Assembly (NCBI GenBank): GCA_963833425.1
Contig: CAWHXP010000008.1
Coordinates: 32,001 to 96,000 of the forward strand
Source of the DNA: an uncultured Methanosarcinaceae archaeon
GTDB taxonomy: Archaea > Halobacteriota > Methanosarcinia > Methanosarcinales > Methanosarcinaceae
Direction of reading: 5' to 3'
Length of the DNA: 64,000 nucleotides
Position numbers and translations under genes: made by a program. Position 1 is the first letter of the stretch, and every line of letters starts with the position of its first letter. Below, in pieces: positions 1 through 64,000 of this stretch. The notes below the pieces were generated by a model. It was not told where the DNA came from. It ran no database searches and saw nothing but the letters and a program-made list of their open reading frames with translations.

Positions 1-745
1 TCTCTTCAGCTTGCGTATCCACTTTCCCATAATTTTTAATGGAATAAAAAAATTATAGCTTCTTTAATACCAGAGAATTTAAATAGACGGTTTTGTGAAG
101 CTACTATTTTGTCTTATGGATAGTAGAATAATTATTACGAAAAGAGATATTATTTAACTTTTTACTTCTGGAGCGATGCAACGAGAATCATTTATTTTAC
201 TGATCAGGAATAAAGGGTTTTGGGATAATTCTATCAAATTCAGGAATATTTTTTAAAGAATTCTCTTGTGCAAATCCAGGCAGGTTGACTACAAATTTTA
301 ATCTGTATCCATAAAATTAATCTATTAGACGACTATTTTTTATTATCTACACAGTTCTTATTATCTTTTCAATATTTGCTAAAAATTTAATTGTAAAAAC
401 TTGTACATTCTTATAAAACTATAGAAAGCGAGTTATCAATATTTAGCTCGAAGAGTTCTGGATTTGTAGCAGTTTCTACTAATTTATAGGGAATCGATTC
501 TATTAATGGCTTTTAGCACTAGATTGATGAAAGGCTTCCTCTTATTTAAAAGTTTAAAAACCACGTAATTAGCTAGTGAATTCCATCGTTCTGATCTATA
601 ATAAGATATTTCTAAGTGAGAAAATATTATTTATTGACTCTGCACATTTTTTCATGATGGAAGATTAAAGGATACAGAGTCAAACAAATTTTACAAAAAT
701 TTCCATGCACAGTCAAAACTTCTTTGATGTGCCAAACGTAGTAAT

Positions 746-1408
746 CTACTTGTTAAGTTCAATCGCTTTTTGATATGCTTTTCTGGCTTCATCGTACTTG
801 CCTAAGTTCGCAAGAGCTGCGCCTTCTTTGTTCCAAGCATCTGGATTTTTAGGATCAAGTCTCACGGCTTTGTCGTATGCTTTCAACGCTTCATCGTATT
901 TGCTTTGTTGAGAAAAAGCGTCTCCTCTATTGTTCCAAGCTTTTGAATCTTGTGGGTTGATTTCAGTTGCTTTTTGATATGCTGCCATTGCTTCATCCGA
1001 TTTGCCTAATCTCTCTAGAGCTTCACCTTTGCCGAGCCAAGCCGTTGAATTCTGTGGATTAGTTTCGATAGCTTTTTCATACTTTTTTATTACTTCATCT
1101 GATTTTGTTACATTCTGTGGTTTAATTTTATATGCTTTTTCGTATGCATTTGCTGCTGCATCGGATTTATCCAAATTATCTAGAGCAACTCCATTATTTG
1201 AATCTTGCATCATTTTTTTACTATAGTTTGATAATGAGTCATCGAGTTTATTGAAATCAGTTACAACGTTTCCTTTATTATTTCTAAACATTGAATCCTG
1301 CGTCGCGCCTGCGATACTCACTAAGATTAAAAAAGTTACCACAGTGATGCCTAAAACCGTTATAACGGTATGCCTTTTACTTGCTTTATCATATGTTGCT
1401 TTTTTCAT
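746..1408 (-). CDS. Secreted or membrane-anchored tetratricopeptide repeat (TPR) protein
   Basis: N-terminal hydrophobic segment, then TPR consensus repeats (AW..KG.AL..LG...EA...Y.KA.E.NP). Paralog of 51690-52409. Confidence 0.85.
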   Translation of the reverse strand: MKKATYDKASKRHTVITVLGITVVTFLILVSIAGATQDSMFRNNKGNVVTDFNKLDDSLSNYSKKMMQDSNNGVALDNLDKSDAAANAYEKAYKIKPQNVTKSDEVIKKYEKAIETNPQNSTAWLGKGEALERLGKSDEAMAAYQKATEINPQDSKAWNNRGDAFSQQSKYDEALKAYDKAVRLDPKNPDAWNKEGAALANLGKYDEARKAYQKAIELNK

Positions 1409-2356
1409 TTTCAGTCTCCTGGTAGTTTTTATAGATTAATGACGGAAAACTACTAAACAAATATACAATGTTAATACATCTTTCTATAAATTAAACATTT
1501 CTACTTAAAAATTATATTTTGTAATGTATTAAAATAACTTTGTATCATTTTCTTTGCAGAACCTCTCAAATGCTTCAATTCTACTACATTCTTTCAAATT
1601 TCAAGGCAGATATTCAGAAAAGAATTCAGTCTGAATGCAGAGACAAGCCAAGAAAAGCTACATTGTAAGGTTGAACATAGCTATAAAAAGCAATGATGAA
1701 TTGATTTTGGCAGTGTGCCTAAGTTCTATAAACATGATCGGTTCTTAATACCTTTCTTTTGCAACAAAAAACAGAATTTAGAGTTAATGTTCTACTGACA
1801 AAGTTTTTGCGTCAAAATCTATGAATTTCTTAGTTCCATCCGAAATACAGAAACCTTTTCAAATCTAAGACTCGAGAGCTTATGGAACCCAAAGAGCATG
1901 TGTAGCATATGGAGCTCATGGAACACTTGAAAATGATGAACTAGATTATAATCATAACAGAAAATTTCATAACAGAAGATTTCAGAAATAAATATGTATA
2001 GTGCTTCTGAACAATACTAAAAGCAAGAATAAATTGAATCAGAAAGTTATTTTTTCTGTACCATAGTCTAACTTAAAAGAGTTAAAAATAACTCTATCCA
2101 TTTACGTTCAGTATAAAAAACTTCTTACTATGTTTTACTACACTATTTTATATTAGGATTTCAGTGGCGTATTAATCTTTCACTCACAAAAGAATCGCTG
2201 ACATTTTTCGCAAGATCCGGACTAATTACTATATATACTATTTATCCAAAGTTATTCCTATATTGTATATATACACAAAATAGATATTAAGTCATTTTCA
2301 GCTAATCTATTACGATTCATAAGTACGCTACCAACAAAAAACCCTAAATGAATTGT

Positions 2357-2550
2357 TTTAGTGCAATTATGTGTCTGACAATGAAAAATTGTCCGGATCT
2401 ATCCGACAGATAATCTACCAAGCTGCAGGTATCTCTTACCGGTTTAGTGATTTATGTGTCTGGCAGTGAAAATTGTCATGTAGCTCTCCAACAAATAGTC
2501 CGCAGGCTGCAGGTATCTTTTTCCTGCAGTTCATGCAATCTACTTTTTTG
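2357..2550 (+). repeat. Degenerate 86-nt tandem duplication carrying the putative sRNA hairpin motif
   Basis: Units start at 2357 and 2443 (tttagtg..ttatgtgtctg.ca.tgaaaa.ttgtc ... gctgcaggtatct). Homologous to 8836-8930, 9084-9160 and 20470-20553. Confidence 0.75.
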
Positions 2551-3365
2551 GTACGTCGTTGGTGACCATAAGTCCTCAGTTATCAATTACTGTTGTATGG
2601 TCAAAGATTACGATTTCATATCTCTAGATATACCTTCGAGATAAGAGAGCTTCAGAATATTAATGGTTAAGGATGAGAGCATTATTGAAAATCACAAAAT
2701 TTCTCTTTTTCGGATTTTACGTTCAAATTTTATATCTTTTTTCCCATTCAAAAAATAAAGATAGCAACATTTAGTTTTTTTTTATTTATTACTTATTTGA
2801 GCAAAAGCTATGTTTTCTCCCATCTGAGGTAAAAAAAGTCATCGAATTTTGCTGAGTGTGTGAAAATAGGCATCTCAAGGCAACTTGCCACTTTTTGCAG
2901 AAAAATTACAAATTTCAAGAAGTTAGTGGTAGATGATTTCATGTATGAAGAACCTAATAACATTAGTATACTGAAATTTAACTTTAATTTACAGTAAATT
3001 CGCTATACTGTCAAGTTTGACTGAGAAATAAATAGCATTAATGTTAAACTAGTTAAATGATAAAATTGACAATCAGATCTTCTGGCTTTTTTAACTCCGG
3101 ATATCAATTCTACAAACTTTTGACTTTTTATCTATTCTAATCTTCCTTTAATCTTCCCGGATATAACCTTTGAATTATATATTATATATTGAATATATAG
3201 ATTTCTTTACTGAAGATAAATAATTTACTTAAATATATCTCTATATTGTGTATATGGGATATTATTATATATAATTCTATTGTAATTCGCATTTAATATA
3301 GATCACAAATAAAATATCTATATATTGATCACATACTATTAATTATTGGAAGGAGTAAATGTAAT

Positions 3366-4238
3366 ATGGTAAAAAAATTTACAAATCAAACGATCTTCAT
3401 ATTACTAGCTATTGGACTTGTAGTTTTAGGAATTGGGTGTAGTGTAGCGGCTGCTGAGCAGAAAGCTACTTCTTCTCAAACACAAAGTGTTTCTGTGAAA
3501 GGCTCTGATTCTGTTCTGCCTCTTGCACAGGCTGAAGCTGAAGAATATATGAAAGAAAACCCCGGAAAAAGTGTTTCAGTTACTGGAGGTGGATCTGGCG
3601 TTGGAATTGCCGCTCTAATTGACAAAGGATTAGACGTTGCTGATGCATCAAGAGAAATGACAACTGACGAAATCAAAAAGGCTAACTCAAACGGAGTCAG
3701 CCCAGTAAAGCACGTTATCGCTTATGACGGCATTACAGTGATTGTAAATCCAAAGAATCCTGTTACAAAGCTTACCTTTGACCAACTGCGTGGCATCTAT
3801 GGTGGTAATATCAGCAACTGGAAGGAAGTTGGTGGTGAGGACAAATCAATTGTCGTAATTTCTAGAGACAGCAGTTCTGGAACTTATGTAGACTTCAAGA
3901 GTGATATTGGATTTGCTGAATACCGACCTGATGCTCTTACCCAGGCTACTACGGGAGGAATCGTCAGCGAAGTATCTCAGAACCCCAACGCAATCGGGTA
4001 TATCGGTTTTGCATATGTCGATAAAAGCGTAAAGGTCTTAAGCGTTGATAATGGAAAAGGTGCAGTGATGCCAACTGTTGACAGTATTCAAAGTGGAAAA
4101 TATCCACTCTACCGAACGCTCCAGGTCTATACAAATGGGGAACCATCAGGACTCACGAAGGAATTCGTCGACTTTGAGTTGAGTCCGAAAGGACAGGATG
4201 TTGTGAAAAAAGTTGGTTACATCCCTCTCAATAAGTAA
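3366..4238 (+). CDS. pstS: Phosphate-binding protein, PstS family
   Basis: Signal peptide; motifs KGSDSV, GGGSGVGI, DASR, SRDSSSGT, IGYIG, YPLYR. RBS ggag upstream. No pstCAB adjacent. Confidence 0.9.
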   Translation: MVKKFTNQTIFILLAIGLVVLGIGCSVAAAEQKATSSQTQSVSVKGSDSVLPLAQAEAEEYMKENPGKSVSVTGGGSGVGIAALIDKGLDVADASREMTTDEIKKANSNGVSPVKHVIAYDGITVIVNPKNPVTKLTFDQLRGIYGGNISNWKEVGGEDKSIVVISRDSSSGTYVDFKSDIGFAEYRPDALTQATTGGIVSEVSQNPNAIGYIGFAYVDKSVKVLSVDNGKGAVMPTVDSIQSGKYPLYRTLQVYTNGEPSGLTKEFVDFELSPKGQDVVKKVGYIPLNK

Positions 4239-4511
4239 AAACTATAAATTTTAAAAGGAAAATATATTACGGCTTCATAAAGGAAGATCGAGTGATAGGT
4301 GCTCTTCTCAGTCAGCATCTACAGATTGTTATCTTCTACTAATATTATTTTTTTTATTCAGTGTAGTTTATTTCTCTTTAAAATATATCTCTTCTGGATT
4401 TTTTCACTGGCAATTGTTATATATCTTCTAAAGCTAATTTTGATTTACTGACATTAGAATCTCAGATTAGGGTTTTCTTTTTCCTGGTTATAGTCAAAGA
4501 AATTTGAAGCG

Positions 4512-6509
4512 ATGAGCTTCAATCGGGAATGTGACATGGTTGAAAAAAAATCGATTATCTGGGAACTCGGGGAAGAGGTACTCCTCCTTCCAGAATTTGT
4601 GAATTCTGCTCTCACCGCAAATGAAAGAATTAAATATTATTTAACTCTCCTGCAGACTGCCAGAGAAAAGGCTGAACACCCGCAGCTGAAGTTTCCTTCC
4701 ATCATAACCGAGAGGGAAAATGCCGGAGAAGAAAACTCAAAGTTTGATACAATTGTTTCTGAAACTTTTAAAAAAAAGCAAGACACTTATTTTGTTCCTT
4801 TTGCCGAAGAAATTCTCTCCAGAGTATGGGATTGTATGGACGAAATCTGAAACCTCTGCTTGCTAATGGAAGGGGTGAGGGGGGAAGGAATTTGCGGCAA
4901 GGCTTGAAGAGTTAAAGAGTTAGAGAGTCAAAATTCAAGCAGGAATTTCGGCTAGAGAACCAGGAATTCTGAGAGGGGATTTCATAAGGGCTATAACTTC
5001 CGGAGACAGAGATAAAAGCGATAGCCTACACATTCTGGTCATGGACATCCACAGGATCTTAAATAAAATGCAGAAAGAACTTGCTGTTGAAAATCTCTAC
5101 GGGGCAAAAATCTATATGGTGTTAGAAGAGGACAGAGAGCTGATAATTGCTTTCATGGCTGGCGTGAACCGGACTTTTTCCCTGAAATTTGACCATCCAG
5201 GGCTTGGGACAACTGCAACCCGCATTTCCGGCAAGCTTGTGATCCAGAACGATATAGGAGAGACCGAGGCCCATGTGCTCGTGATCCATGTTATGGGGCT
5301 TGAGGTATCCGTTACTTATACCGATGTTCATTTGAGAAGGCTGCTTTTTTTCCAAAGCCTTTTCGAGGGGACAGGTATTTCCTGGGAGGATACAGTCTCC
5401 AGAGTTGCAGGCGAGAAGTTCGAAGACGATCTCTACCACCTTACAGTAGGTCGCTTCAGAGCAAAGAATAGGGAAGAGCTGAAGAACTTTCTAGCTCTTC
5501 TAGGTTCCAGAATCGTTTTTCTCATCGACTGGAATCGTGCCAGGAAAAGCCTACAAAAATTTGTTCCTAATGTAGATTGCATAAAAATACTTCGCTGGGC
5601 AGCCGAAAATGAATGCGGGCACAGGGCTTTCCTGATACTGGGCGGAGAACACCTTATCTTTGGAGCTCTTGAACTTGTTTCTAGGGTACCTCTTCCCTAT
5701 GGTGAGCCACTTTATCAGATTATTGGGAGGGAGAGGGCGACTGAATATTTCCAGTGGGTCCTGCATAGGGCTTCAAAGGGGCTGCTTGGTGGAGATCCCC
5801 TTCTTCTAATCCAGGATGAGATTAGGGCAGAGCTTCTAAGATATTTCCACTCTGCGGAGGAGGACCTTATGGATATATGCTCGGAACATGCATCTTTAAT
5901 TGTGGAAACTGCAAGGGCTGTGAATGACTCTCTTTTCCATATTAGTTATAAAAAAGATAATAAGTTTGTCCTTAGAACTTCAAACAGGGCAAAAATCTGG
6001 GAAAGCCAGGCTGAAGAGTTCGTAAATAGGATCAGAACTATTTCAAAAAGGATCGAAAATGTAGGTTTCTTTGAAAAACTGATTTTCCATATGGATGACG
6101 TTATTGACGCTCTTGAAGATGTTGTCTTTTTTATTAGCCTCATCCCTCCAGTAGATGTATCCCTGGAGATTCTAAAAATCCTGGAGACGATGGCAATGGT
6201 TGTCCTGGGAAGCAGTCGAGAGTTCCTGAAAACCGTTTACGTTTACCAGTACGGCACTCAAATTTTCACCCCTGACGAAATGCAAGCTTTTTTGCGTCTA
6301 TTGCACAGGTTATCAGCTTGGAAAGAACAGGTGATGAGGCCTTCAGCGAGACAAACAGAGTAATCTTCTAAGAGAGCACCAACTTCAAAGAAGCCATGCT
6401 TGCCCGTGAACTTGCGAGAAAAATAGAGGATGCCTCAAATTCTCTAACGCTTGCAGCCTTTACAATCAGTGAAAGGACTTTTGAAGTACACATTAGGGAG
6501 GGATATTGA
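4512..6509 (+). pseudogene. Long phosphate transport regulator-like protein with C-terminal DUF47/PhoU-like helical repeats, disrupted
   Basis: ORFs 4512-4850 and 5041-6363 plus a shifted tail ending TGA at 6507-6509 (LERTGDEAF...ELARKIEDASNSL). DUF47-like motifs WESQAE..., MDDVIDALED. Several stops and frameshifts. Confidence 0.65.
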
Positions 6510-6510
6510 A

Positions 6511-8132
6511 ATGCATGAAAATGTGCTGAGAGCTGAAAAAAAACTGCAGAAGCACGGATACTTGAATTTGGGGTTGGAAAGAGAGAATATGCTCCCAAGG
6601 AATCCTTTGGGAACAAGGGTTCAATTCTAATAGAAATGTCTTCTCTTGGCGTGCCGGTGCCCCCTGGTTTTGCCCTGAATGTCTCTGTATGTGAAGATTA
6701 CTTCAAAAATTCAAGGTATCTTCCTGATGATGTCCCTGGCATCCTCAGGCAGGGCGTTCTTTTCATTGAAAGCGTAACCAGGAAGATTTTTGGGGGCTCT
6801 CCTCCCCTCATGGTTTCTGTCAGATCTAGGGCAGCAGCTTCCATGCCAGGGTCCATGGAGACTCTATTGAACGTAGGGCTTTCGAAAAATGCCGTTAGAT
6901 CCCTCATTGCTAGAACAGGGACCCTCGGCTTTGCCTGGGACTCGTATAGGAGGTTAATTGAAGGGTTTGGAAGAATAGTGTTTTTACAAGATCCTTCCAA
7001 GTATCGGGACCTCCTAAATTCCGCAATCGATGCTGCGGGAGTTCCGGAAGAAAAAGAGCTGGATTACATGGAGTTAAGGAAACTCGCAGAGAATTATGAA
7101 CAGTTCTTCTTTGACGAAAGCGGAAAACTTTTGCCAGAGGATGTATACGAGCAGCTGGATCTTGCTGTCAGGGCAGTTCTTAATTCCTGGATGAGCCCAA
7201 AGGCAACGAAGTTTCGTAAAATCCACAATGTCAAGGGTGTTAGGGGCACGGCAGTTATTATCCAGGCCATGGTTTTTGGAAACATGGACCTGAAATCAGG
7301 TTCAGGGATAGCTTTTACAAGGAACCCCTGGACAGGAGAAAAATTTCCCGTACTCGATTTCAGATTCGAAGCACAGGGAGAGGACTTTGCTTCAGGTTCA
7401 AGAGCTGGGACATTAGGATTTGAACTGAAAACTGCTCTTCCTGTCGTTTACAAGGAGTTTGAAGGGATCGGACAAGAGCTCGAAACCCATTTTAGGGATA
7501 TGCAGGACATTGAGTTCACGGTCGAAGAAGGAAAACTTTACATCCTTCAAAGTCGCGATAGAAAACGTTCTCTAATGGCAGCCTTGATAATTGCAGTTGA
7601 CCTTGTAGATGAAGGACTCATTTCCTCTGACGAGGCTCTACTAAAGCTAGAAGTATAGACCTGAATTCCATTTCAGTGCAGAGAATCCAGACTGATAAAA
7701 CTAGCTTGGCAAAAGGTGACTCTGCGTCAGGTGGGGTTGCTATAGGGAAGATCACGTTTAGCAGCGAGAGGGCAAAGAGCCACACTTCTGGAGAAAATGT
7801 AATTCTTGTTAGGGAAATCCCGTCTCCTGATGATCTTCCAGGAATTCAAGCTTCTACAGGCTTCCTTACGTCCAGCGGAGCCAGAAATGCTCATGCAGCC
7901 GTTATAGCTCGCTAGATGGGGAAAGTATGCATTGTCAACTGCCGGGAGCTCAAACTTGATCCAGGAGGCAGGAAAATGTACCATAGGAGGAAAAGAGTTC
8001 ATGGAAGGAGACTTGATAAGTCTGGATGGGACAAGGGGGGAAGTCTATGAGGGAAAAGTTGAGGTGACGTTCGAAAAACCTGTAGAACTACTTGAAGTGG
8101 TGGATGTATGGAAACGAAAAAAATCTGCTTGA
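6511..8132 (+). pseudogene. Pyruvate phosphate dikinase-like protein (nucleotide-binding and phospho-His domains only), disrupted
   Basis: GNKGS..EM..LGVPVPPGF, VSVRS..AASMPG.METLLNVGL, QAMVFGNM, SGSGIAFTRNP, DMQDIEFT, HAAVIAR, ISLDG..GEVY. Frameshifts near 6540, 7655 and 7975; TAG at 7913-7915. Confidence 0.85.
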
Positions 8133-8167
8133 GGATAAATTTTGTTTTTCCTTAGGATTAAATTTCG

Positions 8168-8257
8168 AGAGAAATTAGATAAAATCAGATTTTTAGCTAG
8201 TTATTTATTAAAAATATATAAATAATCTCTTTTATCAGAAGTTTATCGAAATCTTCG
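8168..8257 (+). mobile_element. Degenerate copy of the ~90-bp MITE family
   Basis: Aligns end to end with 16874-16964; right end gtttatcgaaatcttc. Confidence 0.65.
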
Positions 8258-8835
8258 GTATCAAGGGCAGAAATTGATAGAATAATGTGAAAAAAGAGAA
8301 GAAATGGGTAATTATGAAAGAAGAAAGCAATGAGGCCGATTATAAATTTAGTCAGTTTAGATTCGATTACCGTCAGAAGTAAGATCTTTGAGATGGTATC
8401 TTTATCAGATGGATGGGAAGCGGAAAAGTGAATAAAAAGCTTTCGAAAAAAATCTACGAAACATCCACAAAATCTTGCTTGTTGATGCTAAATGCGTCTA
8501 CGACGATAAATTGGAGAGGTAATTGTAGGTACCAGACAGACAGAATATGTTGAGCTTTAAAAAAAAGCTGGAAAGTTTTCCAAATAGAAAGGCTGCAAAA
8601 ACAGAACTTCTTCCACTCTAAAAACAATCCAGTTATGTAATAGGAGCAAATGAAAGGTAATTGCAATGTTCTACGTGATCTGCTGAAATTTGGGCAGTGC
8701 CTTGAAATTGATGTAAATTGGGAATCAAATTTATGTATGTTGCATAAAATTTAGTTCTTCTGAAGTGAAATTTTCTACTCAACAACTTATTAAGATTTGT
8801 GATTTTACAGAAAAATCGACGCATTGGTACTTTTA

Positions 8836-8930
8836 GGCAGTGCGCCAATTTATCGAGGATCTGCCCTCCAACTCGTTTATCTGGCTGCAGGCATTTTCAT
8901 CTGCAGCTCACAAGACAATTTTTGGCAGTT
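8836..8930 (+). ncRNA. Putative structured sRNA family copy
   Basis: Hairpin gctgcagg-cattttca-tctgcagc followed by tcacaagacaattttt; homologous to three other loci. Confidence 0.4.
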
Positions 8931-9083
8931 GATACCATTTAATAAAAGCGGCTTCTGATATTTATTGTCACCGTCATGTTTCGTAGAATCAGGACCACGT
9001 AATTTTAGATCTACTTAGTTAAGTTATTACTATTTAGAATATATGCATAAGATATATAACAAATTGGATTTAGTTATCATTTA

Positions 9084-9178
9084 GAGGTTTTCAAGTACCT
9101 TAAAACAGTCTTCCAATGGCTGTGGCATCCCCCCCCACAGCTCACAGGAAAAACTTTTTGACAACCACAAGTGGTTGT
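9084..9178 (+). ncRNA. Putative structured sRNA with its own BRE/TATA promoter
   Basis: TATA-like gatatataac at 9051-9060; hairpin gctgtgg/ccacagc with C-rich loop; T-tract; palindrome acaaccac-aa-gtggttgt at 9161-9178. Confidence 0.45.
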
Positions 9179-9360
9179 AATCATAAATTCTAGAAATTTC
9201 ACAAGAATAGAGCTGCATGATTTCTAGAGAGTCTTAGAGATCCATGGTCGAAAAATGCCTGTATCCATAGACAATGATAATAATGCGGTTCTGTTGCAAA
9301 AAATCATATTAAGAAGTAATAATTTAGTTTTACAGCAAAGAACATAAAAAACAGAATGTT

Positions 9361-10214
9361 GGTTCCGTTGCAAAAATTCATAATAAGGATTCAATTGAAT
9401 AAAGAGAAAATCAATAGAACGATAATATGCTATCTAATTACTTTAAATGGAAGCATTTTGAAGGAGAAATTATCCTATTGAATGTGAGATGGTACTTAAA
9501 ATATCCATTGAGCTATAGAAATTTAAAGGAAATGATGATAGAAAGAGGAATTCAAGTTGATCACAGTACTATAATGAGATGGTTACATCAATATTCCCCT
9601 GAATTAGAAAAGAAGATAAGAAGACATTTAAGACCAACAAATGATTCGTGGAGAGTTGATGAAACCTATATCAAAGTAAAAGGTAAATGGAAATATTTTT
9701 ATCGAGCAGTTGACTCAGATGGAGACACAATTGATTTCATGTTAAGTTCAAAAGGAAGTCGAAAAGCGGCGAATAGATTCTTTAAGAAAACTTTGAGTTC
9801 TAATCACAATCAAATTCCAAGAGTAATAACCGTTGATAAGAATCCAGCTTATCCCCCTGCTATAGATGAACTGAAAAATGATAAAATACTACCTAAAAAC
9901 GTAGGCATTCGACAAATCAAATATTTGAATAACATTATAGAACAAGATCATAGATCTATAAAGAGAATCGTTAATTCAATGTTAGGATTTCAGTCTTTTC
10001 TATCTGCTAATAAGATTTTAAAAGGAATTGAAGCTATGAATATGATTAAAAAAGACAAGTCAATAATTTAAATTACTCGGTTTTTAATGAAGTCAAATAC
10101 ATTAATCAATTGTTTGGTATAGTTTTATAATGTTGGTATATTTCCCTCGGATCTTTTGACTTTTTTTATCTTCATAGATTTACATGTTTATTCTGAAGTT
10201 TTTGCAACGGAACC
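9361..10214 (+). mobile_element. IS6-family insertion sequence
   Basis: Terminal IRs ggttccgttgcaaa / tttgcaacggaacc. An extra left-end-like IR (ggttctgttgcaaa) lies at 9287. Confidence 0.9.
9427..10071 (+). CDS. IS6-family DDE transposase, C-terminus frameshifted
   Basis: WRVDETYIKV, YRAVD, DKNPAY, NNIIEQDHR motifs. Confidence 0.9.
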   Translation: MLSNYFKWKHFEGEIILLNVRWYLKYPLSYRNLKEMMIERGIQVDHSTIMRWLHQYSPELEKKIRRHLRPTNDSWRVDETYIKVKGKWKYFYRAVDSDGDTIDFMLSSKGSRKAANRFFKKTLSSNHNQIPRVITVDKNPAYPPAIDELKNDKILPKNVGIRQIKYLNNIIEQDHRSIKRIVNSMLGFQSFLSANKILKGIEAMNMIKKDKSII

Positions 10215-10348
10215 CGATCCAAAATTCTAATTTAATTAAATAAAATTTGTAAAAATTGGTTTTTAGGCAAGACGACTTTTGAAAAAATGCTTCTGTAACT
10301 ATAACACATTAGCGTACAATAATCTGAGGTATTAATTACTTAGCAAAG

Positions 10349-10433
10349 TGCGGGGGGTGGGATTCGAACCCACGAATTCCTTCGAAGCCAGATCTTAAGT
10401 CTGGCGCCTTTGACCTAGCTGGGCAACCCTCGC
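10349..10433 (-). tRNA. tRNA-Leu (anticodon UAA)
   Basis: Reverse complement GCGAGGGTTGCCCAGCTAGGTCAAAGGCGCCAGACTTAAGATCTGG...GGGTTCGAATCCCACCCCCCGCA; cloverleaf with long variable arm. Confidence 0.95.
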
Positions 10434-10668
10434 AAATTGAAGGGCATATTTTGATTTTTGCATGTTCTTAAATCTGTTTACTTTTTTTCTTCTTGGAATT
10501 ACCTTAACATATTATTTAATCTGATATGTTGTTTCTTAAATCTGTACCTTTGACCAGATTAACCAATCCTCACACTTTAGAACAAGTATTTCGCTTTTAG
10601 AGCAAAAGACTCATTATCCAGACATGCTTTAAATAGAGTTAAATTATTTAAAGCTTATTCTTTACCTT

Positions 10669-11424
10669 ATGGAAATTATATTTCTTGGCACTGGAGTTGC
10701 GATCCCAGAGCGTGGTCGTGTACAGTCCGGAGTTCTTGTGAGGCTTGAGGAAGAGCTACTGCTAATAGATTGTGGAAGTGGTGTATTGAGCAGACTTTCT
10801 GAAGCCGAAATTTTGCACACTAAAGTAGATACAGTATTGCTATCACACCTTCATCTAGATCACGTGGCTGACTTACTGTGCCTTCTGAAGGCAAATTTGC
10901 TATGCGGGAAGACCGATATGAGAATATACGGGCCTAAAAGAACGGAAGAATGGTTTTTAAGGGTACTTGGAGCTTATGATTATATTCTGGATAAAGTAGA
11001 TGTAGAAGTTATTGAACTATTTTCTGGAAAAGGCTTTACTCCCGAAGGCTTCGACTGCGAGATCAGCTGTGTAGACACAGTTCACAGCGTTCCAAACCTG
11101 GCTTACCGTATAGCTGCTGAAGATGGAGAATTTGTTTACTCTGGGGACACTGAGCCCTGCAGGAGCGTAATGGACCTTGCAGCTGAAGCCGATCTCCTGA
11201 TTCATGAATGCTCATTCCCTCCAGGCACAGAAGTCACAAACCATACGACTCCCAGTACACTTGCCGAAATTCTAGATGAATTTGAAAATGAGATCGGAAG
11301 CATTTGCCTCACTCATTTTTATCCGAACATGCGTGGGCATGAAAAAGAGGCAATATACCGTCTGCGAGGGTATTTCGAAGGAGAAGTGATTCTTGCTGAA
11401 GATCTGATGAAACTCGAAATGTGA
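10669..11424 (+). CDS. MBL-fold metallo-hydrolase, RNase Z/AtsA-like
   Basis: FLGTG, IDCGSG, SHLHLDH, YSGDT, IHECS, THFY motifs. Confidence 0.85.
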   Translation: MEIIFLGTGVAIPERGRVQSGVLVRLEEELLLIDCGSGVLSRLSEAEILHTKVDTVLLSHLHLDHVADLLCLLKANLLCGKTDMRIYGPKRTEEWFLRVLGAYDYILDKVDVEVIELFSGKGFTPEGFDCEISCVDTVHSVPNLAYRIAAEDGEFVYSGDTEPCRSVMDLAAEADLLIHECSFPPGTEVTNHTTPSTLAEILDEFENEIGSICLTHFYPNMRGHEKEAIYRLRGYFEGEVILAEDLMKLEM

Positions 11425-11925
11425 AACAATTATAATTGTAGAAATAAGCTTTCATTGTCTAGATGGGGAAATCCGATGAAGAATTAAAACATTCTTCAAA
11501 ATCCTCTGAATTAATATCCCCAAAATTAATTCCTATGTACTTCTCAAAGTAAATTTCTCTACTCATTTTCAACTACTTTGTGACAATCAAATTGTTGGGT
11601 ATAACACTTGAACAGCTTCTCATTAGCATGCTAGGGTGTAAATTTTCAGTCCACTTTCTTTTCACGTCCATTCCTTCTTTCTGCACATCCAACCACTTCA
11701 TGAATAGGTGCAATTGCTATCTTTGCTTCTCTTTTTATTCTACCAGAAGAAAAAAGGCCATACTTTTAAAAATAGTAGATTTCCAAATATCTTTTGAGAG
11801 AGTCAAAATTTACAATTGCGTGTATACTTGCACTAATCATCTAGATTCCCTTGATAATTACATTTTTCCATTCGGAGAATCTTTGTGTTCACAATGTTCA
11901 CTATGTAAATCTATATATTTTCTAT

Positions 11926-12014
11926 AAAGTTTTTCAATAAACCTCTAATGTTCACGAATTACTATATACAACTATAAGCATGTGGCTAAATTAATGGGTT
12001 TATTGAAATCCTCT
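11926..12014 (-). mobile_element. Inverted copy of the ~90-bp MITE family
   Basis: IR pair aaagtttttcaataaacc / ggtttattgaaatcctct; aligns to the reverse complement of 16874-16964. Confidence 0.65.
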
Positions 12015-12140
12015 ATAGTATTAGTTTCTCTAGAAATTGTTGTCTGCGTTAGTTCCTAGAAGGTTGTTCTGAGACTCTAGAAACTGTTGGTCTAGTGATT
12101 TAAAGAGATACGGGCACTATTATTTTATTTTTTGGAGAAG

Positions 12141-12781
12141 TTAATCGTTTAGTTTCGCATCATGAAGTGTTTTCACTTTAGAAAGCTGTTCTAATGTTAA
12201 ATAGTGAGCTCCTCTAAACTTAGTTCCTTTAAGGCTAGCTACTTCAAAATTAGCTCCTTCAAGGTTTACCCATCTAAGGTTAGCCCATTCAAGGTTAACT
12301 TTCATAAGATCAGCCCATTCAAGATCAGCTTCGGTAAAATTAGTCCATACCATGTGAGATTTTAAAAGATTAGCCACTTTGAGTATAGCCCAATTGAGCT
12401 CAGCTCCTACAAGGTTAACTTCTCTAAGGTTAGCTCCTTCAAGATTAGCCCCTCTAAGATTGGCTCCTTCAAGTTTAGCTCCATCAAGATTAGCTTTTCT
12501 AAGATTAGCTTCTCTAAGGTCGATCCCAATCAAATTAGCTTCTCTAAGATCTGCTCCTTCAAGGTTAGTTTTTCTAAGGTTCGTCCATTTAAGGTTAGCC
12601 CACTAAAGGTTACACCTCCAAGGTTGGCTTCCCTAAGATTAACCCCTTTAAGATAGGACTCTTTTAGGTTAGCTTCTATAAAGTCAGCACCTATAAGATT
12701 AGCTCTATTAAAGTTACTCTCGTTAAGGTTAACTCTTTTAAGGTTAGCCCGGTTTATTTTAACTTTTAGAATTTCCTGCAT
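12141..12781 (-). pseudogene. Pentapeptide-repeat protein, frameshifted
   Basis: A(N/D)LxG/E repeats split across two frames (12530-12781 and 12141-12533). Confidence 0.8.
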
Positions 12782-14019
12782 ACCATAGCTCCTTTATTTT
12801 TTCCACAAATTTTTGTTTTTCTTGTATCAACTGTAAATAAAAAGAAATATTGTTATCAAGATCCTAAATATATATTCTCCATAATATGGTTATCGTATAT
12901 ATTATATATAGTAATAAAAAAGACTTCTCATAAAATAGTCCGAAATCAAATAAAAATTCAATATTAAGTATATATTTATTCTCTTTGAAAATGTTTGTTA
13001 ACTATGTGCATTATTATACATATGTACCCGCTCGGAATAATTTAGCAAAAAAGAATATTTTGACCTTAGATGTATAACAATGCATACTTAGAAAATTAAA
13101 TTTTATGAAAGAATTTTCTCGAAATTGTCTTTAATCTAAAATAGATATATTTAGGGTTCATTATAATTTATCTGTGTGTTTCTTATACTTTTTTCCCATT
13201 TACTAGAAAATGTGATCGGTAGAAATTTGTACATGCCTATAAGTCATGGAATCATCGAGTTATCAAAATCATAGGCAAAGTTCATAGATATAAATATGAA
13301 ATAGATAAAGTAATGCGTATCTAGTTAGGGAACAGAAATCAGAAAAGGAGATTATGGGATTGAGTGAAAATTTTACAGAACTTTCGGGCCACTGCCAAAT
13401 CTTTTTCCGAAACCATTTATTTAAGCATCTTCTCTTTGATTTTCATGCAAAACTCTTCTCAACTTATAAAATTTTCTCGATATTGTTAATTTCGCAAATG
13501 ATTTATGAATATCAAACTATTAAGTAAATCTCTGTATAAATCTCGTCACCCTCCTGTTTCATCAGGCCTCTAAGAACAGTTTTTTTGTTTAATGAAATTT
13601 ATAGATATAAATTTTATTTTTCTCCCAAATTTCATAATTGTTTCAATTTTAGTTGTGCTAGGAATTTTGTTGAATTATATTTAATATTGAATATATATCA
13701 TTTAGATAAAATTATTTAATACAACGTTAACCACTTATCTAATTAGCTTTTTTAGTTAAATTAATTGAAATTGGATAAGTATTAAAATCGCTTATATACT
13801 ATCAATAGAAATAGTTGTGAAGTAAATTTTTATATATTCTTTTTAAACATAAATTAGTTAAAAATCAAATCAATTTTTATAATTTAATTTTGGTTTCTAA
13901 AATTGGGTTTTTTTAAAATTTAAAAATTATTTAACAGTCTGTAATGTGAAAGAAACCTTATTTGATTATCGATTCACTTATTCAATAAAAGTGATCCTTA
14001 AATAAAATGGTAGAAGGAT

Positions 14020-14873
14020 TTAACCTCCCGAAAGTCCGATTTCCGAGGTTGGATTATATACTCTATTGTTTGAATTATTCCATTCTGTACTATTCACTAT
14101 AGTTTGTCCTTCGAGATTCTGGCAGAAGTTGATGAAGTCTTTAACAGTCCCAGTAGGTGTTCCTTTAGTTAGAGATATCAGATTTCTTTTAAGTGGATAA
14201 CTTCCATTTTGAACGGTCTGTTGTGTAGGGGTGATGTTGTTCACTGATAGTACTTTAACTTCATTAGTCAAATATGCATGAGAGATGTATCCAATGGCAT
14301 CTGAAATTGTAACCACTGATTGTAAAAGTCCGTAGTTAAATGTATCCACTTGAACTTGATTGCCGTATGATCTAATATTTATAAATTTTTCAAAATCAGC
14401 TCTAGTACCAGATCCAGCTTCTCTAATCTTGGGTACAAAAGTACCTTTACTTCCACCCACTTTGCTCCAGTTAGTGATGCTACCTGTATAAATACCCGCC
14501 ACTTGATCCAGGGAAAGATCATTCACGGAATTTGATGGGTCCAAAATTAAAGAACACCATCTTTTCCAATAACATACTGTGACAAACTCTGCGCTTCCGA
14601 ATTAGTTAAATCCCGCGATGAAGTACCAATATCTCCACTTCCTGAACGTGCATCGTTTATACCAACTCCAGAATCGCCACCACTTACTGATATTTTTACA
14701 CTAGTATGGTTACTATGTAAGCAGTGGCTAATGCCTGTGCTACGGGGGCGCTACGGAAGTCGAACCAGCAATAGTTATAGTACTGCAACCAGTTAATACT
14801 GAGTAACCAACAATCTAACGATTACTACCAAAACAATTAAACCTATTCTTAAATAATTGTTTTTGAAGTTCAT
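14020..14873 (-). pseudogene. Second PstS-family substrate-binding protein, frameshifted
   Basis: Upstream frames give IIAGSTSVA, VSGGDSGVGI, DIGTSSRD, IGKDG; the ORF gives ITNWS.VGG, REAGSGTR, IGYIS, YPLKR. ATG overlaps the MFS stop (ATGA). Confidence 0.8.
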
Positions 14874-16495
14874 TCTTCCATCACCATCTTTAGGGGTTTT
14901 TCAGAGATTTTTCCGGGTTTACCCTCTTCGTCATATTCCTTAAGACCTGTAAAATATTTTGATAAATATTTCCCTGCGTATTTTTCTAAGTCTAAGGCGG
15001 AGAACAAAAGTAACCCACTCAATATAGCTCCAAATAGAAAGATTCTTTGAAACCCTAAAAGGAAGCTTGCTGCTTGGCTCGCGGATAATGCAACTCTACA
15101 ACTAAGTGAACTTTGCGCTACAGCTGTAGCAATTATAAGTCCGGCAAAAGCATTATCTAAAACTGATCCTAAGTTTTTGGTTAGAGTCATTGTCGCGGAA
15201 ATTTGTGTTTTGAAGGTTAATGGAATTACTGAAAGCAACATTTTATTATTAGGAGATTGATAAAAACCATACCCCAATCCTAGAATAATCAACGATGGTA
15301 TAATGTACATCCAATTAGCTATGGTTTGGAAACTATGTATCATAATGGTGCTTACAATACAAGCCAAGGCTGCTGTAATAGCCAGTGGTTTCACACCTGT
15401 TCTATCTGCAAGCCCGCCGGCTATGATAGATATGAACGTGGAGGAGAACCATACGACACTAATAAGGATATCTGTTACGTTAACTGGGGTACCGATAACC
15501 TTCTGGAAGTAAAATGGTAAGGTGAAGAATGCCATATATAATATTATGTAATTTACGAGTAGTCCGGTTATATATGCAGCGAAAGTGAGGCTATGGAATA
15601 CAGTAAATCTGAATAAAGGTTCTTCATGCTTTGATTCCACATAGAAAACAAAATTCCAAAAATTGTCGCTAATGGTAGTAATGTAATGTCATAAGTGTTA
15701 AAGCCGAATTTTTGTGCTCATATTAAAACGTAAGTAAGTGTAAATAGCGCTACTGCTTGTAAAATTGCTCCTTTATAGTCTATAATTTTGGCGAATATAG
15801 AAGCGTCACTTGCATCAGGGAGTTGATTTTTATATTGTTGTTTTTTATCTAACAATTCAAAGTCGTTATCTGCGTCGGGTTTTTGAGTTGTAAATAAATA
15901 TACTATCATACTCGCTAATCCAAATGGGATTACTGCTAGGAAAACATATTACCAGCCGATGTATGCTGCAATATAACCACCAGCCAGTGGTCCGATTGCG
16001 TAACCTCCAGCTAATGCTAGAAGTAAGAATCCCAAAGCAAATCCTAGTCTTTCATGGGGGAATGTTCGATCCATTATAGCGTAATAAACCGATTCCATGC
16101 AACCTGCAGCAAACCCCTGAATAGCTCTATATAGAACGAGTGATTCTGCTGATGTTGAGAAGTAACAAAGCAACGAAGCGGTAATCCATATCAACGTTCC
16201 TAACATGAAAAATTTCTTACGATTCCATAAACCACCAATTCTACCTAAAAATATTACAGAAATAGTGAGGGTTAACAAATAAATGTTAGATATCCAGGTG
16301 CCTGTCATTACATCAGTATGGTAATAATTCTGTTATCGTGGGTAAGGTAACATTAACCAAACCAATGTAAAAGTTGAACATGAAATTAACTAGACATATG
16401 GTTAGTAAAACAAACCATAACTGCCTTGGATTATTCAGTGAGATCAGCGGGTTTATATTAAGATTCATATTTTTAAATTTCACCATATTTTTCAT
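14870..16495 (-). pseudogene. MFS transporter (DHA2/EmrB-like), fragmented
   Basis: Four consecutive hydrophobic ORF pieces with VNVTLPTI, W..NIYLL, GRIGGLWNRK, RAIQG, GPLAGGYI, FYQSPNN motifs. Confidence 0.8.
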
Positions 16496-16873
16496 CTAAT
16501 TATTTCCCTTTAATCTAATTTTTCATACAGTGTACCGAGAGTTCTGTAAAATCTAATCGACTCTGCAACCTTTTGCTTTTACTATGAAATTTTTTTAAAT
16601 GCCCCTAAAATCTCGAATATGATTTTTTTTTTCTTACTTTCAGAATCCTATTAAAATTTATATATATTATTTGCTTTAAAAAATTAATTGATATCAAATT
16701 ATTTTTTTATTTTAAAAAATATCAGAATTTAATAAATTCTATTTATAACTTAATTTTTATGTAGTTAATTTAAAATAACTTTGGTGATAAAACGCAACCA
16801 ACTAGGCATGTACATCCTCAGTGTGTAAAAAGAGATAGAATTTGCAACAACATATAATTCAAAAATAAACTTT

Positions 16874-16964
16874 AGACGATTTCGATAAACCCCACTTTTT
16901 AGTAGATAGTTTATAAAGGGTATATAAACAATTTGTTGGAATCAGAGGTTTATCGAAATCATCT
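16874..16964 (+). mobile_element. 91-bp MITE-like element
   Basis: 17-bp terminal IRs agacgatttcgataaac / gtttatcgaaatcatct; near-identical to 27661-27751. Confidence 0.85.
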
Positions 16965-17182
16965 TTAAATGTGCATTCAACGGGACAACAAGTTTTTGAC
17001 AGAAAAAAATACACTAGCTATTTCACAGTATTTCTTGTAGCAATTTCAATGACAACTACTGTAGTAAGCGACACAGATGAAATGCAGACACCGCCTAAAC
17101 GCACTTCAAGGCGAACACTAGGTAGGTACCACACCGATTTGCACTGCTAAAAGTGGAACGATTAATGAATGTAAGGTGGAGT

Positions 17183-17851
17183 ATGTTCCAAAATCGTAAA
17201 GATGCAGGAGAAAAACTTGCCTTGGCTCTTGAAAAGTTCAAGGCTGAAAACCCTATCATTCTTGCTATTCCACGAGGGGGAGTGGAGGTGGGATTACAAG
17301 TTGCAATGAAACTAAACATGGATTTTTCCCTCATCTTTGTAAGAAAACTGCCTTTTCCGGATAACCCTGAAGCCTGGTTTGGAGCAATAGTTGAGAATGG
17401 AAGCACTTTCATCTTTGAAAATGCTTATTACTGGCTCGCAGGGGAAAATATTGAGAAAATCAGACAGCAGCAGATTGTAGAGATCGATAGGCGTATAAAA
17501 GCTCTCAGAGGAGGAAATTCCTTGCCTGACATGAAAGGAAGAACCGTGATACTCATCGATGATAGCATTGTGATGGGTTCTACAGTGAGAGCAGCCATCG
17601 AACTCTGCAAAAATAGGGAAGCCAAAAAAATTGTGGTCGCAGTACCCGTAGCTGGAAGAGAGGCAGCGGAAAAGATCAGCAGTAAAGTCAATGAACTTGT
17701 AGTGCTTAAAATTTCTAGATACTTCAGGGCTGTCGCGTAGGCTTATGCGAAATGGTACGATGTCACGGATGAGGAAGTTCTAGATCTGCTAAGAAAAAAC
17801 ATACAAGAAAAAAAGCTGGAAAATTATAATTTGGATGTACTTGAAGACTGA
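17183..17851 (+). CDS. Phosphoribosyltransferase-family protein with in-frame TAG at 17738-17740 (pseudogene or amber readthrough)
   Basis: F.NR.DAG..LA, LAIPRGG, ILIDD..VMGST, VVAVPV. The frame continues FRAVA*AYAKWYDVTDEEVLDLL to TGA at 17849-17851. Confidence 0.75.
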
Positions 17852-18125
17852 AGAGGCTATTTTTGAGTTTTTTTAAGTTAACTTCAAACATCTAAAGTTG
17901 TTCAACTCCCGAATATTTTCTGGGATTAAATACTTTAGGACTTATGTACTTGAAGTACAAGATCAATGGTATTCAACTCGAAACTTCCTCAAATTTAAAT
18001 CTTAACTTTGATATTTGATATGACATCAAAAGTGCGTATAATACCACAAGTTTACACTTTATTGGAAACGACGTGGATATATGTGGACTAATCAATGGAA
18101 CTTTTACCAATCCTTTCTTTCCATA

Positions 18126-18900
18126 ATGAACAAAATTTCCATTGATTGTTATAGACGGGCTCGGTGGTTATCACATCCAAAATGTGATCTAACAGAGCTT
18201 CAGTATGCTAATTTACCATAGTTAGGTGAATTCGTTAGAGAAAAAGATACTGTTACAGATCCTCAAGGAGTAGACCCCCCTATATTGGATGCAAACCAAT
18301 TACTATGTTCATGGGTGGTAGTGTGATAGAACCTCCAGCAGCAGAAAACAACCGATATTGTGAACTCGATTACTGAGCAAGCCCTTAATATATTAAAAGA
18401 TCAGAAAAAGGAAATGGTATTATTTTTAGAAGATTTTCGACATTCTCAGACTTACCCAGTTTCAATAGGTTTATTCCTTAAATGACGCAGCAATAGCAGT
18501 ATACCCGCTATATCGAGATATAGCAAAACTCGTTGTTATGACTACATGGTGTGACAGATTCACATTCAGAGCTTGTATTCTAAAGGATAATTATAAGAAA
18601 TACAATTTCTTTTATCTACACTATAAAAATCAAGATACTAAGGGAGAGATAGTGACTTTATAGGAAAAGTAAAGACTCTTGAAGATTTTGATAAATTACT
18701 CCCTAAAATAAGAAAAATGCATTTTGAAATGTGACTATTGCTGATGACAGTCCACTCCATCAGTTGTCGGGGTGCATAGACACCATTTTGTCCCTTTAAC
18801 CAACAGTGATAAATTTATGGAAGACTTTGATAGAACAGAAGGCCTTGATAAAAAGAATTCATAAAAGGTTCATTAGGATGCGTGCAAGGTTATGAGTTAA
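18126..18900 (+). pseudogene. Heavily decayed cofactor-independent phosphoglycerate mutase (ApgM-type)
   Basis: Fragments LIVIDGLGG, TELQYANLP, AAIAVYPLYRDIAKLV, YNFFYLHYK, GKVKTLEDFDKLLP in mixed frames. Confidence 0.65.
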
Positions 18901-19854
18901 TGACAATTTTATTAGCAAATGCCGAAAAAATTGCACAAATTTGAAGGCTTCACATAATTTTTTGACAACTTAAAAAAATAAACTTAACGATATTAGAGTC
19001 ATTTGTATCCAGTAGAGGTATAAAATGTTTCAAAGTGTTATTTTCTGCACTAATTTAGAATTTAAGTCAAAAAAGCTATGTAAGTAATGTTCAAAATTGT
19101 ACATTAAAGTGGTAAACCGAAGCAAAAGCATTAAAAATATGCAGTTTATACGAAAATTTACAATAAAAAAGGGGATCCAAAATTTGCTAGTGAATAAACG
19201 AACAAATAATCGTGTTTTTAAGAAATAGTAAGTTTATTTTTAATATAAGTTGTTTGGCAATGTGCCGATTTTGGCATGAAAATGCTTTCAAATACCTTCA
19301 TTTATTTATATCATTATCTAAAGAATTTCATGTTCGTTTTCTTCAAAATCACAAATTTCAAAAAATTATTTGGTGTGAAATTCTACGCTACAAGAATCAA
19401 ATTGTAACCAGGCACTTGTTAGTCGGCAAAGTATCAAAAGTTTTTTAAATTCTAAAGACTCAGTATCCTTTTTCCCACTATAAAAAACAGAATTTATCGT
19501 TTTCACTGATGCATATGTTTTATATGTACCTCACTTAATAAATACCGTTGAGAAAGTGATATTTAGCCCAATATCCGTATTGAAAAAGCTTACTGCCATA
19601 AAAGCTGAAGCTTTTTCAATAAGGGAACGAAAAACGGATATATTTAGAAAAACATCGAATTTTTTCTCTGAATTTCTTCAGCTGTTTTGAAGTTGGTTTT
19701 TAAAATTTTGCGATTTCTCATAATCAACTTGCTAGATTTACTTTTACTAACCTCATGGAAAAAAAGGGGTTTATTTCTCTAAACTTGCACAGGGAGTTTT
19801 CAAGTTAGAGCTAGAAATTACATCACCTGTTTATAAGTGTTGAGCCTCAAAGAA

Positions 19855-19992
19855 TCATTTTTCAAATTTTCCCTTAAGTTGTTTCCAGCAGCTCTCATAT
19901 CTCTTCTCCTCAAATATGTATTCATTCCATCGTAACTCAAGAAGCTCTGGGGTCATTCTTTGGAAGGACTGCTTGTGGTTAGTCTCTGACAT
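19855..19992 (-). CDS. Small hypothetical protein, 45 aa (MSETNHKQSFQRMTPELLELRWNEYIFEEKRYESCWKQLKGKFEK)
   Basis: Strong RBS GGAGGTG 10 nt before ATG; below the ORF-track length cutoff. Confidence 0.55.
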   Translation of the reverse strand: MSETNHKQSFQRMTPELLELRWNEYIFEEKRYESCWKQLKGKFEK

Positions 19993-20469
19993 AATTTCTT
20001 AACACCTCCGGAAAGATGGTCTGCGCCCAAGTCAAAAAATTAAATAGCCTAAATAATTAAAAAAATAATGTATGTAATGATATATGCCCATGTTAGATTC
20101 TATGGCAAATCGAGTGAGAGTACTTAACTAAAGTTTAAAAAGTCAATTTTCAAATTCTTGATAACTCCTCCTATGAATAAATTGCCTGTATCCTCAATCA
20201 ATTTTTTAATTTCATTAATGGATTTTTATTGCAGTTTAAATCTATTTATTTTTAATTTTTTTTGTTTTTGTGTAAAGATGCTATAACATTGTATTTATAC
20301 ATATTTACATACAAAAAAAATTATGTATCCTGTTTATTAAATTAAATCTTTAACCAGAAATTATGCATTCACTAAATTTGACTGGGTTATGATAATAATG
20401 ATGTTGATTCAAAGATCAAAATATAATTCCTTTCTTTTTATTAGCTTCGAGGATCCAGCAGATTTTAGA

Positions 20470-20553
20470 TGTCCAAAATTATCTTATGATCTGCAGGTAA
20501 AGGAATGCCTGAAGCCCGATAGCAAGTCTACTTGAAGGCAGTTGGAAACCTAT
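20470..20553 (-). ncRNA. Putative structured sRNA family copy with its own promoter
   Basis: Minus strand gcttcagg-cattccttta-cctgcagatcataagataatttt. Upstream 20575-20650 is homologous to 8985-9060 (gttattactat.tagaatatatgca.aa..tatataa). Confidence 0.45.
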
Positions 20554-20762
20554 AAATTGAAATTAGATTTAACTCATTATATACTTTTTGCATATATTCT
20601 ATATAGTAATAACTCAAAATAAATAATTAAAAATTATGTGATTCTGATCTTCTGAATTATTACAGACTGCGTTTTTTCCCTCGCATCAATAAATGACTCG
20701 ATCTCAGCTGTACTGTAAATTTTTGATTCACCCCAAAATTTTTCCCTATCCAGGAAATAGCG

Positions 20763-21613
20763 GGTTTCGTTGCAAAAAATCCTTTCTAATGATACAATAG
20801 AATAAAAAGAGAACTAAAGATAGTAATATGCTATCCAATTCCTTTAAATGGAAGCATTATGAAGGAGAAATTATCCTATTGAATGTAGGATGGTATTTAA
20901 AATACCCATTGAGCTATAGGAATTTAAAGGAAATGATGATAGAAAGAGGAATTCAAGTTGCTCACAGTACTATAATGAGATGTGTGCATCAATATTCTCC
21001 TGAAATGGAAAAGAAGATAAGAAGACATTTAAGACCAACAAACTATTCGTGGAGAGTTGATGAAACCTATATCAAAGTAAAAGGTAAATGGAAATATTTT
21101 TACCGAGCAGTTGATTCAAATGGAGATACAATTGATTTCATGTTAAGGCAAAACGAAATCGAAAAGTAGCGAAGAGATTCTTTAATAAAGCTTTGAGTTC
21201 TAACCATAATCAGATTCCAAGAGTAATAGCCGTTGATAAGAATCCAGCTTATCTCCCTGCTATAGATGAACTGAAAACTGAAAAGAAGTTGTCTAAAAGG
21301 ATTGAAATTAGACAAGTAAAATATTTAAATAACATTATAGAACAAGATCATAGGTCTATAAAGCGAATCTTTAATCCAATGTTAGGATTTCAGTCTTTTC
21401 GATCTGCTAATAAGACTTTAAAAGGAATTGAAGCTATGGATATGATTAAAAAAGACAAGTCAATAATTTAAATACTCTGTTCTTAAAGAAGTCAAATGCA
21501 TTAATCAATTGTTTGATATCGTTTTAAAATATTGGTACATTTTCCTCGAATATTTTGATTTTTGTTCATTACTTATAGATTTACATATTTTTTTGAATTT
21601 TTTGCAACGGACC
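20763..21613 (+). mobile_element. IS6-family element with frameshifted transposase (ORF pieces 20828-21169 and 21193-21471)
   Basis: IRs ggtttcgttgcaaa / tttgcaacggacc; closely similar to 9361-10214. Confidence 0.9.
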
Positions 21614-21682
21614 AAGAAATATATGACATTTTTTACGCATCTGTGGAAAGCGGCTTTAAGGAAGAAAATTTTACTTTTTGAT

Positions 21683-23038
21683 TCACCTTCGAGAAAGTGG
21701 GTCTTCAGCGTAATCTATCGGAAGAGCAAAGATAAATGTGCTGCCCTTTCCTGTTTTATATTCCACCCTGATTTTTCCTTTGTGAAGGTCTATTAAATTT
21801 TTGACTATATAAAGTCCGATTCCGGCTTCACCATATCCCACGATTGTGGAAGGATTTATGTGGGTAGAAGGCAAGAAAATGTTGTCATAATATTTTTTTA
21901 GCAATCCTGCCCCAGTATCCGAGACCATGATCTCGAGCATCCCCTCTTTTTTGAAGGCATTAACTGTAACTTTCCCTTTCTCAGGAGTGCATTTTATAGC
22001 GTTACTTACTAAATTGTGCAGAATCTGTCTCAATTTAGTCCTATCAGCCCGAATATTTTCGATAGAATCATCAACTTTTAGTTCTATAACAATTTTTTTG
22101 TTTGAAGCAGATGAAAGAAAACTCGTTCTGATATCTCTTACAAGGCTGGCAATATCTACGTCTTCATAATTGAGACTTAGATCGCCGACTTCGAACTTCA
22201 ATATGTCAAGCAGATTGTCGATGATTTCCAAAAGGTTTTTCCCGCTTATGAGGATATTATTTATATATTTTGATTGTCTCGTGTTCAGGGATCCAAAAGC
22301 ACCTTCTAGCAGTAGATCGGAAAAACCTATCACAGAATTGAGGGGAGTCCTAAGTTCATGACTGAGGCTCATAATAAACTCATTCTTGACCCTGTTTAAA
22401 ACTTCTGAATCGTTTTTCTCCTTGATAATGGTTTTTTTAAATTCCGTTTGTACTTCCAAATTTTCTAAATATTTCCATTTTCCTTTTCTTTTAACAACTA
22501 TGCTGTTTTCTTCCATCAACTCAAGCAGTATACAACCGGAAAGTTCATCAAGCGGTAATGTATAGAGAAATGTTAGATTTTTGCCATTATTGAGAGCAAT
22601 TATTTGAACAGCTTTTCGATATATTTCAAAATAATTTTCAATAGTAATTTCTAAATTTTTTATATCAAAATTTGTTCTGAATCCTTTAAATTCTTTGGAG
22701 AGGACTTTTTCATATCCTTTTTCTACAAGTTCTGTTATCCCTGATTCAAAAGTGGTAATATTTTTGTGGAGTGGTTTGGCTGGCAAAATTTCCAACTGAG
22801 AAGAGCGGATAAATTGCTCGACATCTATTCCCGATTTTTTAAGTTCATTTTTTGCTTTTTCAGCAGATAGTTCATCCGGGGAAATCCATAAGCAATATTC
22901 TCCTATTTCAATTCCTTGCTTGAAATATGTAATAAGTAACTCAGTCAATTCTTCAGTATTGCTATATATGGCAGAGATCTGGTGGCTCTGCAAAACACTT
23001 GGAAAAAGTATAGGATTACTGTCATTTTTTTTTCCCAA
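21683..23038 (-). CDS. MEDS-domain sensor histidine kinase (HisKA + HATPase)
   Basis: N-terminal SHQISAIY...YFKQG...EYCLWI (MEDS-like); SHELRTPL, HNLVSNAIK, DTGAG, GIGL boxes. Confidence 0.85.
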   Translation of the reverse strand: MGKKNDSNPILFPSVLQSHQISAIYSNTEELTELLITYFKQGIEIGEYCLWISPDELSAEKAKNELKKSGIDVEQFIRSSQLEILPAKPLHKNITTFESGITELVEKGYEKVLSKEFKGFRTNFDIKNLEITIENYFEIYRKAVQIIALNNGKNLTFLYTLPLDELSGCILLELMEENSIVVKRKGKWKYLENLEVQTEFKKTIIKEKNDSEVLNRVKNEFIMSLSHELRTPLNSVIGFSDLLLEGAFGSLNTRQSKYINNILISGKNLLEIIDNLLDILKFEVGDLSLNYEDVDIASLVRDIRTSFLSSASNKKIVIELKVDDSIENIRADRTKLRQILHNLVSNAIKCTPEKGKVTVNAFKKEGMLEIMVSDTGAGLLKKYYDNIFLPSTHINPSTIVGYGEAGIGLYIVKNLIDLHKGKIRVEYKTGKGSTFIFALPIDYAEDPLSRR

Positions 23039-23624
23039 AGTCTCCCTCTCCTTGTAATGTACATTAAAAGCATTTTTAATATTATACAGCCTACACTGTT
23101 AAATTTTGTTGCGATGAGGTACGCAGTTTACAGGGGCATAATGTTAGTATCAATAACACTTGAGCCCCTACAAGACAGCTTAAAGTATTTCACAGTTATG
23201 AATAATTGAGGGTCATATCACTCATTTTCAGCAGCTTAGTATGTTTCAAACCTAGACTTGAACTTTTTCTATAACATATCACTACCATAATATAAAATAT
23301 ACTTATTTATACTGTTTGCTCAACTCATTGAAGTTTTATACCAATTGAATGAAATCAAAAAGTGTCAGATTTTTCGGATGAAATTGAAAGAAATTTGAAG
23401 ATATTAAATTTGTCACAAGAGCTTCAGACTTTCATTTAAAATAATTTATTTAAAATTTAAAAAAACAGCAAGTGAAATTTTTCAAGAAAAGTCTAAACGC
23501 ATTTTTATGTGATGTTTATTAGTGTAAGAATTTTCAGTTACTTATGCATATAAGTTAAGGACGTAAGTGGTAAAAGATTTAAATATTGTTTATTTTATTT
23601 TTTTCTACCTCAATCAAGGTTTAG

Positions 23625-23960
23625 TATCACAATCCACTCAAGCAAGGGTATGTGACTAACAGCTCTGGGTACAAAGGAATTATTAAAGATCAAGTATTTT
23701 AATTTGCCAATATGCTTTTTTTTTCCTGGGTTCCCTGATTTTCAACATAGTAGGTAGTTGCATTGGAAATCGTGCCTTCGTCCACAGTCCCAATATAACT
23801 CTATAATTCCACAGTTCAGGGTCCAAAATCCGTTTTTCAATTCTAGAGTATCCTATGATGATTTCTTTTGTTACGATCTATCATAATAATCTGCATCATA
23901 AAATTAAGTGGTATATTTTTTATAGACTCAATAATTGCATGATGTAGTTCCATCATATCA
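23625..23960 (-). mobile_element. IS200-family TnpA remnant, internally deleted
   Basis: Minus-strand fragments MELHHA..VYK..YHL and ELWN..YIGTVDEGT...YVENQG. Confidence 0.6.
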
Positions 23961-24529
23961 CGCAAAAATAACTTAAAATATAAATTAGTTAGCCAAGAAT
24001 GGTTCTCTGAGAATTTTCAATACCCTGTGCAACCTACGGGATAATCGACTGAGATAAGGTAACAAACAGAAATCAAAGGTAAATATTTAGACAGAATTCC
24101 CTCAATGAAAAAAAACGGAATTTCCTGATATTAAAAAAATTAAAAGAAGTAAAATATGCTGAAACTATAACTGCATAATTTCTACTTTACTAAATAATTT
24201 TAGGAATGTAAATATAATACTTTCTGCTTTGGTTGAATGTACCAGGGAAATAGGGATCAAAAATCTCTTCTTCAAAGACATTTGGTATGTTATCTGTGGC
24301 TCAACTAATCAAAGGGAGAAGTGAATTAAGTGTAAAGTGAAGAGCTTTCTACTTAATTTGAGTCGGATTTCTTATTTTTTTCGAATTTTTGGACTTAGCT
24401 AAAATTACAACAGAACATTTATAATTTTAGAAATTATATTCGGTTCAATTTATATGTCTAAAACCAGAATATTAATCACTCAAGCATAGGGTTTTTAATT
24501 TTTAGTTGAGACAAAAAGGAGATTATTAT

Positions 24530-25261
24530 ATGAAAATAACAGTGTTTAGCGGAAGCCATAAAGGCAAAAAAGGAAATACTCTCAGCATGGTTGAAGAATT
24601 TTTGAATGGGGCAGAAGAAGCCGGGGCAGATACTGAGAATATCATCCTTGCCGAAAAAAATATAAAATATTGCAAGGGAAAATTCGAATGCTGGCTAAAT
24701 ACGCCTGGAAAATGTGCTATTCATGATGATATGGAAGACTTAATTCAGAAATTTTTGGAATCTGATATTGCTGTTTTTGCGTGCCCTGTATATTTTGACA
24801 ATGTTCCGGCTGTAATGAAAAACTTCATAGACAGACTTACACCCATCCTTTTACCCCATTTTGAGGAAGACGAAAAAGGTGAGTATAGGCATGCAAAACG
24901 CTATGAGAAATTACCGAAAATAGTTGCTATTTCGAATGCTGGTCTACCGAGCCAGAAAAATTTTGAAGTTGAAAGCCTTTTTTTCAGGAGGCTCGCAAGA
25001 ACTTTTCACACAGAACTTATTGGCGAAATCTACAGAGGAGAAGGGGAAATTTTCAGGGGCAAAGACAACATCATTCTGAAGCCGTTACTCGGAAAGTATA
25101 ACAAATATCTCAGAAGTGCTGGAAAAGAGATAGTCGAAAGCCATAAAATTTCAGAAAAAACAAATGAAGGTCTCGAAAAATTTATTTTGCCGCCAAGTCT
25201 GTATATAAAATTCGGAAATGATGAATGGGATCGGATGCTTGAGGAAGGTAGGGTAGATTGA
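24530..25261 (+). CDS. Flavodoxin-like / NADPH-dependent FMN reductase family protein
   Basis: GSHKGKKGNT, GAEEAG, C..K..CW...PG.C.IHDDM, PVYF...PAVMKNFIDR. Confidence 0.85.
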   Translation: MKITVFSGSHKGKKGNTLSMVEEFLNGAEEAGADTENIILAEKNIKYCKGKFECWLNTPGKCAIHDDMEDLIQKFLESDIAVFACPVYFDNVPAVMKNFIDRLTPILLPHFEEDEKGEYRHAKRYEKLPKIVAISNAGLPSQKNFEVESLFFRRLARTFHTELIGEIYRGEGEIFRGKDNIILKPLLGKYNKYLRSAGKEIVESHKISEKTNEGLEKFILPPSLYIKFGNDEWDRMLEEGRVD

Positions 25262-25573
25262 GAGGAACTGGTAAAGATAAAAGAAACTTGGTAGGGATAA
25301 CCACGAATAGATGTGAAAAATTTAGATGTTAGTTAATAGATAAATTTGTGGCATCCTTTATGAGATAAAGCAAGAGTAAACTGTTTTAGTCCCCTTATAA
25401 CATCCATTTTATGGATGTGCCAGATGCAAAATTTATTTGCTTATTTGGCTATTATTAATTCGTTGAAAGTTAAATTAATTTTTTGGCTACTGTCGCATTA
25501 AGAAAATAGATGTCATTCATCTGTACAATGTGAGAAGTGTGTTGAAACATTTGAGCTATTTTTTAAGCATCTT

Positions 25574-27334
25574 TTAATTAACTTTCGGTATCCCTTCGAT
25601 CAGATCTTCCAGACTTTGCTTCAAATAAGGAGCATTGCTTCTGTTGATCAATTCCTGACAGGTCTCAATTGGATTCCCAACCATTACAATTGCTCCTTTT
25701 TCGATCATCACAGCCCTATGAGCAATTTCCCGAACGAAATCCATGTGGTGGCTCACAAGAACGATGGTCGTGTTGAAGCGTTCATTGATCCTTTTTAAGG
25801 AATTTGTGACGTCCCTGAGAGTTATAGGGTCTAGGTCTCCAAAAGGTTCATCAAGCATTAAGTACTCTGGAGATGTCGAAAGGCTCAGGGCGATAAAAGC
25901 TCTAACATGCTCGCCTCCGCTGATCTGGGAAGGAGTCTTGTCAAGGACTTCCAATGGTAGATCAAGTGCTTCAAATACTGGCTTTGCATAGGTATCAACA
26001 TCATTTAACGGAACTATGGGAAAAAGTTCAAAATAAATGGTATCATTCAGATTCAACTCTTGCAATGCAGTTGCTTTTTCTTCTTCGGTCGTATCTAACA
26101 ACCGATATACATTATCAAGGGTCTCATCAGAGAGCCCCATTTCCATGGCTTTATTCCTCGAGTATTCTATTGCATCTTTCTTTTTGATACTTAACCTAAA
26201 TCGGATCTGGTCCCTAACTGTGGAGTTAACTGACATGGAAAATTCCTGATTCATGATGCTCATAATCCTACGGAGTTCCATGCGCTTCTTGCTATATTCG
26301 GTAACTTCTACCCAGTCTCCGTTACAAAAATAATCTACAGTACCGCTATTTGGTTTGACAAGCCCTTCAATAATTTTCATAATTGTTGTTTTTCCGGCTC
26401 CAGAAGAGCCTATAAAAGCTAAAATCTCTCCCTTGTAGACATCGAACGATAAATTTTTGATGTTAAGGACTTCTCCCATCCGGATGATGGAATAACGTTT
26501 TGAAATTTCCTTTACTCTCATGCAAACTTCCTTATTTTCGAGCTTCTTAAGATCTTTCTTTGGTTTCATATCTCTAAGGAAATTTTTAAGTACACCTAAT
26601 GGTTCTCCTTCGGCTACTATTTTCCCTTCTTCAAGAAAAATCAGCCTGTCAGCAAGATAAGCATGAATTTCCGGAAGGTGAGAAACTACTATGATTGCTA
26701 TTTTCAAGTTAGCTTTTAGGTTTTTAATTATATCAAGTACTTCCTGCTTGGTATCGGGTCCTGTCATCGTTACTGGTTCATCCAAAAGAAGAACTTTTGG
26801 ATTCGCAGCAAGTTGCCTTGCCATTACAATTCTCTGTTTTTCCCCTCCACTCAGGAGGTTAGTGGAGTGGAGAGCTTTGTGCTCGAGGCCAACAAGTTTC
26901 AGATATTTCATTGCCTCTTTGAAAAGTTCATCATAATCATTAGTTATACTGTGTGGCAAATGTTCATTATTTGGAAGGGCTTCATGCCCAACTTTAAGGT
27001 AATTTAGTTTCCGGATTACATTTTCAATTGCAGGTCCGTTCCATAGACTGAAATTTCGCTGGAAATGTATTGCTGTTACGTTTTTCAGGAATTTTTCTCC
27101 TTCAATACCGGAATTTGGGGTTACAATTTTCCCATCTACTTCCACAGTTCCTTCTTGAAATGGTTCCACCCCACGAATGATGCGAAGAAGCGTGGACTTT
27201 CCGCTCCCGCTTCGTCCTGTAATCCCAAGGATTTCACCATCCTCCACTTTGAGGTTGATATGGTCCAATACTTTCATGCTTTTGGAACACACATCATAAA
27301 TTTTTACTAAATTTGAAATCTTGAGCATAATCAC
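25574..27334 (-). CDS. atwA: Methyl-coenzyme M reductase system component A2-like dual-ABC ATPase
   Basis: Two ABC cassettes (GRSGSGKS/LSGGEKQR and GSSGAGKT/ISGGEHVR), HFQR.F.LW, DEPFGDLDPIT; no TM segments. Confidence 0.75.
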   Translation of the reverse strand: MIMLKISNLVKIYDVCSKSMKVLDHINLKVEDGEILGITGRSGSGKSTLLRIIRGVEPFQEGTVEVDGKIVTPNSGIEGEKFLKNVTAIHFQRNFSLWNGPAIENVIRKLNYLKVGHEALPNNEHLPHSITNDYDELFKEAMKYLKLVGLEHKALHSTNLLSGGEKQRIVMARQLAANPKVLLLDEPVTMTGPDTKQEVLDIIKNLKANLKIAIIVVSHLPEIHAYLADRLIFLEEGKIVAEGEPLGVLKNFLRDMKPKKDLKKLENKEVCMRVKEISKRYSIIRMGEVLNIKNLSFDVYKGEILAFIGSSGAGKTTIMKIIEGLVKPNSGTVDYFCNGDWVEVTEYSKKRMELRRIMSIMNQEFSMSVNSTVRDQIRFRLSIKKKDAIEYSRNKAMEMGLSDETLDNVYRLLDTTEEEKATALQELNLNDTIYFELFPIVPLNDVDTYAKPVFEALDLPLEVLDKTPSQISGGEHVRAFIALSLSTSPEYLMLDEPFGDLDPITLRDVTNSLKRINERFNTTIVLVSHHMDFVREIAHRAVMIEKGAIVMVGNPIETCQELINRSNAPYLKQSLEDLIEGIPKVN

Positions 27335-27660
27335 ATCTCTTAGTGTTGATTGAAAGTTGACAAAGAATCCTTCATTCTGAAGGAAAGTTATGATATTGTA
27401 TCCTTCATCATTTTCTGATCCTTGTGATACACATGGGTAATGCAGTTATACTAAATGAATTTTTTCAAAAATACAAAAATTTTGATATGAGTGACTGAAC
27501 TATTGAAAATGAGAAATGTTTCTTGATTCAGTTACTTGAATAGACAAATATAGGGAAATTAAGATAAGTTAGTTGTCAAATACATCTTGATACTCCTAAT
27601 CCATGATTTTCAGTGAACTGATGAGATACGTGGTAATTAAACACGAATACATATAACTAA

Positions 27661-27751
27661 AGACGATTTCGATAAACACCACTTTTTAGTAGATAGTTTA
27701 TAAAGGGTATATAAACAATTTGTTGAAATCCGAGGTTTATCGAAATCCTCT
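27661..27751 (+). mobile_element. 91-bp MITE-like element
   Basis: IRs agacgatttcgataaac / gtttatcgaaatcctct; near-identical to 16874-16964. Confidence 0.85.
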
Positions 27752-28334
27752 AAAGAACAATATTATGATATTTTTACTTCATTTCCCCCAAAACAAAAAA
27801 GAATCCAGCGGAAAAAAATACAGAATCATTGCAAATTTTAACGTCATCGGAAATCTAAAAATTCATAGTTTCAAATCTTGATAATCAAGACCGGGATTAA
27901 TTGTTTTTTTATACGAATAAAGTTGCAAAAAAGGTGAATTCTTAACCACACTAATTGAAAACATTACGTTCAATGAAAGTGGCTCATTAGTCATAATTTC
28001 ACGGGAAAAACTGGCTCAAGGAAGATTCAAGTTGTATATTCTGCGCCTTCTCTGAGGCAATGGATCTAATGTCAACAGATAAAATAGAATTGAGGGATAT
28101 TTGTTTTATTTATTTCACAAGTATGGATATCGTCTTCATCTGGATTGGAAATACCATATCCTATATTGAGAAAGGATTTCGATGAGCTCTTAAATGTTTA
28201 TATGCATATATATGGTATATGGTATATGGTATATGCATATATATGGTATGCAAATAACCCTTGAGATCAAAACTTCTCCGTAAATATCATCAACTAACTG
28301 ATTTTATATTTTGAGCTACCTTCATACTAAAGAG

Positions 28335-28610
28335 TGGAAATACAGCATGAAGACTATTGTGTTTACAATATAATGCATCACATGTTTTTATAATATAATG
28401 CATCACATGTTTTTTCATTAAGTATCGTAAAAATTTAGGTTAGACAAAGATATCTTCGATTATTTGAGATATATATGCTTTGAACTTGATAAAAAAATAC
28501 TCTTTTGAGTTTAATGTGATAGATGCGGATGGTGGTCATGTACATCTTTTCGCGGTTCTGGACCAAAATATTATCCTTCAAAAGTTATGCAGAGCATAAA
28601 AAATAACTAT
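28335..28610 (+). mobile_element. IS200-family TnpA remnant (N-terminal part)
   Basis: Fragments EIQHEDYCVY, KYRK, DADGGHVHLF (HUH motif), PKYYPSKVMQSIK; internal 24-nt duplication. Confidence 0.7.
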
Positions 28611-29823
28611 ATTGAACAAAAAAATAAAGGAAGTAAAGAAAGAATTTTCTTCCATATAATTTTTTTTTTCTTCTCGTTTACTCCAATTTATGTTAGCACA
28701 TATCTGCACCTATTTGATGATGAATGATCCGTCATAATTTTTGTAAGTGTTGATTTTTATTGTAAGGATTACAATCAAAAAAATTACAAAATATTTTATG
28801 GTAACTATACATAATTTCTTTCAAGAGCTATAAATATTAAATTTTCAGAGGAGATTGCATAAAATAAAATTAGGGTGTAAAAGTGAAGTTTTTTCTTATG
28901 AACCGTTAAAGTAAAAATCAAGAATTAATCAAAATAGTTATCTGGCACTACACCAAATCAGAACCAATGACTAGCAAGGTGACTCCTCTTTATAAGTTCA
29001 GAAGTCTTTAAGTATAAACTTAAAGTTAAATAGTTTTACACTAAAAATATATTTAGACCTCTCAATAAGTCTTGGTCCACACTTCAGCGGGGAGCAGTTC
29101 TGGTTGTCTATCCTGTCCCTTCTCTCTAAACAAATGGTGGGTTTTTATCTCTTCCCGCCATACCATTAAATAGTTTATTATTTTAATTATATATTAATTC
29201 TGTATCCTTAAATTTTTAACTTGTACTTATTATAATGTGTATATGGGGAATAAAATAAATATTGTGTGATGGAAAGTTATAATGTTAGTGTTGATTAAAT
29301 ACTTACAGAAAAATATTATACTGCAAACCAATCCCAATCATAAAATATTTTTTTTGCTCTGTGATCCACCAGCCTTATTAAGTAATCATAAAAATTATTT
29401 AACCAGCAACTCGACATAGAGTAAAATAATGGATTTTATATTTTGAAAATATGTTTATTTTGTTGAGATGTCTATGAAGACCAAATAACAGATTTGTCTG
29501 GGCATAGTAATTTTCACAAATCAGATTATCCAAAGTTTCTTTTTCAAATAGCATTAACATCTACATCTTTACACTCCGGATCTATTTTTCAAAGTATGAG
29601 CCTACAGTAGAAATTGAGCCTTCAAAATTTAGAGTAATGGATTTATCGTCTAGTCAAGAAATCTTTCTATTAATCAAAAATGCGATATAGGGTCAATAAA
29701 GCTGATAAGAAAAGAAATTGTTCTTTTATTTCAGTTCTTCTGCAATTTTTGTGGTCATCATTGAAGAGGACTTAAATGTAATATTCAAAATAGTATAATG
29801 TCTATTAGAGTTGTATTTAATTC

Positions 29824-30170
29824 GGCTCTGTAGAAATGCTCTAAATTGGACTTTTACACTAGAGTATTATAACTATTCTGTTATAATATTCTTCGTATTT
29901 TTTCGCTAAAAGCAGAGGAACTTTAAATACTGAAATTTAATAAGTACATAAAATTTGTTGATACCAGCCTTAAACGGTTCAGTCTTCGAGACTGAAGCTT
30001 TACTATGTAGGTATTCAAAACTCTTTTATACCCAGCATCAGTTTCTTATACTGGTTTTGTCGAAAGAATATATTAGTACAGACTATCGAGATTTTGTAGA
30101 ACTTATTGACATTATTAAACAAAAAAGTTATAGAAATAATTTGTATCAAATTAAGGATTTCTACGGAACC
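29824..30170 (+). mobile_element. Internally deleted non-autonomous derivative of the IS5-like element at 48070-49061
   Basis: IRs ggctctgtagaaat / atttctacggaacc; matches the left ~290 bp and right ~55 bp of 48070-49061. Confidence 0.85.
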
Positions 30171-30980
30171 ACTAATTCGTGAGTTTAAAACGAATCTGAA
30201 ATTCTTTGAATATTAAGCATAATAAATGAAAGTACTTTTCCCTTTACTTTGTTGACCTTTGATTTCATTACTACTTTGTCGTGAAGGTCGATTAATTTTG
30301 TTTTGAGACCATTATAATACTAATCTGCGAATTGAAATCAAGACTCGAATGTTATATTGATCAAGTATGCCAAAATGATTTTAAGTAATTCCAATGCTAA
30401 ATAGATTTGTGATTTAAACTTTCAGGAATAGTAAACAGCTCTTGTTGTTTAGCCCCTCACAAAAATTTTTGATTTCTACAATTCTCATCACATCTTATGG
30501 GGGCTAATAACAAAATTTCATAGAGATGATGACGGAATTCTAGCTCATAAAATTCTTTGTATCAGAAAAAAATTAGATTATTATGTGCGATTAACAAGTG
30601 ATTCTTTGGAGCTTATTAAAGATTAATTGCTGATTTATTTAATCATCATGGTTGGAGGTGCAAGAGGCCAGAGCATTTATGCATAATTAGATTAGAAGTC
30701 ATCAAGAATTACTCTTAATAGCATTGTTAGACTATCAATTAGCTTCAAAAAATATCAACGAAAATTTCGATCTTATTTTAGGCTATCTTGCAAATTTGTA
30801 CAAGAGCATATACATAAAAAGGGACCTCGTCTCCCAATATTGCACCCTGAATCTTTCATATAAGTAATTTTTTCAAAGATATCATATAAAGTATGGTAGA
30901 ATTACAGATGAGAAATTTTTTCATGTTAGTGTTAGCCAAAAAAGAAGAATAAGGTATATTTAAAAAAAGGTTAAATTCCT

Positions 30981-31946
30981 TTATACATGCTTTATTCCAA
31001 AGGATTGGAGCAAAATTTCGGGATAAACTCCACCGCTCGAGATAATTTTTTTGCTTTTTAGGTCGTTTACATTAAGCCTAGCGGGCGCAAAAATACCTTC
31101 ATCAACTTTATAAAAGTCAAACCCTGCATCTTTGAAAGTTTGATAGAAAGGTTTTCCGAAATTGTGGGAATTTGTGGAAGGCACCTTCTGAACGAATTCT
31201 TCAAGTTCGCCAAGTTCCCCATCAAAGCATACTGTATAACTGGTTTCGCCGCAGTAAATCACGCAGTCATTGGTTGAACCCATGCAATGAACATCATTTC
31301 CGACTACCGGAGCAATGGGGGCAATACCGTATCCGCTCTTAATGCAATTGATGTCAAAGCCGATTGACTTGAATTTGTGAATTCCAGTTTCCACGACACG
31401 TGCCGAGATTTGGACAGCCCCGGCAATAGATGCGGTTGGAGCAACTGCAATCAGTGCATCTTCAGGGTTCACTCTGCATTGCTTAGCGATGTACTCGACA
31501 ACTCTTTCGTCAGGTAGCTTATCGGATTCTATGAACATAACTGCGGCTTGGAAGTCATCTTCATATCCAATCTTATCGTATAGTTCTCGGGGTTTTAAGG
31601 AAAGTGCACGCGCAGGACCTGAAACCATTCCGAAGTAATCTCCGACAGAGATCCTCCAGCCTGCATACTGGGAAGCCATACAAGCAATCATCGGATTGTC
31701 AGTTGCTATTTGAATGGCCGGCCACTTAATACCTTTTAGATCAGAAGTGGTATATCGTAGGTCAGCAAGGTCAGCTAAGCAGAGTCTTGCTATATACATA
31801 CCGGCTTCATATCCTCCATCTTTGTTAACTCCACAGTCGACAACTGTAGCCCCATTTTTGAGTTTTATAACTTCGATTTTCAAGTCTTCGCTCCAGTCGA
31901 GCATCTCTTCTATGACATACGATCCCATTTCATTGACACTTATCAA
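30981..31946 (-). CDS. mch: Methenyltetrahydromethanopterin cyclohydrolase
   Basis: MISVNE, DCGV...[43 protein letters not shown]. Confidence 0.95.
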
Positions 31947-32213
31947 AGTAGCACCTTTCTAACTCTGGATAACAGAAATATTGTTCTTGTCAGGATAATT
32001 TTCTTTTAGATAACTTTTTGTCGCGTAGACGGACTGTATATCGGTTAAAAAGTTGTTAACCATCAAAAATAATTCTCAATTAGAATCGTTTACAGATCAG
32101 AAATCTGTTACTAATCTGTAACGTTCATCAGATGAATTTTTGTTCATTCATCATGTTAACTGTAATATTATTTTGGAACATCGTCCAATCAATCAGCGTT
32201 TACGACGATATTA

Positions 32214-32850
32214 TTATAGAAAGGTATTCGAGACGTTGAACTCCAAAGAAAAGCTTGTAGAAAAGCTACTGTTATAAACAGAGGAAAGTTCTAATTTCCA
32301 GACCTCTATTTTTTCTAGATTATGATTCCCATCTCTGAAGGCGTCGATAGCTTCCCTACAGCAACTGGAAACAGCTTCAAGATACTCTGGACTCTCAGCT
32401 TCCCTTCCATTCAAAGAGATTTATTCCGGCTTTAATAAGCTCTGGGATGTGCTCCATCATACAAAGGTCTTTAGTATTTTGTACTGTGAAGAGATTTTCC
32501 CATAATCTCTGCAGCAAACCAGTTTTTCCCATGAAGCTTCCGTTCTCATCGCATAGCTGGATACGCTTCTCCGCGTTTCCAGATTTCTCAATGGCTAAGC
32601 TGAAAAATGGCATCTACTTCAAAACGCCATGTGCATGCACCATGGACAAAAGTTTTGATCTCTACTCAGTTTGCTGAATTATTTTCGTTATCTCTATAAT
32701 AAAAAGTTCTCTCGAAAGTGTGACAATTCTTACCCCCAGAGTCCTATTAGATTTTGCTGTTTTGTGGTTAGTGATATTCACTTGGGTGGAGACAAAAATT
32801 GAAGCTAGCTTTTTCGCGCTTTCAAGATCACAACAAGTTCCTAGGTGATA
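32214..32850 (-). pseudogene. Peptidase U32-family protein, decayed
   Basis: Fragments VSTQVNITN, LSREL, FVHGAC, KDLCMMEHIPELIKAGI, GR...PEY...V..C.REAID. Confidence 0.75.
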
Positions 32851-33656
32851 ATAGCTAAATTCTCAAATTATATTTCTGATTATTTATATTTAATTTATTA
32901 ATTTTATTGAGATAAATTAAGGAGGAAAAATGCTTAATCATATTTCCATAATTCCTATATGGCAAGAAGCTATTTCATGGCGTAGATTCAGAGTAAAACA
33001 TAGATTACTACATTTTGTTGGCAATAATAATCAATGTGCAGAGCTGTGCAGCCAAGTCCCAGGCTCTAGGTTCAAGAGCCTATATTGTAGAAATTTTTGC
33101 CTTAGAAACGCATCTATCGAGCCAAATTTTTAAATGCTTATTTTTTTCAGCTCAATTCTGCCTTTTTAAATCTCTTTTGAGATGCTAAAGTTCCAGATTG
33201 TATGATAAAAGGGATATATTGAGGTGTTTTTCACCACATATTGGGTATTTAGACATCTTTAAAGGTAAAGTAAAAATTAGTGAACTACCGAATACAGTCT
33301 TCCAGATCCCAAATTTGGCTATCCGTAATTTGTGGGTTAAATTAATTATCCAGTTGAAAAGTGACTATCTCAAAAGAAATATCGATTCTGAATGTGATTT
33401 TCATAAATAATGTTTTCAATATTATTATATCGCTCCATATTTAGAAATTGATGACGAATCATTTTCTTAAAATAGTGAAGAAAGTAACGATTTGAGAAAG
33501 GATGCTCTGAAGGCAACAAGGAATTTCTGGTTACACCTCGTTGTATAAACCAAAGATATGAGTAAATTATATTATAAAAAATCAGTATTTTTCTAGAACT
33601 ATCAAATATATTTTTATAATTTTGAGCGGACTAAATTTCTGTAAAGGTGTGATCTC

Positions 33657-34502
33657 ATGGTAACAGTAGAGAATTCCATTAAAATGGCTGCAAAAAAAGA
33701 ATTGGTCCTCCTTCTCCCTAAAATATCTAGTACCTTTGCGCTAGAACCTGCAGTGCTCCGAACTGATGCTGAGCCAATAATGCTTGTTGGAGATATTCAC
33801 GGAGACCTGCCAGCTCTCAATTTCATAATAGCACTGAGAGAAGAAATAGATTGCAAAAATATTCTCTTTCTCGGTGACTATGTTGATAGAGGATTGCAGA
33901 GTACTGAGGTACTTTTAAAACTTTTCCAGTTGAAAATTGATGATCCTGAGCATGTTTTCCTCCTTAGAGGCAATCACGAAAGTGCAGAAATGAACTTTTA
34001 CGATGGTTTTTATAAGGAAATGGGTTACGATAAAGAGTTACTCTTAAGGATCGGCCAAACATACGATAAGATGCCGGTAGCTGCTGTACTTTCAGGACAC
34101 ACTTTCTGCGTACATGGAGGTATTAACGGAACTGGAAGTATTGATATTATTAACAAGGAAGGATGTTTCCCCTATCTTTGGAATGACCCAACGGAAAGCT
34201 TAGGCCTTACTCCTTCAAATAGAGGTTCCATGGCAAAGAAATTTGGGCCTGACATTGTATACGGTTTTTTAATGACAAATAATCTGAAAAGAATCGTGAG
34301 AGGGCACGAATTCTTTAAAGAAGGGTACAAGTGGTGGTTCGATGGGAAATTACTCTCTATCTTTTCTTGCCCTAGGTACTTGGGTCAAAAAAATGATGGC
34401 GCTTTTGTCTTGCTTGATAATGAACAGCTAAAACTGTTCGTTTTCGGGATCAAAAAGAGTAAAGAAAAAATAGTTATCAAGACTCGTTACAAAATAACTT
34501 AG
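33657..34502 (+). CDS. PPP-family Ser/Thr protein phosphatase (metallophosphoesterase)
   Basis: GDIHG, GDYVDRG, RGNHE, HGG, LWNDP, RGHE, IFS.PRY. Confidence 0.9.
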   Translation: MVTVENSIKMAAKKELVLLLPKISSTFALEPAVLRTDAEPIMLVGDIHGDLPALNFIIALREEIDCKNILFLGDYVDRGLQSTEVLLKLFQLKIDDPEHVFLLRGNHESAEMNFYDGFYKEMGYDKELLLRIGQTYDKMPVAAVLSGHTFCVHGGINGTGSIDIINKEGCFPYLWNDPTESLGLTPSNRGSMAKKFGPDIVYGFLMTNNLKRIVRGHEFFKEGYKWWFDGKLLSIFSCPRYLGQKNDGAFVLLDNEQLKLFVFGIKKSKEKIVIKTRYKIT

Positions 34503-34807
34503 GTAACATATGACTATGTCGAAGTTTAATAGAGTATTCTGCTTGTGAAAATGGTGATGTATGCATAAAAATATGTCTGAATTGTTTAGTAGGGTTCTTA
34601 TTAGTGATGCATATTAATTCTTCCTAGATCTAAATTCAAACATTAGGTTTGTGGCACACTTTTGAACCGAGTCTCTAGCGTCACAACTTAACGTGATTTT
34701 TGAAGAATAGTTTAGTCTATCTTTATAATTTATGGTATTTCCGATTTTTGATAAATAAAATATCTAAAAAGGAGATACACTGTTAAAGCCACTTTAAAAT
34801 AGGAATC

Positions 34808-34950
34808 GATCCGTGCGGAATTGCAATTATCCAGATGCAACAAGTGTATATATGACAAATGCTGGCAATAACACTGTTTCTGTAATTAATACAACAACTA
34901 ACAATGCTATAGTCACGGTAAATGTAGGATGGAGTTCGGATGGGCTGCAG
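34808..34950 (+). pseudogene. Isolated YVTN beta-propeller repeat remnant
   Basis: P.GIA...PDATSVYMTNAGNNTVSVINTTTNN..VTVNVG. Confidence 0.6.
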
Positions 34951-36028
34951 TCATTCTTTGATGACTCCTATTCTGATCAGAAATTATAGAAAAATGTTAG
35001 AGACAAAACCACTGGGAAGGCTGGAGTGGCATCCACATAATTTTTCATTCTATTTATTAACTATTTCATACTTATATACACATTGGTTTTTTGAATTATG
35101 AACAACTTGAGCACTATATATACGAGTATACATTCGAAGTTACTGTATCAGGGGGACTGTAGAGCCAGTCTTCTATCTTTCACTCGATATTTTTTAATGT
35201 GCTTTATTTGGTTGCGTGCCTAACTTTATGTGAAATCTGTTGCTTACCCTTTAATCTTCTGTTTTGATTACCATGCTGTTACTAACTTGTTAACTATGAT
35301 CCGTGATGCACCCTAATTTAATATGAAGTAGCGTATTAGTTTTTCATTATTTAATAATCTAAGTCAAACATATGTATTTATCCACAATTCAGGTAAAAAT
35401 ACCCTTTTATTTTTACCATATATTACATTTAATTTTTTTTCCAACAAAGAATCATTGACTTGCTTTGTAAACAATATCTATAACTGTGTCCATACTAACT
35501 TTTCCGATAGTATCACGTCGCTTTAGATAGTAACTACAATAGTAGATTTATTTCTTTTTGGGAAATATACATCCAGAGAGCCATAGAAACTGCTTTTCCT
35601 TTATTTTTATTTTGATAACAAGCCCAAGGATTTACTCAGAATCAACTAGCATATTCTAAAAGGGAGTACAACTTATTGCTGGTGGATTCTGATTTTCTCT
35701 ATAGGGGTGTTTTCTATGAAAGAGATTGCTTCCCTGAGTTAATCATCTGCCTTGTTAGTTAATCTAATTTGCATAAATTGTAGGCAGTGCGTGGCCTTCC
35801 AGATGATTTCGTGGCTCAGTCTCAAACCTAGGATGTTCTCGCTGTTGAAATTTGAAATTTCTATTTCGACTTTTTCTTAGCTTCAGTATTTTCGGCTTAT
35901 GAGCTTCCTCACAGGTCAGCTTTAGGTAAGGGCTGATGTAGCTTTCAACGGTTAAGATCGCGATATTGGACTTTTTGTTTTCTATCTTGCAGTCACATTT
36001 TACTCCAGTAAATGTGTCTAAATAGCTT

Positions 36029-36892
36029 TCATTGAGCCGTCTTTTTTCTTTCTTTGTTCAGGTGTGATAATGCGCTTGCAAGCATTATAGCTTTAGTAAA
36101 ATGTCCGCCTGCCCTTGAAGTATCCACAAAAACGTAATCATCCATTAAAACAGGAGCCCCAAGCCCGTCGCCTCCGCCCAGGAAAGCAACCGTCCGAAAA
36201 ATAAGGTTTCCTGAGATTCCATCTGGGGCAACGATAAAATTAGATTCTATTATAGCATCTTCGATAAGAATGGTGTAATGCTTCGCATTGATCCCGAGTT
36301 TCGCAGCTCTATTCGCAACTAATTCACCGTCTGCTAGGGTTCTATCCACAAGTGGGTTCCTCCCAATATCTTCGATCCTACCTCCTGAAAGGACACCTAT
36401 TACAGGCTTGATTCCTAATCTACTGATGTATTCGGCACCCAGAGTAATAATGTGAAGCTTATCTTTGATGGTACTACCCTCATCGATTCCTACAGGGGCA
36501 AGAAAAAAAGGCTTCCCGTCCGCTGTCAGAAGTAGGGCAAGTCTGCAGACGCTTTTTTTTCCAAGTGCTTCTTTGAGGTGTACAAGGGTTCCAGATGATT
36601 CTGCAGTTCCCCTTATTGCTGCATCGATTTTTCTTGATATCATGAGTTCCACAAGAACCTGTTCTGGTTCTTCGGTATCCACTACCTCAAGCTCAGTTCC
36701 AATTTTATTTATTTCCTTTTTGCTCCCTACCAGGATAACCTGAGCATATCCTTTTTCCTGGGCTTTCCACGCACTTTCAAGAACCTTGGAATTTGGATCC
36801 CTTATTCCCATAGCAACCCTTGCTCTATTCGTCAGTGCTCGTATTTCGATAGCCTCAAGGAGAACGTCCATAACGTTCTTCTCCATGTTCAT
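36029..36892 (-). CDS. mtxX: Methanogenesis marker protein 4 / MtxX family
   Basis: DAAIRGT, FFLAPVGIDEG, VLSGGR.ED.GR, APDGISGNLIFR, FVDTSR. Confidence 0.85.
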   Translation of the reverse strand: MNMEKNVMDVLLEAIEIRALTNRARVAMGIRDPNSKVLESAWKAQEKGYAQVILVGSKKEINKIGTELEVVDTEEPEQVLVELMISRKIDAAIRGTAESSGTLVHLKEALGKKSVCRLALLLTADGKPFFLAPVGIDEGSTIKDKLHIITLGAEYISRLGIKPVIGVLSGGRIEDIGRNPLVDRTLADGELVANRAAKLGINAKHYTILIEDAIIESNFIVAPDGISGNLIFRTVAFLGGGDGLGAPVLMDDYVFVDTSRAGGHFTKAIMLASALSHLNKERKKTAQ

Positions 36893-38680
36893 TCGACCTC
36901 CTTAGCAAGATTCAAATTAGTTTAGCTAAGTACAAGCACGATCATTAATCAATTTTATCCTTGCAGAGTTGCTATTGGTAATCTTTATAGAATACTCAAT
37001 AAGTTAATTAAGTACTTTGAATTTAGTCAATTTTACAATATCATTTCATGAGTTTTCATTATGGAGCTTACCCTAAAAGCGGATTGAGGGAGACCATAGA
37101 TTTTTATTTGCCTATAGATAGAGAAATGTTGCTAGATTCCGGCATAAAAGCTGAAGATGTTCCTTAATACCATATCAGTGGCATGTTTAAGAGGCTTGTT
37201 TAACTGCGATATAAAATGTTGCTGAGTAGCCGATAAAATTAGAATGATCCTCAAGATAAACTAACTGACATTCAGTAAATGTACAAAAATGTAAAATTTG
37301 TTTGTCAACTTACTCAATATTAATTCATTGATTCATTGAAAGTTAGTTTAATTTACTGTCCTATTGAGAAGATGAATGGCATTTTTGTATGCATCTGAAG
37401 AAGTGGGATTGTAGAAATAGAGGCTATAATTCTGCAAAAAACTGTTGCAGCTCTTGTACTTATTAAGATTTCTTATATTTTATGCTATAATTTCATCATT
37501 ATGATATCCTTTTTTGTTTGATTATTTTCAAACTGAACTCTCATATCTATAAGAAAACTCACGATCTTTTTTTATACTACATTTAAACCTATCAAGTAGA
37601 TTTCTTGTCTTTCTTTTTTGATTTGCATCAAATTTTCCTTTTTTTGGGGGTGGTTTAGAGAATGCGAATTTTCTTTAATACTTTTCATGACTAAGGAATC
37701 AAACCTATTTTCAAAAGCTTTAATTGCTCAAAAGTGCACTTTTTCGTCTTCTGTTAAAGACTCATTTATCTCTTTATCTTTCTTTATCTTATTACTTTTA
37801 TAATTCTCTTAAATCCCATCAGGTTCTCTTTGTATGAGCACTGTAAAGAGCTTGAGCACATTTATAATTGCTCTAAAATTTTCAATCCATTATGAACCGC
37901 TATCCTGTTAAATTTTAGAAAAATTCCCATAGTTTCCATTACTTTAAAATTCTCTTCTTTTACTGAATAAACAACATATGTATTCGTAATTGTGAGCTAC
38001 ATGAATCCGGATTCTCCTATTTATTGCTATCCTTTTTACAGCGATTCTAGGGATTGGAGCTCTCTTCTACAAATAAACTGGTAGAAAGAGGATTGATACT
38101 GTTAGAATCATTTTGGTTCAAGCTAGTTCAAATAAGGTAATCTTTTAGTGAATTCTTCAATTTGAGATTCAAAACTCTCAATATAAGTAATAAATTCAAG
38201 GTTTAAAGCAAAGAGAGCAATAATCTCGTCATGTTTTACCAAAGATAAAAATCATTTTACATTCAACTTTTTCTCATTTCTAAGAAAAATTATGTAGTTA
38301 CCCGCAAGGTTTCATGAATAGTTACAATAAATTGTGAATGGATAAGAATAACCATTCGGAACTACAGCAAAGAGAACAATTTAATGAGCAAATATGCTTG
38401 AATACTCCAAAGCCCGATACTTCTCGAAATTGTATAGTGCTAAATATTGGATTCCTAAAATAAAAGTATTTTCAGAATTTGGATTCTCAGTGTAATCTAT
38501 AAATGCCAAAATAAATTTTCTTAAGAAACAAGCGCAAAACTTATTTAAAATTATTATCTTTTTTACCGGATAAAGAATTAAATACAATTCGAACATGTAA
38601 TGGTTAAGCTGAGTTAAATGTTAAGCTTCAAATAACAAAATATATGTATAATGATAGAGCAGAAATGAAAGGGTGAAATT

Positions 38681-39967
38681 ATGTCGTATATCGGTCTACA
38701 GCAGGAATCTGGAGAATATAAAATCCAAAAGATACATGCTCGGGAGATCCTGGATTCAAGGGGAAATCCCACTATTGAAGTTGATTTATTCACACAAAAG
38801 GGATTTGGCAGAGCTAGTGTTCCTTCAGGAGCTTCCACTGGTACCAATGAAGCCCTTGAACTGCGGGATGCAGACCCTAATAGGTACGAAGGAAAAGGAG
38901 TTCTAACTGCAGTCAAAAATGTAAACACTATTATCCAGAAAGAATTGCTTGGGCTCGATGTGCGAAATCAGCGAGAAATCGATGAGTTGATGATCGAACT
39001 AGATGAAACCGATAACAAATCAAGCATGGGAGCAAATTCGATTCTTGGTGTATCTATGGCTGTTGCAAAAGCAGCTGCAGATTCCCTTAATATTCCTCTT
39101 TACCGTTATTTAGGGGGTGCGAATGCTTTCACTCTGCCAATACCCATAATGAACGTCCTCAACGGAGGCAAACACGCGGGTAACGAGCTTGCAATCCAAG
39201 AATTTATGATCCAACCTAAAGGTGCAGAAACCTTCTACGAAGCCCTTCAGATAGGGGTAGAGATTTATCATGTTCTTGGAAAGTCATTAGGCAAAAAATA
39301 CGGCAGATCTTCTATTAACGTAGGTTATGAGGGGGGGTATGCTCCTAAAATGAGTGAATCTACGGAAGCCCTAGATTCTCTTGTGCAGGCTATTGAAGAA
39401 TCAGGCTATACAGAATCCGAAGTCACAATAGGGATTGATGCAGCAGCTTCTGAGTTCTATGAAGGTGGATTTTATACAATCGACGGAAAGAAACTTACTG
39501 CTCAAGAATTGCTGGATTATTATGTTGAACTTGTTAACTCTTACCCAATCCTTTCTATCGAAGATCCTTTTTTTGAGGAATCCTTCGAAGACTTTGCAGC
39601 TTTGACCAATGAACTGTGGGACACGATCATTGTTGGTGACGATATCTTTGTTACGAACATCGAGAGACTCTCTAAAGGTGTGGACATGGGAGCAGCAAAT
39701 GCACTTCTTTTGAAAATTAACCAGATCGGAACACTTTCGGAGTCTTTTGATGCTGCAAGCATGGCCTCCAGAAACGGCTATACAGTAGTCGTAAGCCATC
39801 GTTCCGCTGAAACTGAAGACACAACCATTTCGGATATTGCAGTTGCCATTGGGGCAGAAATGATAAAAACCGGGGCTCCTGCTCGTGGTGAAAGAACTGC
39901 AAAATATAATCAGCTCCTTAGAATAGAGGAAGACTTGGGTGAGGTTGCACATTATGTGCAGCTCTAA
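38681..39967 (+). CDS. eno: Enolase (phosphopyruvate hydratase)
   Basis: DSRGNPT, VPSGASTG, NGGKHA, QEFMI, IVGDD, SHRS.ETED, KTG, AKYNQLLRIEE. Confidence 0.97.
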   Translation: MSYIGLQQESGEYKIQKIHAREILDSRGNPTIEVDLFTQKGFGRASVPSGASTGTNEALELRDADPNRYEGKGVLTAVKNVNTIIQKELLGLDVRNQREIDELMIELDETDNKSSMGANSILGVSMAVAKAAADSLNIPLYRYLGGANAFTLPIPIMNVLNGGKHAGNELAIQEFMIQPKGAETFYEALQIGVEIYHVLGKSLGKKYGRSSINVGYEGGYAPKMSESTEALDSLVQAIEESGYTESEVTIGIDAAASEFYEGGFYTIDGKKLTAQELLDYYVELVNSYPILSIEDPFFEESFEDFAALTNELWDTIIVGDDIFVTNIERLSKGVDMGAANALLLKINQIGTLSESFDAASMASRNGYTVVVSHRSAETEDTTISDIAVAIGAEMIKTGAPARGERTAKYNQLLRIEEDLGEVAHYVQL

Positions 39968-40828
39968 TATTTTTTATTTCATTCCTTTTCCTTTGTAGAT
40001 CTTCCGTCATTCAGCGGATGATGTTTTTCATAATTAAGTTTCCAATTTAATGAAAAGTTGTATTTTCATATGCTGAAGCATATCTGTTCAGTTAAAATCA
40101 CTAAGGTTTGTGACATAAAAGTCTGGAAAATGATATTAACCGTGTTAAGAAATAATATCAACCAAATGCAGTATTTACCAACTGACTCAGATACCAATTA
40201 AAGTTTCACTCAATTTTCATGAGTTTTACAGAAGAATAGGGTTGAATACTGGTTTTTTATTTCAAAGTATTTGTCTTAAGTTCGAGATGATAGAGGAATA
40301 AAAACTCTAGGTGAAATACCCTGAAACACATCGAGTTATCTTTTTTTTATGCAAGATGAGAAAAATCGATATGCTGCACCATATATTTCGAATTGTATCA
40401 AAATAGGAAAGAATATAAAGGAAAGTACAGAACATCAGAATATAAAAAATTTAAAACAAATGAACCGATTTAGTGAAGAGCTGAAAAGACATACTATAAA
40501 AAAACCTCTATTAAATATGATCAAACATTTCTATTAAATATGGTAAGGGAATCAGGCGATCAAAAGTAATCTTATACATTTTAGTGGTATTTTCACGGAG
40601 AACCTTTCCATTTTACTATAGAAAAGGCATGAAATTTACTATTTATACTCGGGTGACTCAGAAAGAAGAAGGAAGTATCCCAAAGTTTTCTGATTCCTTC
40701 AAAGTAACAAATGGAAATAGTTTTATGCTTGGATTAATTAAACAAGAAAGTCACTTTAAACATCAACCCACAAAGGAAAGCAATCCGAGAAATCCTTAGG
40801 TTTTATGCTTTCCCAATGGAGGGAAGCC

Positions 40829-41470
40829 ATGAATATGTTAAAACGATTTAAGGCAAGCTTTTCAAAAATGTTCAATAAATTGTTCAAGAGAAAAGGAGCA
40901 TGTATAGGAATTTACGGTCCCCCTAATGCCGGTAAGACAACTCTTAGCAATCGGATCCTTAAGGACTGGGTCGGGACAGAAGAAACTATGGGCTCTGTTT
41001 CTCATATCGCCCATGAAACCAGGCATGCAAAGAGAAAGAATGGAATCACTATCGAAGCTAATGGGTATACTATCAGTCTTGATATAGTAGACACACCTGG
41101 GATTGCCACGAAAATAGATTTTCACGATTTCATGGAACAAGGAATGAGTGACTCTGAATCAAAGAAAAGATCTAAAGAAGCGACAGAAGGTGTAATTGAA
41201 GCTGTCAAATGGCTCGATGACCTAGACGGCGTCATACTGGTTATGGATTCCACTGCAAATCCCTATACACAGGTCAACGTAACGGTAATAGGAAACATGG
41301 AAGCCAGGAACCTTCCACTTTTGATCGTAGCAAACAAAGTAGACCTTCCTGATGCTGACCCTGCAATCATTAAGGAAGCTTTCCCACAACATCCCATGGT
41401 ACCAGTTTCAGCACTCGAAGGGGTCGGGATGGATTCGTTTTACGAAGCTCTGGCGAAGCAGTTCGGGTGA
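40829..41470 (+). CDS. Era-like GTP-binding protein (OapA-like)
   Basis: GPPNAGKT, HETR, DTPG, NKVD, SAL motifs; RBS ggaggg. Confidence 0.85.
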   Translation: MNMLKRFKASFSKMFNKLFKRKGACIGIYGPPNAGKTTLSNRILKDWVGTEETMGSVSHIAHETRHAKRKNGITIEANGYTISLDIVDTPGIATKIDFHDFMEQGMSDSESKKRSKEATEGVIEAVKWLDDLDGVILVMDSTANPYTQVNVTVIGNMEARNLPLLIVANKVDLPDADPAIIKEAFPQHPMVPVSALEGVGMDSFYEALAKQFG

Positions 41471-41836
41471 TCAATATGCAGGGAATTCAACTTGATCTTA
41501 TATCTGAAGCCAGAATCTCTCAGATGGCTTCGATGGAGAAAGTCCGATACATAATTGATGAGGTGCGGAAAGGCAAAATCCTGGTGCTTGAAAAAGGCCT
41601 GAACCCTATGGAGGAAGCAAAGCTAATAGAGATGACAATGTCAGCAATCCAGCCGGATGTGTTTTCAGGCATTGAAATGCAAAGTTATCCCGCGAATTCA
41701 GACAATTCGCTGCTAGGAAAGTTTTTCAAAAAACAAAGCAGTCGGAGACTCACAGTAATAGGTCCTGCAAACCAGCTAAAAACTCTTCAAAAGGATCAGT
41801 AACCTGATCAGTGCACTTGTCTCTATAAGTAAGTGA
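41467..41836 (+). CDS. DUF2073 (OapB-like) protein; last ~11 residues lie in a shifted frame
   Basis: MEKVR.IID.V..G.ILVLE.GL.P.EEAKLIE.TM, LTVIGPANQLKT. Stops at 41802, while the +1 frame reads NLISALVSISK. Confidence 0.75.
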
Positions 41837-41850
41837 ACGAAGTGGAAGCG

Positions 41851-42363
41851 ATGCGTGCCCAAAAGACCCAAGACATGGAAGCAAAAATATCCTCTCCTCA
41901 GTCCCTAAGCTCCTTTGAAATGGGCAGGAATGACGTTAATATGGTGTGTACCTACGGGAAAATCGCTGTATGGTTTGGAAGAAAGGTTCCTGATTACATC
42001 ATAGCGCAGGTACTCATTGGAATTTCGAAAATAGACCAATCTGCGGTTCATGAATTTGAGACAATCTGCAATTTTGATGATATCACGGAATATGAAAGTA
42101 AGGGGTATATATTGGTGTCTTACGGAAAAACAGCCGGCGGTTATCGCGTTAACTATAGCATTCCTTTTTCCAATAAAAAAGCTCTCTTCCATATGTCTAA
42201 ATTTATACTTGAAGAACTCAAAAAGGGAGACGTGCGTCAGGATTTTTACTGGAACGGTAGTGACTGTGATATTCAGAGGCTATACCAAGAATTAAAAAAC
42301 AATATCGAGAACTGGGAAATGAAATGTATAAACTATAAAACCGAATCACAAACAAATAGATAA
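41851..42363 (+). CDS. Hypothetical protein, third gene of the GTPase operon
   Basis: ~170-aa ORF directly after the DUF2073 gene; no motif recognised. Confidence 0.7.
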   Translation: MRAQKTQDMEAKISSPQSLSSFEMGRNDVNMVCTYGKIAVWFGRKVPDYIIAQVLIGISKIDQSAVHEFETICNFDDITEYESKGYILVSYGKTAGGYRVNYSIPFSNKKALFHMSKFILEELKKGDVRQDFYWNGSDCDIQRLYQELKNNIENWEMKCINYKTESQTNR

Positions 42364-42720
42364 AAAAGGTAACTTGCTGGCATGCCATTAAATGAAAAGA
42401 AAATCCAGGAATTTGCCTTGGAACAGAAATTCAGCGGATCTACGCAGATCTAGCATTTGTTTGCCTATTTGCCCATTATTTTCATTAATAGTTAGATACT
42501 TTATAAGTTACTGTCAGATTGAAAAAAATAAATGGAATTCTTGTGTACAGCTTCTGAGAGTGAGCTGAAGTCCATATTAATTTACATAAAAATGGCCAGG
42601 TTATGGAAAAAGAGTTTCAGGAGTGCTATACAATCATTGATGCAGACAGATAGATAAAGATCTAATCAAATATTCTTATATGAATCAGGCTTTCAACCCA
42701 ATGTTCTTTGGAGAACTCAT

Positions 42721-43335
42721 ATGAAAAAAATTAAGGTAAATGACTGCGAAGAAGTATTATCATCAATGAGACTGATCATAGAAAATATAGAAGAAGTAAT
42801 TGACAAATTAGATAAGGAAGCCATAAAGGCAATGCTCCAAAAAACAATTGATGGCAATCAAGTTTTTGTAATGGGAGCCGGAAGATCGGGACTTGTTGCC
42901 AAAGCATTTGCGATGCGGCTTATGCATCTTGGACTTAGAGTTTATGTAGTCGGTGAAACCACAACCCCTGCTGTTTTGCCGCAGGATGTCGTGATTGCTA
43001 TTTCTGGGTCCGGGGAAACTCGTACTATAGCTGATCTTGGAAAATTAGCAAAAGATATTGGCTCAACCCTTATAACGATTACATCTAAAAAAGATTCTAC
43101 ACTGAGTAAAATTTCAGATATTGCTGTGATAATTCCTAGCAAAACTAAAAATGACCCGGATGAAGCCGGCTACCTTGAAAGACACATGCGAGGTGACTAC
43201 AAAAACATGCCTCCTTTGGGAACTTCTTTCGAAATTACTTCACTTGTCTTCTTGGACTCTGTAGTTGGCCAGCTGATTATGTTAACAGGCGCTTCGGAAG
43301 CCGAACTTAAATCAAGGCACACGAACATCGAATAA
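42721..43335 (+). CDS. hxlB: 6-phospho-3-hexuloisomerase
   Basis: GAGRSGLVAKAFAMRLMHLG, VVGETTTP, ISGSGET, PLGTSFE, RHTNIE. Confidence 0.93.
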   Translation: MKKIKVNDCEEVLSSMRLIIENIEEVIDKLDKEAIKAMLQKTIDGNQVFVMGAGRSGLVAKAFAMRLMHLGLRVYVVGETTTPAVLPQDVVIAISGSGETRTIADLGKLAKDIGSTLITITSKKDSTLSKISDIAVIIPSKTKNDPDEAGYLERHMRGDYKNMPPLGTSFEITSLVFLDSVVGQLIMLTGASEAELKSRHTNIE

Positions 43336-43415
43336 AGTCTGAAGATGTGCAGAAAAATAGGGGATATTTCAGAAATAGTGAATTAGGGGATACAGGAGAG
43401 TTCAGTTTGAAGGAG

Positions 43416-44519
43416 ATGAAGTTTTCAGAAAATGTAGCAAGAATAGACACTTCAGGGATTAGAAAAATTTTTGAAACTGCAGGCTCTGGCTGTATTAACC
43501 TTGGGCTAGGCCAGCCGGATTTTGATACCCCTGAGCATATTAAGGCTGCGGCAATAAAAGCAATAAACGAGGGATTTACGGGTTATACAATAGGGGCCGG
43601 AATTCCGGAACTTAGAGAGGCTCTGAGCTTAAAATTCAAGGAAGAAAATGGATTCTTTGTTTCCCCACAAGAAATAATCGTCACCTCTGGAGCATCCGAA
43701 GCTCTTTCCATTGCTCTTGCAGCCCTTCTCAACCCAGGGGATGAAGTACTTATCGCGAATCCAGGATTCGTTTCGTATAACGCACTTACAGAGATTCTAA
43801 ATGGTAAGGCAATAAGCATCCCTCTAGAAGAAGACTTTACTATGAAGCCGGACTCAGTGCTCGAAAAAATTACACCGAAAACTAAAGTTCTTATTCTCAA
43901 TTCTCCTTCAAACCCCACTGGTGCAGTCACCAGCAGGGCGGATATCAAAGCCCTTACAGAGATTGCAGAAGACTACAATATAACTATCATCTCAGACGAG
44001 GTCTATGAGTACTTTATTTACGAAGGAGAGCATGTAAGCCCTGCCAGCTACTCGGACAATGTAATTACTGTAAACGCTACCTCGAAGAGCTACGCTATGA
44101 CTGGCTGGAGACTAGGGTATGTAGCAGGCAGAGCTGAGTATATCGGCCAGATGCTCAAAGTACACCAGTACATGCAAGCATGCGCCAATTCAGTAGCTCA
44201 GAAAGCTGCTTATGCTGCAGTTGTTGGACCCAAAGATTCAGTCAATGCAATGAGAGAAGAATTTCGAAAGCGCAGGGATATGCTTGTGAATGGAATAAAT
44301 GAGCTAGGAATGGAGTGTGCTTTCCCAAAAGGAGCTTTCTATGCCTTCCCAAAAATTTCAGATTCTGCAACAATTGTCTCTAAATTGATTTCAAACGGTG
44401 TTTTAGTTGTTCCAGGGATAGCTTTCGGAAGCGAGGGTGAAGGCTATATGAGAATTTCTTATTCAGCTTCAATGAAAGCTATTGAAAAAGCTCTGAGTAT
44501 CATGGGTAAAGTGCTCTGA
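43416..44519 (+). CDS. Class I/II PLP-dependent (aspartate-type) aminotransferase
   Basis: LGQPDF, NSPSNPTG, SDEVY, SKSYAMTGWRLG, PKGAFY. Confidence 0.92.
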   Translation: MKFSENVARIDTSGIRKIFETAGSGCINLGLGQPDFDTPEHIKAAAIKAINEGFTGYTIGAGIPELREALSLKFKEENGFFVSPQEIIVTSGASEALSIALAALLNPGDEVLIANPGFVSYNALTEILNGKAISIPLEEDFTMKPDSVLEKITPKTKVLILNSPSNPTGAVTSRADIKALTEIAEDYNITIISDEVYEYFIYEGEHVSPASYSDNVITVNATSKSYAMTGWRLGYVAGRAEYIGQMLKVHQYMQACANSVAQKAAYAAVVGPKDSVNAMREEFRKRRDMLVNGINELGMECAFPKGAFYAFPKISDSATIVSKLISNGVLVVPGIAFGSEGEGYMRISYSASMKAIEKALSIMGKVL

Positions 44520-46126
44520 GAATAAGGATTCTCTAAAAAGGGATACTTTTTTGCTTCTTTCTTCGATTTTCTTTACTATTCTCATTTTTTGCAACTGTTT
44601 TCTAGAAAATTAGATATTGTAGAGTTCTGGAGTACGAATTATGTAAATTCCCACTTACGGTTTTGATTTATTTGTGTGATATTTTTAAGCTGATATCTCT
44701 ATTAATCGATAGCAAAGCACCCTATTTCTGACTAGATTAAATTTCGTCAAATAATTCACAAATAATTTTATTTCAGTTAAAAATCCAGTAGCTTATTGAA
44801 GGAATGTAAATTTCCCCGAGAACAACTATTAATAACTGAGTTAAGTTTCAGGCTACTTTTGTACTGTAAAATGGAATTTGGTATGAATGAGATTACGCCG
44901 GATCAATTGATGATAGTACGACTTTCGATGTCCTTAAAAGATATGCTGAAAATCAAGGAAGCCAGGAAGAAAAAAGCACATAAGCATATAAAGCTTTAAA
45001 GTTTGAATAGTTCCTTAATTAAGAGCGTGGCACTAACATTTCTGTTGCTTTCAGTGTAGCGTGCCATAATAAATTTGATTATTTTGCGTGATTTTGAGTT
45101 GGGATATAAAGATCAGAATATAATAAAAAGTATCTTCCAAATAATTGGAAGGTATATCCGCAACCAATAAGATAGTAGAGGAAGATCCTGCAGTCCTCTA
45201 TAGACACGAGCTCGCAAATTTTGTGGTGGGCGGAAACAGATTTCTTAATGCAAAAGGAACTGGGATAAAAAATGGCCATTATGAAAGGTAAAGATTAAAC
45301 TACTATGCATATCTGCCGCCAAAAGATCCAGAAATGAGCTTCGGAAATCAAGATATTTTTGTGGTCGAAGGCGACTCAGCTATTAAAATAATTATCCACT
45401 GTAAAATTTCCTAATACTGTGAAGTTAGTCCACAAAATAGACTCTAGGATATTTGTAGGGAAAAATTACAATCAAATTATGCTGAAACTAACTCATAAGA
45501 TCCTCATAGAGGTATTCATGTAATTCCGATGGACCATGTTAACAATCGAGGAAAAAATAGCTACTATATTGTTTTTTTTTCTTCATATATTTCTGCAATT
45601 GTGGGATATCTAAAATTTGATTAAATCATTTATTCTAAAAAAATTCCATATGTGAAATCGGAAGGTATGTGGGTCAAAAAAATAACAAAATAAAAATACT
45701 CGAAAAAAATATCTCTTAATGTAGGAAATTTATAAAGCATATTCAAAAACCCATTAGATATTACCGATACTATGGGGTTGGAATTCTGGGAATATACTGA
45801 GTGCTATGCGCCCAGAACCCGAGGCAAACGGATCGCATAGGAGTTATAAGGGATCACTCGAAAGCTTAAGCATTCCATTGTCATTGTTGCTTAGCTCTGG
45901 TTGAAGTAATCGATGAATACGGAATCGATTGTTTGAATGAAAAAGCGGTAGGAATTCTCATGGTACCTGGCCTACAAGAATATGATACTTTCTAATTTAT
46001 TGTAAAAGAAATGCTTTTATAATATCTTTCCATTTCTTCTTACTCTAAATGTCCATCGTTCATATTATTTTATCTGCGAATATAGAAAAGCTTTTCATAA
46101 GACCTGAAATTTAATCTTTACATGAG

Positions 46127-46501
46127 GTGGGAAGCATAATCGGCGAGATTATAATCCTCGAGAAAAAGTACTCTGAAAAAAACCTGCAACTTATAACAGG
46201 AAAAAAAGATATCTCTCTAAATTGTGAAGAGATTCCAGAAGAGATGCTGCTTTTAAGTGAAGTTATAGAGGATCCACTCAAACTACCTTATCTACTGGAT
46301 ACATTCTACGTAGCAAATATAAAAAATGAAAAAGCTTTTCATTTTGCTCTCTTGCGCGTCCAGGTAGATTCCGACCTTAGGATGCATGAGGATATTCAGA
46401 AATATCAGCAAAGGAAGTACGTAGCTGAAACACTGGAAAAATTACTTTATGGAGAACTTATGCTTTCTGTAGAAAATAATTTAGAAATAGATGGCCCTTG
46501 A
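46127..46501 (+). CDS. Hypothetical protein
   Basis: 124-aa ORF with GTG start and protein-like composition. Confidence 0.7.
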   Translation: MGSIIGEIIILEKKYSEKNLQLITGKKDISLNCEEIPEEMLLLSEVIEDPLKLPYLLDTFYVANIKNEKAFHFALLRVQVDSDLRMHEDIQKYQQRKYVAETLEKLLYGELMLSVENNLEIDGP

Positions 46502-46588
46502 TTGATATGTCTATTTCCTTACAATAGATCTTTCATCTTTTATGTCATTTTAGAAAGACAATAAAGGAATACAGCGTTTTCAGTAGTT

Positions 46589-47284
46589 TTAGATGATATA
46601 CCAGTCCGTATCATCTACCGAAAGATCTTCCTTGATACCTACTGTCTTTCTGGGAAGCTTGAGGGCATCAGTAATTGAATTTGCAAGATCCTGTAGGTAC
46701 TCTTTAGATGAGAGACTATTAAAAATAAAGGACTTTGAGGGTTGAAGCATACTCTGAATTGTAGGCTCTCTGGGGACTACATTTACTTCTATGTTGACTA
46801 TTTTCAAGGCTTTTTCCATTGCAGTCCGGAAATCTCCGATACAGTAAGCTATCCTGTACTTGTAATTTCTTCTCGTTTTTTCAAGATAAGCGGCAATCCT
46901 TTCGCTCTCCAATTTTATGAAATCTTTCTTAATATGCACCACATTACATTTTCCCATCATAAAATTGTAATGCATGAAAGGGTATTGAGTATCAAGTTCT
47001 CTTGGAGTAATACCGCAAGTTCCAAAAGTGACAATATGCACCTCCTCAAGTTTTGCGATCTCGAAGATTACTCGATCGAATTTTTTGTGTGAGGGACTTT
47101 CATGATAGGGTTTTTTTTTTGAGCAGGGAACGAAGATGCAGAGCCTTTTGAAAGGGGCTTCATACTCTTTCAGAATCCAGTCGTTGGCCCTTAACATATC
47201 CGGGTGATAAATTATTTTATCAGTATCAAGAGGTTCTTGAGAGCGTTCAGCTTCAGGAATGATGGGCTGTATAAACGTCATCAA
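46589..47284 (-). CDS. DUF5591-like protein (related to the archaeosine-synthase domain)
   Basis: FVPCSKKKPY..S.SH..F, GITPRELD..YP...Y motif. Confidence 0.75.
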   Translation of the reverse strand: MMTFIQPIIPEAERSQEPLDTDKIIYHPDMLRANDWILKEYEAPFKRLCIFVPCSKKKPYHESPSHKKFDRVIFEIAKLEEVHIVTFGTCGITPRELDTQYPFMHYNFMMGKCNVVHIKKDFIKLESERIAAYLEKTRRNYKYRIAYCIGDFRTAMEKALKIVNIEVNVVPREPTIQSMLQPSKSFIFNSLSSKEYLQDLANSITDALKLPRKTVGIKEDLSVDDTDWYII

Positions 47285-48069
47285 TAATTGAGTGTGGATA
47301 TGATATATATATATAATTATAGCGAACGAATGAATAAAGTTTACTTCTTTAAATCAATAATGGTTAAATACACAATTACTTATACTTAAATTATCGAAAT
47401 TTTATAACCTAAAATGATGAAAAGGCAAGGAAAAATTGTTCCAATATTTCTTTTCTTCAGTATATTTCTAGCTCTACGCAATTTGTATCTAAGTTCAGGA
47501 TTGGTGAAGGAATTTTTGTATTTGACCATAAAATGTATTTTTCTTATAATATGAAGTGTTGATTTTTATTGTGAGGATTAAGCTATGTATTTACATAAAT
47601 TAGTTAATTATAAGAACAACGATATAACTTAAAGTATTTCTTACTGTTATAATCCAGAATAAACATTCAAATAATTTTTAATTTTTTCTCGATAGCTAAT
47701 AAGAAAAAAATTTTATCAAAATATCTGGGTCCCATTTTTTAGCCTCGTCTAGATAATTTAATATTGTAGATTTCTAAAGTATAAAATTATGCATAATCTC
47801 CATTATATTATTTTGTAATTTTTTTAAATCTATCTTTTAGTTCATATATCTATTAATCGAGATGTAAGGCTTTATCTCTCAAAAACTGACTGTAACACAT
47901 TAAAAATGTTATCCATTATACAGGGTTCCTGAAAAAAAAGAATTGGAGACAAATTTGAAATCTTCTGTATTTTAATTAATTTCTTTTATATTCGGTAAAG
48001 ATAGATATGTAAGAAATATGTTACTTTTTTGTTTTTTTGTAAACCTAAAAATCTAAATTGAGATTATAG

Positions 48070-49061
48070 TGTTCTGTAGAAATGCTCTAAATTGAACTTT
48101 TACACTATAATATTAATTACTGTTCCGTTATAATTTTTTGTTATTTTTTAGCTAAAAACGAAGGAACATTCAATATTGAAATTTAGTAAGTACATTCAAT
48201 TCGTTGATATCAGCCTTGAAACTGTTCAGTCTTCGAGACTGAAGCTTATTCTTGCAAGTATTCGAAACACTTTTATACCCAGCATCAGTTTCTTTCACTG
48301 TTTTATTGAAAGAGTATATTAGCACAGATTACCGCGATTTGTAGAACTCACTGACCTTATTAGCGATATAACAGAAAAACTTACTCTTGATAAGATTCCA
48401 CATTTCACTGCCTTTCAAAAGTTTAAACTAGGATTCCCTTTTCTATTTTTAACCTTTTTTTGTCAAGGATTCTAAATCTTTTTACTCATATGGAGAAAAT
48501 GTCTCTGTTGCAGCGATTGATGCAACAGAATTTACGAATTCATATGTAAGTAATTATTATCCCAGAAGAACAGGGAAGCTTCGAAGAAGTTTCCTTAGAA
48601 CTTCAATATTAGTAGATAGAAGTAAAAAGGTAATATAGGGATGGAAAATCAGTCAAAAACAGATCATGAAATTAAATATGCAAAGCTCTGATAAGACAAT
48701 CAAATAAGATTAGAAATTCTGATTGTTATGTAATGGATAAAGGATACGATTCAGAAAAAATATATTTTATAATTAGAGAAGAAATCAAAGAAGATTCAAT
48801 TATACCTGTAAAGGAGAGAAAAAGGAAGAAAATAAGCGGAAAATACAGAAAACAATTGAACTGGTCTTTGACAAAATTAAATATAATCAAAGAAATATTA
48901 TGGAGACGCTATTTTCTGTAGTTAAAAGAAAATTAGGAGAAGCACTAAGGGCAAGAAAATTCCGCTATCAAGTAAAAGGGATTAAAATAAATTAATAATT
49001 ACAACATAAACAAAAAAGTTATAGAAATAATTTGCATCAAGTTACGGATTTCTACAGAGCC
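48070..49061 (+). mobile_element. IS5-like DDE insertion sequence, decayed
   Basis: IRs tgttctgtagaaat / atttctacagagcc; fragments YTQHQFL, AIDAT.F, MDKGYDSE, ETLFSVVKRK. Confidence 0.85.
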
Positions 49062-49216
49062 AAAATAATTAAATGTTAAATGGTTAAGAACGAATCCTTT
49101 CTTAAAAAAGGAAAAATATTTATAAAATACTGTGAATGAAAAAGACATTATGGAAATACCATATATAAGACTTAAAAATCAGTATAAGATTAAGCAAGGA
49201 GTTTGGAGATTTCATT

Positions 49217-51022
49217 TTGAGCAAACAAATATTTGATAGCAATAGAAAGGCACTGGCTATTTTGTTGGCTGTGTCATTTTTACTAACATTGGCCTCTTTT
49301 CCGGTAAGTTCCCATCCAGTAGAGGCGTCAACTTTATATGGTACTTATATATGGAAACCTACGCTTAACACCCCCGCTTCTTCATACATTCCTAGTCAGA
49401 TTCCTAATCCCAACATTCCTAGTCAAACTCCTAATACCGACATTTCTAGTCAAACTCCTAATACCGACATTTCTAGTCAAACCCCTAATACCGACATTTC
49501 TACTCAAACCCCTAATACCGAGGTTTCTAGTCAAACTCCTAATACCGACATTCCTACTCAAACCCCTAATACCGAGGTTTCTAGTCAAACTCCTAATACC
49601 GAGGTTTCTAGTCAAACTCCTAATACTGACATTCCTAGTCAAACCCCTAATACCGAGGTTTCTAGTCAAACTCCTAATACCGAGGTTTCTAGTCAAACTC
49701 CTAATACTGACATTCCTAGTCAAACCCCTAATACCGAGGTTTCTAGTCAAACTCCTAATACCAACATTCCTACTCAAACCCCTAATACCGAGGTTTCTAG
49801 TCAAACTCCTAATCCCAACATTTCTAGTCAAACTCCTAATTCCAACGTTTCTTGTCAAATTCTTAATCCCAAGCTTTCCAGTCAAATTCCTAATCCCAAC
49901 ATCCCTAGTCAAACTCCTAATCCCAACGTTCCTAGTCAAATTCTTAATCCCAACATCCCTAGTCAAACTCCTAATCCCAACGTTCCTAGTCAAATTCTTA
50001 ATCCCAACGTTCCTAGTCAAATTCTTAATCCCAACATCCCTAGTCAAACTCCTAATCCCAACGTTCCTAGTCAAATTCTTAATCCCAACATCCCTAGTCA
50101 AACTCCTAATCCCAACTTTCCTAGTCAAATTCTTAATCCCAACGTTCCTAGTCAAATTCTTAATCCCAATGTTCCTAGTCAAATTCCTAATTTCAACATC
50201 CCTAGTCAGACTCCTAACCCTATAACTCCTCGTAAGAATTCTGGTCAAACTCCTCATCTCAGCATCTCTCGTCAAAATTTTAGTCCAATGTCAGATACAA
50301 TGACTGAGTTAACTTCTTCAGCTAATAAATATACATTGGGCCAGACAGTAACGCTTACTGCTATCATTGGTACGCCTTCAAAAGGAGTCAAAAATCCTTC
50401 AGGTACAGTTACTTTTATCGATGGGACCCTGGCCATAGGAACTGAAACTGTAAATTCGGGGCAGGCGATTTTGGCTACTTCAGTGCTTTCAGTTGGCTCA
50501 CATTCGATCACAGTCCAATATAGTGGTGATAATAACTTCAAACCCAGTACATCATCTATTTTCACACTAGTGGTTCTAGATAAGCTTGGTTCAGATCAAC
50601 TACCTGGATCCCCAGAGAATCCTATGGTGGATACAAAGATTGAGTTAACTTCTGCAGCTACTGAGTATGTATCTGGCCAGCCAATAACATTTACCGCTAA
50701 AGTTGATACGATATCACAAGGAACAGATAAGCCTTCAGGTACAGTTACTTTCATAGACGAGAAAACGCAAATAGGAGCTGAAGCTATAAATTCGGGACAG
50801 ACAATTTTGACTACTTCAGAGCTTTCAGTTGGCTCACATTCGATCACAGCTCAATATAGCGGTAATAATAACTTCAAACCTAGCACATCAACTGTTTTTA
50901 CACTAACAGTTAAAAAAGATTCACTATTTCATCACCCATTATTTCCAATGGGTTGCGGTATTATTGCTACTATTATTGTTACAGTGGTTGGTGGCTTCAT
51001 ACGGACAAAATTACGTTTATAA
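49217..51022 (+). CDS. Cell-surface protein: signal peptide, S/T/P/Q/N-rich repeat stalk, two Ig-like domains, C-terminal TM anchor
   Basis: Two copies of GQ..T.TA......PSGTVTF.D....IG.......GQ.......LSVGSHSIT.QYSG.NNFKPS; hydrophobic C-terminus. Confidence 0.85.
   Translation: MSKQIFDSNRKALAILLAVSFLLTLASFPVSSHPVEASTLYGTYIWKPTLNTPASSYIPSQIPNPNIPSQTPNTDISSQTPNTDISSQTPNTDISTQTPNTEVSSQTPNTDIPTQTPNTEVSSQTPNTEVSSQTPNTDIPSQTPNTEVSSQTPNTEVSSQTPNTDIPSQTPNTEVSSQTPNTNIPTQTPNTEVSSQTPNPNISSQTPNSNVSCQILNPKLSSQIPNPNIPSQTPNPNVPSQILNPNIPSQTPNPNVPSQILNPNVPSQILNPNIPSQTPNPNVPSQILNPNIPSQTPNPNFPSQILNPNVPSQILNPNVPSQIPNFNIPSQTPNPITPRKNSGQTPHLSISRQNFSPMSDTMTELTSSANKYTLGQTVTLTAIIGTPSKGVKNPSGTVTFIDGTLAIGTETVNSGQAILATSVLSVGSHSITVQYSGDNNFKPSTSSIFTLVVLDKLGSDQLPGSPENPMVDTKIELTSAATEYVSGQPITFTAKVDTISQGTDKPSGTVTFIDEKTQIGAEAINSGQTILTTSELSVGSHSITAQYSGNNNFKPSTSTVFTLTVKKDSLFHHPLFPMGCGIIATIIVTVVGGFIRTKLRL
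49388..50224 (+). repeat. Coding tandem repeat, ~31 x 27 bp (9 aa)
   Basis: Unit similar to attcctagtcaaactcctaataccgac; no unique spacers. Confidence 0.95.
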
Positions 51023-51689
51023 TGTAGAGTATCCACACCTAAGTAGTGATTATCCTACATTATAGTCGTGGAAATTAGGCAACAGTAAGAGAAAAATAAA
51101 CTTTAAAGCATCGGGTTGATCATCTCACTAACTACACAAACAATATTTTATTGTTGTTAATTTCATGTTGATAGTTGAAATCTCCATGTATAATTTAAAT
51201 GGGTTGTCACCTAATTTTCAGGGCAATAACGATATTTCTTAAGGTGGTAGATATTGCCCTATTTTTGGAGTCTTCTGCAGCACTTATTATTTTACCCTTT
51301 TTGAAATTATTGAGAAGTCAGTAGTTTTACTGACAAATTTTCTGTTTCTGTTGTTTTCACGGATGCATGGGTTTTAAAATAAAAATCTATGCAAGATCGT
51401 TTTGAGATAGCTATGTTCTACTGATACATTGCAATTTTTTTGAACTTTTGTGAATTAAGCTTAAAAGTTTTTCCCAAAATAGCCGTTTTGCAAGTTAAAA
51501 TGTTGTGTATTTGTACATTATTAAAACTTTTAGAATCTAATCAACTAAAAGCAATGCAGCATCTAGTTTAAATATTCAGTAAATATATTTTTACATTAGA
51601 AAAGTTTACTTTGTAGAGTGAAATATTATTTATTCATATTTTTGTAGTTCTTTCATTATTAATATCTAAACAGTATGAGGATGCTGAAA

Positions 51690-52409
51690 ATGAAAAAAGC
51701 GACATATGTTAAAATGAGCGGAAGGCATAACTTTATAATATTTATAGTTATCACTGTGCTGACGTTTTTGATACTAGTGAGTCTAGTAGGCGCATTGACT
51801 GATTCACAGACTATTGTCAATCAAGGAACCGATTTTGCGAAATTCGGCCAGAACGAAAAGGCAGTAAAGACATATGAGAAAGCTATTGAAATTAATCCGC
51901 AAGATTCAGATGCTTGGTATAATAAAGGACTAGCTCTAAAGAAATTAGGTAAGTCAGATGAAGCAATAAAAGCATTTGACAAAGCAATTGAAATTAACCC
52001 GCAGTACTCAAAAGCTTGGTACTATAAAGGAGTAGCTCTAAACAAACTAGGCAAATCAGATGGAGCACAAAAAGCATGGATCAAAGCAAAGGAAATTGAT
52101 TCAAAAACTTGGTACAATAAAGGAAATGATTTATTTTACTTAGATCAATTCGATGGAGCAATAAAAGCATATGACAAAGCAATTGAAATTAACCCACATG
52201 ATTCAGATGCTTGGTACTACAAAGGCTTAGCTTTAGGGAAATTAGGTAAGTTAGATGAAGCAATAATAGCATTTGATAAAGTAATTGATATTAACCCACA
52301 GAATCCGAAAGCTTGGCACTATAAAGGAGTTGCTCTCAGCGCATTAGGAAAGTCCAATGAAGCACAGAAAACTTGGGCCAAAGCAAAGGAAATTATTCCA
52401 AAAGTTTGA
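51690..52409 (+). CDS. Membrane-anchored TPR protein
   Basis: MKKATY N-terminus and TM segment like 746-1408; several TPR repeats. Confidence 0.88.
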   Translation: MKKATYVKMSGRHNFIIFIVITVLTFLILVSLVGALTDSQTIVNQGTDFAKFGQNEKAVKTYEKAIEINPQDSDAWYNKGLALKKLGKSDEAIKAFDKAIEINPQYSKAWYYKGVALNKLGKSDGAQKAWIKAKEIDSKTWYNKGNDLFYLDQFDGAIKAYDKAIEINPHDSDAWYYKGLALGKLGKLDEAIIAFDKVIDINPQNPKAWHYKGVALSALGKSNEAQKTWAKAKEIIPKV

Positions 52410-52779
52410 CTTAACGAAGAACTTTATCAATATCAAGTCTTTTTTTATATGGCTCATAAGGTCAATAAGTTCTAAAAAATCACGATAATCTGTGCTTATA
52501 TACTCTTTTTTAATAAAACTAAAACAAGAAGCTGATGCTGAGTATAAATATGTTTGAATATTTGCTGAAATAAAGGTTCAAGTTGGAAAATTGGACCGTT
52601 TTAAGATTAGTACCAACAAATTTAATGCATTTATTCGATTTAAATGTTGAATATTCCTTCGTTTTTGTGGAGAATAAATAAGAAGAAATATAATATATGA
52701 TACCTATAAAAAACATAGTGTAAAAATCCAATTTACAGGATTTCTACAGAGTTTTTTTTAGATGCTTTAAGAATTTGGA

Positions 52780-52830
52780 TTATTCCAGTCGAATACTCCA
52801 TAGCTTGATTCTTGTATTCGACTGGAATAA
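52780..52830. repeat. Perfect 17-bp inverted repeat with 17-nt spacer
   Basis: ttattccagtcgaatac (52780-52796) / gtattcgactggaataa (52814-52830). Confidence 0.9.
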
Positions 52831-53215
52831 AAGAAGCTTTAAAATTGATATCTGAGTTAAATAAGATATTTATTTTTTGATTAATTATATTTATTTGTAA
52901 TTGAGCATCATATTATATTTTTCCTGTTATGCTAAATTAAATGTTAAAAAAGGATTAGTAAGCTTTTAAAGAAAAACTAAGACCAATTTTCTATTTGAAT
53001 GCAAAATAAATTTTTTCACATCGATATTTGTATTTGGAGAATAATGTATAATATCAACTATGAAAAATAAGAATAATTAGCCCGTAAAAAGTGGACCAAT
53101 TTTTAAAGACCCTAAAGCAGCATATCTGTGTATAGATATGAATCAGAATCGAAGTACTAATATTCTATTCTACCTCGCACTTCAGATCTCCACTTCAAAT
53201 TTTCGACCATAAACC

Positions 53216-53581
53216 TCAGATTTTACGAGATGTTGGAAACCTTTCTCCTGAACTATTTAAATGAACCCAGTCAAGATACTCCTTCTCTCCTTCAATTTTC
53301 CAGAATTCAATCGCAGGCATTTTGTAGGTATGTAGAGATTTCACAAGCTTTATAATATCCTCCAAACTCGAAGAATCAGCTTTTACAAACATAGCTATTT
53401 CATTATCTTCCTCTATCTTCTCATTCCACCTATATATTGAAGATATGGGAAAAATATTTACGCAGGCTGCAAATCTTTTCGAAACCAATTCTCTTGCGAT
53501 CTCGGATGCATTATTCATATTTCCAGCAGTAATGTAGATTATACATGTGCATTTCCTTAGTTGCGATGTAACCAACTGCAA
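53216..53581 (-). CDS. cutA: Divalent-cation tolerance protein CutA
   Basis: YIT......A..IARELV....AACVNI.P..SIY.W...IE...E, LHTY.MP.I, YLDW. Exact start uncertain. Confidence 0.88.
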   Translation of the reverse strand: MQLVTSQLRKCTCIIYITAGNMNNASEIARELVSKRFAACVNIFPISSIYRWNEKIEEDNEIAMFVKADSSSLEDIIKLVKSLHTYKMPAIEFWKIEGEKEYLDWVHLNSSGERFPTSRKI

Positions 53582-53602
53582 TCAACTCCATTATTTAATT
53601 GA

Positions 53603-53691
53603 AGAAAATTCTGATAAATCCCTAAATTTGATCATATGATATAAATGATATATAAGTACTCGGGAAAATTATATGTTTATCGAAATCTTCT
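53603..53691 (+). mobile_element. Degenerate copy of the ~90-bp MITE family, directly upstream of cutA
   Basis: agaaaattctgataaatccc ... tataaa..tatataa ... gtttatcgaaatcttct aligns with 16874-16964. Confidence 0.6.
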
Positions 53692-54595
53692 GATATTCAT
53701 TTAATAATATGTAGTCAATCACTGTAAACTTCATTAAGGATTAAAATTTCTTTACTTCAGCTCATAAAAGTTCTATATGTGATATTTGCTTTTGAAGAAG
53801 ATAATTAAAACAATCATTTTAAAGAGCGGCAATTGTAGAAGGATATCAAATAGTAGTTTCTGTCAAGATAAAAACTGTAGATTTAGCAATAATAAACACA
53901 TACATGAAATCCTCTGATAACATTCACAAATAAATGCATTTCAGCTAACCTTTTTGATCATCTTAATCATTAACTTTAGAAGGAAGGCTGTCCGCAATTT
54001 TTCCTAAAAACCTTTAAAAAAGGATCATGGATAGTCATCGAAGCTCAAATATGACTTTGATCTGGATCCAAGTTGCCTTTGAGCAAAACAAATGACAAAA
54101 TAAATTTTGTAACCTAAATTGTCATAAATAGTAAGAAAATTATTTTGCTTTAGATATTCATAAATATTTTCCACTGCCATCATCACCAGTATATTCGGAG
54201 AAAAATAACAGCAACTTCTGGATAGAGATGATGGCTGTATTCCAGCCCTTAAAAACAGGATTATAAATCAGAAAAGGTTATGTTGTCGTATTGAGTTAAC
54301 TAGTGACCTTTAAGTCCCTCAGTTCCAATTAATTCATAAAACATATACCTGTCTATAACTCAAAATCAGAAAGTAGATACTATTTAAGAAAATAAATTAT
54401 CACAAAAAAAAATGAAATGTGTCAAAGGGAGTGATGCAAAAAATATGGCTTTGTTAGAAAATCGGTGTAAACTTTCACGATTAAGAAAGTTAATCAATCT
54501 CAACACCGGGAAAAATGGTATATAAAGATCAGAATTATTGAATCAAACTGCGGAAATTTTATTTTTTCACCACAACAAAAAACCTGAGAAATAAA

Positions 54596-55491
54596 ATGCA
54601 AAATCAAGTACCTCAATCCGAGTTAGACGCGCTGCGCACTGTCATTTCACAAACGGGGGTGCGATGGACGGCAGGCGAAGCAAACATCTCCCGGTTCACC
54701 ACAGAAGCCTGCAGGCAACTTCTCCTTTCAGCACCACCAACCCGCGCAGAACCCTCAAAGTGAAAGATAGAGCCCTTGGCACTGTCTCACCTTCCACTAT
54801 TTTTGATGCCGACCTCATTCGACTGGCGGAATGTGAACGGTCAAAGTTATGTGACGCCTGTAAGAATGCAGGTTGGAGGGACTTGTGTGGCGTTTGCTAA
54901 CACGGGCGCTGTCGAATCCTGCTTTCTGCGCTCCGAAACCTTCCACGACAACGACATAGACCTTTCAGAACGCGTCCTTTCCGCGTGCAACAGTGGGCTC
55001 TACCCGTGTCCTAGGTCGCCCGAATTCCTGCAAAGCACTGGACTGCCTTCAGAGGCGTGCTACCAGTGGAGCGCCAGGGCCCGTCGGCTGGAGGCAAGAC
55101 CAAACCTATAAAGTGATTGCACACAACTACTACAATCCCTTCCGATCGGCGATGTCAAAACGTTCATAACTAGCTTCGGGCCTATCGTCACCGGCATGAA
55201 CTTCCTGAAAGACTTCTTCAATTACAACGGCGGAATATAGACGGGAACCACGAATCCATCGACAGTTTTCACGAAGTGCTCGTTGTTGGCTACGACGATA
55301 ACTCCCAGTGTTTCATCTGCAAGAACAGTTGGGGTGAAGACTGGGGAGAAAGCGGATTCTTCCAGATTGTCTACAGCCAGTTTGGGCAGTGTTCAGAGGT
55401 CGGCATCGGCGGGCAGAACAACGTTCCGATCCATACCGACACGAAGAATATCGGCCCTTGGGAGAAGTTCACAGCGGTGCTTGCGCACTGA
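54596..55491 (+). pseudogene. Papain-like (C1A) cysteine protease, frameshifted, GC-rich
   Basis: WTAGE prodomain, PTSFDWR, VTPVR.Q..GTCVAFA, DLSE, H.VLVVGY, CKNSWG.DWGESGF. Confidence 0.85.
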
Positions 55492-55767
55492 CTTCGCTTG
55501 CCTGGGTCATGCGATTGATCTTTCACTCTGGCAATTGGGAAAAATTATTTTTTAGGGAATAAAGCTCAGTAGGCACATGTGTTTAATGTAACCTCGGGAA
55601 ACTAACCGTATTGGGAACGCCTATTTTCGAGGCACTTGAATATGAAAAGGTTGCTAAATGCTATTCTGCACATCTCTAAAACAAGCATACAAATGTTATG
55701 ATACATCCTTACCTCGGTTAGAATAAAAATCACTATTTGGGGTATGGCAACGATTCGTTCTTTTGTG

Positions 55768-56008
55768 GATTCTGTTGCAAAAAATTCATAAGAAAAATAC
55801 ATTAAAATAAGGAGGAAATCAAGAGAATGGTAATATGCTATCTAGTTACTTTAAATGGAAACATTATGAAGGAGAAATTATTCTATTGAATTTAAATGAT
55901 ATCTAAAATATCTGTTGAGTTATGGAAATTTAGAGGAAATGATGGAAGAAATAGGAATAAAAATTGATCACACTAATATAATGAGATGGGTACATCGATA
56001 TTCACCTC
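55768..56008 (+). mobile_element. IS6-family left-end remnant
   Basis: IR gattctgttgcaaa, then MLSSYFKWKHYEGEIILLN...MRWVHRYSP, truncated. Confidence 0.85.
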
Positions 56009-56056
56009 CGTTTTTATCAAGTAAAAAGGAACTAACAATTAGTTTTTGTTAGGATC

Positions 56057-56806
56057 TCAACCTTTCTCTAATATTTTCAGCAAGATATATGCGATACAGA
56101 TAACAAAAAAGATTGAAAATAAAAGGGCTTGAGGAAAACTGACTTTGAACTGTAAGCTCTCTGGTAGAATAAAGTATAGGAAGAATGAGATTACAAGCAG
56201 TAAAAAACCTCCAAATACTATATTCAAGCGAATTCTCTCATCATTTCCCATATTTTTTTGGGCTCTTTTCCCAGTGGAAGCAAAAAAGTTACCTCTAAGA
56301 TTTTCAAGAAAGGGAGATGACAGCCAACTAAGTTCTCTATTCCACGATCTTTGGGAAGAGGCCTTCTTTATCGGTATAATTGGTGACTCTCGAGAATTTA
56401 GCTCTTCCTGATCTAAACTTTTATAACTTGCATCCCCCAAGCATTCCTGCAGCTTTGCCTCGACTTTTCCCAAAAGTACTGGGAAACCTTTTTTTCGTGA
56501 TCCATAACCTGCTGTGATAAAAATCTGACCTTTTGTAAGTACTCTACCTTCCCCTGGTATTCTAGCAACTGCTGAAACATATTCTTTTTGAAGCACGTAA
56601 GGATTATTCCGCAAAAAAGTGATCATTCCTTTTAACTCTTCACTGACTGAAAGATGTATATGGGTTGGAGATCCTTGATTTGTAATCAGGATTTCAAAAG
56701 TCTTTTCTCCCCCAGGATAAAGAGGAATCTCAAGGCTTTCATTCTCAAATTCAATTGAATTGATTTCTTGTCGGTTGATAATAACATTCTGGAATATCTG
56801 CTGCAA
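56057..56806 (-). CDS. Hypothetical membrane protein with two C-terminal TM helices
   Basis: 249-aa ORF in tandem with trm112. Confidence 0.75.
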   Translation of the reverse strand: MQQIFQNVIINRQEINSIEFENESLEIPLYPGGEKTFEILITNQGSPTHIHLSVSEELKGMITFLRNNPYVLQKEYVSAVARIPGEGRVLTKGQIFITAGYGSRKKGFPVLLGKVEAKLQECLGDASYKSLDQEELNSRESPIIPIKKASSQRSWNRELSWLSSPFLENLRGNFFASTGKRAQKNMGNDERIRLNIVFGGFLLLVISFFLYFILPESLQFKVSFPQALLFSIFFVICIAYILLKILEKG

Positions 56807-56820
56807 ATTTAACCCTCACA

Positions 56821-57006
56821 TCAGTCTCTTAGGTCAGAAGGAAGAAAATTTGGAATCCCCTCATCTATAGGATAGTACTCTTTGCATAGCGTGCAGTAAA
56901 GGGTTCCGGAAACGACCACTTCTTCTTTTTCTTCAACAACGTCCAAAATCAGGTCACCCTTACAGACAGGGCAAGCTAGAATATCTATAAGATTTTTTTT
57001 CATCAA
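56821..57006 (-). CDS. trm112: Methyltransferase partner Trm112
   Basis: ILACPVCKG.L...G.LYC..C...YPIDEGIPN.L zinc-knuckle pattern. Confidence 0.88.
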   Translation of the reverse strand: MMKKNLIDILACPVCKGDLILDVVEEKEEVVVSGTLYCTLCKEYYPIDEGIPNFLPSDLRD

Positions 57007-58325
57007 AATTCACCTTCAAAGATGATTTTGCAATCAAAGGAAACACAACTCTTCTCTTTTATCAGGGTAAATCGAATAGTTTTCAATCATCGCTCTCTCA
57101 TTTTCCTGTAGATTTGATCTTGACTAAGTACTTGGTATTCAATTCATCTTATTATTTCAATGTAATCTATGCATTATGGAAACTTGTTATTTGAATTTTT
57201 ACTATTTTATCAATGATAATGATTTTATTAATTCGTTTTTTTATTAGTTTTGATTTTCCATCGTTCCATATGACTACTGGTATTCATTTTCAATCTTTTT
57301 CAATGATTCACAAGAATAAAACTCATCTGTATATCGTAATTCCATTTTTTTTTTCATAATTTGATTTCATTTGAAATGCTGCCTAACATTCCGATTTACC
57401 TCTAATCTTTTTCTTCGCGGGTATCATTCAAATATTTCTCGCGACTTTCTGTATGTGACCAGAATTGTTCTGATAAAAAGATCTGAGAATCATGAAGTGA
57501 TACAATTATTGTTTTGAAACTTCTGATCAGTCCATATTCCCTGTCCATTATGCTGTAAAGTTTAGATCTAAATTTTCGATCTAAGGTAATCAAGTTGGCT
57601 TTGCAATGTCCCTATACGCCTTCTCCTCAGCAGTTATCAATTACTGTCTCTCTCTAAATGACTAGACTGTGGTACTGTCGGTATATGCTTAAGAAAACAA
57701 GGCATTTTTTGAAAGAAATTTGAACAATTAGTTATCTTTCAAGTTCAAAGTAAGAAGCTTCGTGTCCACCTCAAAGCTGTTTTCCATCTAGTAGCCTCCC
57801 ACAACTTCATAAGATTGATGTTAGCGATACAATGTTATTTTTTTGAATTGGTTTATATATTTCATGTTAATGAGCTCGTTTTACTTATTTTTGATTTTTA
57901 ATCCATAATGTATATCGCACTAATAATATATACTTTTTTTATATATAAAATATATCCTAATATATAAAATTGATTCAACTGGAAATCTTCGATCTCATTC
58001 GCATGCCTAGACTTGTAAAATTGTAAAATTCTTTCCCAATTAAAAATTGATATTATAAGGATTCGGTCGAATTTGTCTATGCTTTTTAAATACTTTTTTT
58101 GCATTTACTAGATATAATCGGTAGAGAACACTACTTCCAAAAGAATAGGCTAAAAAAGTGACATGAGCTTAATAGAATTGAAAGAAGTTTCAATAAATTA
58201 TGCGATGAGTCAAATTATTTAAAAAAGATATCTAATCACAGAATATAGATAAATAATTTAAGAGAAGTTGTTGAACTCCTCAATTTTAGCTGTTTTTTCA
58301 GGTTGATTGGTTATATCAACATTCA

Positions 58326-60644
58326 TTATTTCTTAATTGCATTAATAACAGCATTCGCTCCATCAATCAGTGTCAACCCGTCTGTCGAAGAAAGCTTCCC
58401 AGTTTTGACGTCAGCATTTACTTCGTTAATGAAAGCATTGAGCTGATTAATTGCAGCATTTGTATTCCCATCATTTATTTTTTTAGTCACATCATTCAGT
58501 TTGACTATTAATGAGTTAGCTTGCCCATTATTTAGTTGACCTGAAGTGACCAAACTCTGGATAAAAGTAGTCATTTGCTGGATTTTCTGCACCGGAGTCA
58601 GGACGTTGATTTGAACACTAGCTGATGTTGTACTGTAGTCCATAGTATCGTTGGGTGTAAATACTGTCTGCAATGTTTGTGTACCTGCACTTAGTAAAGT
58701 TCCTGCTACTGGAGTATAAACGAAACTTCCCGATACCGAAGAAATTGCATCTAGCTGAGTGCTACTTAATGCTGTTCCATAAACTATGTCAGCAGGATTA
58801 CCCCAGGTAATTTTAGGAATCGCCTTCTTTACATTTATCAAAACACTTGCTGATGCCGTAGTATAGTTTGCAGTATCAGTTGGAGTAAACTTAGTACTCA
58901 ATTTCTGACCCGAAACTGCACTTAATACAGTTCCTGATAACGGGTTATAAGAAAAGCTTCCAGGCACTGAAGCACTTGCATCTAGCTGAGTGGTGCCTTA
59001 GTGCTGTTCCATATGTTATGTTAGCTGGTTTATTCCAGGTAATTATAGGAGCAGCCGGTGTTACATTGATTTGAATACACCTTGTTGCAGTAGTATAGTT
59101 TACAGTATCAGTTGGTGTTAAAGTAGCATTCAAGGTTTGGGTACCTACACCTAATACAGTTCCTGCTACTGGATTATAGGAAAAGCTTCCTGGTACAGAT
59201 CCAGTTGCATCTAACTGAGTGTTGCCTAGTGCTGTTCCATATGCTATGTTAGCAGGGTTACTCCAGGTAATTGTGGGAATCGCCTGGTTTACAGTGATCG
59301 AATTAGTAATTATCCTTCCACTAGTATAGTTTGTAGAATCACTTGGTGTGAAAGAAGCAATTAATGTCTGTTTACCAGCACTTAATACAGTTCCTGATTG
59401 CGGAGTGTAGACAAAAGTTCCAGGGACTGAAGCATTTGCATCTAACTGAACGTTGCTCAATGGTGTACCATAGACTATGTCAGCAGGATTGCTCCAGGTA
59501 ATTGTAGGAGTAATTTTATAAGTCAATGGTATAGGACCTATAAACTGCCCAAAGGCAGTAGGATTGCTGCCTACAGGCACTGTGGCTGTAACACTGTCTG
59601 TGGCTATGTCAATTACAGAAACAGTATTGTCATTAGAGTTTGCTACATATACTTTTGTTCCTTCTGGTGTGGCTGCAATTCCCTGCGGATTGAGTCCTAC
59701 AGGTACGGTGGTTATAACATTGTTTGTGGCTGTGTAGATTACAGAAACATTATTGCTGCCTTCGTTTGTCACGTATACTTTTGTTCCATTTGGTGTGACT
59801 GCAACTCCATAAGGATTGTATCCTACAGGAATAGCGGCTGTAACATTGTCTGTGACTGTGTCAATTACAGAAATAGCATTGTCATTAGAGTTTGCTACAT
59901 ATACTTTTGTTCCATCTGGACTGACTGCAACTCCATAAGGATAATTGAATCCATTAGCGTTTACTGTGGCTGTAACAGTGTCTGTGGCTGTGTCAATTAT
60001 AGAAATAGTATTGCTACCTTCGTTTGTCACGTATACCTTTGTTCCATCTGGGGTTACTGCAACTCCATAAGGTTCGTTTCCTATAGACACTTTAGCTGTA
60101 ACATTCTCTGTAGCTGTGTCAATTACAGAAATATTATTGCTGCCTTCGTTTGTCACGTATGCTTTCGTTCCATCTGGTGTGACTGCAACTCCATAAGGCT
60201 GTCTTTCTACAGGCACGCTTGTTGTAATATTTTCTGTGGCCGTGTCTATTACAGAGACAGTGCCTGGGTAAGCTGAGTTCGCAACGTATACCTTTGTTCT
60301 ATCTGGTTTGACGGCCACTCCATAAGGATAATTGAATCCATTAGCGTTTACTGTGGCTGTAACATTCTCTGTGGTTGTGTCAATTACAGAAACATTATTG
60401 CTACCTTCATTTGTCACGTATACCTTTGTTCCATCTGGGCTGACTGCAACTCCATAAGGATAATTGAATCCATTAGCGTTTACTGTGGCTTAACATTGTC
60501 TGTTGCTGTGTCAATTACAGAAACAGTATTGCTACCGGAATTCGCAATATATGCAAATGGCGTAGCAGCTGCGATATTCACAAATATTAAAATCATAACA
60601 GTTGAGGCTAAAAAAATCGAAAAAGATTTGTGTTCATTGATCAT
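58326..60644 (-). pseudogene. Surface protein with YVTN beta-propeller, repeated ~75-aa Ig-like modules and helical C-terminal domain; two frameshifts
   Basis: Signal peptide from 60644; YVTN/YVAN repeats; TITW.NPA.I.YGT.L...QLDA repeats; frameshifts near 60490 and 58990. Confidence 0.85.
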
Positions 60645-60854
60645 GATTTCTCACATTTTCCATATATTATTTACCGAAAAAATTAGGATAGGTTCTCTTC
60701 TGTATAGAATATTTATCACTCTGTTTTTTAGTATCGTAACGTCGCTTGATTTTGATATCAAGTAAATTAGCATTGTTATAACCAAGAAATTTGTCATTTT
60801 CCGACTCATCCATTAATTTTTGATTTAAATATCAGCATTGGTGAAAGCACAGCA

Positions 60855-60885
<31 letters not shown>

Positions 60886-61545
60886 ACACCAAATATTAGT
60901 AACAACGTTATACAGTTATCTTTGATAATATTTTTGATAATACTTATAAATGAATCATTTGAAATATTATATAAGTTGCAGTGTTTATATGACTTGATTA
61001 TCCTTAGAGCATAACCAGTCTCCAAATATTTTCTTTCCAGAAAAGAAACGGTGAAATGCTTTATCGTAGGTCACTGAATCCATTAACTTCCGCTATAATC
61101 TGTAATTCGTCAAGCCCATGCTATTTACCGGATAAACATTTACTAAATTTAGATTTAGTGACATGTAGAATCATATTTGGCTAGCCAAATATTATATAAT
61201 TTTCTTTAGGAGATCAGTTTGTTTTATAAATTAGGGCTGTCTCGAATGCGTACCAATCTGCAGATAGATTCGCTATGTACTCATCTCAAAATGGCTCCAA
61301 GATAGAAAGGATTGCTCAGGCAGCAACAAAAAAATGAATAACAAGTTAAAAGAGTTTTTTAAACGGAAGAAAAAAATCAATTAGAAATGCAAAAACAATT
61401 ATTGAATTAGCACTGAAGATCACCAATTATTTAAGAGGTTACTGAGAATAAAAAATTATGTGAAGATAAAACAAGATATTCACTCGGTAGATATATGTCA
61501 ATACACACAGATGTACATCTGTTAGCCTATTATCAACTATTCATT

Positions 61546-61601
61546 AAAAGTTAAATTAATTTTTAAGCTACTATCAAAAGTTAAATTAATTTTTAAGCTA
61601 C
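61546..61601. repeat. Direct tandem duplication, ~30-bp period
   Basis: aaaagttaaattaatttttaagctac twice. Confidence 0.85.
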
Positions 61602-61832
61602 CATCATATTAAAAAATAAATAACGTTTTTGTGTATATCGACGAAAGGTAGGAGATTATTACAAGGGAGAAACTCAAAAAAATTTGGTGGAACTTGTAGC
61701 ATCTGTTAATAGACGTATAATAATTAATGGGATAATCGGATTATGTGGATAGAGGATGGAGAAAGTACTTGATAAAGCAATTTCATCACGTACTATCATG
61801 ATAAATTAGTTACAACTTTTAGCTACTATTCT

Positions 61833-63014
61833 TTAGGAAACAAGTGCTTTGAGCTCAGAAACTGCCTTTACTAGGATATCAACTTCTTCCATTGTATTAT
61901 ATAGTGCGAAAGAAGCTCTTACAGTACCATCTACTTTCAGAAATCGAGTAATTGGAATTGCGCAGTGGTACCCGCTTCTAACGCAAATTCGTTTGGTCTG
62001 GTCAAGAATTAGAGCAACATCATGGGCATTAAGCCCTCTCACATTAAAAGGTACTATTCCCATACTGCTTTCGGGCCCGTAAACTTCCACATGCTCGAGT
62101 TCGGAGAGTTTTTTTGCAGTCTCTCTTGAAAGATTCATTTCATGTTTTTTGATTTCAGAAGTCCCTATTTTCGCTACATACTCTACTGCTCTTCCTAACC
62201 CTATGACTCCTGGAATATTGGGAGTGCCAGCTTCAAAGCATGCTGGAGATGGCTCTAGAGTATAGGTAGACTCGGATACATCCGAAACAGTACCCCCTCC
62301 AACTGAAGCACTTTCGAGTACTTCGGGTTCTTTAACATAAAGTACGCCAGTGCCCTGTGGTCCAAGCAAGCCCTTATGCCCAGAAGTTGCAAAAAAGTCA
62401 CATCCTGTATCCTTAAGGTTGACTGGCATATGTCCTGCAGATTGGGCACCATCAATCAAAACTTTTATGCTGTTTCTGTGGGCAATTTTCGTCATGCCTT
62501 TTACGTCCTGTACGGAACCGAAGACATTTGAAACCTGGGTTATGGCAAGAAGTTTTGTTTTCTCTGTGAAAGCGCTCTCTAGCAGATGACTGCCGATTTT
62601 ACCCTTGCTGTCAGGGTTTATAACAGTGATATTTACACCTTTTTTCTGCAAACGCATCCATGGAAGAATATTCGAATGGTGTTCTAGCAGAGTTGTGACA
62701 ATGTGATCTCCTACCTCCCATGGATAACTATTAGCAATGAGATTGATCCCTTCTGTAGTATTTTTCGTAAAGATAGTATTTGAAGGCTCTGCATTTAGAA
62801 AGCTAGCAACTATTACCCTAGCGTCTTCGTAGTGGTTTGTGGTTTCCCTGGTCAGGCGATGGGCTCCTCTCCCATAATTACCAGCATATCTATAGAAATA
62901 ATCAACCATGGCTTCAACTACAGGTATCGGAGTCTGGGTAGTTGCAGCGCTGTCAAGATAAACGACTTCTTTTAAAACAGGAAAATCTTTACGGACCACA
63001 TATACATCGTACAT
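61833..63014 (-). CDS. Cysteine desulfurase-like class V aminotransferase (SufS-type)
   Basis: YLDSAATTQ, EHHSN, DGAQ, SGHKG..GP.G.G, EAGTPN, RSGYHCA, RASF..YNT. Confidence 0.9.
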   Translation of the reverse strand: MYDVYVVRKDFPVLKEVVYLDSAATTQTPIPVVEAMVDYFYRYAGNYGRGAHRLTRETTNHYEDARVIVASFLNAEPSNTIFTKNTTEGINLIANSYPWEVGDHIVTTLLEHHSNILPWMRLQKKGVNITVINPDSKGKIGSHLLESAFTEKTKLLAITQVSNVFGSVQDVKGMTKIAHRNSIKVLIDGAQSAGHMPVNLKDTGCDFFATSGHKGLLGPQGTGVLYVKEPEVLESASVGGGTVSDVSESTYTLEPSPACFEAGTPNIPGVIGLGRAVEYVAKIGTSEIKKHEMNLSRETAKKLSELEHVEVYGPESSMGIVPFNVRGLNAHDVALILDQTKRICVRSGYHCAIPITRFLKVDGTVRASFALYNTMEEVDILVKAVSELKALVS

Positions 63015-63058
63015 GCTTAGCTTTTAGGAACGAGAAATAAAAAAAGTTTGTGCAGGTT

Positions 63059-63215
63059 ACTTACCCTGCATACCGCCTATCATAAAGCGGTAAATATCCA
63101 ATTCATCTGAGTTCAGGCTGTCTGTACAACCCTTTATGACGGTGTGGTAACCGTCTTCGTGGTATTTATTTCCGTATTCTCTTTTTTTTACGCATTCTTT
63201 ATTTAATTCACTCAT
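63059..63215 (-). pseudogene. Small ~50-aa ORF upstream of the desulfurase, apparently frameshifted
   Basis: RBS ggagg, MSELNKECVKKREYGNKYHEDGYHTVIKG, continuing in another frame as CTDSLNSDELDIYRFMIGGMQGK. Confidence 0.4.
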
Positions 63216-64000
63216 ATTTTTCCTCCTGTCTCTTCAATGCTTGCGCTGATATGCAGGTTAGAATCATTCCCTCAGGATATGAACTCTTCAGTTCGGTTTG
63301 AAATTTCAGTGCATCTGCATAGGATTCCTATAAGCAGATTAGAATTTTCCGTCCTGGGGCTACTAATCCCTTAACTGCGCAACAGTAATTGTTCTTACCC
63401 ACAACAAGTATTAATTGTCATTTGTATTATATATTAGTTCCGGGAGATATGGTGTTGCCGAATTAAGTCATTTCCTGAACAATTTCTACAGATCAGGAGA
63501 ATATCAAAAAATTAAGGTAATGAAATCGTTGAGTATGACAAATAAAAATGGATCCATTTCTGATAATAGACACAACCCGTTTGCCGTCTACATCCTACGA
63601 ATTAGATAGTTTGGTTGAGATATAATAGCTGACCTAATAAAGCATAATTATAGTCCGCAAGAAGTTATCAAGGTTTTATTTCGTGCTGCAACATCTTCTA
63701 ACAATTCTCCTGAACCTGCAATCAACTATCAATTCATCAACAAATAACTTTTTTCGAATTTCAGAGTATTCTTCAAAGATTTTTTTGTTGTGATACTTAT
63801 ATGATCATAAAAAGAATTCTTTTCAGTTATTCAAAAAGTCGTCTAAGAATATTTGGTCCATCTAGCTCGCACAGGATCTATGAAACCCTGCGTTGTTTCG
63901 GGATATAAGTGCGAGATAGATGTGTGAGTTAGCTAGCACAACTCTCAGGTTAAAAGTGTAAAAATAGCTGTTTCAGGTTCCCGTCCAAGCTATACGGATT

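What the first reader, a model, noticed from the sequence alone, without database searches (positions are those of the whole stretch)
3366..8132. pstS + long DUF47/PhoU-like gene + PPDK lacking its pyruvate domain: candidate Pi-sensing phosphorelay
Seen: three same-strand genes, with the last two 1 nt apart (TGA ends 6509, ATG 6511). The reconstructed PPDK-like protein is about 540 aa and ends cleanly just after the HAAVIAR phospho-His swivel domain, with no PEP/pyruvate TIM barrel. Known: the N-terminal half of PPDK catalyses ATP + Pi + His -> AMP + PPi + His-P, so it uses Pi as a substrate, and DUF47/PhoU proteins regulate phosphate transport. Inference: this half-enzyme cannot make PEP by itself and may report Pi level by phosphorylating or binding the ~650-aa partner, whose N-terminal ~400 aa I cannot assign. 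Both genes are broken here, so this is a relic of a system likely intact elsewhere.
Basis: partly seen in the sequence, partly recalled or inferred. Interest (0 to 1): 0.75.

Follow-up and report, generated by a model that had tools for sequence, protein, structure and literature searches.

The report
Barrel-less PPDK with PhoU-tailed acceptor partner
This is a broken copy of a widespread, undescribed two-gene unit of archaea and bacteria in which the front half of pyruvate phosphate dikinase is paired with, or fused to, a large PhoU-tailed protein that likely receives its phosphoryl group and likely ties it to phosphate and polyphosphate handling.

Summary
Observation confirmed. Gene A (4536-6509) and gene B (6511-8132) lie 1 nt apart; both are broken (6 frameshifts, 3 premature stops); pstS is intact. 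The truncation is not local decay: B follows A in 78 of 80 loci, none has the PEP barrel, A-B fusions exist, and the B proteins form one well-supported group with the PPDK catalytic residues intact. A has three parts: a four-helix His bundle, a middle domain with invariant polar residues and no informative fold match, and a PhoU/DUF47 domain (Z 24.9). Phosphate or polyphosphate genes flank 19 of 80 loci against 1 of 62 full-length PPDK loci; pstS itself is not a core part. New here: A's bundle shares a two-motif signature with the ~200-aa partner of VadK-type short PPDKs, a lineage that lost the barrel independently (probable homology, weak statistics). That points to the bundle as the phosphoryl acceptor. 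Pi sensing through Pi as substrate is unproven: VadK autophosphorylated without added Pi. Co-folding was not available. The genome holds a second, cut-off copy. This scan found the pair before in at least five other genomes.

The parts
3366..4238 (+). pstS, phosphate-binding protein; intact; lineage-specific neighbour, 297 nt upstream of gene A
   Evidence: PstS in 6 of 80 loci
4536..6509 (+). Gene A (pseudogene; 657 aa in intact relatives): helical bundle + conserved middle domain + PhoU/DUF47 domain; 3 frameshifts, 2 premature stops
4536..5082 (+). A residues 1-182: four-helix bundle with N29/K33/T37/Q40, R122 and D162-S-x-H165-x4-D170-L-H172 (motif at 5020-5052); candidate phosphoryl acceptor
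5083..5835 (+). A residues 183-433: alpha/beta plus helical domain with near-invariant H220, Q237-N238-D239, H246, D263, H265, R268, D331, N333, R336, K337, H362; no informative fold match
5836..6509 (+). A residues 434-657: PhoU/DUF47 domain with conserved acidic pairs (E489/D493, D520/D524, E596/D600)
6511..8132 (+). Gene B (pseudogene; ~540 aa in intact relatives): PPDK ATP-grasp and swivel His domain without the PEP/pyruvate barrel; catalytic His codon 7892-7894; 3 frameshifts, 1 premature stop
9427..10071 (+). IS240-type transposase where similarity to the intact relatives' downstream DNA ends; not part of the unit

Best explanation
The window holds a decayed copy of a conserved two-protein unit in which a barrel-less PPDK (B) likely phosphorylates its swivel histidine from ATP and likely passes the phosphoryl group to the N-terminal four-helix His bundle of its partner A, whose PhoU-type tail would then act on phosphate uptake or polyphosphate turnover. 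Shown: domain make-up, conserved catalytic residues, obligate pairing, fusion, enriched phosphate context, decay of this copy. Inferred from PPDK and VadK: His autophosphorylation. Inferred from motif sharing and fusions: the bundle (H165 or H172) is the acceptor that replaces the barrel. Inferred from the fold only: the PhoU domain is the output. The middle domain is likely a phosphate-binding or phosphatase-type reset site (untested).
For: B follows A on the same strand in 78 of 80 loci (one miss is at a contig end), within 30 nt in 71 of 75 scored; 73 of 74 complete B genes stop within 45 residues of the model end, 0 of 78 carry the barrel. In a B-anchored scan, 13 of 15 B-group loci have A upstream and the other 2 have no upstream DNA; 0 of 62 barrel-bearing loci have A. 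24 of the top 27 long hits are ~1200-aa proteins with PPDK_N and His domain and no barrel, 17 of them with DUF47 on record (also P0151, P0168). B aligns to PPDK 14-530 of 874; K22, R92, E323, Q335, R337, T453 and H455 equivalents are kept in 44 of 44 (residue roles recalled). 28 B rows lie on one side of a 100/100 branch. The two-motif bundle signature is in 73 of 124 A and 69 of 71 partners of VadK-type kinases, in 0 of 2284 own-genome frames; its second motif hits only A and that partner in 2.0 million residues of locus frames. Profile score 27.5 (E 8e-4) against maxima of 21.1 and 18.3 in 45+45 shuffles. That partner sits beside a barrel-less kinase in 9 of 17 loci and is fused to its C-terminus, where the barrel would be, in L242. 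Phosphate/polyP genes in 19 of 80 pair loci (836 kb) versus 1 of 62 control loci (427 kb).
Against: The bundle homology is weak by standard measure: HH probability 25% at best, 1.4% with the narrower alignment, and the motif was written after seeing both families; 11 divergent partner sequences miss the strict two-motif pattern. 8 of 17 partner loci have no kinase within about 5 kb. The CheA HPt match (Z 8.1, rmsd 3.2, 104 aligned) is in the range of generic bundles. 61 of 80 loci show none of the tested phosphate genes. PPK1 is in 23 of 24 other genomes of the genus but A in only 4 of 24, and 1 of 5 A-bearing genomes in a phylum draw lacks a PPK1 match. VadK's reported interactors are methylcitrate enzymes, not its operon partner. 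The most conserved part of A is the middle domain, which fits a catalytic site better than a passive relay.
Confidence: 0.42

Rival explanations
1. A and B form a split dikinase enzyme: A's middle domain is the second active site and the acceptor or donor is inorganic (Pi, PPi or a polyphosphate end), for example polyP + AMP + PPi giving ATP + Pi, with the PhoU domain as metal/phosphate-binding regulator.
For: About a dozen near-invariant His/Asp/Asn/Arg/Lys residues in residues 220-362; rifampin phosphotransferase shows that the ATP-grasp and swivel domains can serve a new substrate domain (PMC4844700, passages); PPK1, PPK2, Ppx, CHAD or CYTH genes flank 12 of 80 loci against 0 of 62 controls; five loci come from records titled Ca. 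Accumulibacter or Ca. Methylophosphatis (known polyP accumulators, recalled); fusions.
Against: No fold match to a known enzyme for the middle domain that would name the chemistry (best Z 8.7 to T4 MotA C-terminal domain, 6% identity); the related bundle occurs elsewhere with a helix-turn-helix-like N-terminus and no middle domain; polyP-making relatives mostly lack the pair.
Confidence: 0.3
2. A binds and controls B (chaperone, inhibitor or Pi/metal-sensing switch) without being phosphorylated; B acts on other proteins, as proposed for VadK on methylcitrate enzymes.
For: Rv1126c improved VadK solubility and had to be washed off with 2 M NaCl; VadK pulled down PrpC and PrpD (PMC13400623). The regulatory Thr two residues before the His is kept in 44 of 44 B. 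PhoU proteins act by binding (recalled).
Against: No third gene travels with the pair; two His in the bundle are about 95% conserved.
Confidence: 0.16
3. The pair is unrelated to phosphate homeostasis; the PhoU-like domain is a structural or docking bundle and the phosphate neighbours reflect a few lineages.
For: 61 of 80 loci lack the tested genes; 14 of the 19 positive loci are archaeal.
Against: Positive loci span several families in four phyla and different gene types (pst, phoBR, ppk1, ppk2, ppx, CHAD); the PhoU acidic pairs are kept in about 90% of A.
Confidence: 0.1
4. The truncation and pairing are local decay of an ordinary PPDK.
For: Both genes are broken here.
Against: Conserved short form in 73 of 74 complete relatives, own branch, and a separate full-length 883-aa PPDK on contig C15 of the same genome.
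Confidence: 0.02

Closest known systems
Pyruvate, phosphate dikinase (PPDK, TIGR01828; Clostridium symbiosum 1KBL/1DIK)
   Same: ATP-grasp and swivel His domains align over residues 14-530 of 874 with the catalytic residues kept.
   Different: No PEP/pyruvate barrel; 535 bits against a cut-off of 843; obligate partner gene; separate branch.
VadK (Rv1127c) with operon partner Rv1126c, Mycobacterium tuberculosis (PMC13400623)
   Same: Barrel-less PPDK; shown there to autophosphorylate on His422; adjacent partner gene. Partners of VadK-type kinases found here share A's bundle motifs. That these partners are the Rv1126c family is inferred from their position and taxa; the Rv1126c sequence was not examined.
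   Different: Short kinases of that type nest among full-length actinobacterial PPDKs, apart from B, so the barrel was lost independently. The partner is ~204 aa with a MarR-like start, not 650 aa with a PhoU tail; context is methylcitrate genes, not phosphate genes; the main text never mentions archaea or PhoU.
DUF47/PhoU_div and PhoU (PF01865; 3L39, 2IIU, 1T72)
   Same: Fold of residues 428-652 (Z 24.9, rmsd 2.9, 205 aligned) and acidic E/D-xxx-D pairs (motif recalled).
   Different: Here a C-terminal domain of a 650-aa protein tied to a kinase gene, not a stand-alone ~210-aa protein.
Rifampin phosphotransferase and related swivel-domain dikinases (PMC4844700)
   Same: PPDK/PEPS nucleotide and His domains combined with an unrelated acceptor domain.
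   Different: RPH is one chain with the His domain last and a known small-molecule substrate; here the acceptor is a separate or N-terminally fused protein and no substrate is known.

Membership tests
Canonical PPDK (TIGR01828) | ATP-grasp with K22, R92, E323, Q335, R337 | tested here: met
   44 of 44 intact B and the window frame; numbering via 9PZL alignment, roles recalled
Canonical PPDK (TIGR01828) | Swivel domain with phospho-His | tested here: met
   PF00391 and His in 44 of 44; window His at 7892
Canonical PPDK (TIGR01828) | C-terminal PEP/pyruvate barrel (PF02896) and family cut-off | tested here: not met
   0 of 78 loci; 535 < 843 bits
VadK type | PPDK lacking the barrel | tested here: met
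VadK type | Same branch as VadK-type short kinases | tested here: not met
   Proxies (top PRK05878 scorers and partner-linked kinases, not VadK itself) nest among full PPDKs; barrel-less rows are one group in 0 of 200 bootstrap trees (LG+G4; the mixture model did not finish)
VadK type | Adjacent partner with Rv1126c-type helical His bundle | tested here: inconclusive
   Shared motifs and above-shuffle profile score, HH probability 25%
VadK type | ATP/Mg-dependent His autophosphorylation | not testable with these tools
   needs purified protein
VadK type | Methylcitrate-cycle neighbours | tested here: inconclusive
   none among 88 proteins scanned, mostly recurrent neighbours; not searched directly
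DUF47/PhoU | Two-repeat three-helix-bundle fold | tested here: met
   Z 24.9 to 3L39, 21.8 to 1T72; Foldseek E 2.5e-4
DUF47/PhoU | Acidic E/D-xxx-D pairs | tested here: met
   E489/D493, D520/D524, E596/D600 in about 87-95% of rows; motif definition recalled
DUF47/PhoU | Encoded with a Pit or Pst transporter | tested here: inconclusive
   pst/pho genes in 10 of 80 loci; Pit was not searched
HPt (CheA P1) phosphotransfer domain | Four-helix bundle with the phospho-His at the equivalent helix | tested here: inconclusive
   Z 8.1 to 1TQG, within the generic range; no residue-level mapping
RPH-like substrate-swapped dikinases | Separate acceptor active site acting on a small molecule | not testable with these tools
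   conserved polar cluster only

The most novel reading that the evidence does not exclude
A four-helix His bundle is a general, unrecognised phosphoacceptor for PPDK swivel domains, recruited at least twice after loss of the pyruvate barrel; in this widespread pair it relays phosphoryl groups between ATP/PPi and polyphosphate or Pi through A's new-fold middle domain, making a polyphosphate-linked dikinase under PhoU-type control in methanogens and polyP-accumulating bacteria.
Probability: 0.2. Interest if true: 0.88.

Novelty: new variant of a known kind. Interest (0 to 1): 0.66.

Why it matters
PPDK-derived histidine kinases were shown only recently and in one group of bacteria, with no identified phosphoacceptor. 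This pair is a second, independent origin spread over several archaeal and bacterial phyla, and it names candidate acceptor residues that can be tested directly, which also bears on how VadK-type kinases pass on their phosphate. It may also be an unstudied link between energy state and phosphate or polyphosphate control in methanogens and in polyP-accumulating wastewater bacteria. The copy in this window is dead and is useful only as a pointer.

Tried and rejected
A first tree with only two VadK-type rows placed them between B and full PPDKs; adding nine more dissolved this, so shared ancestry of all barrel-less forms was rejected. NF004531/PRK05878 does not discriminate: full-length PPDKs pass its cut-off. 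Two long B-profile hits with a barrel (P0271, P0272) are ordinary PPDKs with extra His domains. Long C-terminal tails of B are not a barrel: L064 runs through Ns, L011 is joined to an amine oxidase. ESM Atlas gave only unnamed clusters for A (0.79) and for the partner bundle (0.91), no structure. No Pfam, NCBIfam or PDB sequence match for A's first 430 residues; no informative fold among 48,161 chains, which does not show a new fold. The partner family was not found in 151 genomes of the window's phylum beyond three weak N-terminal hits. Sequencing runs held at most 0.14 of the words, so no habitat is claimed; an RNA run had short contigs of relatives over pstS, A and B, which does not show transcription. 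Paper searches with no hit: DUF47 + pyruvate phosphate dikinase; polyphosphate + methanogenic archaea + PhoU + dikinase; PPDK + Gly254 + Arg337. One search returned only RPH and VadK. The library lacks most subscription papers.
Full report
Setting. The window is C8:32001-96000 of a 4.07-Mb, 21-contig genome, 80% complete. The nearest relatives of gene A are titled Methanosarcina or Methanosarcinaceae.

Observation. pstS (3366-4238) is intact. Gene A (4536-6509) and gene B (6511-8132) are 1 nt apart. Codon-level comparison with intact loci L001 and L003 gives three frameshifts and two premature stops in A, three frameshifts and one premature stop in B. dN/dS against those relatives is 0.15-0.16 for A and 0.21-0.23 for B, versus 0.13 and 0.17 between the two intact loci, so decay is recent; pstS is also raised (0.24-0.26 versus 0.12). 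A 93%-identical contig in run X1 lacks all six frameshifts, and a contig of run X4 is identical to the window across the 7973 insertion, so the breaks are unlikely to be only assembly errors. The window also has Asn in place of the otherwise invariant Thr two residues before the catalytic His.

A second copy. Contig C20 begins with the last ~170 codons of another B, 92% identical to L001 against 89% for the window copy, followed by the CYTH and CHAD genes that lie downstream in L001 and L003; the window keeps the upstream neighbours. The C20 copy has a G-run and a +1 near its end and its upstream part is not assembled, so the organism may or may not retain a working pair. The genome has a separate 883-aa PPDK, ppk1, ppx and a ppk2-like gene.

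The pair is a conserved unit. In the best 80 loci (methanogens, Methanoperedens, Nitrososphaerota, Thermoplasmatota, Pseudomonadota, Actinomycetota and others), B follows A in 78; one miss is at a contig end, L053 is a true miss. The gap is at most 30 nt in 71 of 75 scored loci, with a 4-nt overlap in 25. Of 74 B genes complete to a stop, 73 end within 45 residues of the model's end; none of 78 has the barrel. These 80 are the best matches to a Methanosarcina query, not a random sample. From the other side, a metagenome scan with B gave 80 loci: 62 with a barrel and no A, 13 without a barrel and with A, and 5 with neither, of which 2 group with B but lack upstream DNA and 3 group with full PPDKs. 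Among long hits to B, 24 of the top 27 are ~1200-aa proteins without a barrel, 17 with DUF47 on record; P0151 and P0168 match both A and B profiles. The distribution is patchy: 4 of 24 other genomes of the genus, 1 of 16 others in the order, 5 of 150 in a phylum draw.

Gene B. The profile aligns to C. symbiosum PPDK residues 14-530 of 874. Equivalents of K22, R92, E323, Q335, R337, T453 and H455 are present in 44 of 44 intact proteins (their roles, including the Pi site, are recalled, and a paper search for them found nothing). In a 72-row tree (24 paired B, 4 fusions, 34 barrel-bearing, 10 other short forms; a thinned subset, LG+G4, unrooted), the 28 B rows lie on one side of a 100/100 branch, while short kinases of the VadK type nest among actinobacterial full-length PPDKs. 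The mixture model did not finish.

Gene A. The AlphaFold model of intact P0004 is confident (pLDDT 93.8). Residues 428-652 are a PhoU/DUF47 domain (Z 24.9, rmsd 2.9, 205 aligned to 3L39) with conserved acidic pairs. Residues 183-436, folded alone (pLDDT 92.2), match nothing informative (best Z 8.7, rmsd 3.2, 104 aligned, T4 MotA C-terminal domain) but carry the most invariant residues. Residues 12-180 form a four-helix bundle (Z 8.1 to CheA P1, generic range).

The link to VadK-type partners. I read the abstract, parts 1-2 of 12 of the text, sections 11, 17, 18 and 29, passages on Rv1126c and one supplement row of PMC13400623: the barrel-less protein is phosphorylated on His422 with ATP and Mg in Tris/NaCl buffer, and its operon partner Rv1126c improves solubility and is washed off with 2 M NaCl. 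Beside a top PRK05878 scorer (L131) lies a 204-aa gene whose family (1253 hits among 4756 candidates; Nocardia, Mycobacterium, Streptomyces) has invariant N90, K94, R151, D173, S174, H176, E181, L182, H183. A has N29, K33, R122, D162, S163, H165, D170, L171, H172 with the same spacing within helices. A pattern for both motifs, written after seeing them, matches 73 of 124 A and 69 of 71 partner rows and 0 of 2284 own-genome frames. Profile comparison is not significant with the narrow alignment (score 18.3, shuffle maximum 18.7) and exceeds all 90 shuffles with a more diverse one (27.5 against 21.1 and 18.3; E 8e-4, probability 25%; PhoU part as control E 0.51). The partner was found in 17 of 151 actinobacterial genomes; of 17 widened loci, 9 have a barrel-less kinase adjacent, one as a single frame with the partner in the barrel's place, and 8 have none within about 5 kb. 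I take this as probable homology.

Phosphate context. Using 14 query proteins, 19 of 80 pair loci (836 kb of flank) have pst, pho, ppk, ppx, CHAD or CYTH genes, against 1 of 62 full-length PPDK loci from metagenomes (427 kb); 12 versus 0 for polyP genes. Kin are not independent and the control differs in taxa. PstS is in 6 of 80. At genome level 4 of 5 A-bearing genomes of the phylum draw have PPK1, against 38 of 150 overall, but those four are one family; in the genus PPK1 is in 23 of 24 genomes regardless of A. The pair is thus an accessory of phosphate-handling lineages, not a requirement for polyP synthesis.

Mechanism. Most likely B phosphorylates its swivel His from ATP (inferred from PPDK and VadK), docks on A's bundle and transfers the phosphoryl group to H165 or H172 (inferred), and A's PhoU domain acts on Pst, PhoR or polyP enzymes (inferred from the fold). 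The main rival is a split enzyme with inorganic phosphate chemistry in the middle domain, on the model of rifampin phosphotransferase (passages of PMC4844700). The two can be combined. Whether Pi is sensed as substrate is open. Co-folding was not available, so docking is untested.

Novelty. No paper in the held library joins DUF47 with PPDK or describes the pair; subscription papers and bioRxiv supplements could not be seen. The kind (barrel-less PPDK as His kinase) is known from VadK; this is an independent origin with a different partner and context. The scan noted the pair in at least five other genomes; a word search found no note holding all the terms for the link between A and the VadK-type partner. 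Verdict: new variant of a known kind, interest 0.66; the copy here is a relic.

Noticed in passing
L081:1-525 (G000 C20 start): Second copy of the B tail with CYTH and CHAD genes downstream; cut by the contig start; G-run of about 16 and a +1 near the end.
   Followed up: partly
L242:1743-3917: One open frame joins a barrel-less PPDK-type kinase to the ~200-aa helical partner at the position of the missing barrel.
   Followed up: partly
L243-L250: Eight actinobacterial loci carry the ~200-aa helical partner with no PPDK-type gene within about 5 kb; in G041 the full-length PPDK groups with the partner-linked kinases, so the bundle may also act on full PPDKs.
   Followed up: no
P0271, P0272: Full-length PPDKs with two or three tandem swivel His domains.
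   Followed up: partly
L087 (G019) gene A; window 4921 and 7913: Gene A in another genome of the genus has three in-frame TAG codons; TAG can be read as pyrrolysine in Methanosarcina (recalled), but frameshifts and a TAA still break the window copy. L005 is also split, so the pair may decay often in this group.
   Followed up: partly
L037, L046, L056, L064, L049: The pair occurs in four records titled Ca. Accumulibacter and one Ca. Methylophosphatis, organisms known for polyphosphate storage (recalled).
   Followed up: no
L011:4322-7276: B runs on into a flavin amine-oxidase-like domain (984 aa), probably a lost stop.
   Followed up: no
window 9427-10071 and 20828-21169: IS240-type elements; the end of this element matches dozens of places in the genome.
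   Followed up: partly
window 12141-12781, 14020-14544, 14870-16308, 17153-17740: Further apparent gene fragments (pentapeptide repeat, PstS-like, MFS-like, phosphoribosyltransferase-like by eye); the genome also has pstS paralogues on C4, C6, C15 and C20.
   Followed up: no
window 49217-51022 (-): 601-aa protein with a long run of ~12-residue QTPN/QILN repeats and two Ig-like-looking C-terminal repeats.
   Followed up: no

Follow-up and report, generated by a model that had tools for sequence, protein, structure and literature searches.

A multicopy family of predicted structured small RNA genes with a common promoter in Methanosarcina genomes

We describe a family of short non-coding genes that share a promoter module and are repeated across the genome of an uncultured Methanosarcinaceae archaeon and in related genomes. 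The RNA gene family is real and conserved, and it is probably undescribed so far: no description of it was found in the literature searched, though an unnamed member may stand in published sRNA tables. The window is the whole stretch of 64,000 nucleotides analysed here, positions 32001-96000 of contig C8 of this genome (hereafter G000; 4.07 Mb, 80% complete). An earlier note on the window had proposed a multicopy family of structured sRNAs with its own promoter. At the level of sequence, this proposal is supported by the pair counts, by wobble pairs biased to one strand and by a promoter signature, while the transcripts remain predicted.

Copies of the family in the window

Related segments had been placed at 2357/2443, 8836 and 9084 on the forward strand and at 20470-20553 on the reverse strand, and the sequences are indeed present there. 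The family is multicopy as had been supposed, but it is not confined to four copies and spans the whole genome with about 65 loci. A covariance model (CM) scored the window copies at 72.5 bits (20469-20554, −), 65.1 bits (9082-9164, +), 44.1 bits (8844-8928, +) and 34.7 bits (2467-2554, +), the first two of which belonged to its training set, and the next-best match in the window reached 17.8 bits.

The short form, called type A here, is represented by the predicted RNA at 9083-9159 (+), which consists of a first stem-loop (SL1, 9084-9101), a linker, a second stem-loop (SL2, 9118-9142) with the loop CAUCCCCCC, a tail and a T-tract (9155-9159), and which folds with a z score of −2.0 against shuffles. 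Ahead of it lies the 35-nt promoter module of the family at 9025-9059 (+), composed of an upstream box, a BRE and a TATA box, with further conserved DNA at 8985-9024 (+). The TATA box, recognised before, ends at 9059, 24 nt ahead of an AGAGG at 9083. When this copy was compared with its orthologue in genome G153, 29 of 35 promoter positions and all 16 positions of the SL2 arms were identical, as against 39 of 61 and 58 of 82 in the flanks. The stem at 9119 had been said to change on both arms while keeping its pairing, and we confirm this for two pairs, C-G to U-A and A-U to G-C; relatives carry the U-G and G-U intermediates.

The neighbouring copy at 8844-8923 (+) has a divergent 5′ part followed by SL2 (8883-8908), a tail and a T-tract (z −3.1), and has homologous copies at G000:C20:1227, L172:8950 and L174:9416. 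The claim of an own promoter, which holds for the units at 9083, 20554 and 2285, fails here, as this copy lacks the family promoter and has a different dispersed repeat upstream. That repeat, about 110 nt long with about 35 blastn matches in G000, occupies 8703-8820 directly upstream of the copy.

The type A copy at 20469-20554 (−) is preceded by the family promoter at 20577-20606 (−; pattern match at G000:C8:52577-52606). A stem-loop had been ascribed to all copies; it is present at 9082, 8844 and 2467 (z −2.3 for the last), but in the 20553 copy two positions of the stem are mismatched, and shuffled sequences fold just as well (z +0.91). This copy is probably decaying.

The long form, type B, is predicted at 2285-2554 (+; nhmmer E 2.8e-28 and 3.7e-21), with a promoter at 2239-2292 (+) identified by a blastn match to the promoter of the 20554 copy and by alignment. 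The unit contains an internal duplication of about 86 nt (2357-2440 and 2443-2524; 78% identity between the halves), a complete SL2 (2505-2531) and a T-tract (2544-2549). Hence the segment reported at 2357 is sequence of the family, but it is only the first half of the duplication and lacks the 3′ arm. A T-tract after the stem is usual in G000 but absent from several orthologues of other species. As had been stated, no ORF is common to the window copies on either strand, and across the family no small ORF is conserved on either strand.

The type B unit is followed after 812 nt by pstS, encoding a phosphate-binding protein (3366-4238, +; TIGR02136 above cut-off). Downstream of pstS, at 4512-8435, lies a broken operon with a 440-aa gene without a family match and a truncated pyruvate phosphate dikinase-like gene, a paralogous piece of which is found at G000:C20:1-1596. 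An IS6 transposase gene (9427-10071, +; NF033587), which is context and stands outside the family, is preceded at 9286-9375 by two motifs resembling the IS6 left end, 75 nt apart. A tRNA-Leu gene lies at 10349-10433 (−); at the orthologous locus of G153, this tRNA-Leu and an MBL gene are preceded by terS and by several family units in an array. No terS is left in the window itself.

Forms of the family and their distribution

A profile built from 23 seeds gave 59 nhmmer matches in G000, and the CM, for which 40 copies of G000 and one of G004 had been aligned, found 50 at E ≤ 0.01. Adding the 18 type B loci, 3 of which overlap CM matches, brings the total to about 65. The upstream DNA of type A is conserved over about 100 nt, up to and including the box, BRE and TATA box; then come a spacer of about 22 nt, SL1, linker, SL2 (arms GGCUGCAGG and CCUGCAGCU), tail (CACAAGAUCAAC) and T-tract. 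The 5′ domain of type B differs from that of type A. In type C, which is about 190 nt long, a long stem enclosing about 100 G-poor nucleotides takes the place of the SL1 loop. The promoter, standing at a fixed distance, is common to all forms and SL2 with its tail to most, some type B and C units lacking SL2. Type B occurs in the five other RNA-rich genomes, with one short 3′ match besides and one divergent copy in G134; type C, which G000 lacks, was found in 15 of the 58 other genomes of the genus.

Among named database records, the same hairpin was found at 33 loci, almost all of them Methanosarcina or Methanosarcinaceae, including M. spelaei and an M. barkeri MAG and no record of M. mazei or M. 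acetivorans. Four records were titled otherwise; one is a Bacillota bin with a copy, and the other three were not recovered by the CM. The copy in the Bacillota-titled record (L123) is of type A and does not differ from its Methanosarcina orthologues; a binning error is the probable cause. The CM found no copies in G082, G129, G007, G015 and G013 (150 candidates scored in each) or in 101 genomes of other genera, and by pattern the family was absent from 118 genomes of 15 other genera of the host family.

Neighbouring copies of G000 less than 3 kb apart are co-oriented in 13 of 13 cases, and arrays of 3-5 units have no gene between their members. SL2 keeps at least 8 of its 9 pairs in 31 of 40 copies and at most 7 in the other 9. 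Given these 9 copies and a genome of which ORFs of at least 90 aa cover only about 51%, some copies are relics, and many may be inactive.

The promoter module

A 30-nt pattern of the promoter was found in 18 of 59 genomes of the genus, with 0 matches for the reversed control, and at the 30 loci examined every listed match is followed by a unit of the family, in at least one case a truncated form without SL2. A position weight matrix gave 50 matches in G000, 41 at family units, and 1 in the reversed genome. Outside RNA units the promoter stands ahead of a pstB-phoU operon, pentapeptide genes and one metallophosphoesterase gene. One such module without an RNA unit is in the window, at 12882-12916 (−; 21.6 bits), ahead of a pentapeptide-repeat gene that starts at 12781; the distance to a gene of this kind is 133-135 nt here and at G000:C4:14586 and C3:79589. 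Pentapeptide genes also follow type A units in G163, G166, G153 and G004. The pentapeptide-repeat genes may share the regulon of the family.

Methanosarcina transcripts end at U-rich tracts. In some cases SL2 with its tail stands right after the pstS stop codon with no promoter (G004; L097:1054-1139; L114:1462-1547), possibly as a 3′ UTR-derived form or as a terminator.

Evidence for RNA structure

In an alignment of 41 rows, SL2 was 92.3% paired and SL1 67.1%, and pairs changed on both sides numbered 25, compared with 13.6 ± 2.8 in shuffles (0 of 500), controls that, here and below, ignore the relatedness of the copies. A second set of 23 rows from four other genomes, outside the CM training but aligned by fit to the model, gave 93.7% and 76.5% pairing for SL2 and SL1 and 27 both-side changes against 10.5. 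The long stem of type C was 85.3% paired, with 12 both-side changes against 6.6 (3 of 500 shuffles). In the inner 8 pairs of SL2, G-U exceeded A-C on the promoter's strand by 25:9 (binomial p 0.009, on cells that are not independent) and by 14:7 in a second count. The pair counts on another alignment (A3) and its G-U:A-C ratio of 29:2 were biased by the search pattern and are not taken as proof. Mean fold z scores were −2.3 for the sense and −1.6 for the antisense strand, and were below −2 in 24 of 41 copies. In primary sequence, stem and tail are most conserved (85% identity, 1.3-1.7 bits per position, compared with 0.7 for the loop), and the loop has drifted widely (60% identity).

RNAalifold recovered only 4 pairs from a MAFFT alignment (energy −0.11), the stem being interrupted by gaps, and predicted no structure for type B, whose alignment is gappy and whose fold is therefore one drawn by inspection only. 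An open frame of 39 codons in two type C copies was considered as coding and rejected, as the frame is shifted in others. In a check of reads from 11 runs, all with shares of at most 0.15, the RNA run covered IS6 and 40 nt of another repeat but none of the units, which speaks neither for nor against their transcription.

The SL2 loop and start regions of mRNAs

The loops read as the reverse complement of GGUGA or GGGG followed by 4-6 nt and AUG. CAU is the commonest loop start (15 of 41), with UAU, CAA and CAC as variants, and many type C loops are without CAU. The 3′ end of the G000 16S rRNA is GGAUCACCUCCU, which matches the UCACC part of the loops. The anti-Shine-Dalgarno (SD) CC sits in the closing pairs of the stem, which would need to open for pairing. 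We compared the loops with 2,151 gene starts in G000, counting near-perfect matches that end between −13 and +3. Start-region matches amounted to 41 of 121 against 18.7 ± 5.3 for fully shuffled loops (0 of 60), and matches in register with the start codon to 6 against 0.65 (1 of 60), comparisons that are inflated by the choice of gene starts partly by SD strength. Loops shuffled in the spacer only equalled the real ones (38.5 ± 7.1 against 41; in register 6.9 against 6), and therefore the loops keep the order of SD, spacer and start but pick out no particular gene. Of the pairing with ribosome-binding site (RBS) and AUG regions proposed in the earlier note, a generic complementarity to start regions stands, but gene-specific targets did not rise above the spacer-shuffle control. 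One in-register match connects the loop of G000:C16:15303 with the start of a satellite gene, and other satellite gene starts were not outstanding in this test.

Satellite-like elements with terS

Some of the copies cluster in capsid-less integrative elements that carry an integrase, Prim-Pol or DUF927, HTH genes and terS, and in which no capsid gene was seen; with an integrase, a replication module, terS and no capsid genes, their content is PICI-like. The elements at G000:C20:39430-28261 (L088), C9:40319-53203, C10:103723-94959 and C5:151060-160186 share a tyrosine integrase, divergent regulators, Prim-Pol, a helicase-like gene, HTH, a 130-aa gene and terS. We counted 24 terS matches and 31 terS loci in G000, and 7-40 matches in five relatives. 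No PF04466 large terminase was found in 5 genomes, no helper virus was found, searches of IMG/VR and of plasmids gave no match, and the single, distant viral terS match was to Methanobacterium virus PhiF3.

Twelve of 50 copies in G000 lie within 1.5 kb of satellite genes (5.4% of the genome), and 9 are found at most 700 nt from the terS upstream module, a zone that makes up 1.2% of the genome; for 36 of the 50, however, no recognisable satellite gene lies within 5 kb. Seen from terS, a unit lies within 1.2 kb of 8 of the 31 loci, divergently in 7 of them, and 23 have none nearby. That terS-rich genomes are RNA-rich was predicted from G000 before counting. G153, G166, G162, G163 and G152, with 40, 40, 33, 19 and 7 terS matches, contain 57, 62, 54, 44 and 29 family copies, respectively, and the terS-poor G142, G004, G140, G145 and G005 (0-1 terS) contain 2, 5, 2, 4 and 2. 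The six RNA-rich genomes are probably close kin within one lineage, which makes a single expansion likelier than six separate ones. As the CM was, moreover, trained on G000, the correlation of terS with copy number may be one event.

The placement relative to terS is regular. The listing covered 150 of the 246 copies. Of these, 31 have a listed terS no more than 1 kb away, and every one of the 31 is upstream of it and divergent, mostly at a distance of 430-450 nt; within 3 kb this holds for 49 of 50; the test used 122 terS pieces, leaving out two second pieces of split genes, with 25 matches outside the listing. In maps, co-oriented arrays of units stand between terS and the replication module, mixed with pstS, TPR, beta-propeller, MFS and MgtE cargo. 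A pstS-MFS-phosphoribosyltransferase block at 13930-17724 of the window is duplicated at G000:C6:159521-163207 (83-85% identity), and this block borders a terS remnant in C6 and in G166.

Phosphate genes and other neighbours

Each of the 7 pstS loci of G000 has a copy no more than 5 kb away, in a zone that takes up 8.1% of the genome, though these paralogues are not independent. In G004, G140, G142, G110 and G123 a syntenic copy stands among genes for pstS, phoU, alkaline phosphatase, HAD, APH-like, metallophosphoesterase and PHP proteins; the APH gene, present in 58 of 59 genomes, is useless as a co-occurrence marker. In M. mazei, pstSCAB-phoU and phoA are induced on phosphate starvation (PMC6864096). 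The box of the family scored below 4 bits or had no match at the pstS, HAD and phoA promoters, and type C copies are mostly outside phosphate-gene islands. Because the 35-nt promoter is not at these genes and type C lies mostly elsewhere, we regard a control of the family by phosphate as conceivable but doubtful.

Other associations were considered and rejected. Clusters of copies are not linked to tRNA genes (3 of 26 within 10 kb, compared with 19% of the genome). An origin as IS6 ends is not supported, as of about 80 IS6 loci genome-wide only 3 have a copy at a distance of up to 1 kb (4 of 109 tblastn pieces). The ends of the family units are ragged. No CRISPR array or Cas6 (PF01881) was found in the 80% complete G000, which speaks against a CRISPR repeat or mini-array. 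A TnpB omega-RNA was likewise dismissed, since homology to the 3′ end of a neighbouring TnpB-like gene reached E 0.54 at best and this gene is single-copy in G000. The TnpB/Cas12f-like gene itself stands next to the alkaline phosphatase gene in a phosphate island (L097:14617-16008, −; L096:1100-2488, +; G000:C20:19136-20537), has a catalytic D-E-D that seems intact by eye and low-complexity insertions, and is frameshifted in G000.

Discussion

The explanation we favour, with about an even chance of being right, is that the units are trans-acting, RBS-masking sibling sRNA genes whose copies cluster in, and were likely spread by, the capsid-less terS-bearing elements. We favour it because the genus uses this mechanism, the loop keeps the order of SD and start, and each unit, while free of an ORF, comes with a promoter; sRNA162 and sRNA41 are described as masking ribosome-binding sites in Methanosarcina (PMC3510493, PMC6560208). 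Each unit would be transcribed independently, from G(G/A)AGG about 24 nt past the TATA box to the T-tract, and the pyrimidine-rich loop, complementary to SD plus start codon and carried on a 9-bp hairpin, would pair with mRNA and lower its translation. One regulator on the upstream box would induce all copies together, and a broad, low-specificity damping of translation would fit the absence of specific targets. The integrative elements would be mobile and would likely spread the copies. The older state was probably the low-copy chromosomal one of other Methanosarcina, which have 2-5 copies, a number of them within phosphate-gene islands. From this state, satellites of one lineage would have captured a unit along with adjacent cargo and amplified the unit to form co-oriented arrays, with some copies now decaying. 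An unlikely extension of this reading is that the arrays, with their fixed scaffold and variable anti-RBS loops, act back-to-back with terS as tunable silencers against a helper virus or the host.

The promoter could instead act in cis, firing into cargo genes, with the hairpin and T-tract as leader attenuator or terminator and the short RNA as a by-product. The promoters without RNA units before a pstB-phoU operon, pentapeptide genes and a metallophosphoesterase gene point this way, as do some copies 160-370 nt upstream of a same-strand gene, the co-orientation of units with many cargo genes and the hairpin with tail after the pstS stop codon in G004. Nevertheless, the nearest downstream gene of 50 copies is on the same strand in 28 cases and on the opposite strand in 22, only 10 being on the same strand within 600 nt; the arrays of 3-5 units are gene-free, and the long 5′ domains of types B and C keep paired stems that a plain terminator does not need. 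We consider a cis role, too, improbable, and slightly more so the idea that the RNA is a decoy or scaffold, whose near-invariant stem and tail would be read by a host, satellite or virus protein while the loop matters little. The strong conservation of stem and tail relative to the loop, the single 3′ module common to three different 5′ body plans and the lack of specific mRNA targets agree with such a protein partner. It is opposed by the type B and C units entirely without SL2 and by the loop, which preserves an SD-and-start-like order and not composition alone, and no protein gene accompanies all copies.

We give little credence to a DNA-level site of the mobile elements, serving packaging, replication or PeSL-like recombination, or to a neutral relic amplified alongside them. 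The fixed place about 435 nt upstream of terS, the heavily decayed genome and the mosaic flanks (25 pairs of copies share the left flank only, 15 the right only, 3 both) would suit it. On the other hand, homology decays 300 nt further out (5 of 28, 2 of 18) as fast as across the unit (3 of 28, 3 of 18), and therefore the unit is, on these small numbers, no special crossover point. Moreover, near-identical satellites lack the unit, genomes with 0-1 terS have kept it in synteny on the chromosome, and the wobble bias follows the strand of the promoter. Least probable by far is an antisense, antitoxin-like partner of a small protein on the opposite strand, whose SD and AUG would lie within the loop. 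In many copies the opposite strand of the loop does read as SD plus AUG, and M. mazei has spRNA/asRNA pairs (10.1101/2025.10.28.685009), but the antisense start was found by pattern in 14 of 45 copies, with frames of 4-22 codons that are unrelated after the first 3-4 residues, and frames in sense are no less scattered. A type I toxin-antitoxin or spRNA/asRNA pair was rejected as well, since neither strand has a small ORF that is conserved.

No Rfam family was found at the gathering cut-off; the window gave only a tRNA, and types A, B and C only chance matches far below. Archaeal H/ACA or C/D guide RNAs have a K-turn or K-loop and an internal guide pocket, or C/D boxes. ACA or AUA follows the SL2 stem by 2 nt, but we rejected a guide RNA, as SL2 is a plain 9-bp stem with an apical loop, no K-turn was seen by inspection and Rfam gave no match. 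The LhrC1-5, Rli22 and Rli33-1 RNAs of Listeria monocytogenes are likewise described as homologous sRNA genes with a shared regulator and a CU-rich loop that blocks the SD (PMC5880928). By sequence the present family resembles such siblings in having several homologous non-coding genes per genome, a shared promoter box and a generic SD-complementary, pyrimidine-rich loop; specific mRNA targets did not exceed the spacer-shuffle control. LhrC comprises seven chromosomal, bacterial siblings with proven targets, whereas here 30-65 predicted archaeal genes occur in putatively mobile elements. The CcsR or ‘cuckoo’ RNAs of Alphaproteobacteria are similarly reported as multicopy, often tandem short hairpins with anti-SD loops and prone to duplication; they have a CCUCCUCCC loop and are often co-transcribed with DUF1127 and processed, whereas the units here carry a promoter each, and their loops vary and include an anti-start triplet (PMC8034643). 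The CCUCCUCCC loop is missing from the loop lists of the family, and no DUF1127 was found among the selected neighbours scanned against Pfam. Thus the family would by prediction resemble LhrC or CcsR in action, and it is a member of neither nor of any Rfam family.

Within the genus, sRNA162, sRNA171 and sRNA41 of M. mazei are described as intergenic RNAs that mask RBS and start codon (PMC3510493, PMC6560208, PMC5867862), sRNA171 is said to have arisen by duplication, and type C is similar in length to M. mazei sRNAs. By its published description sRNA162 has three stem-loops and a 39-nt linker, neighbours an ArsR gene and occurs only once in the genomes of M. barkeri and M. acetivorans (PMC3510493); going by these descriptions, the present family differs from sRNA162 and sRNA171 in fold, context and copy number. 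The archaeal intergenic sRNA132 of Haloferax also has a link to phosphate ABC transport, but it is reported as single-copy, as binding a 3′ UTR and as tied to phosphate by experiment (PMC6560208), whereas the phosphate link of the family is by neighbourhood only. SviR of the Vibrio cholerae satellite PLE is likewise a satellite-carried sRNA that lowers the translation of its targets; it is described as a conserved gene, present once in each bacterial satellite, whose phage targets are proven (10.1101/2022.04.08.487710), unlike the variable arrays here, with chromosomal copies in satellite-poor genomes. The carriers are like tycheposons and PICIs (integrase, primase/helicase, terS, no capsid, and nutrient cargo including phosphate uptake), for which the sections of the report that we drew on mention no RNA gene arrays (10.1101/2020.12.28.424599); the present host is archaeal. 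The PeSL repeats of T4-like phages similarly combine a short promoter and a stem-loop in variable cargo regions and are described as crossover points (PMC4122927, PMC2839356), whereas the family unit is no better a breakpoint than the neighbouring DNA.

The 30-nt promoter signature without background, together with cultured carriers, makes the family directly testable. To our knowledge, few Methanosarcina sRNAs have been characterised, all of them in one or two copies. A family of 30-65 promoter-bearing members per genome would mean that a mobile element mass-produces regulatory RNA genes wired to one regulator. The terS elements of this lineage would thereby gain a candidate interference or fitness module, and phosphate-scavenging cargo a candidate link with translation control. 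If the arrays were indeed silencers, they would be the first satellite-borne sRNA system in archaea, about ten times as numerous as the seven LhrC RNAs.
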